Assembly (NCBI RefSeq): GCF_055900595.2
Contig: NZ_CM148325.1
Direction: 5' to 3' (one strand)
Length of the DNA stretch: 64,000 bases
In this document: positions 1 through 64,000 of the stretch, piece after piece
Position numbering within the stretch: the stretch's first letter is position 1
Layout: every line of letters starts with the position of its first letter
Notes under the pieces: model-generated
What the model saw: the letters and a program-made list of their open reading frames with translations, nothing else
Databases searched by the model: none
Told to the model about the DNA's origin: nothing
Program-made: the position numbers and the translations under genes

Positions 1-561
1 AGTCTCGGAGATAAGTACGAAGGCGTGACCGCCCAGCCAGTTGAGTTCAGCGAAAACGGCGTTATCGATAATCTTTTTGACCGTCAGTTAGATTTTATAA
101 TCTCCCCACAGCATGTATCTGCACGAGTTCAGGAACTGGAAAACCTGACTATTAGTGAACTACCACCGCTGCGATTGGGCTTTCTCGTTTCTCGCCGTTA
201 TGAAGAGCGACAAGAGCAAGAGTTGCTTCAGGAGCTACCCTGGCTACAAATGCGCTTTCAGAACCGGGCCAACTTCGAAGCAATGATTGATGCGAATATG
301 CGTCCTTGTGGGATCAATCCCACCATTATTTATCGACCTTACAGTTTTATGGCCAAAATCAGCGCCGTGGAGCGCGGACATTTTCTGACGGTGATCCCGC
401 ATTTTGCCTGGCGACTGGTTAATCCGGCAACGCTGAAATATTTTGATGCGCCGCACAGGCCGATGTATATGCAGGAATATCTTTATTCAATCAGAAATCA
501 TCGTTATACCGCCACGATGCTTCAGCATATTGCTGAAGATCGTGACGGGACGAGTCATTAA
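1..561 (+). CDS. ygfI: LysR-family transcriptional regulator YgfI, C-terminal part (5' end cut by window edge)
   Basis: Frame open from base 1 to the stop at 559-561; translated ORF track entry 25..561 resembles the LysR substrate-binding domain; lies next to scpC as in E. coli. Confidence 0.75.
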   Translation, partial: SLGDKYEGVTAQPVEFSENGVIDNLFDRQLDFIISPQHVSARVQELENLTISELPPLRLGFLVSRRYEERQEQELLQELPWLQMRFQNRANFEAMIDANMRPCGINPTIIYRPYSFMAKISAVERGHFLTVIPHFAWRLVNPATLKYFDAPHRPMYMQEYLYSIRNHRYTATMLQHIAEDRDGTSH

Positions 562-2036
562 CCCAGCATCGAGCCGGTTGCAATTAAATTACGGTGTAAA
601 TCGAAGACGTGGCTAAGATCGTGGTGAATATGTCCGCCGGGCGCATTTTCCAGATAGCGATGCAGATAATCCCTATACATAGGATGTGCACAATTATCAA
701 TGATGGTGCGGGCGCGTTGAAGCGGGGAAAGACCACGCAGATCGGCGATCCCTTGTTCGGTGATGATCACTTTGACGCTGTGTTCGCTGTGATCAACATG
801 GCTGCACATTGGCACGACGGTTGAGATCTTGCCTTCTTTAGCAATCGACGGGGCCATAAAGATCGACAGATACGCGTTGCGTTCAAAATCACCGCTGCCA
901 CCGATGCCGTTCATCAGATCGACCCCGGCTACGTGCGTTGAGTTGGCATGCCCGTAAATATCAAACTCCAGGCCGACGTTCAGAGCGATGACGCCCAGAC
1001 GACGGATGATTTCCGGGTTATTGGAAATCTCCTGCGGACGCAACACAATGCGGCTGGCAAAGTAATCCATATTGTCGTAAATCTTGCGCAGGGAATCGGC
1101 CGAGATAGTCAGGCTGGAGGCGCTGGCCCCGCTGATTTTGCCCGTTTCCAGTAAATGCACCACCGATTCCTGTAGCACTTCCGAATACATCATGAACGGA
1201 GGAATTTCCGGGTTTTCCCCTAGTCGCGCCATGACTGCATTATTGATATTGCCCACGCCACTTTGCAGCGGCAGAAATTCCGGTGGAATACGCCCATGCG
1301 CCATTTCCTGCAACAAGAACGTGACCACGTTATCGGCAATCTGCTGGCACATGGGATTTTGCTTATCCAGCATATTACCGGCGTCGGGCAAGTTGGTTTC
1401 CACGACGGCGACAATCTTTTTCGGATCGATTTGCACATAGCGGGTACCGACGCGATCCATTGCATGGAAGATCGACACGCTATTGCGCCGCGGTGGCGCG
1501 CCAGGAATCACAATATCCGCCAGTTCTGCAACGCGCGGATCGTGATAGTGATTGAGTTCAATGATCACTTTCTTCGCCCGCAGCAGCCAGGTCGGCGCAT
1601 TACCGATCCCGCTGGTTAACCAGACTCGGCCATCCGGTGCCAGTGCCGATGCTTCAATGACGGCAACATCAATTTCGCCGAAGAAACCGTAATTGACCAT
1701 TTGCGCCACTTCGCTCAAATGCAGGTCAACGAAACTCACCGCGCCCTGATTGATCTTTTTACGTAAACCGGACGATGTTTGATATGGCGCACGCCAGGAA
1801 ACAGCATCGGCGTCAGAAAGTACATCGTCAGCGGCGGCGCTGATTGACGCCCCCGTCAGCAGGCGAATTTGATACGGCTTTTTGGCCTCATGCTGTTCGT
1901 TAGCTCTGCGGGCAATCGCGTTGGGTAGGGCTTTCGGCGAACCCGCCGGGGTAAAGCCGCTAAATGCCACCATGTCGTTATGCTGGATAATTTCTGCCGC
2001 TTCATCGGCGGTCATCCTTGTCCACTGAGTTTCCAT
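558..2036 (-). CDS. scpC: propionyl-CoA:succinate CoA-transferase
   Basis: 492-aa ORF, length and sequence match E. coli ScpC/YgfH; last gene of the sbm operon. Confidence 0.9.
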   Translation of the reverse strand: METQWTRMTADEAAEIIQHNDMVAFSGFTPAGSPKALPNAIARRANEQHEAKKPYQIRLLTGASISAAADDVLSDADAVSWRAPYQTSSGLRKKINQGAVSFVDLHLSEVAQMVNYGFFGEIDVAVIEASALAPDGRVWLTSGIGNAPTWLLRAKKVIIELNHYHDPRVAELADIVIPGAPPRRNSVSIFHAMDRVGTRYVQIDPKKIVAVVETNLPDAGNMLDKQNPMCQQIADNVVTFLLQEMAHGRIPPEFLPLQSGVGNINNAVMARLGENPEIPPFMMYSEVLQESVVHLLETGKISGASASSLTISADSLRKIYDNMDYFASRIVLRPQEISNNPEIIRRLGVIALNVGLEFDIYGHANSTHVAGVDLMNGIGGSGDFERNAYLSIFMAPSIAKEGKISTVVPMCSHVDHSEHSVKVIITEQGIADLRGLSPLQRARTIIDNCAHPMYRDYLHRYLENAPGGHIHHDLSHVFDLHRNLIATGSMLG

Positions 2037-2059
2037 TTTTACTCCTTCGTTCGCAGGGA

Positions 2060-2845
2060 TTAATGACCAACGAAATTAGGTTTACGTTTTTCGAGGAAAG
2101 CGTTCATCCCTTCCTGGTAATCTTCGCTGTCATAAACCGCGCGGCGCATCCCCTGAATACGTTCAAATTCATCGGAGTTCATGGTGTGCGCTTCGCCCAG
2201 TACACGCAGTTCTTCTTTGATAACGGCAATGGCTAACGGCGCTTTCTCAGAGATGTGGTGCGCCATTTGTAAGGTGAAATCTTCCAGTTCTTCCACTTCC
2301 ACAACATGGTTGAGGATGCCGACAGCCAGCGCGCGCTGGGCTGTGATTGGCGAAGCGGTAAAAATCAGCTCTTTGACAATGTGGAAGCCCGCGTCGCGGG
2401 TCAGGTTGTGAATGCCGACCAGGTTATACGGGACGCCGAGGTTTACAGGCGTCATTGAGAAGGTTGAGGTACTGGCGGCGATGATCAGATCGGAATTCAT
2501 GATCATTTCAAATGCGCCCCCCCAAACACTACCTTCCACCATCGAAATGATCGGTTTCGGGAATTTTTGGATCATGCGGGTGATTTGACGCAACGGATCA
2601 TCATAGGAGAGCGGATCGCGACCGCCAGACGGCAGTTCGTGAATATCGTGACCTGCGGAGAAGACTTTGGATCCACTCGGCGCGCGCAAAATGATACAGC
2701 GAATTTCCGGCCGGTTGAGATCGCTTAATGCCTGCATAAGATCATCAATAAAGACTTTACTTAAGGCATTAAGTTTTCGGCCATAGTTAAACTCAATGAC
2801 CGCCACTTTGTTGATAGTGACAACGTTCACATACTGATAAGACAT
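2060..2845 (-). CDS. scpB: methylmalonyl-CoA decarboxylase (crotonase fold)
   Basis: ORF 2060..2887; internal ATG at 2843-2845 gives the 261-aa protein beginning MSYQYVNVVTINKVAVIEF. Confidence 0.88.
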   Translation of the reverse strand: MSYQYVNVVTINKVAVIEFNYGRKLNALSKVFIDDLMQALSDLNRPEIRCIILRAPSGSKVFSAGHDIHELPSGGRDPLSYDDPLRQITRMIQKFPKPIISMVEGSVWGGAFEMIMNSDLIIAASTSTFSMTPVNLGVPYNLVGIHNLTRDAGFHIVKELIFTASPITAQRALAVGILNHVVEVEELEDFTLQMAHHISEKAPLAIAVIKEELRVLGEAHTMNSDEFERIQGMRRAVYDSEDYQEGMNAFLEKRKPNFVGH

Positions 2846-2855
2846 AAAAATTCCT

Positions 2856-3851
2856 TTAATCAAAATATTGCGTCTGGATAAATTCACTGAGCTGTCGCAG
2901 GCCGGTGCGCGGTGAGAGCGTATTGTTTTTGACCGCTAAAAGCGTCTGGCGGTAATAGCGATCGAAATCTTCATTCGCGAACAGGTGATTCAGTACTTCT
3001 TCTTCGGTTTGTTTACGCAGCCATTCCACCGATTGTTGTTGCCGCACTTGCTGTAAACGACCACTGGCAGTTAGCGCGGTTTTGAAGTCGATGATGGCGT
3101 GCCAGATCTCATCGATTCCACGTTTTTCCAGTGCGCTACAAGTCAGAACTCGTGGCTGCCATTCGTCGTATTTACGTCGCAGAATATGCAGGGCACTCTC
3201 GTACATATGCCGGGCAATGGCGACATTGGTATGGTTATCGCCATCGTCTTTGTTGATAACGATCAGATCTGCCACTTCCATCAGCCCCTTTTTAATCCCC
3301 TGCAGATCATCGCCGCCACCGGCAATTTGCAACGAGATAAAACAGTCCACCATGCGGGCGACTTCCGTTTCCGACTGTCCGACGCCAACCGTTTCGACAA
3401 TCACTACGTCATAACCCGCCGCTTCGCATAACAGCATTAATTCCCGCGCTCGCTGACTGGCACCGCCCAGATGGCCGGAGGATGGTACCGGGCGAATAAA
3501 CGCCGCCTCGGCACGCGCCAGGTCATTCATGCGGGTTTTATCTCCGAGAATGCTACCGCCAGTGACCGGGCTGCTGGGATCGACCGCAATAACTGCAACC
3601 TTTAGTCCCTCACGAATCAACAACATGCCAAAGGCTTCAAGAAAGGTACTTTTCCCCGCGCCGGGTGTGCCGGTAACACCCAGTCGCAGGGCGTTACCAC
3701 AGAACGGCATAATGGCATCAAGCAGTTGCGTACTTAGCGCCTGATGACGCGGGTGACGGCTTTCCACCAGCGTCATGGCCTGGGCGAGCGTGGCACGCTC
3801 ACCCTGACGTAAGCGGCGAATACTTTCTGCCAGCGTAGCTTCATTAATCAT
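2856..3851 (-). CDS. argK: methylmalonyl-CoA mutase-associated GTPase (MeaB/ArgK)
   Basis: 331-aa ORF with P-loop [11 protein letters not shown]; start overlaps the scpA stop. Confidence 0.9.
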
Positions 3852-5988
3852 GATGCTGGCTTATCAGATTCAGTACGTCGCGCACGCTGTCGAGCATAGG
3901 CGTACCTGGACCATAAATCGCCGCCACGCCGCGCTCCTGCAGGAAGGCGTAATCCTGCGGCGGAATGACGCCACCCGCGACCACGCAGATATCTTCGCGT
4001 CCCCATTTTTTCAGCGCTTCGACCAGTTCCGGGATCAGCGTTTTATGACCGGCAGCCAGTGAAGATGCGCCCACTACGTGAACGTCGTTTTCTACTGCCA
4101 GGCGGGCGATCTCTTCAGGTGTAGAGAACATCGGGCTTAAATCTACGTCGAAACCGAGATCGGAATAGGCGCTGGCGATCACTTTCGCGCCGCGATCGTG
4201 CCCATCCTGGCCCATTTTGGCGATCAGAATGCGCGGGCGACGACCATTGTCGGCAAGGAACTGCTCCGTTTGCGCAACAATGGCATCGAACTCGGAGGCC
4301 GATTTCTCAGACTGATGATAGCTTTGCGCAATCACGCCGGTAACACACTGGCTTGGCACCAGATAACGGTCGAAAGCGGCTTCCAGCGCATCGGAAATTT
4401 CACCCAGGGTGGCGCGAACGCGAGCGGCATTAACAGCGGCAGCCAGCAGGTTTTCGTTATGCTGTGCGGCGTGAGTCAGGGCGTTCAACGCGGCGGTTAC
4501 GGCGGCATCATCACGGGTGGCGCGAATGCGTTCCAGCGAAGCAATTTGCTCGTTACGCACCATCACGTTGTCGATCTCAAGTACATCGGTTTCGTCTTCG
4601 TGATCCAGTTTGTACTTGTTGACACCAACGATGACACGTTTTCCCTGATCGATCAGCGACTGTTCACGCGCTGAGGCTTCTTCGATCATTCGTTTTGGCA
4701 GACCTGCTTCGATCGCTTTCGCCATACCTCCGGCTTCGTTGATCTGTTGGATAATGGCTCTGGCTTGTTTGACGATTTGATCGGTCAGCGATTCAACGTA
4801 ATAGGATCCGGCCAGTGGATCGACGGTGCGGCAGAGTTCTGATTCTTCCTGAATGATGATCTGGGTATTGCGGGCAATGCGTGCTGAGAAATCGGTAGGC
4901 AAACCAAGCGCTTCATCAAAGGCGTTGGTATGCAGTGACTGAGTACCGCCCAGCGTTGCAGCCAGTGCTTCAATGGTGGTGCGGATAACGTTGTTATACG
5001 GATCCTGTTCAGTCAGGCTCCAGCCTGAGGTCTGGCAGTGGGTACGCAGCGCCAGTGATTTCGGATCCTGTGCGCCAAATCCACTGACCGCTTCGCTCCA
5101 TAAATAACGTGCCGCACGCAACATGGCGACGTTCATAAACAGATCCATGCCAATGCCGAAGAAAAACGACAGGCGAGGAGCGAAGTCATCAATTTTCAGC
5201 CCAGCGGAGATTGCTGCTTTGATGTACTCAATCCCATCAGCGAGCGTAAATGCTACCTGCTGCACGCAGTTGGCACCCGCTTCACCCATATGGTAACCGC
5301 TGATACTGATGGTATTAAATCGCGGCATGTTGCCGGAACACCAGGCGATGATGTCTGCGATAATACGCATTGACGGTTTTGGCGGGTAAATATAGGTGTT
5401 GCGGCAAAGATACTCTTTGAGGATATCGTTCTGAATGGTGCCTGTCAGTTTATCGGGCGTAACTCCTTGCTCTTCTGCGGCGACGATATAAAACGCCAGT
5501 ACGGGTAACACTGCGCCATTCATGGTCATCGAAACCGACATTTTATCCAGCGGGATCTGGTCGAACAGGACTTTCATATCTTCCACGGTGTCGATAGCAA
5601 CGCCCGCTTTGCCGACGTCGCCCGCCACGCGCGGGTTATCGGAGTCGTAGCCACGGTGGGTGGCAAGGTCAAACGCAACGGAAAGACCTTTTTGCCCGGC
5701 GGCCAGGTTACGGCGATAAAAAGCGTTAGACTCTTTTGCTGTCGAGAAACCGGCATACTGACGGATAGTCCACGGTTGGGCGGTATACATAGTGGCACGC
5801 GGGCCACGAACGTAGGGTGGCAAACCAGGAAGGGTACCAGTCACTTCCAGATTATCGAGATCGGCTTCAGTATACAGCGGCTTGATGGCGATCCCTTCTG
5901 CGGTTTGCTGAACCAGCGAGTCGACAGTTTTCTCCCGACGACTCAATTCCTTGTTGGCAATCTGTTGCCACTCCTGCACGTTAGACAT
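3844..5988 (-). CDS. scpA: methylmalonyl-CoA mutase (B12-dependent)
   Basis: ORF 3844..6009; ATG at 5986-5988 gives 714 aa beginning [15 protein letters not shown], with a GGAG Shine-Dalgarno upstream. Confidence 0.9.
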
Positions 5989-6191
5989 TATTTGCTCCAT
6001 AAAACGCAATCAAAATGAGGGTATTTGCGCTTACGGTGAGCTTTTTACGTGGGTTTGTCGCCAGCAAAAAAAATGCATCCAGACGTCGTTTTTTGCCGCC
6101 TGAGATTTGTCTATTTTGTGATGTGATTCAAGGAATACAAAAAGAACTGGAGGTGATGCCTGGTATGTATTACCAGGCATTATTTGATGGA

Positions 6192-7085
6192 TTATTCCTG
6201 ACGAAGAACTTTGTGACCATAATCGAGCAACGCATCAGTGACTTTACGCATCATGCGGCTTTCAGGAGCAAAGCGGTGCCAGTAGAGCATCCGGCGTTGA
6301 AATAGCCCTGGCGTTAAGTCAATCAGTTCGCCGCTGGCCAGCTCTTTCTCGATTTGCAGGTGCGGGATCATACAGCAGGTGGTGCCCTGACGAGCAAGTT
6401 GCACGAATGCTTCCGAAGAATTAACGATATGGCACGGTACGCTGCCTGGGGGCAGATCGAAGTTTTGCTGCAAAAAGGCCTGGTGCATATCGTCAAGATG
6501 GTCAAAGGCGACCACAGGTGCTTTCAATAATGCCGAACGCGTTACGCCGTTAGGGAAATATTTTTCGGCAAACGGTTTTGAGCTGACGAACAGATAGTCA
6601 AGCGCACCGAGCTTATCGACAAGACAACTCGGCAGCGCCTGATGTTGAATACTCACCGCGCCGACCACTTCGCCGCGGCGCAGACGTTCCTGAGTGCGGG
6701 TTTCATCTTCTACCTGCAAGTTGAGGCGGATAGGCGAATCAGCTAACACAGGAGCCAGCGCCGGAAGCAACCACGTCGCCAGACTGTCAGCGTTGACCGC
6801 CAGTGAAAGCAGCAGCGGAGTTGAACCGGTTTGTTCATCGCCCAGCCACTCTTCTTCCAGTAACTCCACCTGGCGTAGCAGTGCCAGCAGTTTTTGCCCT
6901 TGTTCCGTCGGGCGCGGCGGTACGGTACGCACCAACAGCGGCTGCCCGAACATATTTTCCAGTTGCTTAATGCGCTGTGAGACGGCTGATTGTGTAATGC
7001 ACAGCTTTTGTGCCGCGCGCTCAAATCCTCGTTCACGTATCACCGCATCCAGTGCCTGTAATGTTCTGTAGTCCGGGCGTTTCAT
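6192..7085 (-). CDS. argP: LysR-family regulator ArgP (IciA)
   Basis: ORF 6192..7151; ATG at 7083-7085 gives 297 aa beginning [28 protein letters not shown], with an HTH near the N-terminus. Confidence 0.9.
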
Positions 7086-7545
7086 TGCTGTTGTCTGCTC
7101 CTGGTAAATGCTTTTTCCTGCACTATGACACAATTTTGCGTCAGGTTGCATATACCGAAGCCGTCGGCGGGTACATTTGTATCAGTGGTTAAACACGCAG
7201 CTTAAAAGATCAGGGATTTGCGCTATTGCATTTCGCTCAGCGAGTTCGCGCCCTGGAGCGGCATACCCAGACCTTTATATGCTTTATTTGCCGGGCGAAA
7301 GGGGATGCCCGCCATTGCGCGATATTTTATGGATGAGTTAACCACGCGGCTTGCCAACGGGGTCTGAATCGCTTTTTTTGTATATACTCGTCATACTTCA
7401 AGTTGCATGTGCTGTGTCTGCGTTCGCTCACCCCAGTCACTTACTTCTGTAAGCTCCTGGGGATTCACTCTCTTGTCGCCTTCCTGCAACTCGAATTATT
7501 TAGAGTATAATGCGAGTGAAATTTCATACCACAGGCGAAACGATC

Positions 7546-8205
7546 ATGACGCAGGATGAATTGAAAAAAGCAGTAGGATGGGCGGCACTTCAGTATGTTC
7601 AGCCCGGCACCATTGTTGGTGTAGGTACAGGTTCCACCGCCGCACACTTTATTGATGCGCTCGGCACGATGAAAGGCCAGATTGAAGGGGCCGTTTCCAG
7701 TTCGGATGCGTCCACTGAAAAACTGAAAAGCCTCGGCATTCACGTTTTTGATCTCAACGAAGTCGACAGCCTTGGCATCTACGTTGATGGCGCAGATGAA
7801 ATCAACGGCCACATGCAAATGATCAAAGGCGGCGGCGCGGCGCTGACCCGTGAAAAAATCATTGCTTCGGTTGCGGAAAAATTTATCTGTATTGCAGACG
7901 CTTCTAAGCAGGTTGATATTCTGGGCAAATTCCCGCTGCCAGTAGAAGTTATCCCGATGGCACGTAGTGCAGTGGCGCGCCAGCTGGTGAAACTGGGCGG
8001 TCGTCCGGAATACCGTCAGGGCGTGGTGACCGATAACGGCAACGTGATCCTCGACGTCCACGGCATGGAAATCCTTGACCCGATAGCGATGGAAAACGCC
8101 ATAAATGCGATTCCGGGCGTGGTGACTGTTGGCTTGTTTGCTAACCGTGGCGCGGACGTTGCGCTGATTGGCACACCTGACGGTGTCAAAACCATTGTGA
8201 AATGA
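7546..8205 (+). CDS. rpiA: ribose-5-phosphate isomerase A
   Basis: ATG at 7546 inside ORF 7510..8205 gives 219 aa [18 protein letters not shown]; a TATAAT-like box lies near 7505-7510. Confidence 0.92.
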
Positions 8206-8460
8206 TCTGACGGGGGAACCTCCCCCGTTAAAAAAATTCTCTTCATTAAATTTGGTGACATGTGTCACGTTTTTACCTGGCTATTGTCGATTGCTCTAAA
8301 TAAATCCTCTAATCCAGCATATTCATCCAAGAAAAACCTTTGCGTGATATTTCCTCAACATCGCGACGCAAACGTTCATATTGCCGCAATATTATTTTTT
8401 GATATGTTGAAAGGCGGATGCAAATCCGCACACAACATTTCAAAAGACAGGATTGGGTAA

Positions 8461-9693
8461 ATGGCAAAGGTATCGCTGGAGAAAGACAAGATTAAGTTTC
8501 TGCTGGTAGAAGGCGTGCACCAAAAGGCGCTGGAAAGCCTTCGTGCAGCGGGTTACACCAACATCGAATTTCACAAAGGCGCGCTGGATGATGAACAATT
8601 AAAAGAATCCATCCGCGATGCCCACTTCATCGGCCTGCGATCCCGTACCCATCTGACTGAAGACGTGATCAACGCCGCAGAAAAACTGGTCGCTATTGGC
8701 TGTTTCTGTATCGGAACGAACCAGGTTGATCTGGATGCAGCTGCAAAACGCGGGATCCCGGTATTTAACGCACCGTTCTCTAATACGCGCTCTGTTGCGG
8801 AGCTGGTAATTGGCGAACTTCTGCTGCTATTGCGCGGCGTACCGGAAGCCAACGCTAAAGCGCACCGTGGTGTCTGGAACAAGCTGGCAGCTGGCTCTTT
8901 TGAAGCGCGCGGCAAAAAGCTGGGTATCATCGGCTATGGTCATATTGGTACACAGTTGGGCATTCTGGCTGAATCGCTGGGAATGTATGTTTACTTTTAT
9001 GATATTGAAAACAAACTGCCGCTGGGCAACGCCACTCAGGTACAGCATCTTTCTGATCTGCTGAATATGAGCGATGTGGTGAGTTTGCATGTGCCAGAGA
9101 ATCCGTCTACCAAAAATATGATGGGCGCGAAAGAGATTTCGCTAATGAAGCCCGGCTCGTTGCTGATTAATGCCTCGCGCGGAACGGTGGTGGATATTCC
9201 GGCACTGTGTGATGCGCTGGCGAGCAAACACCTGGCAGGTGCGGCAATCGATGTCTTTCCGACGGAACCGGCGACCAACAGCGATCCGTTTACCTCTCCG
9301 CTGTGCGAGTTCGATAACGTCCTTCTGACGCCACATATTGGCGGTTCGACTCAGGAAGCACAGGAGAATATCGGTCTGGAAGTTGCAGGTAAATTAATCA
9401 AGTACTCTGACAATGGCTCAACGCTCTCTGCGGTGAACTTCCCGGAAGTCTCGCTGCCACTGCATGGTGGGCGTCGTCTGATGCACATCCACGAAAACCG
9501 TCCGGGCGTGTTAACTGCGCTGAACAAAATCTTCGCCGAGCAGGGCGTTAACATCGCTGCACAGTATCTGCAAACCTCAGCGCAGATGGGTTATGTGGTT
9601 ATTGATATTGAAGCTGACGAAGACGTTGCCGAAAAAGCGCTGCAGGCAATGAAAGCTATTCCGGGCACCATTCGCGCCCGTCTGCTGTACTGA
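8461..9693 (+). CDS. serA: D-3-phosphoglycerate dehydrogenase
   Basis: 410-aa ORF MAKVSLEKDKIKFLLVEGVHQKALE with a C-terminal ACT domain. Confidence 0.95.
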   Translation: MAKVSLEKDKIKFLLVEGVHQKALESLRAAGYTNIEFHKGALDDEQLKESIRDAHFIGLRSRTHLTEDVINAAEKLVAIGCFCIGTNQVDLDAAAKRGIPVFNAPFSNTRSVAELVIGELLLLLRGVPEANAKAHRGVWNKLAAGSFEARGKKLGIIGYGHIGTQLGILAESLGMYVYFYDIENKLPLGNATQVQHLSDLLNMSDVVSLHVPENPSTKNMMGAKEISLMKPGSLLINASRGTVVDIPALCDALASKHLAGAAIDVFPTEPATNSDPFTSPLCEFDNVLLTPHIGGSTQEAQENIGLEVAGKLIKYSDNGSTLSAVNFPEVSLPLHGGRRLMHIHENRPGVLTALNKIFAEQGVNIAAQYLQTSAQMGYVVIDIEADEDVAEKALQAMKAIPGTIRARLLY

Positions 9694-9715
9694 TCTCCCT
9701 TCTTTAATAATCAAC

Positions 9716-9744
9716 GGGCAAGTCACTGGCTTGCCCGTTTTTTT
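9716..9744 (+). terminator. rho-independent terminator of serA
   Basis: GC stem gggcaagtcactggcttgccc followed by a T7 run. Confidence 0.6.
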
Positions 9745-10455
9745 GTGCACAGAAAACCCCCAGCTAGGCTGGGGGTTCCGGAAAGCTTTCAGCTTTGAGC
9801 CAGTTATTAAAACCCCTTTTGATTTGTTAAAACACCTTGCGGTCTGGCAACTGCAAGTGTCAAACAAGAAATCAAAAGGGGGTCCCAATGGGGGACGAAA
9901 AGAGCTTAGCGCACACCCGCTGGAACTGTAAATATCACATAGTTTTTGCGCCGAAATACCGAAGACTGGCGTTTTACGGAGAGAAGCGTAGGGCGATAGG
10001 CAGTATTTTGAGAAAGCTGTGTGAGTGGAAAAGCGTACGGATTCTGGAAGCAGAGTGCTGCGCAGATCATATCCATATGCTTGTGGAAATCCCACCCAAA
10101 ATGAGCGTATCCGGCTTTATGGGATATCTGAAAGGGAAAAGCAGTCTGATGCTTTACGAGCAGTTTGGGGATTTGAAATTCAAATACAGAAACAGGGAGT
10201 TCTGGTGCCGAGGGTACTATGTCGATACGGTGGGTAAGAACACGGCGAAGATACAGGACTACATAAAGCACCAGCTTGAAGAGGATAAAATGGGGGAGCA
10301 GTTATCGATTCCATATCCGGGCAGCCCGTTTACGGGCCGTAAGTAACGAAGTTGAATGCAAATGTCAGATCGTATGCGCCTGTTAGGGCGCGGCTGGTAA
10401 CAGAGCCTTACAGGCGCATTTGAAAAACCTCCGGCTATGCCGGAGGATATTTATT
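9745..10455 (+). mobile_element. IS200-type insertion sequence (IS200/IS605 family); boundaries approximate
   Basis: Single 152-aa tnpA; perfect palindrome cccccagc-tag-gctggggg at 9757-9775 on the upstream side and two hairpins downstream (about 10374-10420 and 10428-10447); no terminal inverted repeats, as expected for IS200. Confidence 0.7.
9888..10346 (+). CDS. tnpA: IS200 transposase TnpA (Y1 HuH transposase)
   Basis: ATG at 9888 within ORF 9837..10346; protein MGDEKSLAHTRWNCKYHIVFAPKYRR...ADHIHML...RGYYVDTVGKN matches IS200 TnpA, including the HxH motif and the C-terminal tyrosines. Confidence 0.9.
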   Translation: MGDEKSLAHTRWNCKYHIVFAPKYRRLAFYGEKRRAIGSILRKLCEWKSVRILEAECCADHIHMLVEIPPKMSVSGFMGYLKGKSSLMLYEQFGDLKFKYRNREFWCRGYYVDTVGKNTAKIQDYIKHQLEEDKMGEQLSIPYPGSPFTGRK

Positions 10456-10599
10456 ATCCCTTTTCCCGCGCATGTCACTGCCATTTGTAATGCGCTGCAA
10501 TTGCCTTTGCGAGTCTGCTCGAAGAAATAAATCAAAGCCAGATCAATGCGTTGTGCTTATTTAAAGAGAGTTTACGATGGCAGGGCAGCATGGGGCTGT

Positions 10600-10743
10600 A
10601 ACGGTAAAGCCCTCACCGAAGCGAGGGCTTGAAGGAGAAGGGTTATGATGCGACTCGTCATCATACTGATTGTACTGTTACTGATAAGTTTGCCAGCTTA
10701 TTAACAGTCAGTCACAGGGGAGGAGTCATCCTCCCTTACCCTT
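10600..10743 (-). ncRNA. sibC: SibC antisense sRNA (antitoxin of ibsC); ends approximate
   Basis: Minus-strand sigma70-like promoter (TTGACA at 10779-10774, 17-bp spacer, TAATTT at 10756-10751) reading across ibsC; hairpin gccctc-accgaag-cgagggc at about 10611-10630. Confidence 0.5.
10645..10704 (+). CDS. ibsC: type I toxin IbsC (19-aa hydrophobic peptide)
   Basis: atgatgcgactcgtcatcatactgattgtactgttactgataagtttgccagcttattaa encodes MMRLVIILIVLLLISLPAY, preceded by the Shine-Dalgarno gaaggagaag; located between serA and fau as in K-12. Confidence 0.7.
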   Translation: MMRLVIILIVLLLISLPAY

Positions 10744-10804
10744 ACTCACTAAATTAGGTTAAAGAATCAACGATGTCAATCAGGGCGATGCAGGTGTGTC
10801 GCCC

Positions 10805-11353
10805 TTACCACTCCCAGACTTTCGACGGTGTAACCACCGCAGGAAGTGGGATATCCCACTCTTCAACGGGGAGTTTTTCCACCAACTGACAATCATGCGC
10901 ATAACCCACCGGTTGCATTTGATAGCTCTGCCAGTTTTGTAAGGTCCGATCATAAAAACCACCGCCCATTCCCAGGCGCTGACCGTACTCATCAAAGGCG
11001 ACCAGCGGTGTGATCAACACGTCTAATCGGGAAAGGGGTAGCACGTCACGCACATCCAGTTTTGGCTCATGGATCTTCAACCTGTTCATCACCAGTTCGC
11101 TTTGCGGATGGTAATTCAGGAACAGCAAATTACCGGCACTAAAGGGATGCAAAACTGGAAGATATACGCGCTTACCGGCGCGCCAGAGTTGTTCTATGAG
11201 TGGCTGGGTGTCGAGTTCGCCATCAAAAGAGAGGAATACAGCGACCGTATGTGCCATCACCACCGGGGGATACGTCATCATCCGGGTAGCGGCTTGTTGA
11301 CCCATTTCCTGCTGTTGTTCCGGCGTTAACGCACGACGACGTTGCCGAATCAT
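10805..11353 (-). CDS. fau: 5-formyltetrahydrofolate cyclo-ligase
   Basis: ORF 10805..11407; ATG at 11351-11353 gives 182 aa beginning MIRQRRRALTPEQQQEMGQQ; directly downstream of ssrS. Confidence 0.85.
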   Translation of the reverse strand: MIRQRRRALTPEQQQEMGQQAATRMMTYPPVVMAHTVAVFLSFDGELDTQPLIEQLWRAGKRVYLPVLHPFSAGNLLFLNYHPQSELVMNRLKIHEPKLDVRDVLPLSRLDVLITPLVAFDEYGQRLGMGGGFYDRTLQNWQSYQMQPVGYAHDCQLVEKLPVEEWDIPLPAVVTPSKVWEW

Positions 11354-11425
11354 TTTGCGGATTTCTTGTCGAGATAATGTCAGTGGGATTTCTGGTAGTT
11401 GCGTCATGGCTGGTGCCAGATAAGA

Positions 11426-11611
11426 AGGGAATCTCCGAGATGCCGCCGCAGGCTGTAACCCTTGAACCCTTGGTTCAAGGTGAATGTGTCGTCACAGTTT
11501 TAAGGCTTCTCGGACGGACCGAGCATGCTCACCAACCGCGGAGCGCCACATTCTTGTGGTATGAAATATCGGCTCAGGGGACTGGCCCGCTTGCGAACAT
11601 CTCAGAGAAAT
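11426..11611 (-). ncRNA. ssrS: 6S RNA
   Basis: Reverse complement begins AUUUCUCUGAGAUGUUCGCAAGCGGGCCAGUCCCCUGAGCC and ends ...CAUCUCGGAGAUUCCCU, matching E. coli 6S RNA; 3' end good to about 2 nt. Confidence 0.92.
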
Positions 11612-11652
11612 TTTGTCTTCACGGTTACTCTACCACAGTAAACCGAAAAGTG

Positions 11653-12048
<396 letters not shown>

Positions 12049-12149
12049 CTATAGCTACCCTGATGAGAAGAGACAAGCCCTTTTCTGGTCCACCAGGGCC
12101 CAAAGTGGTAGCATATCATGAATATTCCTCCCTTTGACGACGAATGCTT

Positions 12150-12728
12150 ATGTCTATACAGAACGAAATGCCTGGTTACAACGAAATGAACCAGTATCTG
12201 AACCAACAAGGGACGGGTCTGACCCCTGCTGAGATGCATGGTTTAATCAGTGGGATGATATGTGGTGGTAACGATGACAGCTCATGGCTGCCGCTGCTTC
12301 ACGACCTGACGAACGAAGGCATGGCTTTCGGTCATGAGCTGGCACAGGCATTGCGCAAAATGCACTCTGCTACCAGCGATGCCCTGCAGGATGACGGCTT
12401 CCTTTTTCAGCTTTATCTGCCTGATGGCGATGATGTCAGCGTTTTCGATCGGGCTGATGCGCTGGCAGGTTGGGTTAATCACTTCCTGCTTGGTCTTGGC
12501 GTTACGCAACCGAAGCTGGACAAAGTGACCGGCGAAACCGGTGAAGCCATCGACGATCTGCGTAACATCGCGCAGCTGGGCTACGACGAAGACGAAGATC
12601 AGGAAGAGCTGGAAATGTCGCTTGAAGAGATCATCGAGTACGTCCGTGTTGCCGCGCTGTTATGCCACGACACCTTTACTCATCCGCAACCGACCGCGCC
12701 AGAAGTACAAAAACCGACTCTACACTAA
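12150..12728 (+). CDS. ygfB: UPF0149 family protein YgfB
   Basis: ORF 12144..12728; the 192-aa protein begins [18 protein letters not shown] at the third codon. Confidence 0.85.
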
Positions 12729-12753
12729 AAACAAAAAACGTAAGGAGAGTGTT

Positions 12754-14079
12754 ATGAGTGAGATATCCCGGCAAGAGTTTCAGCGTCGCCGTCAGGCCCT
12801 GGTGGAGCAAATGCAACCCGGCAGCGCCGCGCTGATTTTTGCTGCACCAGAAGTAACACGTAGCGCCGACAGCGAATACCCCTATCGTCAGAACAGTGAC
12901 TTCTGGTACTTCACCGGCTTTAACGAACCGGAAGCGGTGCTGGTGCTGATTAAAAGTGATGACACTCATAACCACAGCGTTCTGTTTAACCGCGTACGCG
13001 ACCTGACGGCAGAGATCTGGTTTGGTCGCCGCTTAGGTCAGGATGCTGCACCGGATAAACTGGGCGTTGATCGCGCACTGGCGTTCAGCGAAATCAATCA
13101 GCAACTTTATCAACTACTTAATGGTCTGGATGTGGTGTACCACGCCCAGGGCGAATATGCATATGCTGATGAAATCGTGAACAGCGCGCTTGAAAAACTG
13201 CGTAAAGGTTCGCGACAGAATCTCACCGCCCCGGCAACGATGATCGACTGGCGTCCCATTGTTCATGAAATGCGCCTGTTCAAATCACCAGAAGAGATTG
13301 CCGTACTTCGCCGCGCGGGGGAAATCACCGCCCTGGCGCATACCCGGGCGATGGAAAAATGCCGTCCGGGAATGTTCGAGTACCATCTGGAAGGCGAAAT
13401 TCACCACGAATTTAACCGCCACGGTGCGCGCTATCCGTCCTATAACACCATTGTCGGCAGCGGTGAAAACGGCTGCATTCTGCACTACACCGAAAACGAG
13501 AGTGAACTGCGCGACGGTGACCTGGTGTTGATTGACGCGGGTTGTGAATACAAAGGTTACGCGGGCGATATTACCCGCACCTTCCCTGTTAACGGTAAAT
13601 TCACTCAGGCTCAGCGTGAAATCTACGACATTGTGCTGGAGTCTCTTGAAACCAGCCTGCGCCTGTATCGTCCGGGAACGTCCATTCAGGAAGTCACCGG
13701 TGAAGTGGTGCGCATCATGGTTAGCGGCCTGGTAAAACTCGGCATCCTGAAAGGTGATGTTGATGAACTGATCGCTCAGAACGCCCATCGTCCTTTCTTT
13801 ATGCATGGCCTTAGCCACTGGTTAGGACTGGATGTCCATGACGTTGGCGTTTATGGCCAGGATCGCTCGCGCATTCTGGAACCGGGCATGGTACTGACCG
13901 TAGAGCCGGGGCTGTATATTGCGCCGGATGCAGAAGTGCCAGAACAATATCGCGGTATCGGCATTCGTATTGAAGACGACATTGTGATTACCGAAACCGG
14001 TAACGAAAACCTCACCGCCAGCGTGGTGAAAAAGCCGGAAGAAATCGAAGCGTTGATGGCATCTGCGAGAAAGCAATGA
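12754..14079 (+). CDS. pepP: Xaa-Pro aminopeptidase (aminopeptidase P II)
   Basis: ATG at 12754 after Shine-Dalgarno taaggagag; 441 aa beginning MSEISRQEFQRRRQALVEQM; the upstream part of ORF 12541..14079 is a spurious extension across ygfB. Confidence 0.92.
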   Translation: MSEISRQEFQRRRQALVEQMQPGSAALIFAAPEVTRSADSEYPYRQNSDFWYFTGFNEPEAVLVLIKSDDTHNHSVLFNRVRDLTAEIWFGRRLGQDAAPDKLGVDRALAFSEINQQLYQLLNGLDVVYHAQGEYAYADEIVNSALEKLRKGSRQNLTAPATMIDWRPIVHEMRLFKSPEEIAVLRRAGEITALAHTRAMEKCRPGMFEYHLEGEIHHEFNRHGARYPSYNTIVGSGENGCILHYTENESELRDGDLVLIDAGCEYKGYAGDITRTFPVNGKFTQAQREIYDIVLESLETSLRLYRPGTSIQEVTGEVVRIMVSGLVKLGILKGDVDELIAQNAHRPFFMHGLSHWLGLDVHDVGVYGQDRSRILEPGMVLTVEPGLYIAPDAEVPEQYRGIGIRIEDDIVITETGNENLTASVVKKPEEIEALMASARKQ

Positions 14080-15254
14080 GCGTAATCATCGTCGGTGGCG
14101 GCATGGCGGGCGCGACGCTGGCGCTGGCTATTTCCCGGTTAAGTCACGGGGCGCTGCCGGTACATTTGATTGAAGCGACCGCGCCAGAGTCTCATGCTCA
14201 TCCGGGCTTTGATGGACGGGCTATTGCGTTGGCGGCGGGCACCTGTCAGCAACTGGCGCGCATCGGCGTCTGGCAATCTCTGGCAGATTGCGCAACCGCC
14301 ATCACTACCGTTCATGTCAGCGATCGTGGTCATGCCGGATTCGTCACCCTCGCCGCAGAAGATTACCAACTGGCGGCGCTGGGGCAGGTTGTCGAATTGC
14401 ATAATGTCGGGCAACGGCTGTTTGCATTGCTGCGCAAAGCACCTGGCGTAACGCTGCATTGCCCTGATCGCGTGGCTAACGTTGCCCGTGCTCAGAGTCA
14501 CGTTGAAGTGACGCTGGAGAGTGGCGAGACGCTGACGGGCTGCGTGCTGGTAGCCGCTGATGGCACCCATTCCGCGTTAGCCACCGCGTGCGGCGTTGAC
14601 TGGCAGCAGGAGCCTTACGAACAACTGGCTGTGATTGCTAACGTTGCGACTTCCGTTGCGCACGAAGGGCGCGCTTTTGAACGCTTTACGCAACATGGCC
14701 CGCTGGCGATGTTGCCGATGTCTGACGGACGCTGTTCGCTGGTCTGGTGTCATCCACTGGAACGGCGCGAAGAGGTGCTGTCGTGGAGCGACGAGACGTT
14801 TTGCCGTGAACTCCAGTCGGCCTTTGGTTGGCGACTTGGGAAAATTACCCACGCTGGTAAACGCAGTGCTTACCCGCTGGCGTTAACCCGCGCCGCCAGA
14901 CCTATTACCCATCGTACCGTGCTGGTGGGCAATGCGGCGCAAACTCTGCACCCGATTGCCGGGCAAGGGTTCAACCTCGGTATGCGGGATGTCATGAGCC
15001 TTGCGGAAACGCTGACTCAGGCTCAGGCACGTGAAGATGACATCGGTGATTACGGCGTATTGTGCCGTTATCAGCAGCGTCGGCAGAGCGATCGCGAAGC
15101 AACCATCGGTGTCACGGACAGCCTTGTACATCTTTTTGCCAACCGTTGGACGCCGCTGGTTGTCGGGCGCAACATCGGGCTGATGGCAATGGAATTATTC
15201 ACTCCGGCACGCGATGTGCTGGCGCAGCGCACCCTCGGTTGGGTGGCGCGTTAA
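14076..15254 (+). CDS. ubiH: 2-octaprenyl-6-methoxyphenol hydroxylase (flavin monooxygenase)
   Basis: 392-aa ORF with FAD-binding motif MSVIIVGGGMAGATLA; start overlaps the pepP stop. Confidence 0.92.
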   Translation: MSVIIVGGGMAGATLALAISRLSHGALPVHLIEATAPESHAHPGFDGRAIALAAGTCQQLARIGVWQSLADCATAITTVHVSDRGHAGFVTLAAEDYQLAALGQVVELHNVGQRLFALLRKAPGVTLHCPDRVANVARAQSHVEVTLESGETLTGCVLVAADGTHSALATACGVDWQQEPYEQLAVIANVATSVAHEGRAFERFTQHGPLAMLPMSDGRCSLVWCHPLERREEVLSWSDETFCRELQSAFGWRLGKITHAGKRSAYPLALTRAARPITHRTVLVGNAAQTLHPIAGQGFNLGMRDVMSLAETLTQAQAREDDIGDYGVLCRYQQRRQSDREATIGVTDSLVHLFANRWTPLVVGRNIGLMAMELFTPARDVLAQRTLGWVAR

Positions 15255-15276
15255 AGGCGGCTTTAAGGAATAAACA

Positions 15277-16479
15277 ATGCAAAGTGTTGATGTAGCCATT
15301 GTTGGCGGCGGCATGGTGGGGCTGGCGGTTGCCTGCGGCTTGCAGGGCAGCGGCTTACGCGTTGCCGTACTGGAGCAGCGCGTACCGGAACCCCTGGCGG
15401 CGGATGCACCACCACAACTGCGCGTTTCGGCTATCAATGCCGCCAGCGAAAAATTACTCACCCGTCTTGGCGTCTGGCAGGACATTCTCTCTCGTAGGGC
15501 CAGTTGTTATCACGGTATGGAAGTGTGGGACAAAGACAGTTTTGGTCACATTTCGTTTGACGATCAAAGCATGGGCTATAGCCATCTTGGGCATATCGTT
15601 GAAAACTCAGTGATTCACTACGCGCTGTGGAACAAAGCGCAGCAGTCGTCAGATATCACTCTGTTGGCCCCCGCAGAATTACAGCAGGTCGCCTGGGGAG
15701 AAAATGAAACCTTCCTGACGCTGAAAGATGGCAGCATGTTAACGGCGCGTCTGGTAATTGGCGCAGACGGCGCTAATTCCTGGTTGCGCAACAAAGCCGA
15801 TATTCCGCTGACTTTCTGGGATTATCTGCATCACGCGCTGGTGGCGACCATTCGCACGGAAGAACCGCATGATGCGGTGGCGCGACAGGTTTTCCATGGC
15901 GAAGGCATTCTGGCCTTTTTGCCGCTTAGCGATCCGCATCTTTGCTCAATTGTCTGGTCACTGTCGCCAGAGGAAGCACAGCGGATGCAGCAGGCAGGCG
16001 AAGACGAATTTAACCGCGAGTTAAATATCGCTTTTGATAATCGCCTGGGCTTATGCAAGGTTGAGAGTGAACGCCTGGTGTTCCCGCTGACTGGGCGTTA
16101 TGCGCGCCAGTTTGCCGCGCACCGTCTGGCGCTGGTGGGCGACGCCGCGCATACCATTCACCCGTTGGCGGGGCAGGGGGTGAATCTCGGCTTTATGGAT
16201 GCTGCAGAGCTGATTGCTGAACTGAAACGGTTGCATCGTCAGGGTAAAGACATCGGGCAGTACATTTACCTGCGTCGCTATGAGCGTAGCCGCAAGCACA
16301 GTGCGGCGCTGATGCTGGCAGGTATGCAGGGATTCCGCGATCTGTTTTCCGGGGCTCATCCGGCGAAAAAACTGCTGCGTGATATTGGCCTGAAACTGGC
16401 CGACACGCTTCCTGGCGTTAAACCACAACTTATCCGCCAGGCAATGGGATTAAACGATTTGCCTGAATGGCTGCGTTAA
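15277..16479 (+). CDS. ubiI: 2-octaprenylphenol hydroxylase (VisC)
   Basis: 400-aa ORF MQSVDVAIVGGGMVGLAVA, paralogous to UbiH. Confidence 0.92.
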   Translation: MQSVDVAIVGGGMVGLAVACGLQGSGLRVAVLEQRVPEPLAADAPPQLRVSAINAASEKLLTRLGVWQDILSRRASCYHGMEVWDKDSFGHISFDDQSMGYSHLGHIVENSVIHYALWNKAQQSSDITLLAPAELQQVAWGENETFLTLKDGSMLTARLVIGADGANSWLRNKADIPLTFWDYLHHALVATIRTEEPHDAVARQVFHGEGILAFLPLSDPHLCSIVWSLSPEEAQRMQQAGEDEFNRELNIAFDNRLGLCKVESERLVFPLTGRYARQFAAHRLALVGDAAHTIHPLAGQGVNLGFMDAAELIAELKRLHRQGKDIGQYIYLRRYERSRKHSAALMLAGMQGFRDLFSGAHPAKKLLRDIGLKLADTLPGVKPQLIRQAMGLNDLPEWLR

Positions 16480-16926
16480 AAATTTCTCCTCTGTTGTTTA
16501 TTTGATACCCATCACACTTTCATCTCCCGGTTTTTTCGCCGGGAGATTTTCCTCATTTGAAATAAACTAATTTCACCTCCGTTTTCGCATTATATTTTCT
16601 AATGTCACGAATTTTTGATTTAGTGTTTTTTGACATTTTTTCAGTTCTTAATATTGCCTTATTCAAATTAAGTTTCTCATCACATCATCTTTGTATAGAA
16701 AATGGAATGTTTTTTGGTTTTTTATTCTGTTGTTATTCTGGCGTTTTTTAACCATAAGCTAATGTGATGATCAATTTTACCTTATGGTTAACAGTCTGTT
16801 TCGGTGGTAAGTTCAGGGAAAAGAGAACGATTGCGTTGGGGACCGGGAGTGGCTCCGATGCTGGGTTTCGTGGTGATAATTTCGCCATGGAAAAGTTGTC
16901 AGCCCCGCTTATTCAATGAGGACAAG
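16480..16926 (+). promoter_or_regulatory. gcvTHP control region (AT-rich, no ORF)
   Basis: 447-bp AT-rich spacer upstream of gcvT containing a TTGACA hexamer near 16631; by established knowledge this region carries GcvA/Lrp/PurR/CRP sites in E. coli; individual sites were not mapped here. Confidence 0.4.
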
Positions 16927-18021
16927 ATGGCACAACAGACTCCTTTGTACGAACAACACACGCTTTGCGGCGCTCGCATGGTGGATTTCCACGGCTGGAT
17001 GATGCCGCTGCATTACGGTTCGCAAATCGACGAACATCATGCGGTACGTACCGATGCCGGAATGTTTGATGTGTCACATATGACCATCGTCGATCTTCGC
17101 GGCAGTCGCACCCGGGAGTTTCTGCGTTATCTGCTGGCGAACGATGTGGCGAAGCTCACCAAAAGCGGCAAAGCCCTTTACTCGGGGATGTTGAATGCCT
17201 CTGGCGGTGTGATAGATGATCTCATCGTTTACTACTTTACTGAAGATTTCTTCCGCCTCGTTGTTAACTCCGCCACCCGCGAAAAAGACCTCTCCTGGAT
17301 TACCCAACACGCTGAACCCTTCGGTATCGAAATTACCGTTCGTGATGACCTTTCCATGATTGCCGTACAAGGGCCGAATGCGCAGGCAAAAGCTGCCACA
17401 CTGTTTAATGATGCTCAGCGTCAGGCGGTGGAAGGGATGAAACCCTTCTTTGGCGTGCAGGCGGGCGCTCTGTTTATTGCCACCACCGGTTATACCGGTG
17501 AAGTGGGCTACGAAATTGCGCTGCCCAATGAAAAAGCGGCGGATTTCTGGCGTGCGCTGGTGGAAGCGGGCGTTAAGCCCTGCGGTCTGGGCGCGCGTGA
17601 CACGCTGCGTCTGGAAGCGGGTATGAATCTTTATGGTCAGGAGATGGACGAAACCATTTCTCCTTTAGCAGCCAACATGGGCTGGACCATCGCGTGGGAA
17701 CCGGCTGATCGTGACTTTATCGGTCGTGAAGCTCTGGAAGCGCAGCGTGAACATGGCACAGAAAAACTGGTTGGTCTGGTGATGACCGAAAAAGGCGTGC
17801 TGCGTAATGAACTGCCGGTACGTTTTACCGATGCGCAGGGCAATCAGCATGAAGGCATTATCACCAGCGGTACTTTCTCCCCGACGTTGGGTTACAGCAT
17901 TGCGCTGGCACGCGTGCCGGAAGGTATTGGCGAAACGGCGATTGTGCAAATTCGCAACCGTGAAATGCCGGTAAAAGTGACGAAACCTGTTTTTGTGCGT
18001 AACGGCAAAGCCGTCGCGTGA
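16927..18021 (+). CDS. gcvT: glycine cleavage system T protein (aminomethyltransferase)
   Basis: ATG at 16927 within ORF 16804..18021; 364 aa beginning [24 protein letters not shown]. Confidence 0.9.
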
Positions 18022-18044
18022 TTTACTTTTTTGGAGATTAATTG

Positions 18045-18434
18045 ATGAGCAACGTACCAGCAGAACTGAAATACAGCAAAGAACACGAATGGCTGCGTAA
18101 AGAAGCCGACGGCACTTACACTGTTGGCATCACTGAGCACGCTCAGGAGCTGTTAGGCGATATGGTGTTTGTTGACCTGCCGGAAGTGGGCGCAACGGTA
18201 AGCGCGGGCGATGACTGCGCGGTTGCCGAATCGGTAAAAGCGGCGTCAGACATTTATGCGCCAGTAAGCGGTGAAATCGTGGCGGTAAACGACGCACTGA
18301 GCGATTCTCCGGAACTGGTGAACAGCGAACCGTATGCAGGCGGCTGGATCTTCAAAATCAAAGCCAGCGATGAAAGCGAACTGGAATCACTGCTGGATGC
18401 GACCGCATACGAAGCATTGTTAGAAGACGAGTAA
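18045..18434 (+). CDS. gcvH: glycine cleavage system H protein (lipoyl carrier)
   Basis: 129 aa beginning [16 protein letters not shown]. Confidence 0.9.
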
Positions 18435-18552
18435 CGGCTTTATTCCTCTTCTGCGGAAGAGGATTAGGGTGAGGAACATTTACGCCTCACCCTCACTCTC
18501 TTCGCAAGGAGAGAGGTTCACAATTCACTGCACGTTTCAGGAACCATCGCTC

Positions 18553-21426
18553 ATGACACAGACGTTAAGCCAGCTTGAAAACAGCGGCGCTTTTATTGAA
18601 CGCCATATCGGACCGGACGCCGCGCAACAGCAAGAAATGCTGAATGCCGTTGGCGCACAATCGTTAAACGCGCTGACCGGCCAGATTGTGCCGAAAGATA
18701 TTCAGCTTGCGATACCACCGCAGGTTGGCGCACCGGCGACCGAATACGCCGCGCTGGCGGAACTCAAGGCTATTGCCAGTCGCAATAAACGCTTCACGTC
18801 TTACATCGGCATGGGTTACACCGCCGTGCAGCTACCGCCGGTTATCCTGCGTAACATGCTGGAAAATCCGGGCTGGTATACCGCGTATACTCCGTATCAA
18901 CCTGAAGTCTCCCAGGGCCGCCTTGAAGCACTGCTCAACTTCCAGCAGGTAACGCTGGATTTGACCGGGCTGGATATGGCTTCGGCTTCTCTTCTTGACG
19001 AAGCCACTGCTGCTGCCGAAGCAATGGCGATGGCAAAACGCGTCAGTAAACTGAAAAATGCCAACCGCTTCTTCGTTGCTTCTGACGTGCATCCGCAAAC
19101 TTTAGATGTAGTACGTACACGCGCAGAAACCTTTGGTTTTGAAGTGATTGTCGATGATGCACAAAAAGTGCTCGATCACCAGGACGTCTTCGGCGTGCTG
19201 TTACAGCAGGTCGGCACTACCGGTGAAATTCACGACTACACTGCGCTTATCAGCGAACTGAAATCACGCAAAATTGTAGTCAGCGTCGCCGCCGATATTA
19301 TGGCGCTGGTGCTGTTAACTGCACCGGGTAAACAGGGCGCGGATATTGTCTTTGGTTCGGCGCAACGCTTTGGCGTACCGATGGGCTACGGTGGCCCACA
19401 TGCGGCATTCTTTGCAGCGAAAGATGAATACAAACGCTCAATGCCGGGCCGTATTATTGGCGTATCGAAAGATGCCGCGGGCAATACTGCGCTGCGCATG
19501 GCGATGCAGACTCGCGAGCAACATATTCGCCGTGAGAAAGCGAACTCCAACATTTGTACTTCCCAGGTACTGCTGGCTAACATCGCCAGCCTGTATGCCG
19601 TTTATCACGGTCCGGTTGGCCTGAAACGTATCGCTAACCGCATCCACCGTCTGACCGATATCCTGGCTGCAGGTCTGCAACAAAAAGGTCAGAAGCTGCG
19701 CCATGCGCACTATTTCGATACTTTGTGTGTGGAAGTGGCCGACAAAGCGGGCGTGCTGGCGCGTGCCGAAGCGGCTGAAATCAACCTGCGTAGCGATATT
19801 CTGAATGCGGTGGGGATCACCCTTGATGAAACCACCACGCGCGAAAACGTGATGCAGCTTTTCAGCGTACTGCTGGGCGATAATCACGGACTGGACATCG
19901 ACACGCTGGACAAAGACGTGGCTCACGACAGCCGTTCTATTCAGCCTGCAATGCTGCGCGATGACGAAATTCTCACCCATCCGGTGTTTAATCGCTACCA
20001 CAGCGAAACCGAAATGATGCGCTATATGCACTCGCTGGAGCGTAAAGATCTGGCGCTGAATCAGGCGATGATCCCGCTGGGTTCCTGCACCATGAAACTG
20101 AACGCCGCCGCCGAGATGATCCCAATCACCTGGCCGGAATTTGCCGAACTGCACCCGTTCTGCCCGCCGGAACAGGCCGAAGGTTATCAGCAGATGATCG
20201 CCCAACTGGCTGACTGGCTGGTGAAACTGACCGGTTACGACGCCGTCTGTATGCAGCCGAACTCTGGCGCTCAGGGCGAATACGCGGGGCTGCTGGCGAT
20301 TCGTCATTATCATGAAAGCCGCAACGAAGGGCATCGCGATATCTGCCTGATCCCGGCTTCTGCGCATGGCACTAACCCGGCTTCCGCGCATATGGCAGGA
20401 ATGCAGGTGGTGGTTGTGGCGTGTGATAAAAACGGCAACATCGATCTGACTGACCTGCGCGCGAAAGCGGAGCAGGCGGGCGATAATCTCTCCTGCATTA
20501 TGGTGACCTATCCTTCCACCCACGGCGTGTACGAAGAAACGATCCGTGAAGTGTGTGAAATCGTGCATAAGTTCGGCGGTCAGGTTTACCTTGATGGCGC
20601 GAACATGAACGCCCAGGTTGGCATCACTTCGCCGGGCTTTATTGGCGCGGACGTTTCGCACCTTAACCTGCATAAAACTTTCTGCATTCCGCACGGCGGT
20701 GGTGGTCCGGGTATGGGACCGATCGGCGTGAAAGCGCATTTGGCACCGTTTGTTCCGGGTCATAGCGTGGTGCAAATCGAAGGCATGTTAACCCGTCAGG
20801 GCGCGGTTTCTGCGGCACCGTTCGGTAGCGCTTCTATTCTGCCAATTAGCTGGATGTACATCCGCATGATGGGCGCAGAAGGGCTGAAAAAAGCAAGCCA
20901 GGTGGCAATCCTCAACGCCAACTATATTGCCAGCCGCCTGCAGGATGCTTTCCCGGTGCTGTATACCGGTCGCGACGGTCGCGTGGCGCATGAATGTATT
21001 CTTGATATTCGTCCGTTGAAAGAAGAAACCGGCATCAGCGAGCTGGATATTGCCAAGCGCCTGATCGACTATGGTTTCCACGCGCCGACTATGTCGTTCC
21101 CGGTGGCGGGGACGCTGATGGTTGAACCGACTGAATCTGAAAGCAAAGTGGAACTGGATCGCTTTATTGATGCGATGCTGTCTATCCGCGCAGAAATCGA
21201 CCAGGTGAAAGCCGGTGTTTGGCCGCTGGAAGATAACCCGCTGGTGAACGCGCCGCACATTCAGAGCGAACTGGTCGCCGAGTGGGCGCATCCGTACAGC
21301 CGTGAAGTTGCAGTATTCCCGGCAGGCGTGGCAGACAAATACTGGCCAACAGTGAAACGTCTGGATGATGTTTACGGCGACCGTAACCTGTTCTGCTCCT
21401 GCGTACCGATTAGCGAATACCAGTAA
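18553..21426 (+). CDS. gcvP: glycine dehydrogenase (decarboxylating), P protein
   Basis: ATG at 18553 preceded by aggaa; 957 aa beginning [21 protein letters not shown]; the 5' part of ORF 18469..21426 is a GTG-initiated extension through the structured spacer. Confidence 0.92.
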
Positions 21427-21492
21427 TTTACTGATTCGACTATCTTCTAAAGGCGCTTCGGCGCCTTTGACACTGATGTCAAACTCAACATT

Positions 21493-21591
21493 GCCTGATG
21501 CACCTCGTTTATCAGGCCTACATAGTCTGTGCAATGTATTGAATTTGCACGATCTTGTAGGCTGGATAAGGCGTTCACGCCGCATCCGGCA
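21493..21591. repeat. BIME: two inverted REP units
   Basis: gcctgatgcacctcgtttatcaggcctaca and tgtaggctggataaggcgttcacgccgcatccggca match the REP consensus in opposite orientations. Confidence 0.65.
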
Positions 21592-21621
21592 TAATAAAAG
21601 CACTTTGTCATCAATAATTTG

Positions 21622-21649
21622 AAAGGCGCTTCGGCGCCTTTATTTTTTT
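21622..21649 (+). terminator. rho-independent terminator immediately upstream of the ygfF ribosome-binding site
   Basis: aaaggcgcttcggcgccttt stem followed by attttttt; the same 20-nt palindrome occurs at 21449-21468 without a T-run. Confidence 0.5.
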
Positions 21650-21659
21650 AGGAAAACAA

Positions 21660-22403
21660 ATGACTATAGCACTTGTGACCGGTGGCAGTCGCGGCATCGG
21701 GCGGGCAACTGCATTACTGTTGGCGCAAGAAGGGTATACGGTGGCGGTTAATTATCAGCAAAACCTCCACGCGGCGCAGGAAGTGGTGAAGTTAATCACG
21801 CAAGCCGGTGGCAAGGCATTCGTGCTTCAGGCGGATATCAGCGACGAAAATCAGGTCATCGCAATGTTTACAGCAATCGATCAGCACGATGAACCGCTAG
21901 CCGCGCTGGTCAATAACGCCGGGATCTTGTTTACCCAGTGCACCGTAGAAAACCTTACCGCAGAGCGAATCAACCGGGTACTTTCCACCAATGTGACGGG
22001 ATATTTTCTCTGTTGCCGCGAGGCGGTAAAACGCATGGCGCTTAAAAATGGCGGTAATGGCGGTGCTATCGTCAACGTCTCGTCAGTGGCCTCACGGCTG
22101 GGATCGCCGGGAGAATACGTTGACTATGCGGCATCGAAAGGGGCGATTGATACGTTAACCACCGGACTATCGCTGGAAGTCGCCGCGCAGGGGATCCGCG
22201 TTAACGGCGTGCGGCCAGGGTTTATTTATACCGAAATGCACGCCAGCGGTGGCGAGCCTGGACGCGTTGATCGCGTTAAGTCGAACATCCCCATGCAGCG
22301 TGGCGGACAGGCGGAAGAGGTCGCGCAGGCCATCGTCTGGCTGTTAAGTGATAAAGCCTCTTATGTTACGGGAAGTTTTATCGATTTGGCGGGCGGGAAA
22401 TAA
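21660..22403 (+). CDS. ygfF: short-chain dehydrogenase/reductase (NADP-dependent)
   Basis: 247-aa ORF with the SDR motifs TGGSRGIG and YxxxK. Confidence 0.85.
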   Translation: MTIALVTGGSRGIGRATALLLAQEGYTVAVNYQQNLHAAQEVVKLITQAGGKAFVLQADISDENQVIAMFTAIDQHDEPLAALVNNAGILFTQCTVENLTAERINRVLSTNVTGYFLCCREAVKRMALKNGGNGGAIVNVSSVASRLGSPGEYVDYAASKGAIDTLTTGLSLEVAAQGIRVNGVRPGFIYTEMHASGGEPGRVDRVKSNIPMQRGGQAEEVAQAIVWLLSDKASYVTGSFIDLAGGK

Positions 22404-22420
22404 AACAGGACAGTTGTCTG

Positions 22421-22453
22421 ACCGGATGCAACGCAACAAGTATTGCATCCGGT
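22421..22453. terminator. bidirectional hairpin between convergent ygfF and bglA
   Basis: accggatgcaa ... ttgcatccggt inverted repeat. Confidence 0.45.
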
Positions 22454-22464
22454 ACTTCATCGAC

Positions 22465-23925
<1,461 letters not shown>

Positions 23926-23942
23926 TTACAGGAAATAGTACC

Positions 23943-24254
23943 ATGCAGCCAAACGACATCACTTTTTTTCAACGATTCCAGGATGACATTCTGGCTGGGT
24001 GTAAAACCATCACCATCCGCGACGAGTCTGAATCGCACTTCAAAACGGGTGATGTGCTTCGTGTCGGGCGATTTGAAGATGACGGTTATTTTTGCACGAT
24101 TGAAGTCACCGCAACCTCAACCGTAACGCTGGATACACTGACGGAAAAACATGCAGAGCAGGAAAATATGACCCTGACTGATCTGAAAAAGGTCATTGCC
24201 GATATCTATCCCGGCCAGACACAGTTTTATGTGATTGAATTTAAATGCCTTTAA
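23943..24254 (+). CDS. yqfB: ASCH-domain protein YqfB
   Basis: 103-aa [31 protein letters not shown]. Confidence 0.85.
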
Positions 24255-24414
24255 ATTGAACTCACGCCTGTTAGTTGAAATTTCGCATTTAATTTCATGA
24301 TTTTTCGGAGATTAGTCTCAAATCAGAATTTATTTTAGCTAACAGGTGTTCACTGGAACTATTCTCAGTTACGCTGGAGAGGTATACATGTGCGTGTACG
24401 TTTCTCCGGAGTAA

Positions 24415-25077
<663 letters not shown>

Positions 25078-25088
25078 TTGGTGCGCCG

Positions 25089-25146
25089 TTGTAGGCATGA
25101 TAAGACGCGTCAGCGTCGCATCAGGCGATAAATGCCTGATGCGATA
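25089..25146. repeat. REP element between convergent yqfA and ygfZ
   Basis: gtaggcatgataagacgcgtcagcgtcgcatcaggcg plus a partial second unit gcctgatgcg. Confidence 0.55.
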
Positions 25147-25153
25147 CAGAGAT

Positions 25154-26134
25154 TTACTCTTCCAGCGAATAGGGCAGCGGCTCGATATGCAATGTATTCG
25201 CATCGTCGCGTACGCGGAAGATGCTGTCCGGTTCCATATCGTTATTCATGACGACCTGTACCACTACCTGGCCATCTTCCAGTTTTACCGCAGCCAGCAC
25301 CGTACCGGTACGACGCCAGTTCTCGCCCATTTTCAGCTCTAAATCTTCACCTGCTTCCGGCAGTCGACTGGCGCTACCTGCCAGCAGCCAGAGGGCACGT
25401 TTGTTGGCACCGCGGAATTTAGCTCGTGCCACCATCTCTTGTCCGGTATAGCAGCCTTTTTTAAAGCTGATGCCGCCCAGCGCCTGGAGGTTGGTCGCCT
25501 GTGGGATAAACTGCCCGCTGTTGGCGGCATCAATCACCGGAAAACCCGCTTCAATGTTTAATGCCAGCCACTGTTGGCTATTGTTCAGTTCCGCTTCACC
25601 GCGCAGTTTATCGGTCAGCGTATTGGCGGTAGCTTCATCGGTTACGATCAGGAAACGTTCTGCTGGGTGTTCAAACCATAGCAGGGTAGTCGCACCTTCT
25701 CTGATAACCTGCTTTTCCTTCGAAGGTAATTCACTAAAGAGGTTAGCCAGCGCAGCGCGTGCCTGAAAACCGGCAACACCAAGCAGCACACGTTCATCGT
25801 CTGGCGCGATGGTCACTTTAGAGAACACCGCATATTTTTTCAGTTCAGTCAGTTGCGACTCGCGCACGCTGCGCCGTTCAATCCACGCAAAGCCATCGCC
25901 GTCGCGGAACAGACGTAAATTGCTCCACATTTTACCTTTGGCGTCGCAATGGGCGGCGAGCAGGTGCTGATCTTCTGTCATCTGGCTGACATCTGCTGTC
26001 ACCTGACCCTGCATATATTTTTCGCTGTCCGTGCCAGTAATGGTGGCAAGCGCCCAGTCATCAAGCGTCATCAGCGTCAGCGGTAAACGGGCAGAAGCCG
26101 TAGGCTGACGGGGAGGAAAAGGTGTAAAAGCCAT
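25154..26134 (-). CDS. ygfZ: folate-binding Fe-S cluster repair / tRNA-modifying protein YgfZ
   Basis: ORF 25154..26200; 326 aa beginning [34 protein letters not shown]. Confidence 0.88.
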
Positions 26135-26373
26135 AATGGAGTCCTGTTTTACAAACGGCGTATTTATGACTAATGGTAAAAGAGCTATGAGGCAATGCAA
26201 GTGCTTTCACTACGCGATCTGTGCCTTCTGATATGCTTTGCGAGGCGACTTCCAAAAAAATGAAGCCCTTGAAATATTGTGGGTTAATTTCGCGATCGCG
26301 ATTGTGTTTACTGATATTCCCGCAAAAGAAGTCGAAAAACACGTTACAATAGCCTGGTACTGGATTTTCGTGA

Positions 26374-27040
<667 letters not shown>

Positions 27041-27079
27041 AGATGACGGCAAAGGCTGTGTGCTAAGCCGTCAGTGACA

Positions 27080-27601
27080 TCAGGCGTAATGCTCTGCCAT
27101 TTCGTTGAGGATTTGCTCGCACCAGCTCTGAATACGCTCGTCGCTAAGGTCATACTGGTTAGTTTCGTCCAGTGCCAGACCCACGAACAGTTGCCCGTCA
27201 GCAATCACCGGTTTCGGGCTGGTAAACTCATATCCTTCCGTTGGCCAGTAGCCGACGAACTTCACGCCTTTGGTCGAGAGTTTGTCATGCAGCATGCCGA
27301 GCGCATCGAGGAACCACTCGCCATACCCCAGTTGATCGCCAAGCCCATACAGCGCAACAATTTTACCTTCGAGATTCAGGTCGTCGAGCTGATCCCAGAC
27401 GGCTTCCCAGTCTTCCTGGATTTCGCCAAAATCCCAGGTCGGGATACCCAGAATGAGCACATCGTACTGCTCCATTAATTTCGGGGAGTCGTCCTTGAGG
27501 TTATGTAAGGTCACCAGTTCTGGGCCGATAATATCGCGGATTTTTTCTGCCGCCATTTCGGTATAACAGGTGCTGGAACCATAAAAAAGACCCATATTCA
27601 T
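27080..27601 (-). CDS. fldB: flavodoxin 2
   Basis: 173-aa [26 protein letters not shown]. Confidence 0.9.
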
Positions 27602-27712
27602 AACGTAAGCTTCTCGATTCTGCTGTGGCTTTTGCGGCTAGTGTATCAGAATCGCTTTAGTCACGGCACAATAAGGCATAATGGATCAAATGAGTGACCA
27701 TAAGGGGCGCAA

Positions 27713-28609
27713 GTGAAACAGGATCTGGCACGCATCGAGCAGTTTCTTGATGCTCTGTGGCTGGAAAAAAATCTGGCTGAAAATACGTTGAACGCATACC
27801 GTCGCGATCTGTCAATGATGGTGGAGTGGTTGCATCACCGCGGGTTGACGCTGGCGACGGCGCAAAGTGACGATTTGCAGGCATTACTGGCAGAACGGCT
27901 GGAGGGTGGGTATAAAGCCACCAGCTCAGCGCGTTTGCTGAGTGCAGTGCGCCGATTGTTCCAGTATCTTTATCGCGAAAAGTTTCGTGAAGACGATCCC
28001 AGCGCGCATCTCGCTTCGCCGAAATTGCCCCAGCGTTTGCCAAAAGATTTAAGCGAAGCGCAGGTCGAACGATTATTACAGGCACCATTAATTGATCAGC
28101 CACTGGAGCTGCGCGATAAAGCCATGCTTGAAGTGTTGTATGCTACCGGGCTGCGAGTCTCTGAACTGGTCGGGCTGACAATGAGTGATATCAGCCTGCG
28201 TCAGGGCGTAGTGCGGGTCATTGGTAAAGGCAACAAAGAACGCCTTGTGCCGTTAGGTGAAGAGGCGGTTTACTGGCTGGAAACTTATCTGGAACACGGG
28301 CGACCGTGGTTGCTAAACGGTGTGTCAATTGACGTGTTGTTTCCCAGCCAGCGCGCGCAGCAGATGACGAGACAAACCTTCTGGCACCGCATTAAACATT
28401 ATGCTGTGCTGGCGGGGATCGACAGCGAAAAGTTGTCACCGCATGTGTTGCGTCACGCCTTTGCCACTCATTTATTAAATCATGGTGCGGATTTACGCGT
28501 GGTTCAGATGCTACTGGGCCACAGCGATCTCTCTACCACGCAAATTTATACGCATGTCGCTACCGAGCGTCTGCGGCAACTTCATCAACAGCATCACCCG
28601 CGGGCGTGA
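27713..28609 (+). CDS. xerD: site-specific tyrosine recombinase XerD
   Basis: 298-aa ORF MKQDLARIEQFLDALWLEKNLAENTLNAYRRDL with the C-terminal catalytic motif HVLRHAFATHLL ... Y. Confidence 0.93.
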   Translation: MKQDLARIEQFLDALWLEKNLAENTLNAYRRDLSMMVEWLHHRGLTLATAQSDDLQALLAERLEGGYKATSSARLLSAVRRLFQYLYREKFREDDPSAHLASPKLPQRLPKDLSEAQVERLLQAPLIDQPLELRDKAMLEVLYATGLRVSELVGLTMSDISLRQGVVRVIGKGNKERLVPLGEEAVYWLETYLEHGRPWLLNGVSIDVLFPSQRAQQMTRQTFWHRIKHYAVLAGIDSEKLSPHVLRHAFATHLLNHGADLRVVQMLLGHSDLSTTQIYTHVATERLRQLHQQHHPRA

Positions 28610-28633
28610 TGTCTGAAAAGAACGGGAAGATTT

Positions 28634-29344
28634 ATGAAGAAAGGTTTTATGTTATTTACGTTGTTGGCGGCGTTTTCAGGCTTTGCTCAGGCGGATGACG
28701 CGGCAATTCAACAAACGTTAGCCAAAATGGGCATCAAAAGCAGTGATATTCAGCCTGCGCCCGTGGCTGGTATGAAGACAGTTCTGACTAACAGCGGTGT
28801 GTTGTACATCACTGATGATGGTAAACATATCATTCAGGGACCAATGTATGACGTTAGCGGAACGACTCCGGTCAATGTCACTAATAAGATGTTGTTAAAG
28901 CAGCTGAACGCGCTTGAAAACGAGATGATCGTTTATAAAGCGCCGCAGGAAAAACACGTCATTACCGTGTTTACTGATATTACCTGTGGTTACTGCCACA
29001 AACTGCATGAGCAAATGGCAGACTACAACGCGCTGGGGATCACCGTGCGTTATCTTGCTTTCCCGCGCCAGGGGCTGGAGAGCCAGGCTGAGCAACAAAT
29101 GAAAGCCATCTGGTGTGCGAAAGATAAAAAGAAAGCATTTGATGATGTGATGGCGGGTAAAGCTGCCACTCCGGCAAGTTGCGATATCGATATTGCCGAT
29201 CATTACGCACTTGGCGTCCAGCTTGGCGTTAGTGGCACTCCGGCAATTGTGCTGAGCAATGGCACACTTGTTCCGGGTTACCAGCCGCCGAAAGAGATGA
29301 AAGAATTCCTCGACGAACACCAAAAAATGACCAGCGGTAAATAA
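28634..29344 (+). CDS. dsbC: periplasmic disulfide isomerase DsbC
   Basis: 236-aa ORF with a signal peptide and the CGYC active site. Confidence 0.93.
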   Translation: MKKGFMLFTLLAAFSGFAQADDAAIQQTLAKMGIKSSDIQPAPVAGMKTVLTNSGVLYITDDGKHIIQGPMYDVSGTTPVNVTNKMLLKQLNALENEMIVYKAPQEKHVITVFTDITCGYCHKLHEQMADYNALGITVRYLAFPRQGLESQAEQQMKAIWCAKDKKKAFDDVMAGKAATPASCDIDIADHYALGVQLGVSGTPAIVLSNGTLVPGYQPPKEMKEFLDEHQKMTSGK

Positions 29345-29349
29345 TTCGC

Positions 29350-31083
29350 GTGAAACAACAGATACAACTTCGTCGCCGTGAAGTCGATGAAACGGCAGAC
29401 TTGCCCGCTGAATTGCCTCCCTTGCTGCGCCGTTTATATGCCAGCCGGGGAGTACGCAGTGCGCAAGAACTGGAACGTAGTGTAAAAGGTATGCTGCCCT
29501 GGCAGCAACTGAGCGGCGTCGAAAAGGCCGTTGAGATCCTTTACAACGCTTTTCGCGAAGGAACGCGGATTATGGTGGTCGGTGACTTCGACGCCGACGG
29601 TGCCACCAGCACGGCTCTAAGCGTGCTGGCGATGCGCTCGCTTGGTTGCAGCAATATCGACTACCTGGTACCAAACCGGTTCGAAGACGGTTACGGCTTA
29701 AGCCCGGAAGTGGTTGATCAGGCCCATGCCCGTGGCGCGCAGTTAATTGTCACGGTGGATAACGGTATTTCCTCCCATGCGGGGGTTGAACACGCTCGCT
29801 CGTTGGGCATTCCGGTTATTGTTACCGATCACCATTTGCCGGGCGAAACATTACCCGCGGCGGAAGCGATCATTAACCCTAACTTGCGCGACTGCAATTT
29901 CCCGTCGAAATCACTGGCAGGCGTGGGGGTGGCGTTTTATTTAATGCTGGCGCTGCGCACCTTTTTGCGTGATCAGGGCTGGTTTGATGAGCGTGGTATC
30001 GCAATTCCTAACCTGGCAGAACTGCTGGATCTGGTCGCATTGGGGACAGTGGCAGACGTCGTGCCGCTGGATGCTAATAATCGCATTCTGACCTGGCAGG
30101 GGATGAGTCGCATCCGTGCCGGAAAGTGCCGTCCAGGGATTAAAGCGCTGCTGGAAGTGGCCAACCGCGATGCGCAAAAACTCGCCGCCAGCGATTTAGG
30201 TTTTGCGCTGGGGCCACGTCTCAATGCTGCCGGGCGACTGGATGATATGTCCGTTGGTGTGGCGCTGTTGCTGTGCGACAACATCGGCGAAGCGCGCGTA
30301 CTGGCAAATGAACTCGATGCGCTAAACCAGACGCGAAAAGAGATCGAACAGGGAATGCAGGTTGAAGCCCTGACCCTGTGCGAGAAACTGGAGCGCAGCC
30401 GCGAGACACTACCCGGCGGGCTGGCAATGTATCACCCGGAATGGCATCAGGGCGTGGTTGGTATTCTGGCTTCGCGTATTAAAGAGCGTTTTCACCGTCC
30501 GGTTATCGCTTTTGCGCCTGCGGGTGACGGTACGCTGAAAGGTTCCGGTCGCTCCATTCAGGGGCTGCATATGCGTGATGCGCTGGAGCGGCTAGACACA
30601 CTCTACCCCGGCATGATGCTGAAATTTGGCGGTCATGCGATGGCGGCAGGCCTGTCGCTGGAAGAGGATAAATTCGAACTCTTTCAGCAACGGTTTGGCG
30701 AACTGGTTACTGAGTGGCTGGACCCTTCGCTATTGCAAGGCGAAGTGGTGTCAGACGGTCCGCTAAGCCCAGCCGAAATGACCATGGAAGTGGCGCAGCT
30801 GCTGCGCGATGCTGGCCCGTGGGGGCAGATGTTCCCGGAGCCGCTGTTTGACGGTCATTTCCGTCTGCTGCAACAGCGACTGGTGGGTGAACGTCATTTG
30901 AAAGTCATGGTCGAACCGGTCGGCGGCGGTCCGCTGCTGGACGGTATTGCTTTTAATGTCGATACCGCCCTCTGGCCGGATAATGGCGTGCGCGAAGTGC
31001 AACTGGCTTACAAGCTGGATATCAACGAGTTTCGTGGCAACCGCAGCCTGCAAATTATCATCGACAATATCTGGCCAATTTAG
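29350..31083 (+). CDS. recJ: single-stranded-DNA-specific exonuclease RecJ
   Basis: 577-aa ORF with GTG start and DHH motifs. Confidence 0.93.
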   Translation: MKQQIQLRRREVDETADLPAELPPLLRRLYASRGVRSAQELERSVKGMLPWQQLSGVEKAVEILYNAFREGTRIMVVGDFDADGATSTALSVLAMRSLGCSNIDYLVPNRFEDGYGLSPEVVDQAHARGAQLIVTVDNGISSHAGVEHARSLGIPVIVTDHHLPGETLPAAEAIINPNLRDCNFPSKSLAGVGVAFYLMLALRTFLRDQGWFDERGIAIPNLAELLDLVALGTVADVVPLDANNRILTWQGMSRIRAGKCRPGIKALLEVANRDAQKLAASDLGFALGPRLNAAGRLDDMSVGVALLLCDNIGEARVLANELDALNQTRKEIEQGMQVEALTLCEKLERSRETLPGGLAMYHPEWHQGVVGILASRIKERFHRPVIAFAPAGDGTLKGSGRSIQGLHMRDALERLDTLYPGMMLKFGGHAMAAGLSLEEDKFELFQQRFGELVTEWLDPSLLQGEVVSDGPLSPAEMTMEVAQLLRDAGPWGQMFPEPLFDGHFRLLQQRLVGERHLKVMVEPVGGGPLLDGIAFNVDTALWPDNGVREVQLAYKLDINEFRGNRSLQIIIDNIWPI

Positions 31084-31173
31084 CGTCATATTATCTATAA
31101 AAAAGAGCGTGGATTCGGTACAATCCCGCTCTTATCACCGCATTTTGACTAGCTCAATAAAAGAAATCAGACC

Positions 31174-32272
31174 ATGTTTGAAATTAATCCGGTAAATAAT
31201 CGCATTCAGGACCTCACGGAACGCTCCGACGTTCTTAGGGGGTATCTTTGACTACGACGCCAAGAAAGAGCGTCTGGAAGAAGTAAACGCCGAGCTGGAA
31301 CAGCCGGATGTCTGGAACGAACCCGAACGCGCACAGGCGCTGGGTAAAGAGCGTTCCTCCCTCGAAGCCGTTGTCGACACCCTCGACCAAATGAAACAGG
31401 GGCTGGAAGATGTTTCTGGTCTGCTGGAGCTGGCTGTAGAAGCTGACGACGAAGAAACCTTTAACGAAGCCGTTACTGAACTCGACGCCCTGGAAGAAAA
31501 ACTGGCGCAGCTTGAGTTCCGTCGTATGTTCTCTGGCGAATATGATAGCGCCGACTGCTACCTCGATATTCAGGCAGGTTCTGGCGGTACGGAAGCACAG
31601 GACTGGGCGAGCATGCTTGAGCGTATGTATCTGCGCTGGGCTGAATCGCGTGGTTTCAAAACTGAAATCATCGAAGAGTCGGAAGGTGAAGTGGCGGGTA
31701 TTAAATCCGTGACTATCAAAATCTCCGGCGATTACGCTTACGGCTGGCTGCGTACTGAAACCGGCGTTCACCGCCTGGTGCGCAAGAGCCCGTTTGACTC
31801 CGGCGGTCGTCGCCACACGTCGTTCAGCTCCGCGTTTGTTTACCCGGAAGTCGATGATGATATCGATATCGAAATCAATCCGGCGGATCTGCGCATCGAC
31901 GTTTATCGCGCATCCGGCGCGGGTGGTCAGCACGTTAACCGTACCGAATCTGCGGTGCGTATTACTCACATCCCAACCGGGATTGTGACCCAATGCCAGA
32001 ACGACCGTTCCCAGCACAAGAACAAAGACCAGGCCATGAAGCAGATGAAAGCGAAGCTTTATGAACTGGAGATGCAGAAGAAAAATGCCGAGAAACAGGC
32101 GATGGAAGATAACAAATCTGACATCGGCTGGGGCAGCCAGATTCGTTCTTATGTCCTTGATGACTCCCGCATTAAAGATCTGCGTACCGGGGTAGAAACT
32201 CGTAACACGCAGGCAGTGCTGGACGGCAGCCTGGATCAATTTATCGAAGCAAGTTTGAAAGCAGGGTTATGA
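31174..32272 (+). CDS. prfB: peptide chain release factor 2, needing a programmed +1 frameshift (codons 1-25 at 31174..31248, then 31250..32272)
   Basis: ATG at 31174 encodes [25 protein letters not shown], then in-frame TGA at 31249-31251 within cttAGGGGGtatCTTTGAC; the +1 frame continues [12 protein letters not shown]... through the GGQ motif to the stop at 32272 (365 aa total). Confidence 0.9.
31237..31252 (+). other. prfB: prfB autoregulatory +1 frameshift site (internal Shine-Dalgarno AGGGGG plus CUU UGA C slippery stop)
   Basis: Sequence AGGGGGTATCTTTGAC read directly. Confidence 0.9.
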
Positions 32273-32281
32273 GGAACCAAC

Positions 32282-33799
32282 ATGTCTGAACAACACGCAC
32301 AGGGCGCTGACGCGGTAGTCGATCTTAACAATGAACTGAAAACGCGTCGTGAGAAGCTGGCGAACCTGCGTGAGCAGGGGATTGCCTTCCCGAACGATTT
32401 CCGTCGCGATCATACCTCTGACCAATTGCACGCAGAATTCGACGGCAAAGAAAACGAAGAACTGGAAGCGCTGAACATCGAAGTTGCCGTTGCTGGCCGC
32501 ATGATGACCCGCCGTATTATGGGTAAAGCGTCTTTCGTTACCCTGCAGGATGTGGGGGGCCGCATTCAGCTGTACGTTGCTCGTGACGATCTGCCGGAAG
32601 GCGTTTACAACGAGCAGTTCAAAAAATGGGACCTCGGCGATATCCTCGGCGCGAAAGGTAAACTGTTCAAAACCAAAACCGGCGAACTGTCTATCCACTG
32701 CACCGAGCTGCGTCTGCTGACCAAAGCACTGCGTCCGCTGCCGGACAAATTCCACGGTTTGCAGGATCAGGAAGCGCGCTATCGTCAGCGTTATCTGGAT
32801 CTCATTTCTAACGATGAATCCCGCAACACCTTTAAAGTGCGTTCGCAGATCCTCTCTGGCATTCGCCAGTTCATGGTGAATCGTGGCTTTATGGAAGTTG
32901 AAACGCCGATGATGCAGGTGATCCCAGGCGGCGCGGCGGCGCGTCCGTTTATCACCCATCACAATGCGCTGGATCTCGACATGTACTTGCGTATCGCGCC
33001 GGAACTGTACCTCAAGCGTCTGGTGGTTGGTGGCTTCGAGCGTGTATTCGAAATCAACCGTAACTTCCGTAACGAAGGTATCTCCGTACGTCATAACCCA
33101 GAGTTCACCATGATGGAACTCTATATGGCTTACGCTGATTACAAAGATCTGATCGAGCTGACCGAATCGCTGTTCCGTACTCTGGCACAGGATATTCTCG
33201 GTAAGACCGAAGTGACCTACGGCGACGTGACGCTGGACTTCGGTAAACCGTTCGAAAAACTGACCATGCGTGAAGCGATCAAGAAATATCGCCCGGAAAC
33301 CGACATGGCGGATCTGGACAACTTCGACTCTGCGAAAGCGATTGCTGAATCTATCGGCATCCACGTTGAGAAGAGCTGGGGTCTGGGCCGTATCGTTACC
33401 GAGATCTTCGAAGAAGTGGCAGAAGCACATCTGATCCAGCCGACCTTCATTACTGAATATCCGGCAGAAGTTTCTCCGCTGGCGCGTCGTAACGACGTTA
33501 ACCCGGAAATCACTGACCGCTTTGAGTTCTTCATTGGTGGTCGTGAAATCGGTAACGGCTTTAGCGAGTTGAATGACGCGGAAGATCAGGCGCAGCGCTT
33601 CCTGGATCAGGTTGCCGCGAAAGACGCAGGCGACGACGAAGCGATGTTCTACGACGAAGATTACGTCACCGCACTGGAACACGGCTTACCGCCGACAGCA
33701 GGTCTGGGAATTGGTATCGACCGTATGGTAATGCTGTTCACCAACAGCCATACCATCCGCGACGTTATTCTGTTCCCGGCGATGCGTCCGGTGAAATAA
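32282..33799 (+). CDS. lysS: lysyl-tRNA synthetase (constitutive)
   Basis: 505-aa [36 protein letters not shown]. Confidence 0.93.
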
Positions 33800-33817
33800 G
33801 CATTACGTTATGCTCAC

Positions 33818-33845
33818 AACCCCGGCAAATGTCGGGGTTTTTTAT
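33818..33845 (+). terminator. rho-independent terminator of prfB-lysS
   Basis: aaccccggcaaatgtcgggg followed by ttttttatt; overlaps the idi stop codon (convergent). Confidence 0.65.
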
Positions 33846-34390
33846 TTAAGCTGGGTAAATGCAGATAATCGTTTTCTGGCTTCGCGATTTGTCGCCTGCA
33901 TCACCATCCACGGACTGAACGCCCACGGCGTGGCATCAATACCGCGTAAAACCGCTGCTAAATCACACCATTGATAATCCATCACTTCATCATCGTTGAT
34001 CTGTAACGCACTGGTCGTGCGTGCGGCAAATACCGGACATACTTCATTTTCTACAATGCCATTCGGATCGGTGGCGCGATAGCGAAAGTCAGGATAGATA
34101 GATTCAGGAGGTGTAATTTCCACGCCAAGCTCATAACGGCAACGGCGGATCACCGCGTCTTCGTTGCTTTCTCCCAGTTGTGGGTGCCCACAAACCGAGT
34201 TAGTCCACACGCCCGGCCATGCTTTTTTGCTAAGGGCGCGGCGGGTAACTAATAATTGCCCTTTGGCATTAAACAGCCAGCAGGAGAACGCGAGATGTAA
34301 GAGAGTGTCTGCCGTGTGTGCGGCATACTTTTCCAGCGTACCCGTGGGAACTCCCTGTGCATTCAATAAAATGACGTGTTCCGTTTGCAT
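33842..34390 (-). CDS. idi: isopentenyl-diphosphate delta-isomerase
   Basis: 182-aa Nudix-fold [28 protein letters not shown]. Confidence 0.9.
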
Positions 34391-34638
34391 AATTTCTCAC
34401 ATGTAATTCTAATCACTCATCATTATAGATAATTGAAGAGTGAAATGATTAACCAAGTGAGCGTTTATCGACAACCGCCCGTTTTGAGCGGATGTCGACA
34501 GGTAAAACCATTTAAAAAAGCAGCATCATATATTTGAAGCGACTTTCAATGGCCATTGCAACACAGTCAGAAATGACAGGAATAGAGAGAGTAAAAAGCA
34601 ACAACAGACTGAATATAGCGCGCATTAAAAGATTCATA

Positions 34639-36087
34639 TTATTCTCCATGCTCATTTTTCTTCAGCTTGCGCATCAGAAGCCACATACGTACTGTCCTGA
34701 CTTTTAAATTTTTATCAGAGACGGATTCCTTCACCAGATCAGCATGATGCTGATAGCCATTAAAGAAGACGTTCAGCACAACGGCGCTAAGGGTTGCGAG
34801 CATAATGCCGCTATGCAGCAACGGTTGCAGTACGGCCGGTAACTTAGAAAAGAAATCGTGAGAGAGCGTCGGAGTCATGCCAACGCCGAGACTGATCGCC
34901 ACAATATAGAGGTTGTAACGGTTAGTGGTGTAGTTACAGCGCGACAGAATTCGAATCCCCGTCGCCAGTACCATGCCGAACATCACCAGCCCTGCGCCGC
35001 CAAGCACAAATTGCGGAATCGAGGCTACCAGCACCGCCATTTTGGGCACCATGCCAAACATGATTAATATGATCCCCGAAGAAATACACACCCAGCGACT
35101 ATGAACGCGAGTCACGCTAACCAGGCCAACGTTTTGAGAAAATGACGTGTGGGGGAAGCTGTTAAACGTTCCGCCTATCATTGTCCCTACACCATCGACA
35201 CGCAGCCCGCGAATAATATCGTGCGAAGAGAGTTTACGACCGACTATTTCACCCAGTGCCAGGAACATCCCCATCGACTCGATAAACACGATGATTAACA
35301 CAGCGGTCATGGTTAGAATAGAAACGGGGTCAAATACCGGCATACCAAACGACATTGGGGTGACAATCGCAAACCACGAAGCATCATGTAGCCCGGACAA
35401 ATTGACTTCATTCATCATCCACGAAAGTAAAAAGCCAAATACAATCCCCAGTAATACGGCGACGTTGGACATAAATCCTTTCGCATAGCGAGTAATGAGC
35501 AAGATAAAAATTAAGACGGCAAAGGAGATACCTAAATAAACGGGATTACCATATTGCGGATTCCCTTTACCTCCAGCGGCCCAGTCAATACCGACCTGAA
35601 TAATGCTAAGCCCGATAGAAGTAATAACCACACCGGTAACCAGTGGCGGGAATAAAGGCATTAAGCGACCGATAAGTGGTGCTAATAATGTGGTGATAAA
35701 TCCCGCGGCGATAGTGGCACCAAATATCCCCAGCAGGCCGATATCCGGGTTCATGCCAATGGCTATCATTGGTGTTACAGCAGCAAAGGTTACCGACATA
35801 ATCACCGGCAGACGGATCCCCATAAAGCGGCCGATACCGATACATTGTAATAATGTGACGATCCCGCAGCAAAAGAGATCCGAGCTAATGAGCATCGCAA
35901 TAGCTTCTTTTGAGAGGCCCAGTCGGTCACCAATCATAAGAGGAACAGCGACTGCACCTGCGTACATTACAAGGACGTGTTGCAGACCGAGTATGATCAG
36001 CTTTCCTGGTGATAATATGCGGTCAACCTCATCAGTTGGGCGGTCTTGCCCTGAAGATGAGGGAAGTTGGGAATCTATGGCGCTCAT
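34639..36087 (-). CDS. uacT: uric acid transporter (NCS2/NAT family)
   Basis: ORF 34639..36216; 482 aa beginning MSAIDSQLPSSSGQDRP; polytopic. Confidence 0.88.
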   Translation of the reverse strand: MSAIDSQLPSSSGQDRPTDEVDRILSPGKLIILGLQHVLVMYAGAVAVPLMIGDRLGLSKEAIAMLISSDLFCCGIVTLLQCIGIGRFMGIRLPVIMSVTFAAVTPMIAIGMNPDIGLLGIFGATIAAGFITTLLAPLIGRLMPLFPPLVTGVVITSIGLSIIQVGIDWAAGGKGNPQYGNPVYLGISFAVLIFILLITRYAKGFMSNVAVLLGIVFGFLLSWMMNEVNLSGLHDASWFAIVTPMSFGMPVFDPVSILTMTAVLIIVFIESMGMFLALGEIVGRKLSSHDIIRGLRVDGVGTMIGGTFNSFPHTSFSQNVGLVSVTRVHSRWVCISSGIILIMFGMVPKMAVLVASIPQFVLGGAGLVMFGMVLATGIRILSRCNYTTNRYNLYIVAISLGVGMTPTLSHDFFSKLPAVLQPLLHSGIMLATLSAVVLNVFFNGYQHHADLVKESVSDKNLKVRTVRMWLLMRKLKKNEHGE

Positions 36088-36521
36088 CAGTGTTTCTCCT
36101 TTCGCCCGCCAGAGTAAAAAGCAACCGTTTACGTTATTGAAACTGTCTAAACATATGCTCGTGGAGTGCCAGTTTTTGCGAGGAAGGGGAGTTAGAGACA
36201 GGAATTGCGGAGGCAATCACATAATCGTGGTTAAACCACGAAAATGAGAAGAGAACCTGACAATGGAATTATCTGTAATTTTCTCATATTGATATTTCAT
36301 TAATCATTCTGGCATGTCGCACTCTCGCATTTAATCGTTTTTATCTGGATAGCGCTCTTTTGGTCGGCAATGTTGAAATAATGAAAGCGGCACAGATTGA
36401 GGGGTAATAATTTGAACTTAGTCACAAACTTATAATTAAAAAGTCATTCTACCTAATATATGCCCGTTTATTGCATCGCGAACTTTGAGAAGACATAACT
36501 CATTAAATGAAAGGGATGCAA

Positions 36522-38441
36522 ATGAATAAGTTTATCGCTGCTGAAGCTGCGGAATGTATAGGCTGTCATGCTTGTGAAATTGCCTGTGCGGTGGCACACA
36601 ATCAAGAAAACTGGCCGCTGAGTCACAGTGACTTTCGACCGCGTATCCACGTTGTAGGGAAAGGCCAGGCTGCGAATCCGGTGGCCTGTCATCACTGCAA
36701 CAATGCTCCTTGCGTTACGGCTTGTCCGGTTAATGCTCTGACTTTCCAGCCCGATAGCGTACAACTGGACGAGCAAAAATGTATTGGTTGTAAAAGATGC
36801 GCAATCGCTTGCCCCTTTGGCGTCGTTGAGATGGTCGATACGATTGCGCAGAAATGCGACCTTTGTAATCAGCGCAGTTCCGGCACGCAAGCCTGTATTG
36901 ACGTATGCCCAACACAGGCGTTACGGCTGATGGACGATAAAGGGTTGCAGCAGATAAAGGTGGCCCGCCAGCGCAAAACGGCAGCAGGAAAAGCGTCATC
37001 AGACGCTCAGCCATCTCGCAGTGCAGCGTTGCTCCCCGTTAACTCGCGTAAAGGCGCAGATAAAATTTCAGCGAGTGAACGGAAAACCCACTTTGGCGAA
37101 ATTTATTGCGGGCTGGATCCACAACAAGCGACTTATGAGAGTGACCGCTGTGTTTATTGTGCCGAAAAAGCTAACTGCAACTGGCATTGCCCGCTGCATA
37201 ACGCTATTCCGGATTACATCCGTCTGGTGCAGGAAGGAAAGATTATTGAAGCGGCAGAACTTTGCCACCAGACCAGTTCCTTACCAGAAATCTGCGGCAG
37301 GGTATGTCCACAGGACCGTCTTTGTGAAGGCGCATGTACTTTGAAAGATCACTCTGGCGCAGTCTCTATCGGGAATCTGGAACGCTACATCACCGATACC
37401 GCGTTGGCGATGGGCTGGCGTCCTGATGTCAGCCATGTTGTTCCCCGTATCGAAAAAGTGGCGGTGATTGGCGCAGGGCCTGCAGGGTTAGGGTGTGCTG
37501 ATATTCTGGCGCGCGCAGGAGTTCAGGTTGATGTCTTTGATCGCCATCCAGAAATTGGCGGTATGCTGACTTTTGGCATTCCTCCTTTCAAACTCGATAA
37601 AACAGTCTTAAGCCAGCGGCGTGAGATATTCACCGCAATGGGAATCGACTTTCATCTCAACTGTGAGATTGGCCGCGATATTACCTTTAGCGATTTAACT
37701 TCTGAATATGATGCAGTTTTCATCGGCGTGGGGACTTACGGGATGATGCGAGCAGATCTGCCGCATGAAGATGCGCCCGGTGTCATTCAGGCTCTACCGT
37801 TCCTGACTGCCCATACCCGCCAGTTGATGGGATTGCCGGAGTCTGAAGAGTATCCGCTGACGGATGTGGAAGGTAAGCGAGTCGTGGTATTGGGCGGTGG
37901 CGATACGACCATGGATTGTTTGCGGACTTCCATCCGCCTCAATGCCGCCAGCGTGACCTGCGCGTATCGTCGTGATGAAGTCAGTATGCCGGGCTCGCGC
38001 AAAGAGGTGGTCAATGCGCGCGAGGAAGGTGTCGAGTTTCAGTTCAATGTTCAGCCGCAATATATCGCTTGTGACGAAGATGGGCGTTTAACTGCGGTGG
38101 GCCTTATTCGTACCGCTATGGGTGAGCCGGGTCCGGATGGACGCCGTCGTCCTCGTCCGGTAGCGGGTTCAGAGTTTGAGCTGCCTGCCGATGTTCTGAT
38201 TATGGCCTTTGGTTTCCAGGCGCATGCCATGCCGTGGTTGCAAGGCAGCGGAATTAAGCTCGATAAATGGGGCCTGATTCAAACCGGGGACGTCGGGTAT
38301 TTACCCACCCAGACGCATCTGAAAAAAGTCTTTGCTGGTGGGGATGCAGTTCATGGCGCGGATCTGGTTGTCACTGCAATGGCCGCAGGAAGGCAGGCGG
38401 CGCGCGATATGTTAACTCTGTTTGATACGAAGGCATCGTGA
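36522..38441 (+). CDS. ygfT: Fe-S / FAD-NAD(P) oxidoreductase YgfT (N-terminal 4x[4Fe-4S] ferredoxin module fused to a GltD-like domain)
   Basis: ORF 36507..38441; Cys clusters [37 protein letters not shown] and CDLC, followed by the dinucleotide-binding motif VIGAGPAG. Confidence 0.85.
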
Positions 38442-38929
38442 TGAAATCGTTAATTATCGTTAATCCGGCTGACTGTATTGGCTGCCGTACTTGTGAAGTG
38501 GCCTGTGTGGTCGCTCACCCTTCAGAACAGGAGTTGAATGCCGATGTCTTTTTACCCCGGCTGAAGGTACAGCGACTGGACTGCATCAGTGCGCCGGTGA
38601 TGTGCCATCAGTGTGAAAACGCCCCTTGTGTTGGCGCTTGCCCCGTGGGAGCGCTGACGATGGGCGAGCAGGTGGTGCAGGCCAATTCTGCCCGTTGTAT
38701 TGGCTGTCAGAGTTGCGTCAGTGCGTGTCCGTTTGGGATGATCACCATTCAGTCGTTGCCGGGGGATACCCGGCAACAAATTGTGAAATGCGATCTCTGT
38801 GAACAGCGGGAAGAGGGGCCTGCCTGCGTTGAATCTTGCCCGACACAGGCGCTGCAGTTGCTTACTGAAAGAGAACTCAGGCTAGTCCGCCAGCAGCGTA
38901 TTGTTGCCAGCGGTGAGAATCCTCTCTGA
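38438..38929 (+). CDS. ygfS: 4Fe-4S ferredoxin-type protein YgfS
   Basis: 163-aa ORF with the same four Cys-cluster arrangement as the YgfT N-terminus; start overlaps the ygfT stop. Confidence 0.85.
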
Positions 38930-38933
38930 AAGA

Positions 38934-38961
38934 ATTCTCCGCGCTGAAAGGCGCGGAGAAT
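38934..38961. terminator. bidirectional hairpin between convergent ygfS and ghxQ
   Basis: attctccgcgc-tgaaag-gcgcggagaat perfect inverted repeat. Confidence 0.5.
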
Positions 38962-38964
38962 CTA

Positions 38965-40332
38965 TTAGATAGCCCATCCACCCGCGTAAAATGCGACCAG
39001 TGCGGCAGTAATGATTACCGTACCAATATTCAGCTTTTTCCATTCGCGTGCAAAGACGCGGCCTACGACCAGTGTCACAAAGCCCAGCATAATACCGGTA
39101 ACGATATTACAAGTCAGAACGATAAACACGGCACACACCAGGCCAGCCATTGCGTCAATAAAATCGTTGAAATCCAGCTTCGAGACGTTACTTAACATCA
39201 GCAAACCTACGTACATCAGAGCGGGTGCAGTGGCGTAACCAGGGATCAAAAATGACAGTGGTGATAAAAACAGAATCAACAGGAATAACGCCCCCACTAC
39301 GGTTGCGGTCAACCCTGTTTTACCCCCGGCGGCGGTTCCTGCCGCTGATTCGATATAAACCGCTGCGGGCGCAGCACCCACCAGGCCGGAGAATATTGAA
39401 CTTACTGAGTCACTGGTCAGGGCTTTACCGCCGTTGATGATCTGGTTGTCTTTATCTAACAAATTCGCCTGACCGGCGACGGCACGGATGGTACCGGTGG
39501 CGTCGAACACTGCGGTCATCACCAATGCCAGTACACTCGGAAGTACAGTTGGCTGGAGTGCCCCCATAATATCGAGGCTGAAAATCAGAGACTTACCATC
39601 TTCGCCAGTCAGACTGGGCATCGCCACCAGACCGTGGTACTTCACCGCTGGATCAAAGATTAAGCCGATGATCGAAATTGCAATAATCACCAACAAGATC
39701 CCGCCAGGTACGCGGCACTTTTCCAGACCGAAGATGACCGCCAGACCCAGTAAGCTCATCATCACCGGGAAGGAGGTAAACGCGCCGAGCGCCACCGGCA
39801 AGCCTTCAATCGGGTTTTTGATAACCATTCCCACACCGTTAGCAGCAATCAGCAGCAGAAACAGGCCGATACCGATACCTGTGCCGTGAGCGATACCCAT
39901 CGGTAAATTACGTAATATCCAGGTTCGCACACCGGTTACAGAAATGGCGGTGAAGATGACGCCCATCAGAAAGACCGCACCCAGTGCGACAGGAACGCTA
40001 ATTTGTTGCCCGAGTACCAGACTGAATGCGGTAAATGCCGTTAAGGAAATAGCGCAACCAATCGCCATTGGCAAGTTGGCCCACAAGCCCATCAGCAACG
40101 AGCCGAAGCCCGCGACCAGACAGGTGGCAACAAACACAGCTGCGGGAGGAAAACCTGCTTTGCCCAGCATTCCCGGAACGACGATAACGGAATAAACCAT
40201 GGCCAGAAAGGTCGTTAAGCCAGCCAGTACTTCCTGACGAACGGTACTGCCACGAGCGGTAATTTTAAAATAATTATCCAGTGCGCCTTGTGGCTTTGGT
40301 GCGTCCGGTGTTTGTAGGATGTCTCCAGACAT
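38965..40332 (-). CDS. ghxQ: guanine/hypoxanthine permease (AzgA-like NCS2)
   Basis: 455-aa polytopic [37 protein letters not shown]. Confidence 0.88.
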
Positions 40333-40367
40333 AATGATGTCCTCACGAGGATGTTAAAGTTTTATTA

Positions 40368-41687
40368 TTAGTTGCGTTCGTACACCAGACGACCATCAAC
40401 GTAGGTGCGGTAGATCGAACGGTCATCGCCCAACGTCATCATCACGAACAATTTGTCGACTAAAGAAACAGAGTTGTCATAGCGCAGCTGCTGTAGCGGG
40501 GTGGCGGTGGGTTCCATCACCACGAAATCAGCCTCTTTGCCAGGTAAAAAGTTGCCAATCAAATCGTCAAGGCCCAGAGATTTCGCCCCGCCGAGCGTGG
40601 CAAGGTAAAACGCTTCATATGCCGAGAGGCGATAGCCTTGTAATTGCAACACTTTGTAGGCTTCGTTCAGCGTTTGCAGCATGTTGAAAGTTGTTCCTGC
40701 GCCAATGTCAGTCCCCATGCCCACTTTGACTTTCTTCTGCCATGCTTTTTTCAAGTTGAATAAGCCACTGCCGAGGTAAAGGTTGGAGGTAGGACAGAAA
40801 GCAATGCTGGATTTGGTTTCGCTGAGACGATCCCACTCTTTCTCTTCGAGATGGACGCAGTGAGCAAAGACACAATTTTTACCTGTCAGACCGTACTGAT
40901 GGTAAACATCCAGATAACCATCATGGTCAGGATAAAGCGATTTGACCCAGGCAATTTCATCTTTATTTTCACAAAGATGGGTATGTACCCATGTATCGGG
41001 ATACTCTTCTTTCAGGCGTTGCGCCATCGCCATCTGTTCAGGAGATGAGGTTGGGGCGAAGCGTGGCGTAATCGCATACAACAGACGACCATTTTTGTGC
41101 CAGCGTTCGATCAGTTCTTTGCTTTGGTGATAGCTGCTTTCGGCAGTGTCGAGCAGATAATCCGGTGCGTTGCGGTCCATCATCACCTTACCGGCAATCA
41201 TACGCATATTGATATGACTGGCGGCTTCAAACAGCGCATCAACGGATTGCGGATGAACGGTACCAAACACCAACGCTGTGGTGGTTCCGTTACGTAAAAG
41301 CTGCTTGATGAAGAACGCCGACATTTCGCGGGCGTACTCTAAATCCTCATAACGACGTTCAGTAGGGAAGGTGTGTTTATTCAACCACTCCAACAATTGT
41401 TCACCATAGGCCCCAACCATTTCACTTTGCGGATAATGGATATGTGTATCGACAAAGCCCGGTACTACCAGTTTGCCGCGATAGTCGCGCACGCGAATGG
41501 TGTCAGGAATTTGATGCTTTCCGTCTTCCCATTCGCCAAACCATTCCACTTTTCCCTGTTTAATGAGTAATAAACCATCCTCAATAAACCGCAGCGCAGA
41601 GGCAATCTCTTCCGGGTTATCGACCGTACGGGTGACATCAATAAAACTGCCTCGTACCGCTTTTAACGTGTGTTCTCCTGACATCAT
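40368..41687 (-). CDS. guaD: guanine deaminase
   Basis: ORF 40368..41807; 439 aa beginning MMSGEHTLKAVRGSFIDV; amidohydrolase HxH motif. Confidence 0.9.
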   Translation of the reverse strand: MMSGEHTLKAVRGSFIDVTRTVDNPEEIASALRFIEDGLLLIKQGKVEWFGEWEDGKHQIPDTIRVRDYRGKLVVPGFVDTHIHYPQSEMVGAYGEQLLEWLNKHTFPTERRYEDLEYAREMSAFFIKQLLRNGTTTALVFGTVHPQSVDALFEAASHINMRMIAGKVMMDRNAPDYLLDTAESSYHQSKELIERWHKNGRLLYAITPRFAPTSSPEQMAMAQRLKEEYPDTWVHTHLCENKDEIAWVKSLYPDHDGYLDVYHQYGLTGKNCVFAHCVHLEEKEWDRLSETKSSIAFCPTSNLYLGSGLFNLKKAWQKKVKVGMGTDIGAGTTFNMLQTLNEAYKVLQLQGYRLSAYEAFYLATLGGAKSLGLDDLIGNFLPGKEADFVVMEPTATPLQQLRYDNSVSLVDKLFVMMTLGDDRSIYRTYVDGRLVYERN

Positions 41688-41701
41688 TGACTCCTTTACT
41701 G

Positions 41702-43102
41702 TTAATCCATCTCTTCCGCTGAGGTAATACCAGGCAGAACGTTTTCCTGTCGGTAGCCACCAGGGAGAATAATATTTAATAAAATCGCAGTTAACCCACC
41801 AGCACAAATAGGGTTTTCAACTAATACATAAATAGAGGCTGGCAATATTTTAAAAATTTCCGGATCGTAGGAGACGCCAAGCCCTAAACCTAAAGAAGTG
41901 GCGACAATAAGTGTTTCACGGCGCTTTAATCCGTTGGTGATGATGATGCGAATCCCAGCGATGGCAATCATGGAAAACATCAACGTCATTGCGCCTCCCA
42001 GAACAGCCGAGGGAATGGTCGTGAAGAAGCCGCCAATCATCGGAAACAAGCCGAGAATAACCAACATGACCGCGATGGTTCGCCCGACATAACGTGAAGC
42101 GACACCGGTCATCTGAATAACCCCATTATTTTGCGCAAACGTGGTTAACGGTAATGAACCGACAGCGGAAGCGATAACCGAAACCAGGCCATCTGCCAGT
42201 ACGCCGCCTTTCAGACGCGACTGATACTCTTCTCCCTGGATGGGGCGGCGGGAAACCATTGCCGTGGCGGTGATATCACCGACAGCTTCCAGCACGCTAA
42301 GCAAATAAATCGTGCCGACCACCAGGAACTGATGGAAGCTGAAACTAAACCCGTATTTGAACGGATGCGGGATGGTGATTAACGGCAAATTGCGCATACT
42401 GCTGAAATCCACCATGCCCAGGCATAACGACGCGATATAACCGACACATAGCCCAATGGCAATCCCTCCCATGCGTAGTAACGGACTGCGGCAGCAGTTA
42501 AAGCCGATCACCACAATCAAAACCAATAAACCAACGCCGAGATGTTCGTAATTGCCGAACGTACCGCTGCTTTTGGCAGCAAATCCTCCACCAAAATCGA
42601 TAATGCCGACTTTAATCAGGCTTAAGCCGATCATCAGCACCACAATGCCGCTAACGGTAGGTGTAATAACCCGACGTAAATAGGGCAGGATAAAAGAAGA
42701 GCCGACAACCAGAAATGCGCCAACGAAGGAGACGCCGAGAAGCGACGACATGATTAACTCTTCGTGAAAACCATCGCTTTTCATGCTGCTGCCCAGCGCA
42801 ATCATGACTGTAACAAATGAAAAATTGACTGACTGAATTGAGAGTAGGCCAGAACCGACGATGCCATAGCGGTTTACCTGTAACCAGGTACCAATACCAG
42901 AGGCGATCATCGCCATAGAAACAAGATAGGCGGTTGTTTCAGCGGAAAGCTGTAAGGCCGCACCGACGATTAACGCAGGGGTTACCATCGGAACGAAAAT
43001 TGCCAACAGATGGGTAATGGCACCAACGAGAGCCTGATGAAAGGGAGGGCGATCCTCCAGTTCAAATATAAGGTCAGAACCTGCATGGTTTATATCAGAC
43101 AT
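41702..43102 (-). CDS. xanQ: xanthine permease (NCS2/NAT)
   Basis: ORF 41702..43159; 466 aa beginning MSDINHAGSDLIFELEDRPPFHQALVGA. Confidence 0.88.
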   Translation of the reverse strand: MSDINHAGSDLIFELEDRPPFHQALVGAITHLLAIFVPMVTPALIVGAALQLSAETTAYLVSMAMIASGIGTWLQVNRYGIVGSGLLSIQSVNFSFVTVMIALGSSMKSDGFHEELIMSSLLGVSFVGAFLVVGSSFILPYLRRVITPTVSGIVVLMIGLSLIKVGIIDFGGGFAAKSSGTFGNYEHLGVGLLVLIVVIGFNCCRSPLLRMGGIAIGLCVGYIASLCLGMVDFSSMRNLPLITIPHPFKYGFSFSFHQFLVVGTIYLLSVLEAVGDITATAMVSRRPIQGEEYQSRLKGGVLADGLVSVIASAVGSLPLTTFAQNNGVIQMTGVASRYVGRTIAVMLVILGLFPMIGGFFTTIPSAVLGGAMTLMFSMIAIAGIRIIITNGLKRRETLIVATSLGLGLGVSYDPEIFKILPASIYVLVENPICAGGLTAILLNIILPGGYRQENVLPGITSAEEMD

Positions 43103-43266
43103 CCCTTCACTCCTTTTAAAGTAAATTTGATCATCTGAATCAGTAAAATAAATTCCCACGAATTTGGGGCGCAGGACGCCTTGAGAACGGCTTATCTCAT
43201 TTTCGCAGTCACTATTTAGTCATCGTTCAAACAGAGAAACAGGCCGCCGAAGCGGCCATTTATTAT

Positions 43267-46137
43267 TTATATTTTTTCCAGCGCGGTGAGTATTTTCTCC
43301 GGTGTGAAATGCCATTCGCGTAACCAGATGCCGCAGGCATCGTGAATTGCGGTAGCAATCGCCGGAGCTGCGCCATTTACACCGATTTCTGAGATTGATT
43401 TCGCCCCGAATGGGCCGACTTTATCGTCGCTCGGCACCAGCACAGCGCGGAAATCACGCGGAATGTCACCAATTTTCGGTGCGCCGTAACTGCGTAAATC
43501 ACGCGTTAACGGGTGGCCTTCGGCGTCATAAATGATTTCTTCGCTCATACTGTGCCCGATAGCACGCAGGGTGGCACCGTAGATTTGTCCCAACGCTAAC
43601 TCTGGATTGACCGGTGTACCGCAGTCCAGCAAGGCATAGAATTTATCCAGGCGGATTTCACCCGTACGTGTGTTGACGGCAACTTCAGCAAAGTTTGCGC
43701 CATACGGGAAGGCGAAATCAGGCGTGATATAACTGGCAGTTCCCACCAGTGAACCAAAACCGGTGCCGGTTTCGCCTTTATGGGCAATATCACCGAAACT
43801 AACTTCGCCTTTCTTGCCGCGAACGACACCCGGCGTTGCCAGTTGAACATCCTCCAGGGGTTCCCCCAGCATTTGTGCACCGTGGAACAGGATTTTCTCT
43901 CGGAGATTTTCTGCCGCCATACGCGCCGCGTTGCCGGAGAAACATGTACCGGACGAGGCATATGCGCCTTTATCAAACAGCGCATGATCGGTATCACCGG
44001 AGATAACATGCACGTCCTGCGGTGGGCAGTGCAGCACTTCTGCTGCCAGTTTCGTCACAACCGTATCCAGACCAGTACCAATATCCGCACCGCCAGAATG
44101 AACGATAAAAGTACCGTCCGATTCCAGTTTGATCATGCAGTTAGCCTGATCAATATCCGGGATACCCGATTTCTGCATGATAATGGCGACGCCGCGACCG
44201 ATGTGCCAGTCACCATTTTGCGGTTTTGGTGAAGACCATTGGATCATCTCGCGACCCTGACGCAGGATCTCTTCCAGCGCGCAGCTGGCGGCGGAAGGAA
44301 CGGAGGTCGGCGCTTTACCTTCACCAATCGCACCGAGAATTTTCAGCTCTTGCCCTTCGTGTACCCGATTACGTTCGATAATTTCCAGTTGATCGATCTG
44401 TAACTGTTCAGCCAGTTCCGCTAATGCCATGGTGATAGCGAAGTTACCTTTCGGTGCGCCATAACCCTGATAAGCACCATTTGGGCAAATGTTGCTGTAG
44501 TAGGTGGTGACCTGGAAATCGACGTTATCGCACGGATATAACGGCAGCGACAGCGCCGGTCCGTTACACGGTACGGTGAGTGAGTGGTTGCCGTAAGGGC
44601 CTGTGTTGGCGCGGAAATCCATCTTCACAGCCGTCAGGCGACCATCTTTCTTTGCCCCCAGTTTGACGGTGACTTTCGCGACGTGACGAGAGGTGTTAGC
44701 AATAAACTGTTCTTCACGGGTGTAGCGGAACAGTACCGGACGCCCGGTCACGCAGGTTGCCCAGGCGCACACTTCTTCCAGCAGGATGTCCTGTTTAGAC
44801 CCAAAACCGCCGCCAACTCGCTCTTTAATGACATGAACTTTATGTTGTTTCATGCCCACGAGGCGCGCGACCTGGCGGCGTAAGTGCCATGGTACCTGGG
44901 TGGAGGCGTGGATAACCAGACGATCGCCGTCCATACGGGTAAAGCAGATATGAGTTTCAGTCGGGCATTGCTGCGCCTGAGTTGAGTTATAGGTTCGCTC
45001 AATGATCACATCGGCATCGGCAAAGCCTTTATCCATATCGCCAATATGACCATGAATACTGGCGGCGATATTTTTACGAGGGCGAGAACCGATAGGGAAG
45101 TTGATAATCATATGCTCGCCGCGCTGGGCTGCATGGCTGTTATCGTCTTCCAGAGTGTCTGGCGCACCCGCCACATACACCACCGGTTCATCGTGTACGA
45201 CAGGCGCATCTTCCGCCATTGCCTCGTCAATCGACATTACAGGCTTAAGCACTTCATATTCAACGTCGATGAGCTTCAGTGCTTCGAGCGCAATTTCTTC
45301 ACTTTCAGCGACTACCGCAGCAACGCGATCGCCGACGTGACGCATTTTCTTGCCGAACATACGGCGGTCAAGCGGTGACGGTTCCGGTGCGCTCTGACCA
45401 CCCGGGGTGTAGTAGATATCCGGGCAATTCAGATGAGTAATAACGTGAACGACGCCTGGTAAGGCTTCAGCTTTGCTGACATCCAGGTGAGTAATCAGTG
45501 CGTGAGCGTGAGGGCTACGTAACATTTTAATGACGCAGGCGTCAGCCGTTACGCGGTCTTCAACATAGCAGGGTTTCGCCTGCACCATTTTTGCGGCATC
45601 AGTTTTAGGATAATGCTTACCAATGACTTCAAGGTCATCGCGGAAAGTCGGAGCGATATCAATGGTGGCCTGCGGGTTATTTTTACGTGCAACCGCCAGT
45701 TCAATGACCTGATAGTATTGTTGCCAGCCTGCATCGCGACTGAACAAACCAGAAAGCGCGTCGTCGATCTCTTCGCGGGTCGGTGCGGCGATACGCTCGA
45801 GCAGATCAGTGATAATCAGAGCAGCAGCTGGATCGTTATAACCAGACTGCACCACGCCAACATCAACCATTGCCTGTTGAACCAGACTTAACTCGTTCCA
45901 TTTTCCCAGAGACTCTGCGGTACGAATATTAGCCTTCTCTATCTGTGCGGCAATAAGTAAGGACGCGTTGACGATATTACCGTTAAAGATAATTGCGTCA
46001 GAACCGGCAAAACCGAATCCATCATCGCTGTTGCGTACAGAGTGCATTCCCATGTTAAACAACAGCTTTTGCACGTTTTCACCAGGATTAACGGTTAGCT
46101 CCTGGGGCGTGCCATTTAATGTAAAGTGGATGATCAT
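43267..46137 (-). CDS. xdhD: molybdopterin-containing hydroxylase, large subunit (xanthine dehydrogenase family, with N-terminal 2Fe-2S domain)
   Basis: 956-aa ORF. Confidence 0.88.
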   Translation of the reverse strand: MIIHFTLNGTPQELTVNPGENVQKLLFNMGMHSVRNSDDGFGFAGSDAIIFNGNIVNASLLIAAQIEKANIRTAESLGKWNELSLVQQAMVDVGVVQSGYNDPAAALIITDLLERIAAPTREEIDDALSGLFSRDAGWQQYYQVIELAVARKNNPQATIDIAPTFRDDLEVIGKHYPKTDAAKMVQAKPCYVEDRVTADACVIKMLRSPHAHALITHLDVSKAEALPGVVHVITHLNCPDIYYTPGGQSAPEPSPLDRRMFGKKMRHVGDRVAAVVAESEEIALEALKLIDVEYEVLKPVMSIDEAMAEDAPVVHDEPVVYVAGAPDTLEDDNSHAAQRGEHMIINFPIGSRPRKNIAASIHGHIGDMDKGFADADVIIERTYNSTQAQQCPTETHICFTRMDGDRLVIHASTQVPWHLRRQVARLVGMKQHKVHVIKERVGGGFGSKQDILLEEVCAWATCVTGRPVLFRYTREEQFIANTSRHVAKVTVKLGAKKDGRLTAVKMDFRANTGPYGNHSLTVPCNGPALSLPLYPCDNVDFQVTTYYSNICPNGAYQGYGAPKGNFAITMALAELAEQLQIDQLEIIERNRVHEGQELKILGAIGEGKAPTSVPSAASCALEEILRQGREMIQWSSPKPQNGDWHIGRGVAIIMQKSGIPDIDQANCMIKLESDGTFIVHSGGADIGTGLDTVVTKLAAEVLHCPPQDVHVISGDTDHALFDKGAYASSGTCFSGNAARMAAENLREKILFHGAQMLGEPLEDVQLATPGVVRGKKGEVSFGDIAHKGETGTGFGSLVGTASYITPDFAFPYGANFAEVAVNTRTGEIRLDKFYALLDCGTPVNPELALGQIYGATLRAIGHSMSEEIIYDAEGHPLTRDLRSYGAPKIGDIPRDFRAVLVPSDDKVGPFGAKSISEIGVNGAAPAIATAIHDACGIWLREWHFTPEKILTALEKI

Positions 46138-46913
46138 ACGGCTTCCTCCCCAGCCTGTTGGCAGTCGGCATAAAGGTCGGCTACCAGAACTCCCGTGATA
46201 TAGCGTTTATAGGCCACGCTGCCCCGCAAATCTTCCTGCGGGAAAATGGCGTTGGCGACAGCCTGTTCAAGGGCATCGCCTTCCAAGTTTTGTTTTTCAA
46301 CATCGTGCAGACGCAGTGCTTTACTGGCCACGCCATCCAACGCAATTCGCATACCGTCGTGATCGGTTAACGCAACGGCTGCCGTTACTACCGTTAACCC
46401 AGCCTGAGAACGGCTAATTTTGCGAGTCGCACAGGTGCGATACGGATCTTTAATGATGATTTCGGTTAGCAGGCGATCGCATGGGCAGGCCAGGTACTCC
46501 TCAATTGACAGAGTTTCACCGTTGCCAAAAACCAGTTCGGCATCCAGTGCCAGCAGGACGGGAAGCAGCACCGACTCTTCCTGCCGGGCGGCGATTTCAC
46601 CACCAATGGTCGACTGATTACGAATATGGCGAGAGTAGACAAAGCCGAGAGCCTCACGCAGTGCTGCAGGAATAAACCGTGCATCACGCAGTGTTTGCAA
46701 GCGAGACATCGCGCCAATCCGCAATGCACCGTTATCCCAGTCAACCCAGTCCAGTTCCAGATCCTGTAAGGATATGGCAATCTTTTTATCGGTACGGGTT
46801 GGTGTGGCGTTGAGTTTACTGCCTCCGGCAAACCAGACAGCTTCATCCTGATAGCGGCGCTTCAGTTCCAGCGCCTGTTCGACAGAGTCGGGTCTGAAAA
46901 ATTGTTCAATCAT
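46134..46913 (-). CDS. ygfM: FAD-binding subunit of molybdo-hydroxylase (CO dehydrogenase flavoprotein-like)
   Basis: 259-aa ORF; start overlaps xdhD. Confidence 0.85.
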   Translation of the reverse strand: MIEQFFRPDSVEQALELKRRYQDEAVWFAGGSKLNATPTRTDKKIAISLQDLELDWVDWDNGALRIGAMSRLQTLRDARFIPAALREALGFVYSRHIRNQSTIGGEIAARQEESVLLPVLLALDAELVFGNGETLSIEEYLACPCDRLLTEIIIKDPYRTCATRKISRSQAGLTVVTAAVALTDHDGMRIALDGVASKALRLHDVEKQNLEGDALEQAVANAIFPQEDLRGSVAYKRYITGVLVADLYADCQQAGEEAV

Positions 46914-46963
46914 CTTCTTTCCTTATTTAACCCTCTTCCTTTAAGGAAGAGGGTATCTGTCAT

Positions 46964-48292
46964 TTATGCCAGCGCATCCATCCGACGCCACATACTGGCG
47001 GCGGCTTTTTGGGCTTGCGCATAAATGGAATCGCAATCGAAGTTAAACTGACGGTCTTCATAGACCATAACGCCATTGACCATCACGCTATGAACGCTGC
47101 CTGAACCCATGCCGAAAGCGATATGTCCAGCGATATTGTCTGCCAGCAGTGGCGTCGGTGAGTTGTAATCGCAAATGGTTAAATCGGCTTTATAACCGGC
47201 TTCAAGAAGGCCAAATTTCGCGCCAAAGTTGCGGCTCATCAGTTCGTTGCCGTTAGCCAGAGCTTTGGCAAAGCTGTCAGGCCACAGCGGACCACCCGCA
47301 TCGCGATGTTTAAAGAAGGCAAATTTCATCTCTTCAAACATGTCCGAACCAATTCCGTCCGTTCCCAACGCCAGATTGCGGATGTCGCAAAGATGATGGT
47401 TGTAGCCGACATGGTTGTTCATGTTTGAACGGGCGTTATGCACCAGGAATGCATCACGCTGATTGAGCAACGCGATGTCGTCTTTAGACAGATAAAGCCC
47501 ATGAGCGACCAGCGTTTTGCTGTCGATGAGATCGAATTGCGCTAATCGTGCCAGCAGATCTTTGCCGTACCAGTGATGACTATGGGAAACATCGTAAAGG
47601 TCTTCCGCAGCGTGAATATGTAAACCACGGCCTGTGGCTTTCACGGCCTCACGCAGCATTTCCAGACCGGCATCCGGCACAGTAAACGGCGCGTGAGCAC
47701 CAATATGAGCCTCTACCAGATACGGTTCAGTTGCCGCTTTCTTCGCATCATCAATCTGACGGGCGAAGCGGATATTTTCCTCTACTCCTTCCTGTAGTTC
47801 TTTAATGCCGTTGTTACGGTCAGTGGTTTCAAAACAGGTCATCGCACGCAGGCCAACTTTTAAAAATGCGTTGCGCAATGTGGAGAGCGACCCGCCGATA
47901 TACGCCGGAGAGGCATGGTGATCGATAACAGATGTACATCCGCTCTTAATCGCTTCCAGGGAACAAATCAGTCCGCTGTAATAGAGAGACTCTTCATCAA
48001 GGGCGCGATCGAGTCGCCACCAGAGATTTTTCAGCGTTGAGATGAAATCCGGGCAGGGGGCGATGTTTGCCATAATTCCACGGGAAAGCCCCGAGTAAAA
48101 ATGGTTGTGCGAGCAGACAATTCCCGGCATCACAATCCGACCATGCATCTCTTTGTAGCTGGCATCGGGGTAGCGTTGCGTCAGAGCATCGCCTATAGCG
48201 ACAATCACATCATTTTCGATGGCGATATCAACGCCTTCCTGCACTTTCGCCGGGTGTAACTGCACTGCGGTGACATTCTTCAGAATCAACAT
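46964..48292 (-). CDS. ssnA: amidohydrolase-superfamily protein SsnA (chlorohydrolase/deaminase-like)
   Basis: 442-aa ORF with an HxH metal-binding motif. Confidence 0.88.
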   Translation of the reverse strand: MLILKNVTAVQLHPAKVQEGVDIAIENDVIVAIGDALTQRYPDASYKEMHGRIVMPGIVCSHNHFYSGLSRGIMANIAPCPDFISTLKNLWWRLDRALDEESLYYSGLICSLEAIKSGCTSVIDHHASPAYIGGSLSTLRNAFLKVGLRAMTCFETTDRNNGIKELQEGVEENIRFARQIDDAKKAATEPYLVEAHIGAHAPFTVPDAGLEMLREAVKATGRGLHIHAAEDLYDVSHSHHWYGKDLLARLAQFDLIDSKTLVAHGLYLSKDDIALLNQRDAFLVHNARSNMNNHVGYNHHLCDIRNLALGTDGIGSDMFEEMKFAFFKHRDAGGPLWPDSFAKALANGNELMSRNFGAKFGLLEAGYKADLTICDYNSPTPLLADNIAGHIAFGMGSGSVHSVMVNGVMVYEDRQFNFDCDSIYAQAQKAAASMWRRMDALA

Positions 48293-48294
48293 GA

Positions 48295-51200
48295 TTACAC
48301 CTCCACGCGGCCCAGCAGATAATGATGATGCTGGTGGACATGGCTAATGATGCGGCACATATCGTTCAGCTCCGGTGGTACGTTGTTGAACTGACCTTCG
48401 CTGTCGATGTTTAACACCCAGCTTTGGTTATTCAGACGTATGCGTACCTGGCAATCTTCCACAAGGAAGCCTGGGTTGCTGCTGTTATCAAAGTCTTGCG
48501 ACAGGCTGAATACGGTGATTTTGTCTTTATATGGTTTACCGTTCCACGGGCAGAACTGGGCGCAGTTGCCGCATTCGTTACAGTAAGCGTCGAGGTGCAG
48601 CGTCTGGAAACGGTTCTGGAATCCAGGGACCGCAATTGAGACATTGGCGCGGTTAGGGCAGACATCCACACACTTGCTGCAAACGTAGTTACATTCAAGA
48701 CAGCGAGAAGCTTCCTGAGCGACAAACGCATCACGATCGTCGCTATCCACCAGGGTGATAGAGATATCGCCTTTGCGTTGATAGATTTCCGCCGGATTGA
48801 CGTTGTTCCAGTATTTATCGTTCTGGTGGGAACGGATATTTTCCCGACTAAGGATGGCATCGGTCGCCCGACGCGCGGTTCCGACAGCAGCGACAATGGA
48901 GGATGGTCCGCGCTGTACGTCGCCGATCATAAAGACGTCAGTCAGACGAGTTTCGCCATTATGGTCGACGTCTGGCCAGCCGTTTTTGTCCAGCGGCACG
49001 CCCATCGCATTCAGGGCTTCAGTATCCTGCTGTTCACCAATGGCGGTGATCAGGCTGTCTACATGCAGTGTTACTGTTTCGTTGGTTTCAACCGGACGGC
49101 GACGACCTTTCTCATCAGGTTCGCCAAGCGACATAACGCGCAAGGTTAAGGTGCCATCAGCATCGAAACGTTCCGGATTATTCAGGAAACGGAACTCCAC
49201 GCCGTCGTGCAACGCTTCTTCATACTCTTCGCGCCATGCTGGCATCTCTTGCAGTGAACGACGGTAAACGACCGTTGCTTTTTCTACGCCTGGAACGCGT
49301 AACGCCGCACGAGCGCAGTCCATTGCGGTGTTACCCGCCCCGACAACGACCACATGTTTGCCCAGCTTGAGCGCTGTGCCCTTGTTGTATTCACGCAGGA
49401 AGGGGAGTGATTTCCAGACATTTTGGTTGTCGCCCGCCAGTTTCACACCGCTATTTTTATCAGTGCCGGTGGCAATCAGAACATAGTGGAAGCCCTGATT
49501 TTTTAACTGTTCAACGGTCAGATCGGGTGAGCAGCCATACTCAAATTTCACGCCGTGAGCGGCAACAAAATCGATATCGTGCTGAATTAACTCTGCAGGA
49601 ATACGGAACTGAGGAATGATATTTTTCACCACGCCGCCCGCATTGGCTTCGCGTTCAAACAGCGTAACCGGATGGCCCGCTCTGGCAAGGAAGTAACCTG
49701 CTGCCAGACCCGCCGGACCTGCACCAATCACGGCAACCGGATGGCGTGAACCAGAACCGGCTGGTTTGTGCCAGCGTTGCTTATATTCATCCCAACCTTT
49801 TTCCAGCGCGACTTTTTTCAGTTCGCGGATATTCAGCGCACTGTCGTAATCCAGGCGGGTACAGTTGTATTGGCACTGGTGATCGCAAATATGACCGGTA
49901 ATGGCGGGCAGGGCGTTGCGTTGGTAGATGAGTTCCAGTGCGTCGGCATAGCGGTGTTCGCCAAGCAGACGGATGTATTCCGGAATATCCTGTTTAATGG
50001 CGCAAGCAGTAACGCACGGTGCAACGTAGCAGTCGGTCAACGGCAGGTCTTCTGCCACTTCAATACGCTCTTCTGGCTTCCAGTGTTTCTGAGTGTATTC
50101 CATGGTTAACGCGTCTGCTGCCAGTTTGTTCAGTCGTTCGACGTCAACATGGTCAAGCCCCCAGGCGTCGGAGCCTTCCAGCTCGCGCATGCAGGCACTT
50201 AAGCGCAGATAGCCGCCAGGTTTCAGCAGGTCGGTTGCCATAGTAATAGGGCGAATACCAGTATCAAAAATATCGCGGATAGTCAGCTGACTGGCACCAC
50301 CGGAATAAGAAATGGGCAGTTTGCCGTCAAAGGCGCGAGAGAGAACTGCTGCAACATTGATGGAGAGCGGGAACAGCGCACGGCCTGACATATACATCTC
50401 TTCACCAGGCAGTGCGCCTTTATTGTTGATGGTGCCGAGAGTGTTAGTCAGTTTTACGCCAAAGCCGAGTGATTTTTCTTTTGCCAGTACCATCAGGCGT
50501 TCCAGCATTTCCAGCGCTTGCGTCAGCTTGAGGTCGTGATCAAATGACTCTTCTTTTAAGCCTATGTAACCGAAACCGCAGACATCGAGGATCTCACGAA
50601 CACGCGCGTACCCCAGTAAGGTCGGGTTGAGTTTCACAAAGGTATTGAGCCCTTTTTCTTCCAGCATGTAGCGGCAAATGGCTTCGATTTCATGCGGAGG
50701 ACAGCCGTGCATCGTGGAGAGGGTGACGCCCTGCACCATGCTGGTGGGGATGCGAGCGGGTAAGGCCTGCAAGCATTCGCGTTTTTCCTGTAAGCCGTGG
50801 CGGGCTAAAAATGCGTCATCCTGGAGTAATTTATTCAGCGTATCGCGATATTGAGCGAATTTCGGATGGTCAGATGCGTCCATCATATTGTCGATGAACT
50901 GTTGCATTGGCGGTTGCTTAATACCTTCGAGGTTGTAACCGACGCTCATATTAAAGATGAACGATTTACCGGAATCAGAAGGCTGGAACATCGCTTCGAG
51001 AAGGTGCAGGGCAAACCAGGCTTTGAGGTATTCATCCCAGGCTTTAAGCAGGGTAAATTCGGTAGACCATTCGGTGTTAAAGCACTCGTCTTCAGCGTCG
51101 ATACAGGGCTTTTCCAGTTCCAGGCGGTCAAGAATTTGGACAGTTTTTAGTTCGATGAAGCGTCCGCCAGTCAGCCAGGATGTGACAATATTTTGCGCGA

Positions 51201-51393
51201 GCTGCGTGTGCGGACCAGCGGCAGGGCCGACGGGAGTGGCACAGGTTTCACCGAAGACGCTAACAGTTTTACCTTTTACGGGTGAGTAAAACTGTTGCTC
51301 GGGAATACCAAAGATTGAGCGTTGTTGTTGGTATTCATCAAATATGCGCGTCAAAAGTTCCTCAAACGGAATGGGACGCATAATATCCCCCAT
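48295..51393 (-). CDS. ygfK: large Fe-S flavoprotein YgfK (GltD/DPD-like with ferredoxin domains; annotated putative selenate reductase component)
   Basis: 1032-aa ORF MGDIMRPIPFEELLTRIFDEYQQQRSIFGIP. Confidence 0.88.
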   Translation of the reverse strand: MGDIMRPIPFEELLTRIFDEYQQQRSIFGIPEQQFYSPVKGKTVSVFGETCATPVGPAAGPHTQLAQNIVTSWLTGGRFIELKTVQILDRLELEKPCIDAEDECFNTEWSTEFTLLKAWDEYLKAWFALHLLEAMFQPSDSGKSFIFNMSVGYNLEGIKQPPMQQFIDNMMDASDHPKFAQYRDTLNKLLQDDAFLARHGLQEKRECLQALPARIPTSMVQGVTLSTMHGCPPHEIEAICRYMLEEKGLNTFVKLNPTLLGYARVREILDVCGFGYIGLKEESFDHDLKLTQALEMLERLMVLAKEKSLGFGVKLTNTLGTINNKGALPGEEMYMSGRALFPLSINVAAVLSRAFDGKLPISYSGGASQLTIRDIFDTGIRPITMATDLLKPGGYLRLSACMRELEGSDAWGLDHVDVERLNKLAADALTMEYTQKHWKPEERIEVAEDLPLTDCYVAPCVTACAIKQDIPEYIRLLGEHRYADALELIYQRNALPAITGHICDHQCQYNCTRLDYDSALNIRELKKVALEKGWDEYKQRWHKPAGSGSRHPVAVIGAGPAGLAAGYFLARAGHPVTLFEREANAGGVVKNIIPQFRIPAELIQHDIDFVAAHGVKFEYGCSPDLTVEQLKNQGFHYVLIATGTDKNSGVKLAGDNQNVWKSLPFLREYNKGTALKLGKHVVVVGAGNTAMDCARAALRVPGVEKATVVYRRSLQEMPAWREEYEEALHDGVEFRFLNNPERFDADGTLTLRVMSLGEPDEKGRRRPVETNETVTLHVDSLITAIGEQQDTEALNAMGVPLDKNGWPDVDHNGETRLTDVFMIGDVQRGPSSIVAAVGTARRATDAILSRENIRSHQNDKYWNNVNPAEIYQRKGDISITLVDSDDRDAFVAQEASRCLECNYVCSKCVDVCPNRANVSIAVPGFQNRFQTLHLDAYCNECGNCAQFCPWNGKPYKDKITVFSLSQDFDNSSNPGFLVEDCQVRIRLNNQSWVLNIDSEGQFNNVPPELNDMCRIISHVHQHHHYLLGRVEV

Positions 51394-51473
51394 AACCCTC
51401 TCCTTAGCTTATACAGATATCATTGAGTGACCGGTGTTGAGAAATCCGGTGGTTTAGGGGGATAGAGCAACAA

Positions 51474-51490
51474 TCGCACCACTCTTGCCA
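51474..51490 (-). promoter_or_regulatory. candidate sigma54 (-24/-12) promoter for the ygfK-ssnA-ygfM-xdhD operon
   Basis: Minus-strand TGGCAA-gagtg-GTGC about 83 nt upstream of the ygfK ATG; GG and GC spaced as in the consensus TGGCAC-N5-TTGC. Confidence 0.3.
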
Positions 51491-51714
51491 GGTTTGGCGG
51501 GAAATATAAAAAAATGTGAGGCGGCTCGAAACTTAAGGGCTTTTTGTGAATGAACTCACAGGTGCCAAATGAGAATTAAAATCACTCCTGGAAATTATTA
51601 TTACCAGCCCATTTATCACTTTTTCTCTTTTCTCAAAATCAGTGATTCCTTATCATAATGATAAAGCAGGCTGGATGGTTTAAATATTTGAGCGCAAACG
51701 TTTAACTACGTTTT

Positions 51715-52293
51715 CTAAATTTCAGTATACCTTTTTTGCGCTGTAATAAAGTCGTCCGGAGTATCAATATCTAAAATTATTTCTGCATTCTCTATTTCGA
51801 CGGAATAATGTTCTCCCATAAGGAGTGCCTGACGCATATTGGTGACATTGGGTCGCTGGGTTGCCTGCATCAGGCATGGCTTTGACACTAAAATCGGATG
51901 GCCGGGGATACCTTTATGGAGTGGCAGTATTGCGCCATCATTACGTAACGACCAGATTTTTCTAAAAATATCGATGGTGAGGGTTGGCATGTCACCGTGG
52001 GTGAGAAAACAATGTTCGGTTTGCACCGCGGGTACTGCGGCCTTTACTGATGTCAGTAAACCCTGCGCATAATTTGGGTTGTGGATAATAGTGATATTAC
52101 TCTGGTTCGCATAACGTTCGTGCAGTTCATTACCACGATAGCCGGTGACTAAAATAATTCGGCTACAAAACTGCAACGCATTTTTGATACTTGCATCAAG
52201 AATTGTTCCCTGTTGCCAGGGTAACATCATTTTCCATTGCCCCATTCTTGATGATAATCCGGCAGCGGTAATTATACAGTCGATGGCTGACAT
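51715..52293 (-). CDS. mocA: molybdenum cofactor cytidylyltransferase
   Basis: 192-aa ORF MSAIDCIITAAGLSSRMGQWKMMLPW (MobA-like nucleotidyltransferase). Confidence 0.85.
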   Translation of the reverse strand: MSAIDCIITAAGLSSRMGQWKMMLPWQQGTILDASIKNALQFCSRIILVTGYRGNELHERYANQSNITIIHNPNYAQGLLTSVKAAVPAVQTEHCFLTHGDMPTLTIDIFRKIWSLRNDGAILPLHKGIPGHPILVSKPCLMQATQRPNVTNMRQALLMGEHYSVEIENAEIILDIDTPDDFITAQKRYTEI

Positions 52294-52395
52294 AGTGGTT
52301 CCATTATTTATAGGGGCTAATAACGCCTGATAATTGCGTTACTTCCTGATGGATTAAGTTGGGGATAATTTATCCCAGAGAGGTCATAAAGACTC

Positions 52396-53166
52396 GTGAA
52401 AAGTATAGTTGACCCATCGGCATTATTCATTGATTTAGGCGCGCAGAAACGCCCCACTGTGATTTCTGTTGTTGGGGCTGGGGGGAAAACCAGCTTGCTT
52501 TTTTGGCTGGCAGAACTGCTCCAGGCTAGCGGCAGGCGTGTGTTAATCACTACGACGACACATATGTTTATGCCAACGTCTCACTGGCCCGTGGTTTTCT
52601 GTCGTGATCCCGCCATGCTTCCTCATGCGTCTCTTACATCCCCCATTTCATTTTGTTTTCACAGCTGGAAAGCGAACCAGGGAAAAGTGCAGGGATTTAT
52701 GCCAGAAGCGATTGATGCACTGGTGCAACGACCAGAGTGTGACGTAATTCTCATTGAGGCAGATGGCTCGCGTGGAATGCCGTTAAAAGCGCCTGATGAG
52801 CACGAACCTTGCATACCCAAAAGCAGTTGCTGCGTGATTGCTGTGATGGGAGGACATATTTTGGGTGCGAAAGTGAGCACAGAAAATGTCCATCGCTGGT
52901 CGCAGTTTGCTGATATTACCGGGTTAACACCTGATGCAACCTTGCAACTGAGCGATCTCGTTGCGCTGGTTCGCCACCCTCAGGGCGCATTTAAAAACGT
53001 ACCGCAAGGTTGTCGGCGAGTCTGGTTCATTAACCGTTTTTCTCAATGTGAGAATGCGATTGCGCAAAGCGAGCTCCTTCAACCGCTGCAACAACACGAC
53101 GTAGAGGCAATCTGGCTGGGCGATATACAAGAACATCCTGCAATCGCGCGCAGATTTGTGAATTAG
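52396..53166 (+). CDS. yqeC: YqeC, accessory protein of the putative selenium-dependent molybdenum hydroxylase system
   Basis: 256-aa ORF with P-loop-like VVGAGGKTS. Confidence 0.8.
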   Translation: MKSIVDPSALFIDLGAQKRPTVISVVGAGGKTSLLFWLAELLQASGRRVLITTTTHMFMPTSHWPVVFCRDPAMLPHASLTSPISFCFHSWKANQGKVQGFMPEAIDALVQRPECDVILIEADGSRGMPLKAPDEHEPCIPKSSCCVIAVMGGHILGAKVSTENVHRWSQFADITGLTPDATLQLSDLVALVRHPQGAFKNVPQGCRRVWFINRFSQCENAIAQSELLQPLQQHDVEAIWLGDIQEHPAIARRFVN

Positions 53167-53213
53167 CGGCCCGGGTATTCCGGGTTACTGAAAGGATATC
53201 CATTGAGGTTGGT

Positions 53214-54839
53214 ATGAATATTTTCACAGAGGCTGCAAAACTTGAAGAGCAAAATTGTCCGTTTGCGATGGCGCAAATTGTTGATAGCCGAGGCTCGACT
53301 CCCCGCCATTCTGCACAAATGTTAGTGCGCGCCGATGGTTCTATCGTCGGTACAATTGGTGGTGGAATGGTTGAGCGGAAGGTGATTGAAGAGTCGCTTC
53401 AGGCATTGCAGGAACGTAAGCCGCGATTATTCCATGGACGTATGGCTCGTAACGGTGTGGATGCTGTCGGGTCAGATTGTGGAGGTGCAATGTCCGTGTT
53501 TATCAGCGTCCATGGTATGCGTCCTCGTCTGGTGTTGATTGGCGCGGGGCATGTCAACCGGGCGATAGCCCAGAGTGCGGCGCTATTAGGATTTGATATT
53601 GCCGTTGCCGATATTTATCGCGAAAGCCTTAATCCTGAATTATTCCCACCATCAACCACGCTTCTCCATGCTGAGTCGTTTGGTGCGGCAGTGGAAGCAC
53701 TGGATATTCGCCCTGATAATTTTGTCCTGATTGCCACGAATAATCAGGATCGTGAAGCCCTCGACAAACTCATTGAACAGCCCATTGCATGGCTGGGGTT
53801 GCTGGCAAGTCGCCGCAAGGTTCAGCTTTTCCTACGTCAATTGCGTGAGAAAGGCGTGGCTGAAGAACATATTGCCCGTTTACATGCGCCCGTTGGTTAC
53901 AACATAGGTGCGGAAACGCCGCAGGAGATCGCCATCAGCGTGCTGGCAGAAATATTACAGGTGAAAAATAACGCGCCGGGTGGGCTGATGATGAAACCTT
54001 CTCATCCTTCCGGACACCAGCTGGTGGTGATTCGCGGTGCGGGGGATATCGCCAGTGGTGTGGCGCTACGTCTGTATCATGCGGGTTTTAAAGTGATCAT
54101 GCTGGAAGTGGAAAAACCGACAGTGATTCGTTGTACCGTGGCGTTTGCCCAGGCCGTGTTCGATGGCGAAATGACGGTCGAAGGCGTCACTGCCCGCCTG
54201 GCAACCAGCTCTGCGGAAGCGATGAAACTTACCGAACGCGGATTCATCCCTGTGATGGTAGATCCCGCCTGTTCATTGCTTGATGAACTGAAACCGCTTT
54301 GCGTGGTGGACGCTATTCTGGCGAAACAGAATTTGGGTACGCGGGCAGATATGGCACCAGTAACAATCGCGCTTGGGCCGGGCTTTACTGCTGGGAAGGA
54401 TTGCCATGCGGTAATTGAAACAAATCGCGGGCACTGGCTCGGTCAGGTGATTTACTCTGGTTGTGCGCAGGAGAATACCGGTGTTCCCGGCAATATTATG
54501 GGGCATACCACCCGACGGGTGATCCGTGCTCCTGCTGCAGGCATTATGCGATCCAACGTGAAATTAGGCGATCTGGTGAAAGAGGGCGATGTGATTGCCT
54601 GGATTGGTGAGCATGAAATTAAAGCACCGTTGACGGGGATGGTGCGTGGCTTGTTGAACGACGGACTGGCGGTGGTCGGTGGTTTTAAAATTGGTGATAT
54701 CGATCCACGTGGTGAAACGGCTGATTTCACCAGCGTTTCTGATAAAGCCCGGGCAATTGGCGGCGGCGTACTTGAGGCATTAATGATGTTGATGCATCAG
54801 GGCGTTAAAGCGACAAAAGAAGTGCTGGAAGTGGCTTAA
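53214..54839 (+). CDS. yqeB: YqeB, XdhC/CoxI-family molybdo-hydroxylase maturation protein
   Basis: 541-aa ORF MNIFTEAAKLEEQNCPFAMAQIVDSRGSTPRHSAQMLV. Confidence 0.85.
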   Translation: MNIFTEAAKLEEQNCPFAMAQIVDSRGSTPRHSAQMLVRADGSIVGTIGGGMVERKVIEESLQALQERKPRLFHGRMARNGVDAVGSDCGGAMSVFISVHGMRPRLVLIGAGHVNRAIAQSAALLGFDIAVADIYRESLNPELFPPSTTLLHAESFGAAVEALDIRPDNFVLIATNNQDREALDKLIEQPIAWLGLLASRRKVQLFLRQLREKGVAEEHIARLHAPVGYNIGAETPQEIAISVLAEILQVKNNAPGGLMMKPSHPSGHQLVVIRGAGDIASGVALRLYHAGFKVIMLEVEKPTVIRCTVAFAQAVFDGEMTVEGVTARLATSSAEAMKLTERGFIPVMVDPACSLLDELKPLCVVDAILAKQNLGTRADMAPVTIALGPGFTAGKDCHAVIETNRGHWLGQVIYSGCAQENTGVPGNIMGHTTRRVIRAPAAGIMRSNVKLGDLVKEGDVIAWIGEHEIKAPLTGMVRGLLNDGLAVVGGFKIGDIDPRGETADFTSVSDKARAIGGGVLEALMMLMHQGVKATKEVLEVA

Positions 54840-54879
54840 ATGAAAATGGCCGGATGGTATTACCCACCCGGCCTTTAAA

Positions 54880-55812
54880 TTACTGACAAATCACCGTTCC
54901 GGTTTTGCCTTCAATCCCTTCTTTCGCTTTGCTCAATACGGTAATCAGTGCTTCGCGTCCAGCGCGAGAGCGAGCAAACGAGGCGGCTGCTTCCACTTTA
55001 GGCAGCATAGAACCTTTCGCAAAATGACCTTCTTCGATAAAGCGTTCAGCATCGACCAATGACAGGCGGTCGAGCCACTGCTCATTCTCTTTACCGAAGT
55101 TAATGGCCACTTTTTCTACCGCGGTCAGAATGATCAGCATATCGGCATCAATCATTTCTGCTAAACGGGCACTGGCCCAGTCTTTATCGATAACCGCGCT
55201 GGCACCACGCAGATGGTTACCTTCACGAATAACAGGAATACCACCACCGCCAACGGTGATCACTACCTGGCCTGCATCTACCAGAGCTTTAACCGTTTCT
55301 TTTTCAATGATATCAACCGGTTTTGGCGAGGCAACAACACGGCGATAGCCGCGACCAGCATCTTCTTTCAGAGTGTAACCCTGTTTTGTCAGTTGCTCGG
55401 CTTCCTGCTCGGTAAAGAACGAACCGATTGGTTTGGTCGGGTTGAGGAATGCCGGATCGTTAGCGTCGACTTCGACCTGGGTAACCAGCGTTGCTACAGG
55501 TTTATTAATGCCACGAGAAAGCAGTTCTTCTCTTAAGGCGTTTTGTAGATCGTAACCAATATAACCCTGGCTTAAGGCAACACAGACAGACATCGGCAGC
55601 ATTGGCGAGTGCGCTTCCGTTTTTGCGGCAGCTTCAAAGGCCTGGTTAATCATGCCCACCTGCGGCCCGTTACCATGAGTGACGATGACCTCATGTCCCT
55701 GGGCAATTAAATCAACAATTGCCTGAGACGTAATTTTTACCGCTTTCATTTGTCCGGCTAGATCGTCGCCCAGCGCATTCCCGCCCAGGGCGAGAACAAT
55801 TTTCTTACTCAT
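54880..55812 (-). CDS. yqeA: carbamate kinase-like protein
   Basis: 310-aa ORF MSKKIVLALGGNALG (amino acid kinase family). Confidence 0.88.
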   Translation of the reverse strand: MSKKIVLALGGNALGDDLAGQMKAVKITSQAIVDLIAQGHEVIVTHGNGPQVGMINQAFEAAAKTEAHSPMLPMSVCVALSQGYIGYDLQNALREELLSRGINKPVATLVTQVEVDANDPAFLNPTKPIGSFFTEQEAEQLTKQGYTLKEDAGRGYRRVVASPKPVDIIEKETVKALVDAGQVVITVGGGGIPVIREGNHLRGASAVIDKDWASARLAEMIDADMLIILTAVEKVAINFGKENEQWLDRLSLVDAERFIEEGHFAKGSMLPKVEAAASFARSRAGREALITVLSKAKEGIEGKTGTVICQ

Positions 55813-55859
55813 TTTTCCTCACTCATCATTCTTGATTGTGTATAGATCCCTGGCAGTGG

Positions 55860-57245
55860 TTAGAGCACGGGAGGGACAAACGGTTTGCGTCGCAGGAAAC
55901 GACCTCGCCCGGCTTTACCTGTAAAGGTGCCGTCACAGAAAATCGTTTCACCACGGGATAATGTTCTGACAATTGCGCCCTGACAGGTAAAACCCTCCCA
56001 GGGCGAGTAGTCGGCGTTGTCGTGGAGATGGCGGTGTTGAATTTGTTGACTCTGACGTGGGTCGATAATTACCACATCACCATCTGAGCCGGGCGCTAAT
56101 AATCCTTTTTGTGGCCACAGGCCAAATAGCCTGGCGGGCATCGCACTGGTCAATTCAACAAAACGCTCCGGTGTGATACGTCCCGTCATCACGCCACTGG
56201 AGAACAGCAACTGCATGCGGTTTTCCACACCGGGCAAGCCATTTGGGCAGCGGCTGAAATCGCCTTTAGAAATTTGCTGGCGCTGGGCCATCGAGAAGGT
56301 GCAGTGATCGGTCGCCACTACGTCAATCGCACCATCACTAATGCCACACCACAGTTTGTCCTGCTCACGCACGTTACGCAGTGGTGGGCTAAGAATGAAC
56401 TTCATGCCGTCTTCTGTATCGTAACTGCGTTCGTCCAGCAGGAGATATTGCGGGCAGGTTTCAACCCAGACTGGCTGGTGATTCGCGCGGGCAAGACGCA
56501 GATAATCCAGACCTAAGCCGTTAGAGAGGTGGACGATATAGAGCGGGGCGTTACCGGCAATTTGTGCCAGGTTAATCATGCGTGCGATGGCTTCCGCTTC
56601 GCATTCCAGAGGGCGACTCAAGGCGTGATAGCGCGGCGCGGTTAACCCTGCGGCGATAAACTCCGCCCGCTTGCTGGCGATAGCCGCGTCATTTTCCGGG
56701 TGCACGGTGGTCAGCGCGCCGGACTCATGCAAGCGGCGTAACGCCTGCAAAACCTCGTCGTCGTTGAGTTTGTATTGATAGGTTAAATAGAGTTTAAAAC
56801 TGCTCAGTCCTTCTTCGACCATCATCGGAATTTCGTCGAGGATGGCGTGATTAATGTGCTGGATAACACCGTGAAAGCTGTAGTCAATAACCGCTTTATG
56901 GGCGGCATAACCACGATAAACTTCCAGTTGATGGCGTAACCGGCAGCCATTCGGGCCAAATCCCATATGGTCAATAATGGTTGTTGTACCGCCACACGCA
57001 GCTGCGCGGGTACCGGTAAAAAAATCATCACAACTGCGCGCGATGCCGACATCAATATTGAAATGCGTATGGACATCCACGCCGCCAGGGAAAACGTAAC
57101 AGCCAGTGGCATCAATTTCTTCATACGGGAGCTGCGGCGAAATATTGCTGCCCAATTGGCGAACAATCCCGCTCTCAATCAGCAAATCTTGTTTGGCTTG
57201 TCCATCTGCGTTAACGACAGTGCCGTTTTTGATCAATACGCGCAT
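55860..57245 (-). CDS. hyuA: D-phenylhydantoinase / dihydropyrimidinase-like cyclic amidohydrolase
   Basis: ORF 55860..57257; 461 aa beginning MRVLIKNGTVVNADGQ. Confidence 0.88.
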   Translation of the reverse strand: MRVLIKNGTVVNADGQAKQDLLIESGIVRQLGSNISPQLPYEEIDATGCYVFPGGVDVHTHFNIDVGIARSCDDFFTGTRAAACGGTTTIIDHMGFGPNGCRLRHQLEVYRGYAAHKAVIDYSFHGVIQHINHAILDEIPMMVEEGLSSFKLYLTYQYKLNDDEVLQALRRLHESGALTTVHPENDAAIASKRAEFIAAGLTAPRYHALSRPLECEAEAIARMINLAQIAGNAPLYIVHLSNGLGLDYLRLARANHQPVWVETCPQYLLLDERSYDTEDGMKFILSPPLRNVREQDKLWCGISDGAIDVVATDHCTFSMAQRQQISKGDFSRCPNGLPGVENRMQLLFSSGVMTGRITPERFVELTSAMPARLFGLWPQKGLLAPGSDGDVVIIDPRQSQQIQHRHLHDNADYSPWEGFTCQGAIVRTLSRGETIFCDGTFTGKAGRGRFLRRKPFVPPVL

Positions 57246-57297
57246 AGCAAACTCCAAAAACCCTCCGGCGAACCGGAGGGGAATAAGTGAAGAGTAA

Positions 57298-58509
57298 TTA
57301 TTCGGTTGCCAGCCAGCTTAACGGGATTGCAGCGTACATAGCGGCACAGGTCACCAGGTGAGATTTCCAGGTTTTTTCGTTAGGTGCGTGCGCTTCAGGT
57401 TCTTTACCAGGGCCAAAACCGATCACCGGAATGCCGTGACGACCCATGATGGAGACGCCGTTAGTTGAGAAGGTCCACTTATCAACAACCGGCGCTTTGC
57501 CAAACAGCCCTTCGTAGGCGTTCACCAGGGCTTTAACAGTGAAGTGATCTTCTTCCACTTTCCAGGTCGGGAAGTAGCATTCGGTTGGGTAAACCAGGCC
57601 AGTCCAGGAAGGACGGTCGTAGTTGTACATAGAAACAACCGCGTTAGCTTTCTGTACCGCAGGCAGGGCGCGGATTTCGTCCAGCGCGCCTTCCCAGGTT
57701 TCGCCCCAGGTCAGACGACGGTCAATTGAAACTGCGCAGCTGTCTGCTACAGCGCAACGGCTTGGAGATGTGAAGAAGATTTCAGAAACGGTGAGGGTGC
57801 CTTTGCCGAGGAATTCGTCATAGCCCAGGCGCTGGGAGAGTTCCTGCAATTCTCCAAGAATCGGACCCATTTTGAAAATGGCGTTATCACCGCGTTCTGG
57901 CGCAGAGCCGTGGCAGCTAACGCCCTGAACATCAATGCGAATTTCCATACGACCGCGTTGACCACGATATACCTGGCAGTCGGTTGGTTCGGTACTGACC
58001 ACAAATTCCGGGCGAATGCCAGATTGTTCAATAATGTACTGCCAGCACAGACCGTCGCAGTCTTCTTCCTGCACAGTGCCGGTGACCAGCAGGGTGTATT
58101 CATCTTCCAGACCGAGGTCTTTAATGATTTTACCGGCATAAACCATAGATGCCATGCCGCCTTCCTGGTCGGAAGTACCACGGCCGCCTATCAGCTCATC
58201 AGTTTCCATGCCTTCGTACGGATCGAAGTCCCAGTTTTTGATGTTGCCAATGCCGACGGTGTCGATATGCGCGTCCATCGCCACCAGACGCGGGCCGTGA
58301 CCGATATAACCGAGCACGTTGCCCATCGGGTCGATTTCAACTTTATCGAAGCCGACTTTTTCCATCTCTTCTTTAATACGATGCACTACGCGTTTTTCGT
58401 CGCAGCTTTCGCTGGGGATCGCAACCATGTCGCGCAGGAAGCGAGTCATGTCTGCCTGGTAATCTCTTGCTTTTTCAAGAATCAGTTTGAATGGAATATT
58501 CTTAGCCAT
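57298..58509 (-). CDS. ygeY: M20-family peptidase / amidohydrolase YgeY
   Basis: 403-aa ORF. Confidence 0.88.
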
Positions 58510-58566
58510 TATTTTTCTCCAGATTTTTTACTCCCCGTTTGGCGGGGAGCAGTTCCAATAGGGTGA

Positions 58567-59763
58567 TTAAGGTGCTACAGAGTGTTTGCCTTCCCAGACA
58601 ACTTCGCGGTAGTGCTTCACGTCGGTGTCGCCTTCAGTGCTGATAACCAGCACCACGGCATCTTTGTTCAGCGCTAGTTTTTCCATCAGGCTTTGACGTT
58701 GCGGGTGATAATGAACCGCCGCGAGAACGCCCAAACCGACAGCGCCGGATTCACCGGAGATGATGCGCGGGTCGTTGCCGTACGGATTACCCAGCACGCG
58801 CATACCTAATGCGGCAACGCTGTCCTGGCAGGAGATGAATTGGGTGGCGCAGTTACGTAGAATCTCCCAGCCCAGCGGGTTAGGTTCGCCGCAGGCCAGA
58901 CCCGCCATGATGGTGGCCATATCGCCGCCAACGTTGACGATGTCGCCTTTGACGCCGGAGCGATAAATACAGTCAGCTTTGTCAGGTTCAACAATAATGC
59001 TGTGCAGATTTTGCGGGCTGTAGACGTCGACCAGATAACCCAGTACGCCGCCGGCCATCGCGCCGACACCGGCTTGCAGCAGAACGTGAGTTGGGGTTAC
59101 GCCCATTTCACGCATTTGCTCGACGGCTTCATCTGCCAGAGTGGCATAGCCCTGCATGATCCAGGTTGGGATTTTGGTGTAGCCTTCCCAGGCGGTATCT
59201 TGCACCACTTCCCAGCCGTGTTGCTGCGCGTGTTGCATGGTCAGACGAACGGTATCGTCATAGTTCATATCAGTGACGATGCACTCGGCTCCGAGGTTCA
59301 GAATGGCGTCAACGCGTTCCTGAGCGGAACCTTTCGGCATGTAAATTACCGCGTTCTGACCGAGTTGCTGTGCTGCCCAGGCAACACCGCGCCCGTGGTT
59401 GCCGTCGGTCGTTGTAGCAAATGTCATTTTTTCGCCGATGGCACTTTTCAGATGCTCGAATGACAGTGTTTCGATATCAAGATGATATTTTTCGCACAAC
59501 AACTGAGCGATGGCATATGCGCCGCCGAGCATTTTGAATGCGTTCAGACCGAATCGTTTTGATTCGTCCTTAACGAGAATTTTTTTTACCCCAAAAAGGT
59601 TTGCGAGATCGTCCAGCGCGCAAAGTGGTGTTGGGCGATAGCCAGCAATTTTCTGGTGGAACTGGCGCGCCAGTTTTGCCTGGCTTTGCGAAAAGAGCGG
59701 TGATGTTTCGCCGTTGAAAAATTTGTTATCGGCGATATCAATCTTCAATGAGAAAACGGACAT
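58567..59763 (-). CDS. dpaL: diaminopropionate ammonia-lyase (PLP-dependent)
   Basis: 398-aa ORF (YgeX). Confidence 0.88.
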   Translation of the reverse strand: MSVFSLKIDIADNKFFNGETSPLFSQSQAKLARQFHQKIAGYRPTPLCALDDLANLFGVKKILVKDESKRFGLNAFKMLGGAYAIAQLLCEKYHLDIETLSFEHLKSAIGEKMTFATTTDGNHGRGVAWAAQQLGQNAVIYMPKGSAQERVDAILNLGAECIVTDMNYDDTVRLTMQHAQQHGWEVVQDTAWEGYTKIPTWIMQGYATLADEAVEQMREMGVTPTHVLLQAGVGAMAGGVLGYLVDVYSPQNLHSIIVEPDKADCIYRSGVKGDIVNVGGDMATIMAGLACGEPNPLGWEILRNCATQFISCQDSVAALGMRVLGNPYGNDPRIISGESGAVGLGVLAAVHYHPQRQSLMEKLALNKDAVVLVISTEGDTDVKHYREVVWEGKHSVAP

Positions 59764-59821
59764 ATCCTATCCTTTTGGCCTCTGGAAATAGAGAGCCGAC
59801 CTGTCGATCGGCCCGAGGGGG

Positions 59822-61012
59822 TTATTTCACGCGTTCTTGCGCTTCTTTCAGCAGTTGTTCGAGCAGTGCGCCTGGTTTGGAATATTTACGGGAAAGGATC
59901 ATTGCTGCGATGATGTATGGCTTCCAGCTGGCTTCTTTGTAGGTCGCGATACGGTATTTTTCGAATACGCCTTCAGTGACTTCACCTTCTTTGCAGGATA
60001 CGCCGCTGATATCTGCTGGCAGGCAGTGCATGTACAGGGCTTCGCCATCACGGGTCAGTTCCATCATCTCTTCAGTGCAATGCCAGTCTTTGTGTTGCGC
60101 GTTCTGTGCCAGACACTGTTTTTCCAGTGCTTTTAAGCCTTCGTGATCGTTCGCACGCAGCAGTTCAGTACGCTCTTCCATCACTTTGTAAGGTGCCCAT
60201 GACTTCGGATAAACGATGTCTGCGTCTTTGAAGGCTTCTTCCATGCTGGTGACCTGACGGAAGCTACCGCCAGAGGCTTTAGCATTATTTTTAGCTACTT
60301 CAACTACATCCGGGATCAAATCGTAGCCTTCCGGATGGGCCAGGGTGACATCCATACCGAAGCGGGTCATCAGGCCGATAATGCCTTGCGGTACAGAGAG
60401 CGGTTTGCCGTAGCTTGGCGAGTATGCCCAGGTCATGGCGATTTTTTTACCTTTCAGGTTTTCGAGCGAACCAAAGTGTTCACGCAACCATGCCAGGTCA
60501 GCCATTGACTGAGTCGGATGGTCGATATCGCATTGCAGGTTCACTAAAGCCGGACGCTGTGGAAGCACGCCCTGCTTGTAGCCGTCATCAAGCGCAGCGC
60601 CAACTTCACGCATATAGGCGTTACCTGCGCCCAGATACATATCGTCACGAATACCAATAGAGTCGGCGCAGAAGGAGATCATATTGGCGGTTTCACGTAC
60701 GGTTTCGCCGTGAGCGATTTGTGATTTGCCTTCGTCGAGATCTTGCTGTGCAAGGCCGAGCAGGTTAAGCGCGGAAGCATAAGAGAAGCGGGTACGGGTG
60801 GAGTTGTCGCGGAATACGGAAATACCTAATCCACTATTAAAGACTTTGGTTGAGATGTTTTCAGCACGCAGTGCTTTTAATGCTGCGGCAACGTCCAGTA
60901 CTTGTTTCAGTTCATCAGGCGTCTGTTCCCACGTTAACAAAAAATCTTTCTCGTGAAGGTGAGAGGTCAGCGAATTGATATCCTTAATCAGCTCATTAAC
61001 AGTTTTCATCAT
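59822..61012 (-). CDS. ygeW: carbamoyltransferase YgeW (ATCase/OTCase fold)
   Basis: 396-aa ORF MMKTVNELIKDINSLTSHLHEKDF with carbamoyl-phosphate-binding STRTR. Confidence 0.88.
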   Translation of the reverse strand: MMKTVNELIKDINSLTSHLHEKDFLLTWEQTPDELKQVLDVAAALKALRAENISTKVFNSGLGISVFRDNSTRTRFSYASALNLLGLAQQDLDEGKSQIAHGETVRETANMISFCADSIGIRDDMYLGAGNAYMREVGAALDDGYKQGVLPQRPALVNLQCDIDHPTQSMADLAWLREHFGSLENLKGKKIAMTWAYSPSYGKPLSVPQGIIGLMTRFGMDVTLAHPEGYDLIPDVVEVAKNNAKASGGSFRQVTSMEEAFKDADIVYPKSWAPYKVMEERTELLRANDHEGLKALEKQCLAQNAQHKDWHCTEEMMELTRDGEALYMHCLPADISGVSCKEGEVTEGVFEKYRIATYKEASWKPYIIAAMILSRKYSKPGALLEQLLKEAQERVK

Positions 61013-61103
61013 AAAGTCCCGGTAGTGGAATGACAGGCAAAGTGGTTTATTTCACTGTGACTTGCCAAAGTGATTGGTGTTTTCACAGCTATACCAGGGA
61101 CTA

Positions 61104-61118
61104 ACAATAAGTGTGCCA
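61104..61118 (-). promoter_or_regulatory. candidate sigma54 promoter for ygeW
   Basis: Minus-strand TGGCAC-actta-TTGT about 90 nt upstream of the ygeW ATG; -24 element perfect, -12 has GT instead of GC. Confidence 0.3.
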
Positions 61119-61487
61119 GAATTATCCACGCGGCTATAAAAGACTAATTTGACGGGTAATGTGTGGTGTAGATCACAAATTGATGCCAGCTTCCGGTTGT
61201 GTGTAAAATACGAAAACGTTTGGCTTTTTTTATTGCGTTGTTTATTTGCTGCTAAGTATCAGAAATAAGATAAAGGGGCAGGCTATCCCTCGTCAGTTTG
61301 ATAAACTCACCGCTGTAATTCTCATATTGATATAGAAATGTGATATCTCTTCCATAATTTCATTAGAAAGTGATAAAAACCTTATGTTTTTATCAAAGCC
61401 AATTTCGCCTGAGTTAATATCATGATGATCTGTGAACCATCAACGTCTTCAATGATCGACTTTTAAGTAAGTCTGGAAGGTAAAGCT

Positions 61488-63266
61488 ATGGAGCTTGCTA
61501 CTACGCAGTCAGTATTGATGCAAATTCAACCGACAATTCAGCGTTTTGCCAGAATGCTTGCCAGCGTTTTGCAGCTTGAGGTTGAGATCGTTGATGAAAA
61601 CTTGTGTCGCGTCGCCGGAACGGGCGCGTATGGGAAGTTTCTTGGCCGCCAGTTGAGCGGCAACTCACGCCTGCTCCGCCACGTCCTGGAAACGAAAACT
61701 GAAAAAGTTGTGACACAGTCTCGCTTCGATCCCCTTTGCGAAGGTTGCGATAATAAAGATAATTGTCGCGAAAAAGCATTTCTGGGTACGCCTGTCATTT
61801 TACAGGATCGTTGTGTTGGGGTGATAAGTTTGATTGCAGTTACCCACGAGCAACAAGAACATATCAGTGATAATTTACGCGAGTTTTCTGATTACGTTCG
61901 CCATATATCCACCATTTTTGTTTCGAAACTTCTGGAGGATCAGGGACCAGGAGATAACATCAGTAAAATATTCGCGACCATGATCGATAATATGGATCAG
62001 GGCGTATTAGTTGTTGATGACGATAATCGGGTTCAGTTTGTTAATCAGACGGCCTTAAAAACACTCGGTGTTGTGCAAAATAATATTATTGGGAAACCTA
62101 TCCGTTTCAGACCATTAACATTTGAGAGTAATTTTACCCACGGACATATGCAACATATTGTTTCGTGGGACGATAAAAGTGAATTAATCATTGGTCAATT
62201 GCATAACATTCAGGGCAGACAATTATTTTTAATGGCGTTTCACCAATCGCATACCAGTTTTTCTGTAGCAAATGCACCTGATGAACCGCATATTGAACAA
62301 TTGGTTGGCGAGTGCCGTGTTATGCGGCAATTAAAACGACTCATTAGCCGTATTGCGCCCAGCCCATCCAGCGTTATGGTGGTTGGTGAAAGCGGCACGG
62401 GTAAAGAAGTCGTCGCGCGTGCAATCCATAAGTTGAGTGGAAGACGAAATAAACCCTTTATTGCTATCAACTGTGCCGCGATTCCTGAACAACTTCTGGA
62501 GAGCGAACTATTCGGTTATGTTAAAGGCGCATTTACTGGCGCTTCAGCCAACGGTAAAACAGGGTTGATTCAGGCGGCGAATACGGGCACGCTGTTTCTC
62601 GATGAAATTGGTGATATGCCATTAATGTTGCAGGCTAAATTACTGCGCGCTATTGAGGCGCGTGAAATACTGCCGATTGGTGCCAGTAGCCCAATTCAGG
62701 TCGACATCCGAATCATTTCTGCAACTAACCAGAATTTGGCCCAGTTCATTGCCGAAGGTAAATTCCGCGAAGATCTCTTCTACCGACTCAATGTTATCCC
62801 GATCACTCTTCCACCGCTGCGTGAACGTCAGGAAGATATTGAACTGCTGGTACATTACTTTTTACATCTGCATACCCGTCGTCTGGGATCGGTTTATCCG
62901 GGTATTGCTCCCGATGTCGTCGAGATATTGCGTAAGCATCGTTGGCCCGGAAACCTGCGCGAGTTAAGCAATTTAATGGAATATCTGGTTAACGTTGTTC
63001 CTTCAGGTGAAGTTATCGACAGCACGCTATTGCCTCCAAATTTGCTGAATAATGGCACAACGGAGCAAAGTGATGTAACAGAGGTCAGCGAGGCGCACTT
63101 GGCACTCGATGATGCGGGCGGCACGGCGCTGGAGGAGATGGAAAAGCAAATGATCCGCGAGGCGCTTTCACGTCATAACAGCAAGAAGCAAGTTGCTGAT
63201 GAACTGGGTATCGGCATTGCTACGCTCTATCGCAAGATAAAGAAATATGAGTTGTTAAACGCATAA
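61488..63266 (+). CDS. ygeV: sigma54-dependent transcriptional activator (bacterial enhancer-binding protein)
   Basis: 592-aa ORF with Walker A GESGTGKE, GAFTGA motif and C-terminal HTH. Confidence 0.9.
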   Translation: MELATTQSVLMQIQPTIQRFARMLASVLQLEVEIVDENLCRVAGTGAYGKFLGRQLSGNSRLLRHVLETKTEKVVTQSRFDPLCEGCDNKDNCREKAFLGTPVILQDRCVGVISLIAVTHEQQEHISDNLREFSDYVRHISTIFVSKLLEDQGPGDNISKIFATMIDNMDQGVLVVDDDNRVQFVNQTALKTLGVVQNNIIGKPIRFRPLTFESNFTHGHMQHIVSWDDKSELIIGQLHNIQGRQLFLMAFHQSHTSFSVANAPDEPHIEQLVGECRVMRQLKRLISRIAPSPSSVMVVGESGTGKEVVARAIHKLSGRRNKPFIAINCAAIPEQLLESELFGYVKGAFTGASANGKTGLIQAANTGTLFLDEIGDMPLMLQAKLLRAIEAREILPIGASSPIQVDIRIISATNQNLAQFIAEGKFREDLFYRLNVIPITLPPLRERQEDIELLVHYFLHLHTRRLGSVYPGIAPDVVEILRKHRWPGNLRELSNLMEYLVNVVPSGEVIDSTLLPPNLLNNGTTEQSDVTEVSEAHLALDDAGGTALEEMEKQMIREALSRHNSKKQVADELGIGIATLYRKIKKYELLNA

Positions 63267-63275
63267 CCTCAGTAA

Positions 63276-63299
63276 ATCCGGCCTGAGTTCAGGCCGGAT
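63276..63299 (+). terminator. hairpin terminator between convergent ygeV and xdhC
   Basis: atccggcctga-gt-tcaggccggat followed by atcctttt. Confidence 0.5.
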
Positions 63300-63305
63300 A
63301 TCCTT

Positions 63306-63785
63306 TTACTTCGTTTTCTCGCAATCCAGAACTGTATTTACAATCATCTGATACCCCGTGCAGCGACAAAGATTTCCCGCCAGGCCGCGACGAATCTCCG
63401 TAATAGTTAATGGCTTCTCGCGTGGTTTCGCCAGCATTGCCGTGGTAGCCATAATCAGGCCAGGCGTACAAAACCCGCACTGCACCGCGCCGGATTTCGC
63501 ATAAGCTTGCTGGACGTGAGAAAGTTTTCCGCCTTTCGCTTCACCTTCCAGCGTGCGGATTTCTTTGCCTTCAGCCCAGGCGGCAAGGTATAAGCAACTG
63601 TCTATCGCAGTACCGTCGACCAGCACCGTACAGGCACCACATTCACCCACGCAGCAACCTTGCTTGACGCTTAGCAGCCCTTGTTCGCGGAGTAATTCCG
63701 AGAGCGGCGTGCCTGGCGTGGCGTGAAGCTGAAAAGGTATCTCGTTAATGGTGCATTCGATGGTAATTGTTTCGCTGTGATTCAT
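63306..63785 (-). CDS. xdhC: xanthine dehydrogenase Fe-S subunit (2x[2Fe-2S])
   Basis: 159-aa ORF with [11 protein letters not shown] and CGFCTPG motifs. Confidence 0.88.
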
Positions 63786-64000
63786 TGCAGTTTTCCCCCC
63801 GCCGCGGCGACGGCTTCACTAATCACTTTTTTGGTCATCGTCTGGATGAGATGCAGACGAAACTCTTTGCTGGCCCGCCATGAAGAACGCGGGGCGACAT
63901 CCTGCAGGACTGATTCGCTGATGGCTTCCAGCGTTTGCAGGTTTAATGGCGCATTTTGTGCAGTTTGTTCGGCATGTTGGCAGCGAATCGGCGTTGGCGC
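63782..64000 (-). CDS. xdhB: xanthine dehydrogenase FAD-binding subunit, C-terminal 72 codons (5' end beyond window)
   Basis: Minus-strand frame open from the window edge to TGA at 63782-63784, ending ...[16 protein letters not shown]; stop overlaps the xdhC start (ATGA). Confidence 0.75.

Follow-up and report, generated by a model that had tools for sequence, protein, structure and literature searches.

The yqeC–yqeB gene pair of Escherichia coli and its probable role in providing labile selenium to molybdenum hydroxylases

[quoted passage not shown] These hydroxylases start the anaerobic degradation of urate and purines by gut bacteria, and so help urate clearance in humans, who lack uricase. 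The markers of this selenium cofactor trait are YqeB (TIGR03309, the EF2563 family) and YqeC (TIGR03172, the EF2564 family), for both of which the E. coli proteins are the type members. TIGR03309 was found only in selD-positive genomes by Haft and Self in 2008 (PMC2276186) and by Zhang et al. in the same year (PMC2432076), clustering with the genes for molybdenum hydroxylases, XdhC and MocA. Peng et al. (2016, PMC5029168) redid the co-occurrence analysis on >5200 genomes, where YqeB or YqeC alone was sometimes present without the full selenium trait. The first-pass annotation of the locus studied here had proposed a survey of yqeB and yqeC against selD and the molybdo-hydroxylases as a check; this is already published, with a positive outcome.

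Deletion of yqeB in C. difficile gives the selD phenotype on xanthine and urate, and deletion of yqeC gives no phenotype (Johnstone and Self 2024, PMC11448449); in the words of these authors the selenophosphate origin of the labile selenium is not established. The XdhD homologue DOPDH of C. sporogenes has no activity when isolated from selD-mutant cells, and all strains with the urate cluster carry YqeBC and SelD (bioRxiv 10.1101/2025.04.24.650524). Dependence of a client enzyme on selD or yqeB has been observed in these two species only, as a growth phenotype in C. difficile and with the purified enzyme in C. sporogenes. XdhD-YgfM from E. coli converts urate to 2,8-dioxopurine by reduction, and the active enzyme was purified with no mention of added selenium (PMC12507026). 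Neumann and Leimkuhler proposed that YqeB is a chaperone shared by XdhABC and XdhD (PMC2997495). The literature searched offers no E. coli data that connect selD to xdhD or to urate, no selenium content or requirement for E. coli XdhD or XdhABC, and no loss of activity for E. coli yqeB or yqeC mutants. A role of yqeC and yqeB in selenium insertion is a known and published hypothesis, while the biochemistry of the family is still inferred. Our observation of the gene pair adds nothing beyond that hypothesis; the structural and fusion data presented below serve only to sharpen the choice of experiments.

The window, i.e. the whole stretch of DNA analyzed, comprises 64 kb of an E. coli chromosome, and many genomes match it at 99.5% identity. 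The relevant features are the following.

43267-46137, minus strand: xdhD (open reading frame and RefSeq name)
46134-46913, minus strand: ygfM (open reading frame and RefSeq name)
51715-52293, minus strand: mocA (ygfJ), molybdenum cofactor cytidylyltransferase (open reading frame, TIGR03310 and RefSeq name)
52294-52395: divergent mocA/yqeC intergenic region, 102 bp
52307-52334, plus strand: weak sigma-70-like match TTTATA-16-GATAAT, the only one in this intergenic region
52396-53166, plus strand: yqeC, GTG start, 256 amino acids, equal to the RefSeq CDS yqeC in 99.5%-identical E. coli genomes
52474-52494, plus strand: Walker A codons of YqeC, residues G27-A-G-G-K-T-S33
52797-52813, plus strand: intragenic sigma-54 promoter (-24/-12) for yqeB, the exact published 17-mer TGAGCACGAACCTTGCA
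53214-54839, plus strand: yqeB, ATG start, 541 amino acids, equal to the RefSeq CDS yqeB in the same genomes
53247-53969, plus strand: N-terminal XdhC-like module of YqeB, residues 12-252 (XdhC_CoxI plus XdhC Rossmann domain)
54024-54791, plus strand: C-terminal TIGR03309 (EF2563-type) domain of YqeB, residues 271-526 (profile match)
54848-54873: GC-rich hairpin between the convergent yqeB and arcC, with a T-run on the arcC side
54880-55812, minus strand: arcC/yqeA (carbamate kinase), convergent with yqeB

The first-pass annotation had placed the yqeC–yqeB pair exactly, both open reading frames coinciding with RefSeq coding sequences, and was right that it diverges from mocA and lies between mocA and the carbamate kinase gene. 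The product of mocA scores 216 bits against TIGR03310 (cut-off 186), and the gene heads the run mocA-ygfK-ssnA-ygfM-xdhD. XdhD-YgfM is the likely client molybdo-hydroxylase. In the window yqeC and yqeB are clustered with MocA and with genes for molybdenum hydroxylases of the xanthine oxidase family: mocA is adjacent, xdhD-ygfM is 5.5 kb away and xdhC(FeS)/xdhB ~8.5 kb. The selD gene is not within the 64 kb. RefSeq names both YqeC and YqeB as selenium cofactor biosynthesis proteins, and the maturation or selenium-insertion role suggested by the first reading agrees with these names, with the published hypothesis and with our own analysis of neighbourhoods.

Transcription of the two genes as a pair, as originally described, requires qualification. 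A sigma-54 promoter within yqeC drives yqeB, as established by ChIP, mutagenesis, RT-qPCR and Western data (PMC4591121), so that YqeB can be produced independently of YqeC. The element overlaps YqeC codons E135-H-E-P-C-I140, which include the invariant EP motif. Ten proteobacterial loci carry its core GCAYGARCCTTGCAT unchanged, with the synonymous positions fixed, and conservation of the site at synonymous positions of codons extends over gamma- and beta-proteobacteria. A scan of the window with the sigma-54 consensus gave 23 matches where 27.8 were expected, so the window sequence by itself does not reveal the site, which is supported by the published experiments and by conservation between species. 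Scanning 51600-55000 for sigma-70 promoters and terminators likewise gave nothing above chance (7 promoter sites, 4.8 expected), and an Rfam scan of 51500-55100 returned a single sub-threshold chance match.

YqeC clearly belongs to its family, scoring 239.8 bits against the TIGR03172 equivalog (cut-off 73.05) and 144 bits against PF19842 (cut-off 27.6). The P-loop noted earlier is real: the motif GAGGKTS occupies residues 27-33, and G27, G29, G30 and K31 are invariant across 70 diverse homologues. A Walker A sequence of the form GxxGxGK[ST], a Walker B acid following a hydrophobic strand and a SIMIBI-type fold mark YqeC as a predicted P-loop NTPase of the SIMIBI class. In the alignment of 70 the family also carries an E-A-D-G motif, together with invariant motifs of its own (TTTT, K97, K131, EP and R167). 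Of an NKxD-like motif, the N occurs in 68/70 sequences, the K in 41/70 and the D in 43/70; E. coli YqeC reads N213-R-F-S at this place. The closest structural matches are GTPase switches of the SRP family and UreG; a sequence search of the PDB with YqeC gave zero matches, even at E 10.

YqeB is a fusion of two modules, so the earlier description of the protein as XdhC/CoxI-like holds for residues 12-252 and fails for residues 271-526. PF02625 matches residues 12-74 at 70.7 bits (cut-off 24.3), PF13478 matches residues 106-247 at 118.7 bits (cut-off 29.7), and a PDB sequence search finds the XdhC-family structures 2we7 (E 1e-26) and 3on5. The N-terminal module is thus predicted to be the part that acts as a chaperone binding the molybdenum cofactor. 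YqeB lies below the cut-offs of the XdhC equivalog TIGR02964 (109.9 bits, 161.6 required) and of the AOR maturation factor NF045664 (200.3 bits, 350 required). Residues 271-526 cover the full TIGR03309 model (1-256) at 417 bits (cut-off 220). This domain, by which the selenium cofactor trait is marked, defines YqeB and is its predicted catalytic part.

Conservation in YqeB is highest in the C-terminal domain, with 52-60% identity to homologues in Clostridia, Spirochaetes and Actinobacteria. The domain has about 38 invariant residues, many of them charged, and a GxGD(I/L)A(S/T)G loop; strand 2 closes with an acidic position that is E or D in 40/40 sequences. The AF2 model (pLDDT 93.1) suggests a Rossmann-like lobe followed by a biotinyl-like barrel. 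Comparison with PDB structures gave a match for a sub-domain and none for the whole domain, and revealed no recognizable site for selenophosphate or molybdenum cofactor. For lack of both a solved homologue and such a site, the chemistry proposed for the domain is a guess, and as regards chemistry the caution that function cannot be established from sequence was fair. Three candidate readings were rejected. A catalytic cysteine carrying persulfide or perselenide fails because no cysteine is invariant in 40 sequences, with Cys at positions 136 (24/40), 180 (20/40, Ala in E. coli) and 46 (16/40). Divergence from a copied XdhC Rossmann domain is unsupported, hhalign against an XdhC alignment giving it 6% probability. 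The barrel is not a biotin or lipoyl carrier, as it lacks the conserved lysine; between G191 and G214 the consensus is VGDxPVxAPLxG, with no invariant Lys.

How is the pair arranged in other genomes? Of 80 genome loci, 71 have yqeC next to yqeB and 64 have an XdhC-like gene that is fused or adjoining, although about 55 of the 80 derive from the single genus Collinsella; in a non-redundant subset yqeC is near yqeB in about 20 of 23 mapped loci. Related loci repeat the clustering of yqeB and yqeC with genes for molybdenum hydroxylases and MocA, and in all lineages the neighbours are purine-catabolic or cofactor genes. In most lineages the TIGR03309 domain stands alone beside a separate XdhC gene. 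The selD gene is adjacent to yqeB or within about 0.8 kb of it in L058, L073, L074, L077 and L082, four of which are clostridial. L082 is a metagenomic operon with the order TusA-like, class V aminotransferase, Se_S_carrier, SelD, a YqeC::MocA::YqeB triple fusion and a molybdenum hydroxylase. MocA is the partner in 15 of 19 multidomain YqeC representatives, in both domain orders, and YqeC::YqeB, MocA::YqeB and ModE_N::YqeC fusions are also present. Two observations count against the proposed role: the occasional presence of YqeB or YqeC alone without the full selenium trait (PMC5029168), and locus L083, which has a MocA::YqeC fusion with neither YqeB nor a molybdenum enzyme nearby.

[quoted passage not shown] The clients would be XdhD-YgfM and probably XdhABC. 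MCD would be made by MocA from Mo-molybdopterin and CTP, the reaction performed by the E. coli enzyme, and would then be held by the XdhC-like N-terminal half of YqeB, as homology to XdhC and PaoD suggests. The TIGR03309 domain, acting without cysteine and perhaps binding the nucleotide part of MCD through its Rossmann-like lobe, could exchange a terminal oxo or sulfido ligand of molybdenum for selenium, the donor being the selenophosphate that SelD makes or a selenium species formed from that. YqeB might then hand the cofactor to the apo-hydroxylase. YqeC, as a putative SIMIBI-type NTPase that is GTPase-like in most family members, would be a nucleotide-driven adaptor or gate at the interface of MocA and YqeB, by analogy with MobB for MobA and with UreG, HypB and CooC for metal centres. 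It would raise efficiency and not be strictly essential; the lack of a phenotype on deletion in C. difficile leaves this role weakly constrained. The sigma-54 promoter within yqeC gives yqeB an expression of its own, in E. coli as in related proteobacteria.

A sharper and more tentative version divides the functions completely. Here TIGR03309 would be a new cysteine-independent selenotransferase. Its Rossmann-like lobe would recognize the cytidine nucleotide of MCD and, with the cofactor seated on the fused XdhC module, the domain would write Mo=Se from selenophosphate. YqeC would be no selenium enzyme but the equivalent of MobB, as the GTPase partner of MocA. This division would explain why YqeC is fused mainly to MocA, why it is dispensable in C. 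difficile, and why yqeB in proteobacteria is uncoupled by a sigma-54 promoter within the codons of the invariant HEP motif of YqeC.

These proposals must be weighed against other functions. YqeB in E. coli might be a shared XdhC-type chaperone that binds and sulfurates MCD by means of a cysteine desulfurase and inserts it into XdhABC and XdhD, with no selenium role and with the C-terminal domain a structural or regulatory appendage. The N-terminal half is indeed a bona fide XdhC-family module, a chaperone shared by the two enzymes was the proposal of Neumann and Leimkuhler (PMC2997495), and active XdhD-YgfM was obtained from E. coli without a stated selenium supplement (PMC12507026). Yet the degree of conservation of the C-terminal domain across phyla is unlike the behaviour of an appendage; moreover the domain stands alone next to a separate XdhC gene in most lineages, and is tied to selD by distribution, adjacency and the C. 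difficile phenotype. We regard a purely sulfurating YqeB as improbable.

For YqeC the competing idea, which we judge unlikely, replaces the adaptor or switch by a synthetase that phosphorylates its substrate, as BioD, PurA and CTP synthase do: NTP would activate a cofactor oxygen or a selenium carrier, and selenium would then displace the phosphate. An obligatory activator should show a phenotype, and deletion in C. difficile showed none; the structural matches to GTPase switches and the preferential fusion to MocA, which parallels the MobA/MobB pair, also point away from it. The older reading of the ygfK region, by which the pair would serve the reduction of selenate or selenite in detoxification, survives in the RefSeq label of YgfK as a 'putative selenate reductase subunit' and in the mention of a selenate-reduction region by Haft and Self (PMC2276186). 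It is now largely refuted and very improbable indeed, since YgfK has been shown to act in the urate pathway, as its 2,8-dioxopurine reductase (PMC12507026), and the genes around the pair are concerned with purine catabolism or cofactors in all lineages.

In E. coli the whole system of MocA, YqeC, YqeB and XdhD-YgfM is present in one tractable locus and an assay already exists, the conversion of urate to 2,8-dioxopurine, so that the selenium question is directly testable there.

Comparison with known systems shows what is shared and what is particular to this pair. The C-terminal domain of YqeB resembles the BCCP biotinyl and lipoyl carriers and the C-terminal domain of AstE/AspA-family deacylases in the fold of a sub-domain only, the whole-domain TM-scores being ≤ 0.29, and the absence of a conserved lysine at the hairpin tip of the barrel rules out a swinging-arm carrier. 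YqeC shares the SIMIBI P-loop fold of MobB, UreG, HypB and CooC. Like MobB with MobA, it is often fused or adjacent to a nucleotidyl transferase, MocA. MobB is dispensable, and YqeC appears to be so in vivo in C. difficile. In contrast to MobB, YqeC is larger, has its own invariant motifs and gives no match to the MobB model; an hhalign comparison with a MobB sequence covers just the P-loop region (31 columns, 77% probability), and neither this nor the profile models detects homology beyond it. YqeB residues 12-252 share both XdhC Pfam domains with the XdhC, PaoD and CoxI proteins, such as R. capsulatus XdhC and E. coli PaoD, and by analogy the cofactor would be expected to bind to YqeB, undergo exchange of its terminal ligand there and then be inserted by YqeB. 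YqeB differs from XdhC in falling below the equivalog cut-offs, in its fusion to an unrelated second domain, and in a ligand presumed to be selenium in place of sulfur. With the trait markers of the selenium-dependent molybdenum hydroxylases there is no difference: E. coli YqeB and YqeC are these markers, far above the equivalog cut-offs and in the cluster context described in 2008 (PMC2276186).

The yqeC-yqeB pair lies within an anaerobic purine/urate cluster of an E. coli chromosome, flanked on one side by xdhD-ygfM-ssnA-ygfK-mocA and on the other by yqeA-hyuA-ygeY-ygeX-ygeW, then ygeV and then xdhCBA. ORF calling reproduces exactly the coordinates of both genes in the first-pass annotation:

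51715-52293, - strand, mocA, divergent from yqeC across a 102 bp spacer
52396-53166, + strand, yqeC, ORF of 256 aa with a GTG start
53214-54839, + strand, yqeB, ORF of 541 aa
54880-55812, - strand, arcC/yqeA, convergent with yqeB

RefSeq names the products 'selenium cofactor biosynthesis protein YqeC' and 'selenium-dependent molybdenum cofactor biosynthesis protein YqeB'. The region 52000-55200 is matched in 5173 of 5426 complete E. coli genomes (best 99.5% identity). Since 253 of the 5426 have no match, the module is near-core rather than universal; one genome has a plasmid copy. In the 47-bp spacer between the genes (53167-53213) a short hairpin (CCCGG-GTATT-CCGGG) directly follows the yqeC stop codon, and the Shine-Dalgarno sequence GAGG stands 8 nt 5′ of the yqeB ATG. 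A further 10-bp GC-rich hairpin (54848-54873) occupies the 40-bp gap between the convergent yqeB and arcC, with a T-run on the arcC side only; the yqeB side continues with TTTAAATTA.

The pair had been read as a likely maturation or selenium-insertion module for the neighbouring molybdo-hydroxylases. The observation is confirmed and the interpretation supported, and it is already present in the literature and in genome annotation. The YqeB and YqeC families were found in 2008 by profiling against selD and by clustering with molybdenum hydroxylases, XdhC and the MobA-related MocA, and fusions were already noted then (PMC2276186; PMC2432076). SelD, YqeB and YqeC are the signature of the 'Se-cofactor trait' in a survey of >5200 genomes (PMC5029168). 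The co-occurrence of the pair with selD and molybdenum hydroxylases, which the first-pass annotation proposed as a check, is therefore published and positive (PMC2276186; PMC2432076; PMC5029168). In C. difficile on xanthine and urate, deletion of yqeB gives the selD phenotype and deletion of yqeC gives none (PMC11448449). The surrounding cluster encodes a reductive 2,8-dioxopurine pathway, and E. coli XdhD-YgfM converts urate to 2,8-dioxopurine (PMC12507026). The C. sporogenes XdhD homologue purified from a selD mutant is inactive, and YqeBC and SelD are present in all strains with the cluster (bioRxiv 10.1101/2025.04.24.650524). Leimkuhler's group proposed YqeB as an XdhC-type chaperone common to XdhABC and XdhD (PMC2997495). 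Given this profiling, genetics and chaperone proposal, both the reading and its proposed check repeat known work. Our literature search found no paper on a biochemical activity of YqeC or YqeB.

YqeB is built from two modules. Residues 12-252 comprise XdhC_CoxI and XdhC Rossmann domains, with sequence matches to two crystal structures of the XdhC family, 2we7 and 3on5. Residues 271-526 form the TIGR03309 domain (417 bits; cut-off 220), and thus the description of YqeB as XdhC/CoxI-like holds for the first module and not for the family-defining half. Conservation of this C-domain is exceptionally high at the sequence level, at 52-60% identity between E. coli and Clostridia, Spirochaetes and Actinobacteria, and its AF2 model has a pLDDT of 93.1. 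The domain has a Rossmann-like lobe whose GxGD(I/L)A(S/T)G loop, together with an acidic residue ending strand 2, makes up the classical ribose-binding signature. A Foldseek search with the C-domain gave TM-scores ≤0.29. The aligned homologues have neither a conserved hairpin lysine nor an invariant cysteine, and many Asp, Glu, Arg, Lys and His residues are invariant. The domain looks like an enzyme binding a nucleotide-containing ligand, rather than a carrier protein, and that ligand may be molybdopterin-cytosine-dinucleotide (MCD). This two-module nature is worth carrying forward, as is a TIGR03309 domain with no catalytic cysteine and no solved homologue. In one close C-domain homologue (P0127, alignment A1) T, S, P and A are systematically replaced by F, I and V, a pattern that is probably an artefact of sequencing or translation in that assembly.

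YqeC matches TIGR03172 (239.8 bits; cut-off 73) and PF19842, and its AF2 model has a pLDDT of 93.8. Invariant in the family are G27xGGK31, T55 (within a TTTT run, residues 52-55), K97, E121-x-D123-G124, K131, E137-P138 and R167; at N213 most members have an NKxD-like motif, which is NRFS in E. coli. Several E. coli entries of 180-183 aa (P0008, P0013 and P0024) span only ~70% of the protein, which suggests that in some strains the start is called differently or the allele is truncated.

The gene also carries a promoter. A sigma-54 promoter within yqeC drives yqeB, as demonstrated by ChIP, promoter mutation, RT-qPCR and Western blot (Bonocora et al., PMC4591121), and on its mutation YqeB becomes undetectable (PMC4591121). 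The published 17-mer matches exactly at 52797-52813, overlapping codons E135-H-E-P-C-I140, the invariant EP motif of the family. Its core GCAYGARCCTTGCAT is exact, single and at the same position in Escherichia, Kluyvera, Cedecea, Edwardsiella, two Aeromonas, three Photobacterium and one Rhodocyclaceae genome. At these loci Pro is always encoded by CCT and Cys by TGC, and the residue before them, which varies (E, K, G, L or R), invariably has a G-ending codon; this indicates selection acting on the DNA as well as on the protein. In Firmicutes yqeC encodes HEPV, and the sigma-54 motif is absent. Across the window there are 23 sigma-54-like matches where 27.8 are expected, so that by the window alone the yqeC site is indistinguishable from chance. 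Because YqeB can be produced without YqeC, the two genes do not form a simple two-gene operon. Such independence agrees with the stronger deletion phenotype of yqeB and with a SigL promoter described 5′ of yqeB in C. difficile (PMC11448449). The intragenic promoter is deeply conserved and worth carrying forward. Elsewhere, a sigma-54-like -24/-12 element TGGCACACTTATTGTT at 61103-61118 (- strand) lies ~90 bp 5′ of ygeW (59822-61012, - strand). It adjoins ygeV (61488-63266), which runs divergently and encodes a sigma-54 activator. The element is a candidate promoter for the operon ygeW-ygeX-ygeY-hyuA-yqeA, of a pattern whose matches in the window are not above chance.

When one genome per species was scanned, at least 590 loci proved to encode the TIGR03309 domain. 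Used as tblastn queries, the E. coli proteins detect YqeC in 71 of the best 80 loci and XdhC-like sequence in 64, counts that overstate independence because ~55 of the loci come from Collinsella. In a non-redundant subset yqeC is near yqeB in about 20 of 23 mapped loci. Gamma- and beta-proteobacteria keep the order mocA(-) yqeC(+) xdhC::yqeB(+), and in Spirochaetes an xdhC::yqeB fusion comes after yqeC. Collinsella groups yqeC and yqeB with an unfused xdhC beside hyuA, ygeW, ygeY and ygeX; the order in Thermosediminibacter is yqeC-mocA-xdhC-yqeB. Four clostridial lineages cluster yqeC, yqeB and selD, with selD directly 3′ of yqeB in two and ≤~0.8 kb away in two.

Among the 150 best 50%-identity YqeC-family representatives 19 multidomain proteins were tested, of which 15 join YqeC to MocA, in either domain order, showing MocA to be YqeC's preferred partner. 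The 19 further include one YqeC::MocA::YqeB (P0312), one YqeC::YqeB (P0345) and one ModE_N::YqeC (P0354), and a MocA::YqeB fusion also exists (P0237). A compact operon on a metagenomic contig (L082:4338-12573) encodes TusA-like, class V aminotransferase, Se_S_carrier and SelD proteins, the YqeC::MocA::YqeB triple fusion (777 aa) and a molybdenum hydroxylase (Fer2/Ald_Xan_dh_C/MoCoBD). The fusions tie E. coli mocA, yqeC and yqeB to one process and one substrate. At another locus a gene fuses MocA to YqeC (L083:6642-8051), and neither a YqeB domain nor a molybdoenzyme is encoded within ~6.6 kb on each side. This hints that YqeC may serve MocA beyond the selenium trait. The predicted SIMIBI fold of YqeC and its linkage to MocA are worth carrying forward.

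MocA makes MCD, and its synthesis would be the first step of the mechanism we propose. The XdhC-like half of YqeB would, by homology, hold the MCD while the TIGR03309 domain installs labile selenium from a SelD-derived donor, and YqeB would then hand the cofactor over to XdhD, and perhaps also to XdhA. The main rival is that YqeB acts in E. coli as a selenium-independent chaperone; distribution, adjacency, fusions and the genetics of C. difficile and C. sporogenes argue for selenium installation. For YqeC the main rival is chemistry of its own, a BioD/PurA-like activation. Its fold, fusions and dispensability suggest instead that it acts at the MocA/YqeB step as an adaptor driven by NTP, by analogy with MobB, UreG, HypB or CooC.

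Follow-up and report, generated by a model that had tools for sequence, protein, structure and literature searches.

Five genes from ygeW to yqeA in an Escherichia coli genome very probably form the ATP-yielding lower module of anaerobic urate breakdown

Closest described systems

The closest described relative of the locus analyzed here is the ygeW-ygeX-ygeY-hyuA-yqeA run of Escherichia coli K-12 (b2870-b2874), a part of the pathway by which gut bacteria consume host-secreted urate anaerobically, gaining ATP and precursors of short-chain fatty acids, and which so influences human urate levels and gout. The genes are required for anaerobic urate use (Kasahara 2023; Liu 2023), and deletion of ygeW-arcC leaves cells unable to grow on urate or adenine without oxygen (Kasahara preprint). 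The conversion of urate to pyruvate has been reconstituted stepwise in vitro (Liu 2025, 10.1101/2025.04.24.650524; given as Nat Microbiol 10:2291 in PMC12990295), with YgeW and YqeA forming ATP out of 2,3-diureidopropanoate (Liu 2025, 10.1101/2025.04.24.650524), and an independent reconstitution employed XdhD-YgfM, YgfK, SsnA, HyuA, YgeW with phosphate, YgeY and YgeX (Li 2025, PMC12507026). The pathway closes a gap of 14 years, as the structure of YgeW has been available since 2011, when its substrate was not known. The two groups disagree on the target of YgeW, which is the 3-ureido group according to Liu et al. (10.1101/2025.04.24.650524) and the 2-ureido group, giving albizziin, according to Li et al. 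(PMC12507026), and later commentary lists the matter as unsettled.

The arginine deiminase pathway, comprising ArcA, the catabolic OTCase ArcB and ArcC, has the same phosphorolytic transcarbamylase that delivers carbamoyl phosphate to an ATP-forming carbamate kinase, an analogy drawn explicitly by Liu et al. (10.1101/2025.04.24.650524), but its ureido donor is citrulline, whereas the YgeW run uses 2,3-diureidopropanoate. The allantoin/oxalurate route of E. coli (AllFGH with the carbamate kinase AllK/YbcF) likewise phosphorolyzes a purine-derived ureido compound to carbamoyl phosphate with coupling to ATP, although AllFGH has three subunits and no sequence relationship to YgeW. Among solved structures, the closest relatives after YgeW itself are AOTCase and SOTCase (PDB identifiers 3KZC and 2FG6) of the same knotted clade, which share with YgeW the carbamoyl-phosphate motifs, the trefoil knot, and the lysine and Gln/Glu anchors of the substrate carboxylate (PMC4581275). 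These enzymes are anabolic, acting on N-acyl-ornithine in arginine synthesis, whereas YgeW is catabolic and differs from them by additional helices at both termini, a longer 240's loop and an 80's loop that resembles that of OTCase (PMC4581275).

The five genes and their products

The window, a stretch of 64,000 nucleotides from contig NZ_CM148325.1 of RefSeq assembly GCF_055900595.2, carries five intact minus-strand genes at 54,880-61,012 (Table 1). The original prediction had placed five same-strand genes within these limits, which are exact, and had put their spacers at 46 to 58 bp, which is essentially right, since the ORF listing gives 58, 57, 52 and 47 bp from ygeW through yqeA. The mechanically called ORF of hyuA (55,860-57,257) begins with TTG, but translation probably starts from the ATG at 57,245, which sits 8 nt after GGAG and gives a protein of 461 residues, as in the K-12 annotation.

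Table 1. Genes, promoter elements and hairpins of the ygeW locus, in window coordinates
Feature	Position	Strand	Length	Description and basis
yqeA-yqeB hairpin	54848..54873	-		Strong hairpin with U-rich tail between convergent yqeA and yqeB; terminator scan, -22.6 kcal/mol, z = -5.5
yqeA (arcC-type)	54880..55812	-	310 aa	Carbamate kinase
hyuA	55860..57245	-	461 aa from ATG	D-hydantoinase-type cyclic amidohydrolase
ygeY-hyuA hairpin	57261..57280	-		Terminator-like, CCCTCCGG-TTCG-CCGGAGGG then TTTTT; terminator scan, -18.4 kcal/mol, z = -2.9
ygeY	57298..58509	-	403 aa	M20-family amidohydrolase
ygeX-ygeY hairpin	58531..58549	-		Spacer hairpin, -17.5 kcal/mol, z = -3.2
ygeX/dpaL	58567..59763	-	398 aa	PLP-dependent 2,3-diaminopropionate ammonia-lyase
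ygeW-ygeX hairpin	59793..59814	-		GC-rich spacer hairpin; terminator scan and folding
ygeW	59822..61012	-	396 aa	Predicted knotted carbamoyltransferase (YTCase)
Sigma-54 -24/-12 element	61103..61119	-		CTGGCACACTTATTGTT; direct reading and pattern search
CRP-like site (putative)	61162..61177	-		TGTGATCTACACCACA; ygeV-ygeW spacer, direct reading
ygeV	61488..63266	+		Divergent sigma-54 enhancer-binding activator with PAS sensor, AAA+ module and HTH_8

The enzyme classes assigned in the original prediction are borne out, as each of the five proteins scores above its own curated NCBIfam equivalog cutoff, the threshold used here for family calls. YgeW reaches 823 bits against NF005538 (cutoff 453), YgeX 651 bits against the diaminopropionate ammonia-lyase family TIGR03528 (cutoff 532), YgeY 721 bits against TIGR03526 (cutoff 321), HyuA 677 bits against the D-hydantoinase/dihydropyrimidinase family TIGR02033 (cutoff 393) and YqeA 383.5 bits against the carbamate kinase family TIGR00746 (cutoff 358.25). 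Comparisons with solved structures agree with these calls: YgeX matches PDB identifier 4D9G with 909 bits, YqeA could be matched over its full length to carbamate kinases (PDB identifiers 1B7B and 1E19) at about 300 bits, and the nearest solved relatives of HyuA are D-hydantoinases (for example, PDB identifier 1YNY). For YgeY no close solved structure was found, the nearest being those of ArgE, DapE and CPG2.

YgeW matches PDB identifier 3Q98 (chain 3Q98_A) with 895 bits across residues 1-396 and is essentially the same protein, differing from K-12 YgeW at two residues. A YgeW devoid of carbamoyl-phosphate-binding residues would have spoken against the original prediction, but all of these motifs are kept, namely STRT (71-74), R122 (the beta-4 arginine), HPTQ (165-168) and HCLP (329-332). 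Among the 18 residues listed for the 3Q98 structure (PMC4581275), 17 match at the stated number, and the remaining one, K363, has the number 364 in this protein as in that of K-12, a slip of numbering and not a substitution. The trefoil-knotted C-terminal domain with its proline-rich loop described for 3Q98 (PMC4581275) is predicted for the present YgeW purely through this near-identity.

The run shares with that of K-12 its gene order, strand, spacer lengths, sigma-54 17-mer and flanking genes, and the two diverge by about 4% at the nucleotide level, mostly at synonymous positions. All five proteins are 99.3-99.8% identical in amino-acid sequence to their K-12 counterparts, and each gene shows 32-65 nucleotide differences but just 1-3 amino-acid changes, which indicates strong purifying selection on the five genes. 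K-12 carries a REP-type insert of about 150 bp between yqeA and yqeB that the window lacks, and no functional difference between the two runs is expected.

Of 5426 complete E. coli genomes, 5161 carry the 7-kb stretch with the run at nearly its full length, and the colinear five-gene run recurs in 35 other gammaproteobacterial species; thus, the arrangement is not due to chance. Neighbors were counted in 35 gammaproteobacterial loci that extend for 5 kb or more to either side: every one has YgeX, YgeY and HyuA, 34 have YqeA and 33 have YgeV. Outside Gammaproteobacteria, YgeY lies near YgeW in 17 of 19 loci, SsnA in 13 and a homologue of Xdh in 11, but a carbamate kinase is found within 10 kb of ygeW in only five of the 19, so that the gene for the ATP-yielding step is not linked to ygeW everywhere.

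Substrate and pathway

Based on these similarities, we consider it very probable that the run encodes the lower module of the 2,8-dioxopurine pathway, a reductive route of uric-acid breakdown without oxygen, and that it yields ATP and is served by a sigma-54 promoter; nothing in the data gathered contradicts the pathway assignment. The window also carries full-length YgfK, SsnA, YgfM, XdhD and the urate permease UacT, with 97.5-99.4% identity to K-12. The enzyme roles would be those of the K-12 enzymes assayed in vitro, which convert 2,3-diureidopropanoate to pyruvate with formation of ATP, and are carried over here on sequence grounds. In the upper module (xdhD-ygfM, ygfK, ssnA), urate would be reduced to 2,8-dioxopurine and dearomatized, and its six-membered ring opened to leave a ureido-substituted hydantoin. 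HyuA would then open the hydantoin ring to give 2,3-diureidopropanoate, from which YgeW would move one carbamoyl group to phosphate, forming carbamoyl phosphate and a mono-ureido aminopropanoate. The former would be used by YqeA with ADP to produce ATP and carbamate, and one ATP would be gained per urate by substrate-level phosphorylation. The remaining ureido group would be hydrolyzed by YgeY to give 2,3-diaminopropanoate, which YgeX would convert in the last step to pyruvate and two NH3.

The proposal that a transcarbamylase together with a carbamate kinase signifies substrate-level ATP formation from a carbamoylated intermediate is therefore right, having been shown experimentally in the literature, but the accompanying view that the actual substrate cannot be read has been overtaken, since 2,3-diureidopropanoate is now published as the substrate. 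This interpretation is not new, and because the pathway is already published, the window adds only a further, slightly divergent E. coli allele; two points that may still be useful are the published disagreement on the ureido group and the conserved set of intergenic hairpins.

Of the pathways named as analogies in the original prediction, the arginine deiminase pathway holds in logic. The run resembles that pathway in how it works without belonging to it: YgeW falls below the OTCase equivalog cutoff (132 bits against 281), and no arginine deiminase gene is present among the identified neighbors of the run. The oxalurate/oxamate analogy fails as the actual pathway. That YgeW is an oxamate (oxalurate) transcarbamylase, with the run a part of anaerobic allantoin/oxalurate fermentation, would agree with the shared pairing of a transcarbamylase and a carbamate kinase and with the activity historically proposed for YgeW (PMC11326118), yet we regard it as wholly improbable. 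The enzyme to which oxamate transcarbamylase activity has been ascribed is AllF-AllG-AllH, and this is not similar to the transcarbamylase family (PMC11326118), whereas YgeW is an ATCase/OTCase-fold protein and not of the AllF/AllG/AllH type. The two routes are also genetically separable, as deletion of allB stops the use of allantoin and not that of urate, and deletion of ygeW-arcC does the reverse (Kasahara preprint). Oxamate transcarbamylase as a function of YgeW is refuted by published assays, in which no activity on oxamate-related compounds was reported.

The hydantoinase-like character of the run might alternatively be taken to mean a general operon for the use of hydantoins and N-carbamoyl-D-amino acids, with HyuA as a D-phenylhydantoinase, YgeY as the carbamoylase, and a transcarbamylase and kinase that are present only incidentally. 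The RefSeq name of hyuA is D-phenylhydantoinase, the closest solved relatives of the protein are industrial D-hydantoinases, and YgeY is indeed an M20 amidohydrolase. However, HyuA has been shown to act physiologically on the urate-derived ureido-hydantoin (Liu 2025, 10.1101/2025.04.24.650524; Li 2025, PMC12507026), the run is kept beside genes of the xanthine dehydrogenase type, ssnA, ygfK and the urate permease gene, and its deletion costs the cell anaerobic growth on urate or adenine (Kasahara preprint), all of which leaves this alternative with very little probability beside assignment to urate breakdown.

Promoter, hairpins and transcription units

The sigma-54 element lies about 80-90 nt upstream of the ygeW ATG and is identical in K-12, where the same 17-mer is the sigma-54 ChIP-seq site OS30, assigned to ygeW (PMC4591121); a genomic SELEX peak of RpoN has also been reported in the ygeV/ygeW spacer (PMC8743547). 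The -12 element is TTGTT and not TTGC, and a pattern search over the whole window found sigma-54 consensus matches not to be enriched (4 against 3.6 expected). What carries the promoter call is therefore the position of the element, together with the published ChIP-seq and SELEX data. The putative CRP-like site shares the ygeV-ygeW spacer, for which a native Crp-binding site and repression of urate degradation by glucose have been described (Li et al., PMC12507026). The divergent YgeV is 99.2% identical to K-12 YgeV, with Pfam matches to Sigma54_activat (2e-70), PAS (residues 162-205) and HTH_8, and has been tied in the literature to urate use and the ygeW regulon (PMC10602906 among the sources). 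Transcription would thus start at the sigma-54 promoter upstream of ygeW, presumably be activated by YgeV, which we infer to act directly on this promoter, and be subject to control by CRP and glucose.

That the five genes form one operon, as originally predicted, could be upheld in part. A lone sigma-54 promoter region lies upstream of ygeW and no other promoter is obvious, but a terminator-like hairpin between ygeY and hyuA leaves the claim of a single transcript unproven. This hairpin has an 8-bp GC stem, a UUCG loop and a U5 tail and lies just before the hyuA Shine-Dalgarno sequence; a hairpin is present at this position in 29 of the 36 colinear loci, where shuffled sequences would give 3.3, and under a looser definition of a hairpin (at least 6 bp with at least 4 GC) 11 of the 36 have a T-rich tail. 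It might terminate transcription in part or affect the stability of the mRNA. If it were a real terminator, the run would comprise two or more transcription units, such as ygeWXY and hyuA-yqeA, with separate regulation of the ring-opening and ATP-forming steps, and PRECISE-1K does name a "ygeWXY operon" (PMC10602906). Such a split is unlikely, though by no means far-fetched. The ygeY-hyuA spacer is just 52 bp, a sequence scan found no promoter-like site close upstream of hyuA, and the published sigma-54 sites of the region are limited to xdhA, ygeW, ygfK and ygfT (PMC4591121). The U-tract is short and is followed immediately by the hyuA ribosome-binding site, the substrate of YgeW comes from HyuA, which would make unrelated regulation counterproductive, and ygeW-arcC is taken as one operon by Kasahara et al. 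(preprint).

We infer instead that all five genes are read from the ygeW promoter and that conserved intergenic hairpins modulate read-through or stability. More tentatively, the operon could be punctuated by these RNA hairpins, the one after ygeY serving as a partial terminator or 3'-end stabilizer before the hyuA ribosome-binding site, so that ygeW-ygeX-ygeY and hyuA-yqeA differ in their ratios despite one sigma-54 promoter; if so, these ratios are possibly regulated and the hairpins may tune the amounts of the enzymes relative to one another. No description of such punctuation was found in the pathway and regulation literature consulted for this locus. The hairpins after ygeW and ygeY appear to persist in Enterobacterales, Aeromonas and relatives although the sequences that form them change. 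For example, a hairpin comparable to that of the ygeW-ygeX spacer is present in 25 of the 36 colinear loci (1.9 expected from shuffles), and two of its pairs covary, from C-G to U-A in 8 of 17 sequences and from G-C to A-U in 3 of 17. The ygeX-ygeY hairpin, which is followed by an A-run and not a U-run, recurs less often, in 11 of 36 loci where shuffles would give 1.2. The hairpin between yqeA and yqeB, which no shuffled sequence equaled in folding, is likely the transcript end.

Composition and integrity of the run

The original prediction of five same-strand genes at 54880-61012 is confirmed, as five minus-strand ORFs reach exactly these outer limits (see the table of features). The ATG start of hyuA lies 8 nt 3' of a GGAG and its 461-aa product is that of the K-12 (E. 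coli MG1655) annotation; with this start the spacers measure 58, 57, 52 and 47 bp, near the predicted range of 46 to 58 bp. The predicted enzyme identities also held, the score of each product exceeding the curated cutoff of its own NCBIfam equivalog model. Of 5426 complete E. coli genomes, 5161 contain the 7-kb stretch at nearly its full length, and RefSeq names the genes there ygeW, dpaL, ygeY, hyuA and arcC. Against K-12 MG1655, each of the five genes carries 32-65 nucleotide differences and only 1-3 amino-acid changes, a pattern that points to intact genes under strong purifying selection.

Features of the five-gene run and of its spacers
Feature	Coordinates	Strand	Description
ygeW	59822-61012	minus	ORF, 396 aa; knotted carbamoyltransferase YgeW
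ygeX/dpaL	58567-59763	minus	ORF, 398 aa; diaminopropionate ammonia-lyase
ygeY	57298-58509	minus	ORF, 403 aa; YgeY-family M20 hydrolase
hyuA	55860-57257	minus	mechanical TTG ORF; ATG at 57245 gives 461 aa; D-hydantoinase/dihydropyrimidinase
yqeA	54880-55812	minus	ORF, 310 aa; carbamate kinase
Hairpin after ygeW	59793-59814	minus	
Hairpin after ygeX	58531-58549	minus	
Hairpin after ygeY	57261-57280	minus	8-bp stem, UUCG loop, U5 tail; directly 5' of the hyuA ribosome-binding site
Sigma-54 element	61103-61119	minus	CTGGCACACTTATTGTT; about 90 nt 5' of the ygeW ATG
CRP-like candidate site	61162-61177		TGTGA-N6-CCACA; ygeV-ygeW spacer

In reverse orientation, the window aligns colinearly with the purine-catabolism region of K-12 at about 96% nucleotide identity, and the best genome in the collection is 99.1% identical to it. 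Besides the five genes, the neighbours xdhC, ygeV, yqeB, yqeC, mocA, ygfK, ssnA, ygfM and xdhD, as well as xanQ, guaD, ghxQ, ygfS, ygfT and uacT, are full-length with identities of 96-100%. What the window carries is a somewhat divergent allele of the known E. coli locus. Allelic divergence at this place is deep for E. coli: K-12 is about 4% off in nucleotides and at most 0.7% in proteins, and over 54500-61500 identity to the window is at least 99% in only one E. coli genome, 95-99% in 4155 and 90-95% in 1025.

The carbamoyl-phosphate-binding residues of YgeW, whose lack the original prediction took as refuting, have not been lost; the motifs STRT (71-74), R122, HPTQ (165-168) and HCLP (329-332), compared with the residue list of a review (PMC4581275), are all kept, and the proposed second-substrate residues Q160, K270, D124, S200 and K203 are also there. 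The same review lists K363 as a carbamoyl-phosphate-binding residue, whereas both the window (59921-59926) and K-12 have W363-K364, so that K363 is apparently a numbering slip, off by one. Among solved structures, YgeW is essentially PDB 3Q98 (895 bits), followed by the E. faecalis orthologue 2YFK, the N-acetylornithine transcarbamylases (AOTCases), and then the OTCases and putrescine transcarbamylases. YgeX corresponds to PDB 4D9G, YqeA aligns along its whole length with the carbamate kinases 1B7B and 1E19, and HyuA matches D-hydantoinases. For YgeY no close relative was found among solved structures, the nearest being ArgE, DapE and CPG2.

ATP coupling and the order of ureido removal

The function of the run was unknown when the structure of YgeW was solved. 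A link between the ygeW-yqeA cluster and purine catabolism had already been drawn in a bioinformatic study of 2013 (PMC4016543). Genetic evidence came later, and a preprint by Kasahara et al. proposed ATP synthesis as the role of the knotted carbamoyltransferase and the carbamate kinase. In 2025, the pathway was reconstituted with K-12 enzymes by two groups (Liu et al., 10.1101/2025.04.24.650524; Li et al., PMC12507026). In the reconstituted scheme, urate is reduced to 2,8-dioxopurine, by XdhD-YgfM in E. coli (step 1), and dearomatised by YgfK (step 2); HyuA opens the hydantoin ring to yield 2,3-diureidopropanoate (step 4), from which YgeW takes off one ureido group with phosphate (step 5) and YgeY hydrolyses the other (step 6), leaving 2,3-diaminopropanoate for YgeX to convert to pyruvate (step 7).

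The predicted formation of ATP by a transcarbamylase together with a carbamate kinase is exactly the coupling seen in vitro, where 2,3-diureidopropanoate, ADP and Mg gave ATP with YgeW and YqeA jointly and with neither alone (Liu et al., 10.1101/2025.04.24.650524). The interpretation is supported, and it has already been published in detail, ATP coupling included. The enzymology and genetics come from papers on proteins that differ by 1-3 residues from those of the window; the checks on the present sequence covered the identity of the genes, the promoter element, the carbamoyl-phosphate site and synteny.

The suggested analogy with the arginine deiminase and oxalurate pathways is apt in its working logic, since both pair a catabolic transcarbamylase with a carbamate kinase that it supplies, and Liu et al. 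(10.1101/2025.04.24.650524) likewise liken the YgeW-YqeA coupling to the former. It does not extend to membership, because YgeW falls short of the OTCase model, a deiminase gene is absent from the neighbourhood, and the oxamate transcarbamylase of the oxalurate route is a three-subunit enzyme unrelated to YgeW.

The two reconstitutions are at odds on the order of ureido removal, a point counted as unsettled in a commentary of November 2025 (PMC12990295). According to Liu et al. (10.1101/2025.04.24.650524), YgeW takes the 3-ureido group to leave 3-amino-2-ureidopropanoate, whereas according to Li et al. (PMC12507026) it takes the 2-ureido group to leave albizziin, for which an authentic standard was used. 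The nearest solved relatives of YgeW, AOTCase and SOTCase, carbamoylate the distal amine of N-alpha-acylated diamino acids, and those of YgeY, ArgE and DapE, deacylate N-alpha-acyl amino acids; by analogy, both homologies may lean weakly towards the order of Liu et al. We nevertheless dropped homology as a means of deciding the regiochemistry of YgeW, as an analogy cannot settle it. In C. difficile, a D-aminoacylase homologue stands in for YgeW (Li et al., PMC12507026).

Promoter, transcript units and intergenic hairpins

The divergent genes ygeV and ygeW are separated by 475 bp, and YgeV has PAS, sigma-54-interaction AAA+ and HTH_8 domains. The sigma-54 17-mer 5' of ygeW is unchanged in K-12 and is the sigma-54 ChIP-seq site OS30, given to ygeW by Bonocora et al. 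(PMC4591121). Its -12 element, TTGTT, has GT in place of the conserved GC, a deviation shared with K-12. The ChIP-seq entry carries a low value beside its coordinate when compared with, for example, that of hypA (PMC4591121). Over the whole window, the sigma-54 consensus with at most one mismatch matched four times against 3.6 expected; with no enrichment the count carries no weight, and only the position and ChIP-seq identity of the site do. A genomic SELEX peak of RpoN likewise falls in the ygeV/ygeW spacer (PMC8743547). Other sigma-54 sites have been reported 5' of xdhA, ygfK and ygfT (PMC4591121), and these genes are brought together in a "YgeV iModulon" (PMC10602906). We infer that YgeV activates the ygeW promoter directly. 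The spacer also holds the CRP-like candidate site, and Li et al. (PMC12507026) describe a native Crp site there and repression of urate degradation by glucose. An Rfam scan of 54500-61600 (E <= 1) gave no matches, and hence no known riboswitch or sRNA.

The prediction that the run is one operon is favoured by this sigma-54 site and by the lack of a convincing internal promoter in the five-gene run, a sigma-70 scan having returned five sites against 6.9 expected, none usefully placed 5' of hyuA. Against it stands the hairpin after ygeY, which, with its 8-bp stem, UUCG loop and U5 tail, looks like an intrinsic terminator, and the run may comprise separate units, for instance ygeWXY and hyuA-yqeA. 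GC-rich stem-loops occupy three of the four spacers of the run. When hairpins of 7 bp or longer that include 5 or more GC pairs were counted per sequence in 36 colinear loci, they were far commoner than in shuffled spacers, being found after ygeW in 25/36 loci (1.9 expected), after ygeX in 11/36 (1.2), after ygeY in 29/36 (3.3), after hyuA in 4/36 (0.4) and after yqeA in 19/36 (1.8). The per-sequence count was used because RNAalifold on a MAFFT alignment of the ygeY-hyuA spacers gave 0 consensus pairs, the sequence-divergent stems having been aligned out of register. The post-ygeW hairpin shows compensatory changes from C-G to U-A in 8 of 17 sequences. After both ygeW and ygeY, structure is kept across the 36 colinear loci while the sequence changes (loci L002-L053). 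The hyuA-yqeA spacer is at most 15 nt long or overlapping in 14/36 loci, which suggests translational coupling there. Our reading is that of one sigma-54-driven transcript, in which the conserved internal hairpins would modulate read-through or stability. The conserved set of intergenic hairpins is the only item here that is even mildly new.

Between the convergent yqeA and yqeB lies a strong hairpin (-22.6 kcal/mol, z = -5.5) followed by a U-rich tail. The gap between their stop codons is 40 bp in the window (54840-54879) with one hairpin, and 220 bp in K-12 (16395-16614 of its locus L001), where a REP/BIME-type insert of about 150 bp has the same 26-nt hairpin at either end. About 1649 of the 5426 complete E. 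coli genomes have a filled gap like that of K-12, which indicates a polymorphic insertion by which the terminator hairpin is duplicated.

Related loci in other lineages

A scan of species-representative genomes found at least 594 relatives of YgeW, of which the best 80 were mapped with K-12 proteins. Identity in these 80 is 68-95%, and they are spread over Gammaproteobacteria, Betaproteobacteria, Bacteroidota, Riflebacteria, Lentisphaerae, Verrucomicrobiota, Bdellovibrionota and Spirochaetes. Among them, 35 species have the colinear order ygeW-ygeX-ygeY-hyuA-yqeA, and all of these are Gammaproteobacteria (Enterobacterales, Aeromonas and Photobacterium).

Partners within 10 kb of ygeW among the best 80 of at least 594 relatives, in loci with at least 5 kb on each side
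Partner	Gammaproteobacteria	Other phyla
YgeY	35/35	17/19
YgeX	35/35	1/19
HyuA	35/35	7/19
YqeA	34/35	5/19
YgeV	33/35	1/19
SsnA	3/35	13/19
XdhA homologue	10/35	11/19
XdhD homologue	9/35	11/19

The partner counts suggest that the link to purine-ring catabolism is general and that the linkage of the kinase is lineage-dependent, in agreement with the 33/39 gut strains of Liu et al. (10.1101/2025.04.24.650524). In the non-gammaproteobacterial loci (L043-L080), ygeY is the most constant neighbour of ygeW, directly adjacent to it, and ssnA and an xdh-type gene are usually close. Across phyla (L040-L081), YgeW of E. coli is still 68-79% identical to its counterparts in Bacteroidota, Riflebacteria, Verrucomicrobiota and Spirochaetes, and in these loci the neighbouring products show much lower identity (YgeY about 50%, HyuA about 38%, SsnA about 35%). 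The high conservation of YgeW could reflect very strong constraint or lateral transfer. In Photobacterium (L029-L034, L041), the run is colinear, with a carbamate kinase gene 3' of hyuA whose product shares only about 40% identity with YqeA, against 64-84% for the other four products. There the place of the kinase appears to have been taken over by a different carbamate kinase lineage, which argues for selection on a kinase at that position.

Follow-up and report, generated by a model that had tools for sequence, protein, structure and literature searches.

The DNA analysed here (the window, 64 kb) is a piece of the Escherichia coli chromosome. Positions 60900-61600 (701 bp) are 100% identical to several strains, and this stretch was found in 5181 of 5426 complete genomes. 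The window belongs to an E. coli lineage other than that of K-12, and the flanks of the sigma-54 site described below are ~96-98% identical between the two. The spacer under study separates two divergent genes, ygeW and ygeV (Table 1). According to the annotation, ygeW is the first gene of a ygeW-ygeX-ygeY(-hyuA-yqeA) unit, and the remaining genes of the purine/urate cluster flank ygeW-ygeV on both sides. The spacer (61013-61487) measures 475 bp counted to the first in-frame ATG of ygeW (61012), which is the length given for it in the initial annotation, and 478 bp counted to the second (61009). The two neighbouring in-frame ATGs lie at 61007-61012; the longest ORF runs from 61012, and the RefSeq start is 61009.

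Terminator-like hairpins were present on the minus strand after ygeY (57261-57280, a GC-rich stem followed by TTTTT) and after yqeA (54848-54873), with a weak one after ygeW (59793-59814). The hairpin positions fit a ygeWXY unit and suggest read-through into hyuA-yqeA. The ygeW-ygeX-ygeY operon is part of the E. coli cluster for anaerobic (reductive) degradation of uric acid and purines. The recently solved pathway of anaerobic uric-acid degradation, by which gut bacteria clear urate, is encoded by ygeWXY, hyuA-yqeA, ygfK-ssnA-ygfM-xdhD and xdhABC together; work to build it into probiotics against gout is under way (PMC12507026).

Table 1. Genes and sequence elements at the ygeW/ygeV spacer and at the related promoters of the window (distances from the predicted transcription start).
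Feature	Position	Strand	Position relative to start	Sequence, basis or remarks
ygeW, knotted carbamoyltransferase	59822-61009	minus		RefSeq; Pfam OTCace_N and OTCace
ygeV, sigma-54-dependent regulator, divergent from ygeW	61488-63266	plus		RefSeq; PAS, AAA+ sigma-54 interaction domain (GAFTGA), HTH_8
Predicted ygeW leader	61010-61092	minus		80-83 nt by choice of ATG; promoter geometry
ygeW sigma-54 core promoter	61103-61119	minus		CTGGCACACTTATTGTT (TGGCAC-N5-TTGT); motif matrix, published ChIP-seq site, conservation
ygeW CRP-type site	61162-61177	minus	centred -77.5	TGTGATCTACACCACA; one mismatch to TGTGA-N6-TCACA
Degenerate second dyad	61291-61303	minus		TATCAAACTGACG; 29 bp closer to the promoter than the main palindrome; conserved TTATCA(A/T)nnTGG
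ygeW palindrome, candidate YgeV upstream activating sequence	61320-61332	minus	centred -234	TATCAATATGAGA (TATCA-N3-TGAKA); recurrence, conservation
Conserved block AAATATG..ATCACA	61339-61354	minus		TGGAAGAGATATCACA in E. coli; 20.5 bp distal of the palindrome
ygfK sigma-54 site	51466-51482	minus		published as OS31; CRP consensus and palindrome upstream, layout as at ygeW
ygfK CRP site	51545-51560		-97.5	TGTGAGTTCATTCACA; perfect consensus
ygfK palindrome	51651-51663		-202	TTATCATTATGATAA; perfect
ygfT sigma-54 site	36459-36475	plus		published as OS32, weak motif; uacT/ygfT divergent spacer
ygfT CRP-like site	36411-36426		-67.5	TTTGAACTTAGTCACA
ygfT palindrome	36282-36294		-198	TCTCATATTGATA; reverse complement of the ygeW 13-mer TATCAATATGAGA

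The sigma-54 core promoter carries GG at -25/-24 (61117/61116) and GT at -13/-12 (61105/61104), and the 3' end of the 17-mer lies 92-95 nt from the ygeW ATG. Compared with the sigma-54 consensus (GG at -24 and GC at -12, 10 bp apart), the GG and the spacing are exact and the -12 element is GT. This agrees with the initial annotation, which had read TGGCAC-N5-TTGT on the minus strand about 90 nt upstream of ygeW and described the -24 element as perfect and the -12 element as having GT in place of GC. From the -24/-12 spacing, the ygeW transcription start is predicted at ~61092, a position that may be 1-2 nt off. A riboswitch or otherwise structured ygeW leader was ruled out by the folding of the leader (z -0.36, non-significant) and by the lack of an Rfam match above threshold.

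The bare pattern TGGCAC-N5-TTG occurs three times in the 64 kb (0.93 expected), a number reached in 8 of 100 shuffles. This raw count is non-significant alone and was dropped as evidence; a leave-one-out weight matrix was used instead, built from 41 other published intergenic E. coli sites (Bonocora et al.) with the ygeW site excluded. Over both strands of the 64 kb the ygeW site ranked first, at 16.05, a value close to the training-set median. Matches scoring at least as high are expected by chance ~0.56 times per 64 kb (both strands) and ~0.002 times per 475-bp spacer in the right orientation.

The ygeW sigma-54 promoter itself is already known. The same 17-mer is the sigma-54 ChIP-seq site OS30 of MG1655 (FAT 3, distance 80, downstream gene ygeW; Table 1 in Bonocora 2015, PMC4591121), and its sequence, orientation and distance to ygeW are identical to those of the site in the window; the two are one and the same site. 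A gSELEX peak of the RpoN holoenzyme (53-55%) falls within the ygeV/ygeW spacer (Shimada 2021, PMC8743547). The sigma-54 promoter of ygeW was also predicted by Francke et al. 2011 (PMC3162934), and the PRECISE-1K report credits the sigma-54 promoters upstream of xdhABC and ygeWXY to Reitzer and Schneider 2001 (PMC10602906). In PRECISE-1K, the YgeV iModulon includes ygeWXY as well as xdhABC, ygfK-ssnA-ygfM-xdhD and ygfT (PMC10602906). Liu et al. (bioRxiv 10.1101/2022.07.24.501321) state, after Iwadate and Kato 2019, that ygeV is involved in formate-dependent urate consumption. RNA polymerase with sigma-54 on the ygeW site as a closed complex is thus published; a mapped ygeW transcript start, or rpoN- or ygeV-dependent ygeW expression, was not found in the searchable literature.

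Eighty loci encoding YgeW homologues were fetched and scanned for sigma-54 motifs. In 18 gammaproteobacterial or Rhodocyclaceae loci a strong sense-strand motif preceded ygeW by 68-140 nt (by 231 nt in one locus). The motif was found in all of the Enterobacterales, Aeromonas, Photobacterium, Rhodocyclaceae and Endozoicomonas loci, being weaker in Endozoicomonas. The loci of Bacteroidota, Firmicutes, Spirochaetes and other groups showed no comparable motif directly upstream of ygeW, apart from one borderline Lachnospiraceae match (13.2). In the Firmicute loci scanned, another gene probably precedes ygeW in the operon. In Clostridiales, the sigma-54 activator DioR controls dpaL, ygeW-ygfK-ssnA-ygeY, yqeB/yqeC and xdhC homologues (PMC6615313); the DioR and YgeV regulons are alike in placing genes of the ygeW/ygfK/ssnA type under a sigma-54 activator, but the activator lineages differ.

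Alignment of 11 Enterobacterales spacers (mean column identity 50%) revealed four conserved blocks: the -24/-12 element, GTGA-N6-TCnCA ~55 bp upstream of -24, a distal block (AAATATG..ATCACA..TATCAAtATGATAAtt..N13..TTATCA) and two short TGATA elements near ygeV. The -24/-12 element was the most conserved block of the spacer in these 11 genera, and among the E. coli strains compared the 17-mer was unchanged while its flanks vary. The conservation shown here places promoter, CRP site and palindrome alike under purifying selection. The sigma-54 promoter that the initial annotation had offered as a candidate is supported by OS30, the gSELEX peak, the predictions of 2001 and 2011, its first rank with the matrix and its conservation.

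The GT at -12 had been taken in the initial annotation to weaken the sigma-54 call, an objection that does not survive the comparison. In the 20 gammaproteobacterial and Rhodocyclaceae ygeW promoters examined (E. coli included), the base at -12 was T in 11, A in 7, G in 2 and C in none. Because C never occurs at this position in the 20 promoters, the non-consensus T at -12 is best read as a conserved property of the ygeW promoter, not as decay or a defect. The sigma-54 promoters of pspA (TTGTA), pspG (TTGTA) and hydN (GTGAA) are confirmed and also lack C at -12 (PMC4591121). The ygeW promoter resembles those of pspA and pspG in having GG at -24 and GT for GC at -12; it differs in that the activator is PspF there and in that ChIP occupancy is FAT 21 and 15 there versus 3 at ygeW. 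The pspA and pspG promoters use IHF. In -12 mutants of sigma-54 promoters, the closed complex is less tightly locked. The T at -12 of ygeW probably gives a weak closed complex, and hence a strong dependence on the activator and on the architecture of the promoter; the -12 deviation plausibly explains the low ChIP signal (FAT 3).

The CRP-type site upstream of the core promoter (TGTGATCTACACCACA) keeps the critical G and C of TGTGA-N6-TCACA. In 13 orthologous loci (14 counting E. coli) GTGA-N6-TCnCA has its centre between -76.5 and -78.5; in three it is at -67.5. Substitutions within E. coli are limited to the N6 spacer. Across genera the site stays at a constant distance from the promoter, and its distance to ygeV ranges from 308 to 413 bp. 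A native Crp-binding site in the ygeV/ygeW spacer is mentioned in PMC12507026, where glucose represses urate degradation and constitutive promoters replacing the Crp site of the spacer lift this repression. The IHF consensus (WATCAANNNNTTR) had no match in the spacer at 0 or 1 mismatch (~1 expected by chance). The spacer had been thought to leave room for upstream activator sites and IHF bending; the first part stands, with candidate dyads such as the one at 61320-61332, and the second does not, a CRP site being found in the place of IHF. CRP-like sites were also present at the sister promoters of ygfK (perfect), ygfT (one mismatch) and xdhA (-67.5, two mismatches). Since the offsets from -77.5 are 10 and 20 bp, the CRP sites of the four promoters would lie on roughly the same helical face.

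CRP at -77.5 might act negatively, as at glnAp2, dctA and Pu, or might serve ygeV only. CRP-cAMP inhibits the sigma-54 promoters dctA, glnAp2, glnHp2, ast, nif and Pu through AR1-alphaCTD contacts, and all of the sigma-54 promoters listed in that work are down-regulated by cAMP-CRP (PMC3900584). In the glnAp2, dctA and Pu cases cAMP-CRP acts on the promoter-bound sigma-54 holoenzyme from upstream, and the CRP site of ygeW lies upstream as well. However, several of the inhibited promoters are without a specific CRP site, whereas the ygeW promoter has a conserved, specific one, and the physiology suggests a CRP effect at ygeW that is positive or permissive: glucose represses urate degradation rather than stimulating it, an effect that could be indirect. 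Moreover, the CRP-like sites are in register (10 or 20 bp) at four promoters of the regulon without an IHF site, and the ygeW site holds its distance constant relative to the sigma-54 promoter but not relative to ygeV. We consider a negative or a ygeV-only role of CRP unlikely, if still to be reckoned with. A positive role of CRP at ygeW is the least secure step of the mechanism proposed below; it is drawn from glucose repression, which is possibly indirect.

Two other sigma-54 operons of E. coli, prpR-prpBCDE and hyf, are reported to need cAMP-CRP. Like ygeW, they are catabolic operons with a sigma-54 promoter, an enhancer-binding protein encoded divergently or close by, and catabolite control by CRP. 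In the YgeV regulon, four promoters have phased and conserved CRP sites. Two further sequences, ACGAAAACGTTTGGCT at 61209-61224 in the ygeW spacer and AGCGCAAACGTTTAACT at 51691-51707 upstream of ygfK, resemble the PurR box. The first of them was ruled out as a core element of the design by the cross-genus alignment, in which it is unconserved outside E. coli.

YgeV has a complete sigma-54 activator core (Sigma54_activat match 8.7e-71, Walker A GESGTGKE, GAFTGA and a C-terminal HTH_8), and its orthologues (53-76% identity) are divergent from ygeW in 14 loci. The divergently encoded enhancer-binding protein that the initial annotation had pointed out is thereby confirmed, and repeated dyads, which it had proposed to look for as YgeV sites at 61120-61480, do exist there, the main one being the palindrome at 61320-61332. 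The informative dyad was found by comparison across species and across promoters; a generic repeat finder gave mostly chance pairs. Upstream dyads are expected ~80-250 bp from a sigma-54 promoter, and at the level of sequence the palindrome falls within this range. TATCA-N3-TGA(T/G)A has four sites in the 64 kb (0.08 expected), three of which are upstream of published sigma-54 sites (ygeW, ygfK and ygfT). The palindrome is present upstream of all four sigma-54 promoters of the YgeV regulon (ygeW, ygfK, ygfT and xdhA), at 130-235 bp from those of ygfK, ygfT and xdhA; at xdhA, whose promoter is just outside the window, CTCATATTGATA lies at ~-131 and TATCACATTGATT at -152. These recurrences make TATCA-N3-TGA(T/G)A a candidate YgeV binding motif. 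No paper describing a YgeV site or the promoter design of the regulon was found in the searchable literature.

The exact palindrome was found at -270 to -120 in 13 of the 18 orthologous loci and once elsewhere in 126 kb, in loci that are phylogenetically non-independent and in surroundings that are poorly conserved. Cedecea sulfonylureivorans and Erwinia mallotivora have no palindrome but retain the sigma-54 motif, with a CRP-like site at -67.5; the YgeV homologues of these two loci are only ~53% identical to E. coli YgeV. The recognition helix of YgeV was compared in the loci without the palindrome, and LGIGxATLYRKIKKY is kept everywhere, so co-variation cannot discriminate here. As for the conserved block at 61339-61354, it may belong to the enhancer or represent a second CRP-like half-site.

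The distal block (61291-61354) could also be the promoter or operator of ygeV (autoregulation, or another regulator, e.g. Fur) and not an enhancer of ygeW. Only ~160 bp separate it from the ygeV ATG, the spacer is at its most AT-rich there (28-31% GC), a sigma-70 -35 and -10 could be formed by the TTATCA and TAATAT elements nearer ygeV, and sites of divergent enhancer-binding proteins often serve both functions. The palindrome is AT-rich, and that of ygfK matches 10 of 12 positions of a Fur half-box, which was counted for the Fur reading. Nevertheless, the same palindrome occurs at the ygfK, ygfT and xdhA promoters without an adjacent ygeV. Aeromonas popoffii has a co-directional ygeV, with the palindrome past the stop codon of ygeV. 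In A. lacus and a Rhodocyclaceae MAG, ygeV is missing from the neighbourhood, the genes divergent from ygeW are unrelated (an esterase-like gene and adenosine deaminase) and both the palindrome and the sigma-54 motif are kept. The distance from the palindrome is also tighter to the ygeW start (234-248 in most Enterobacterales) than to ygeV (152-267). By this comparison, the putative enhancer module follows the ygeW promoter and not the 5' end of ygeV. We judge a role of the block at ygeV in place of ygeW improbable; it could double as a ygeV operator, its primary role probably being at ygeW. The AT-rich palindrome could be read as Fur-like, but its context does not support this.

A perfect 10-nt inverted repeat (TGATAAAAAC-N5-GTTTTTATCA) was observed at 61371-61395, ~95 bp before the ygeV start codon; TGATA and TATCA half-sites fall within it, as does a possible ygeV -35 element. 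In BL21 and ST131 the repeat is imperfect, and other genera do not conserve its second arm. It is E. coli-specific and was counted among the chance pairs of the repeat finder, not as an informative dyad. The fourth exact palindrome of the window, TATCAAGATGATA at 59475-59487, lies inside ygeX/dpaL at ~+1611 from the ygeW start, and Kosakonia cowanii has one at the equivalent position (+1613). This intragenic palindrome could reflect a coding constraint or be an intragenic site.

Taken together, we propose, with a probability of roughly 85%, that the minus-strand site at 61103-61119 serves the ygeW-ygeX-ygeY operon as its sigma-54 promoter, with YgeV acting from the palindrome and cAMP-CRP probably shaping the loop. 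YgeV would bind TATCA-N3-TGA(T/G)A ~234 bp upstream, together with the flanking half-sites, oligomerise and contact the closed-complex polymerase by DNA looping; ATP hydrolysis by YgeV would then open the ygeW promoter. The loop would probably be shaped by cAMP-CRP at -77.5, a position that is usually that of IHF, through a bend or an alphaCTD contact, and CRP would couple the ygeW operon to carbon status, making it glucose-repressible.

That the sigma-54 site is bound and non-productive (poised or 'noise'), ygeW being transcribed from a sigma-70 promoter, perhaps a CRP-activated one, would agree with the low ChIP signal, the non-consensus -12 and the CRP site upstream, and Bonocora et al. deliberately write 'binding site' instead of 'promoter' and warn that many sigma-54 sites may never fire (PMC4591121), but it is very improbable, as the position and orientation of the -24/-12 element are kept across orders of Gammaproteobacteria in surroundings of ~50% column identity and the element is accompanied by a cognate activator and a regulon-wide upstream palindrome. 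A sigma-70 promoter for ygeW was rejected: the scan of the spacer gave a single minus-strand candidate, whose -10 hexamer overlaps the ygeW start codon, and the best overlap built by hand (TGGATA-14 nt-TATTGT) has an impossible spacer.

Beyond the known promoter, the analysis contributes a cross-species comparison that answers the -12 objection, a candidate YgeV motif and a conserved layout, apparently common to the regulon, with CRP in place of IHF. We give an even chance to the broader proposal that the YgeV purine/urate regulon follows an undescribed design, in which a YgeV palindrome would form an enhancer 130-250 bp upstream, phased and positively acting CRP (-67.5/-77.5/-97.5) would replace IHF and the -12 of ygeW would be selected against C. 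The YgeV motif and the position of CRP provide a handle on the inducer, on glucose repression and on rebuilding the regulation of the cluster. A positive CRP replacing IHF at sigma-54 promoters, if true, would run against the inhibitory pattern described in PMC3900584.

The matrix also gave other sigma-54 matches in the window. The second-best, ATGGCGCAAACTTTGCT at 43687-43703 on the minus strand (score 15.6), sits in xdhD, at the 3' end, and is oriented toward xanQ; the tables of Bonocora et al. do not include it, and no palindrome or CRP site was found nearby. Further matches were observed at 47538-47554 (minus strand, in ssnA) and 12339-12355 (plus strand). TGAGCACGAACCTTGCA, at 52797-52813 on the plus strand inside yqeC, is the published intragenic sigma-54 promoter IS34, which was validated by mutation as the promoter of yqeB (PMC4591121).
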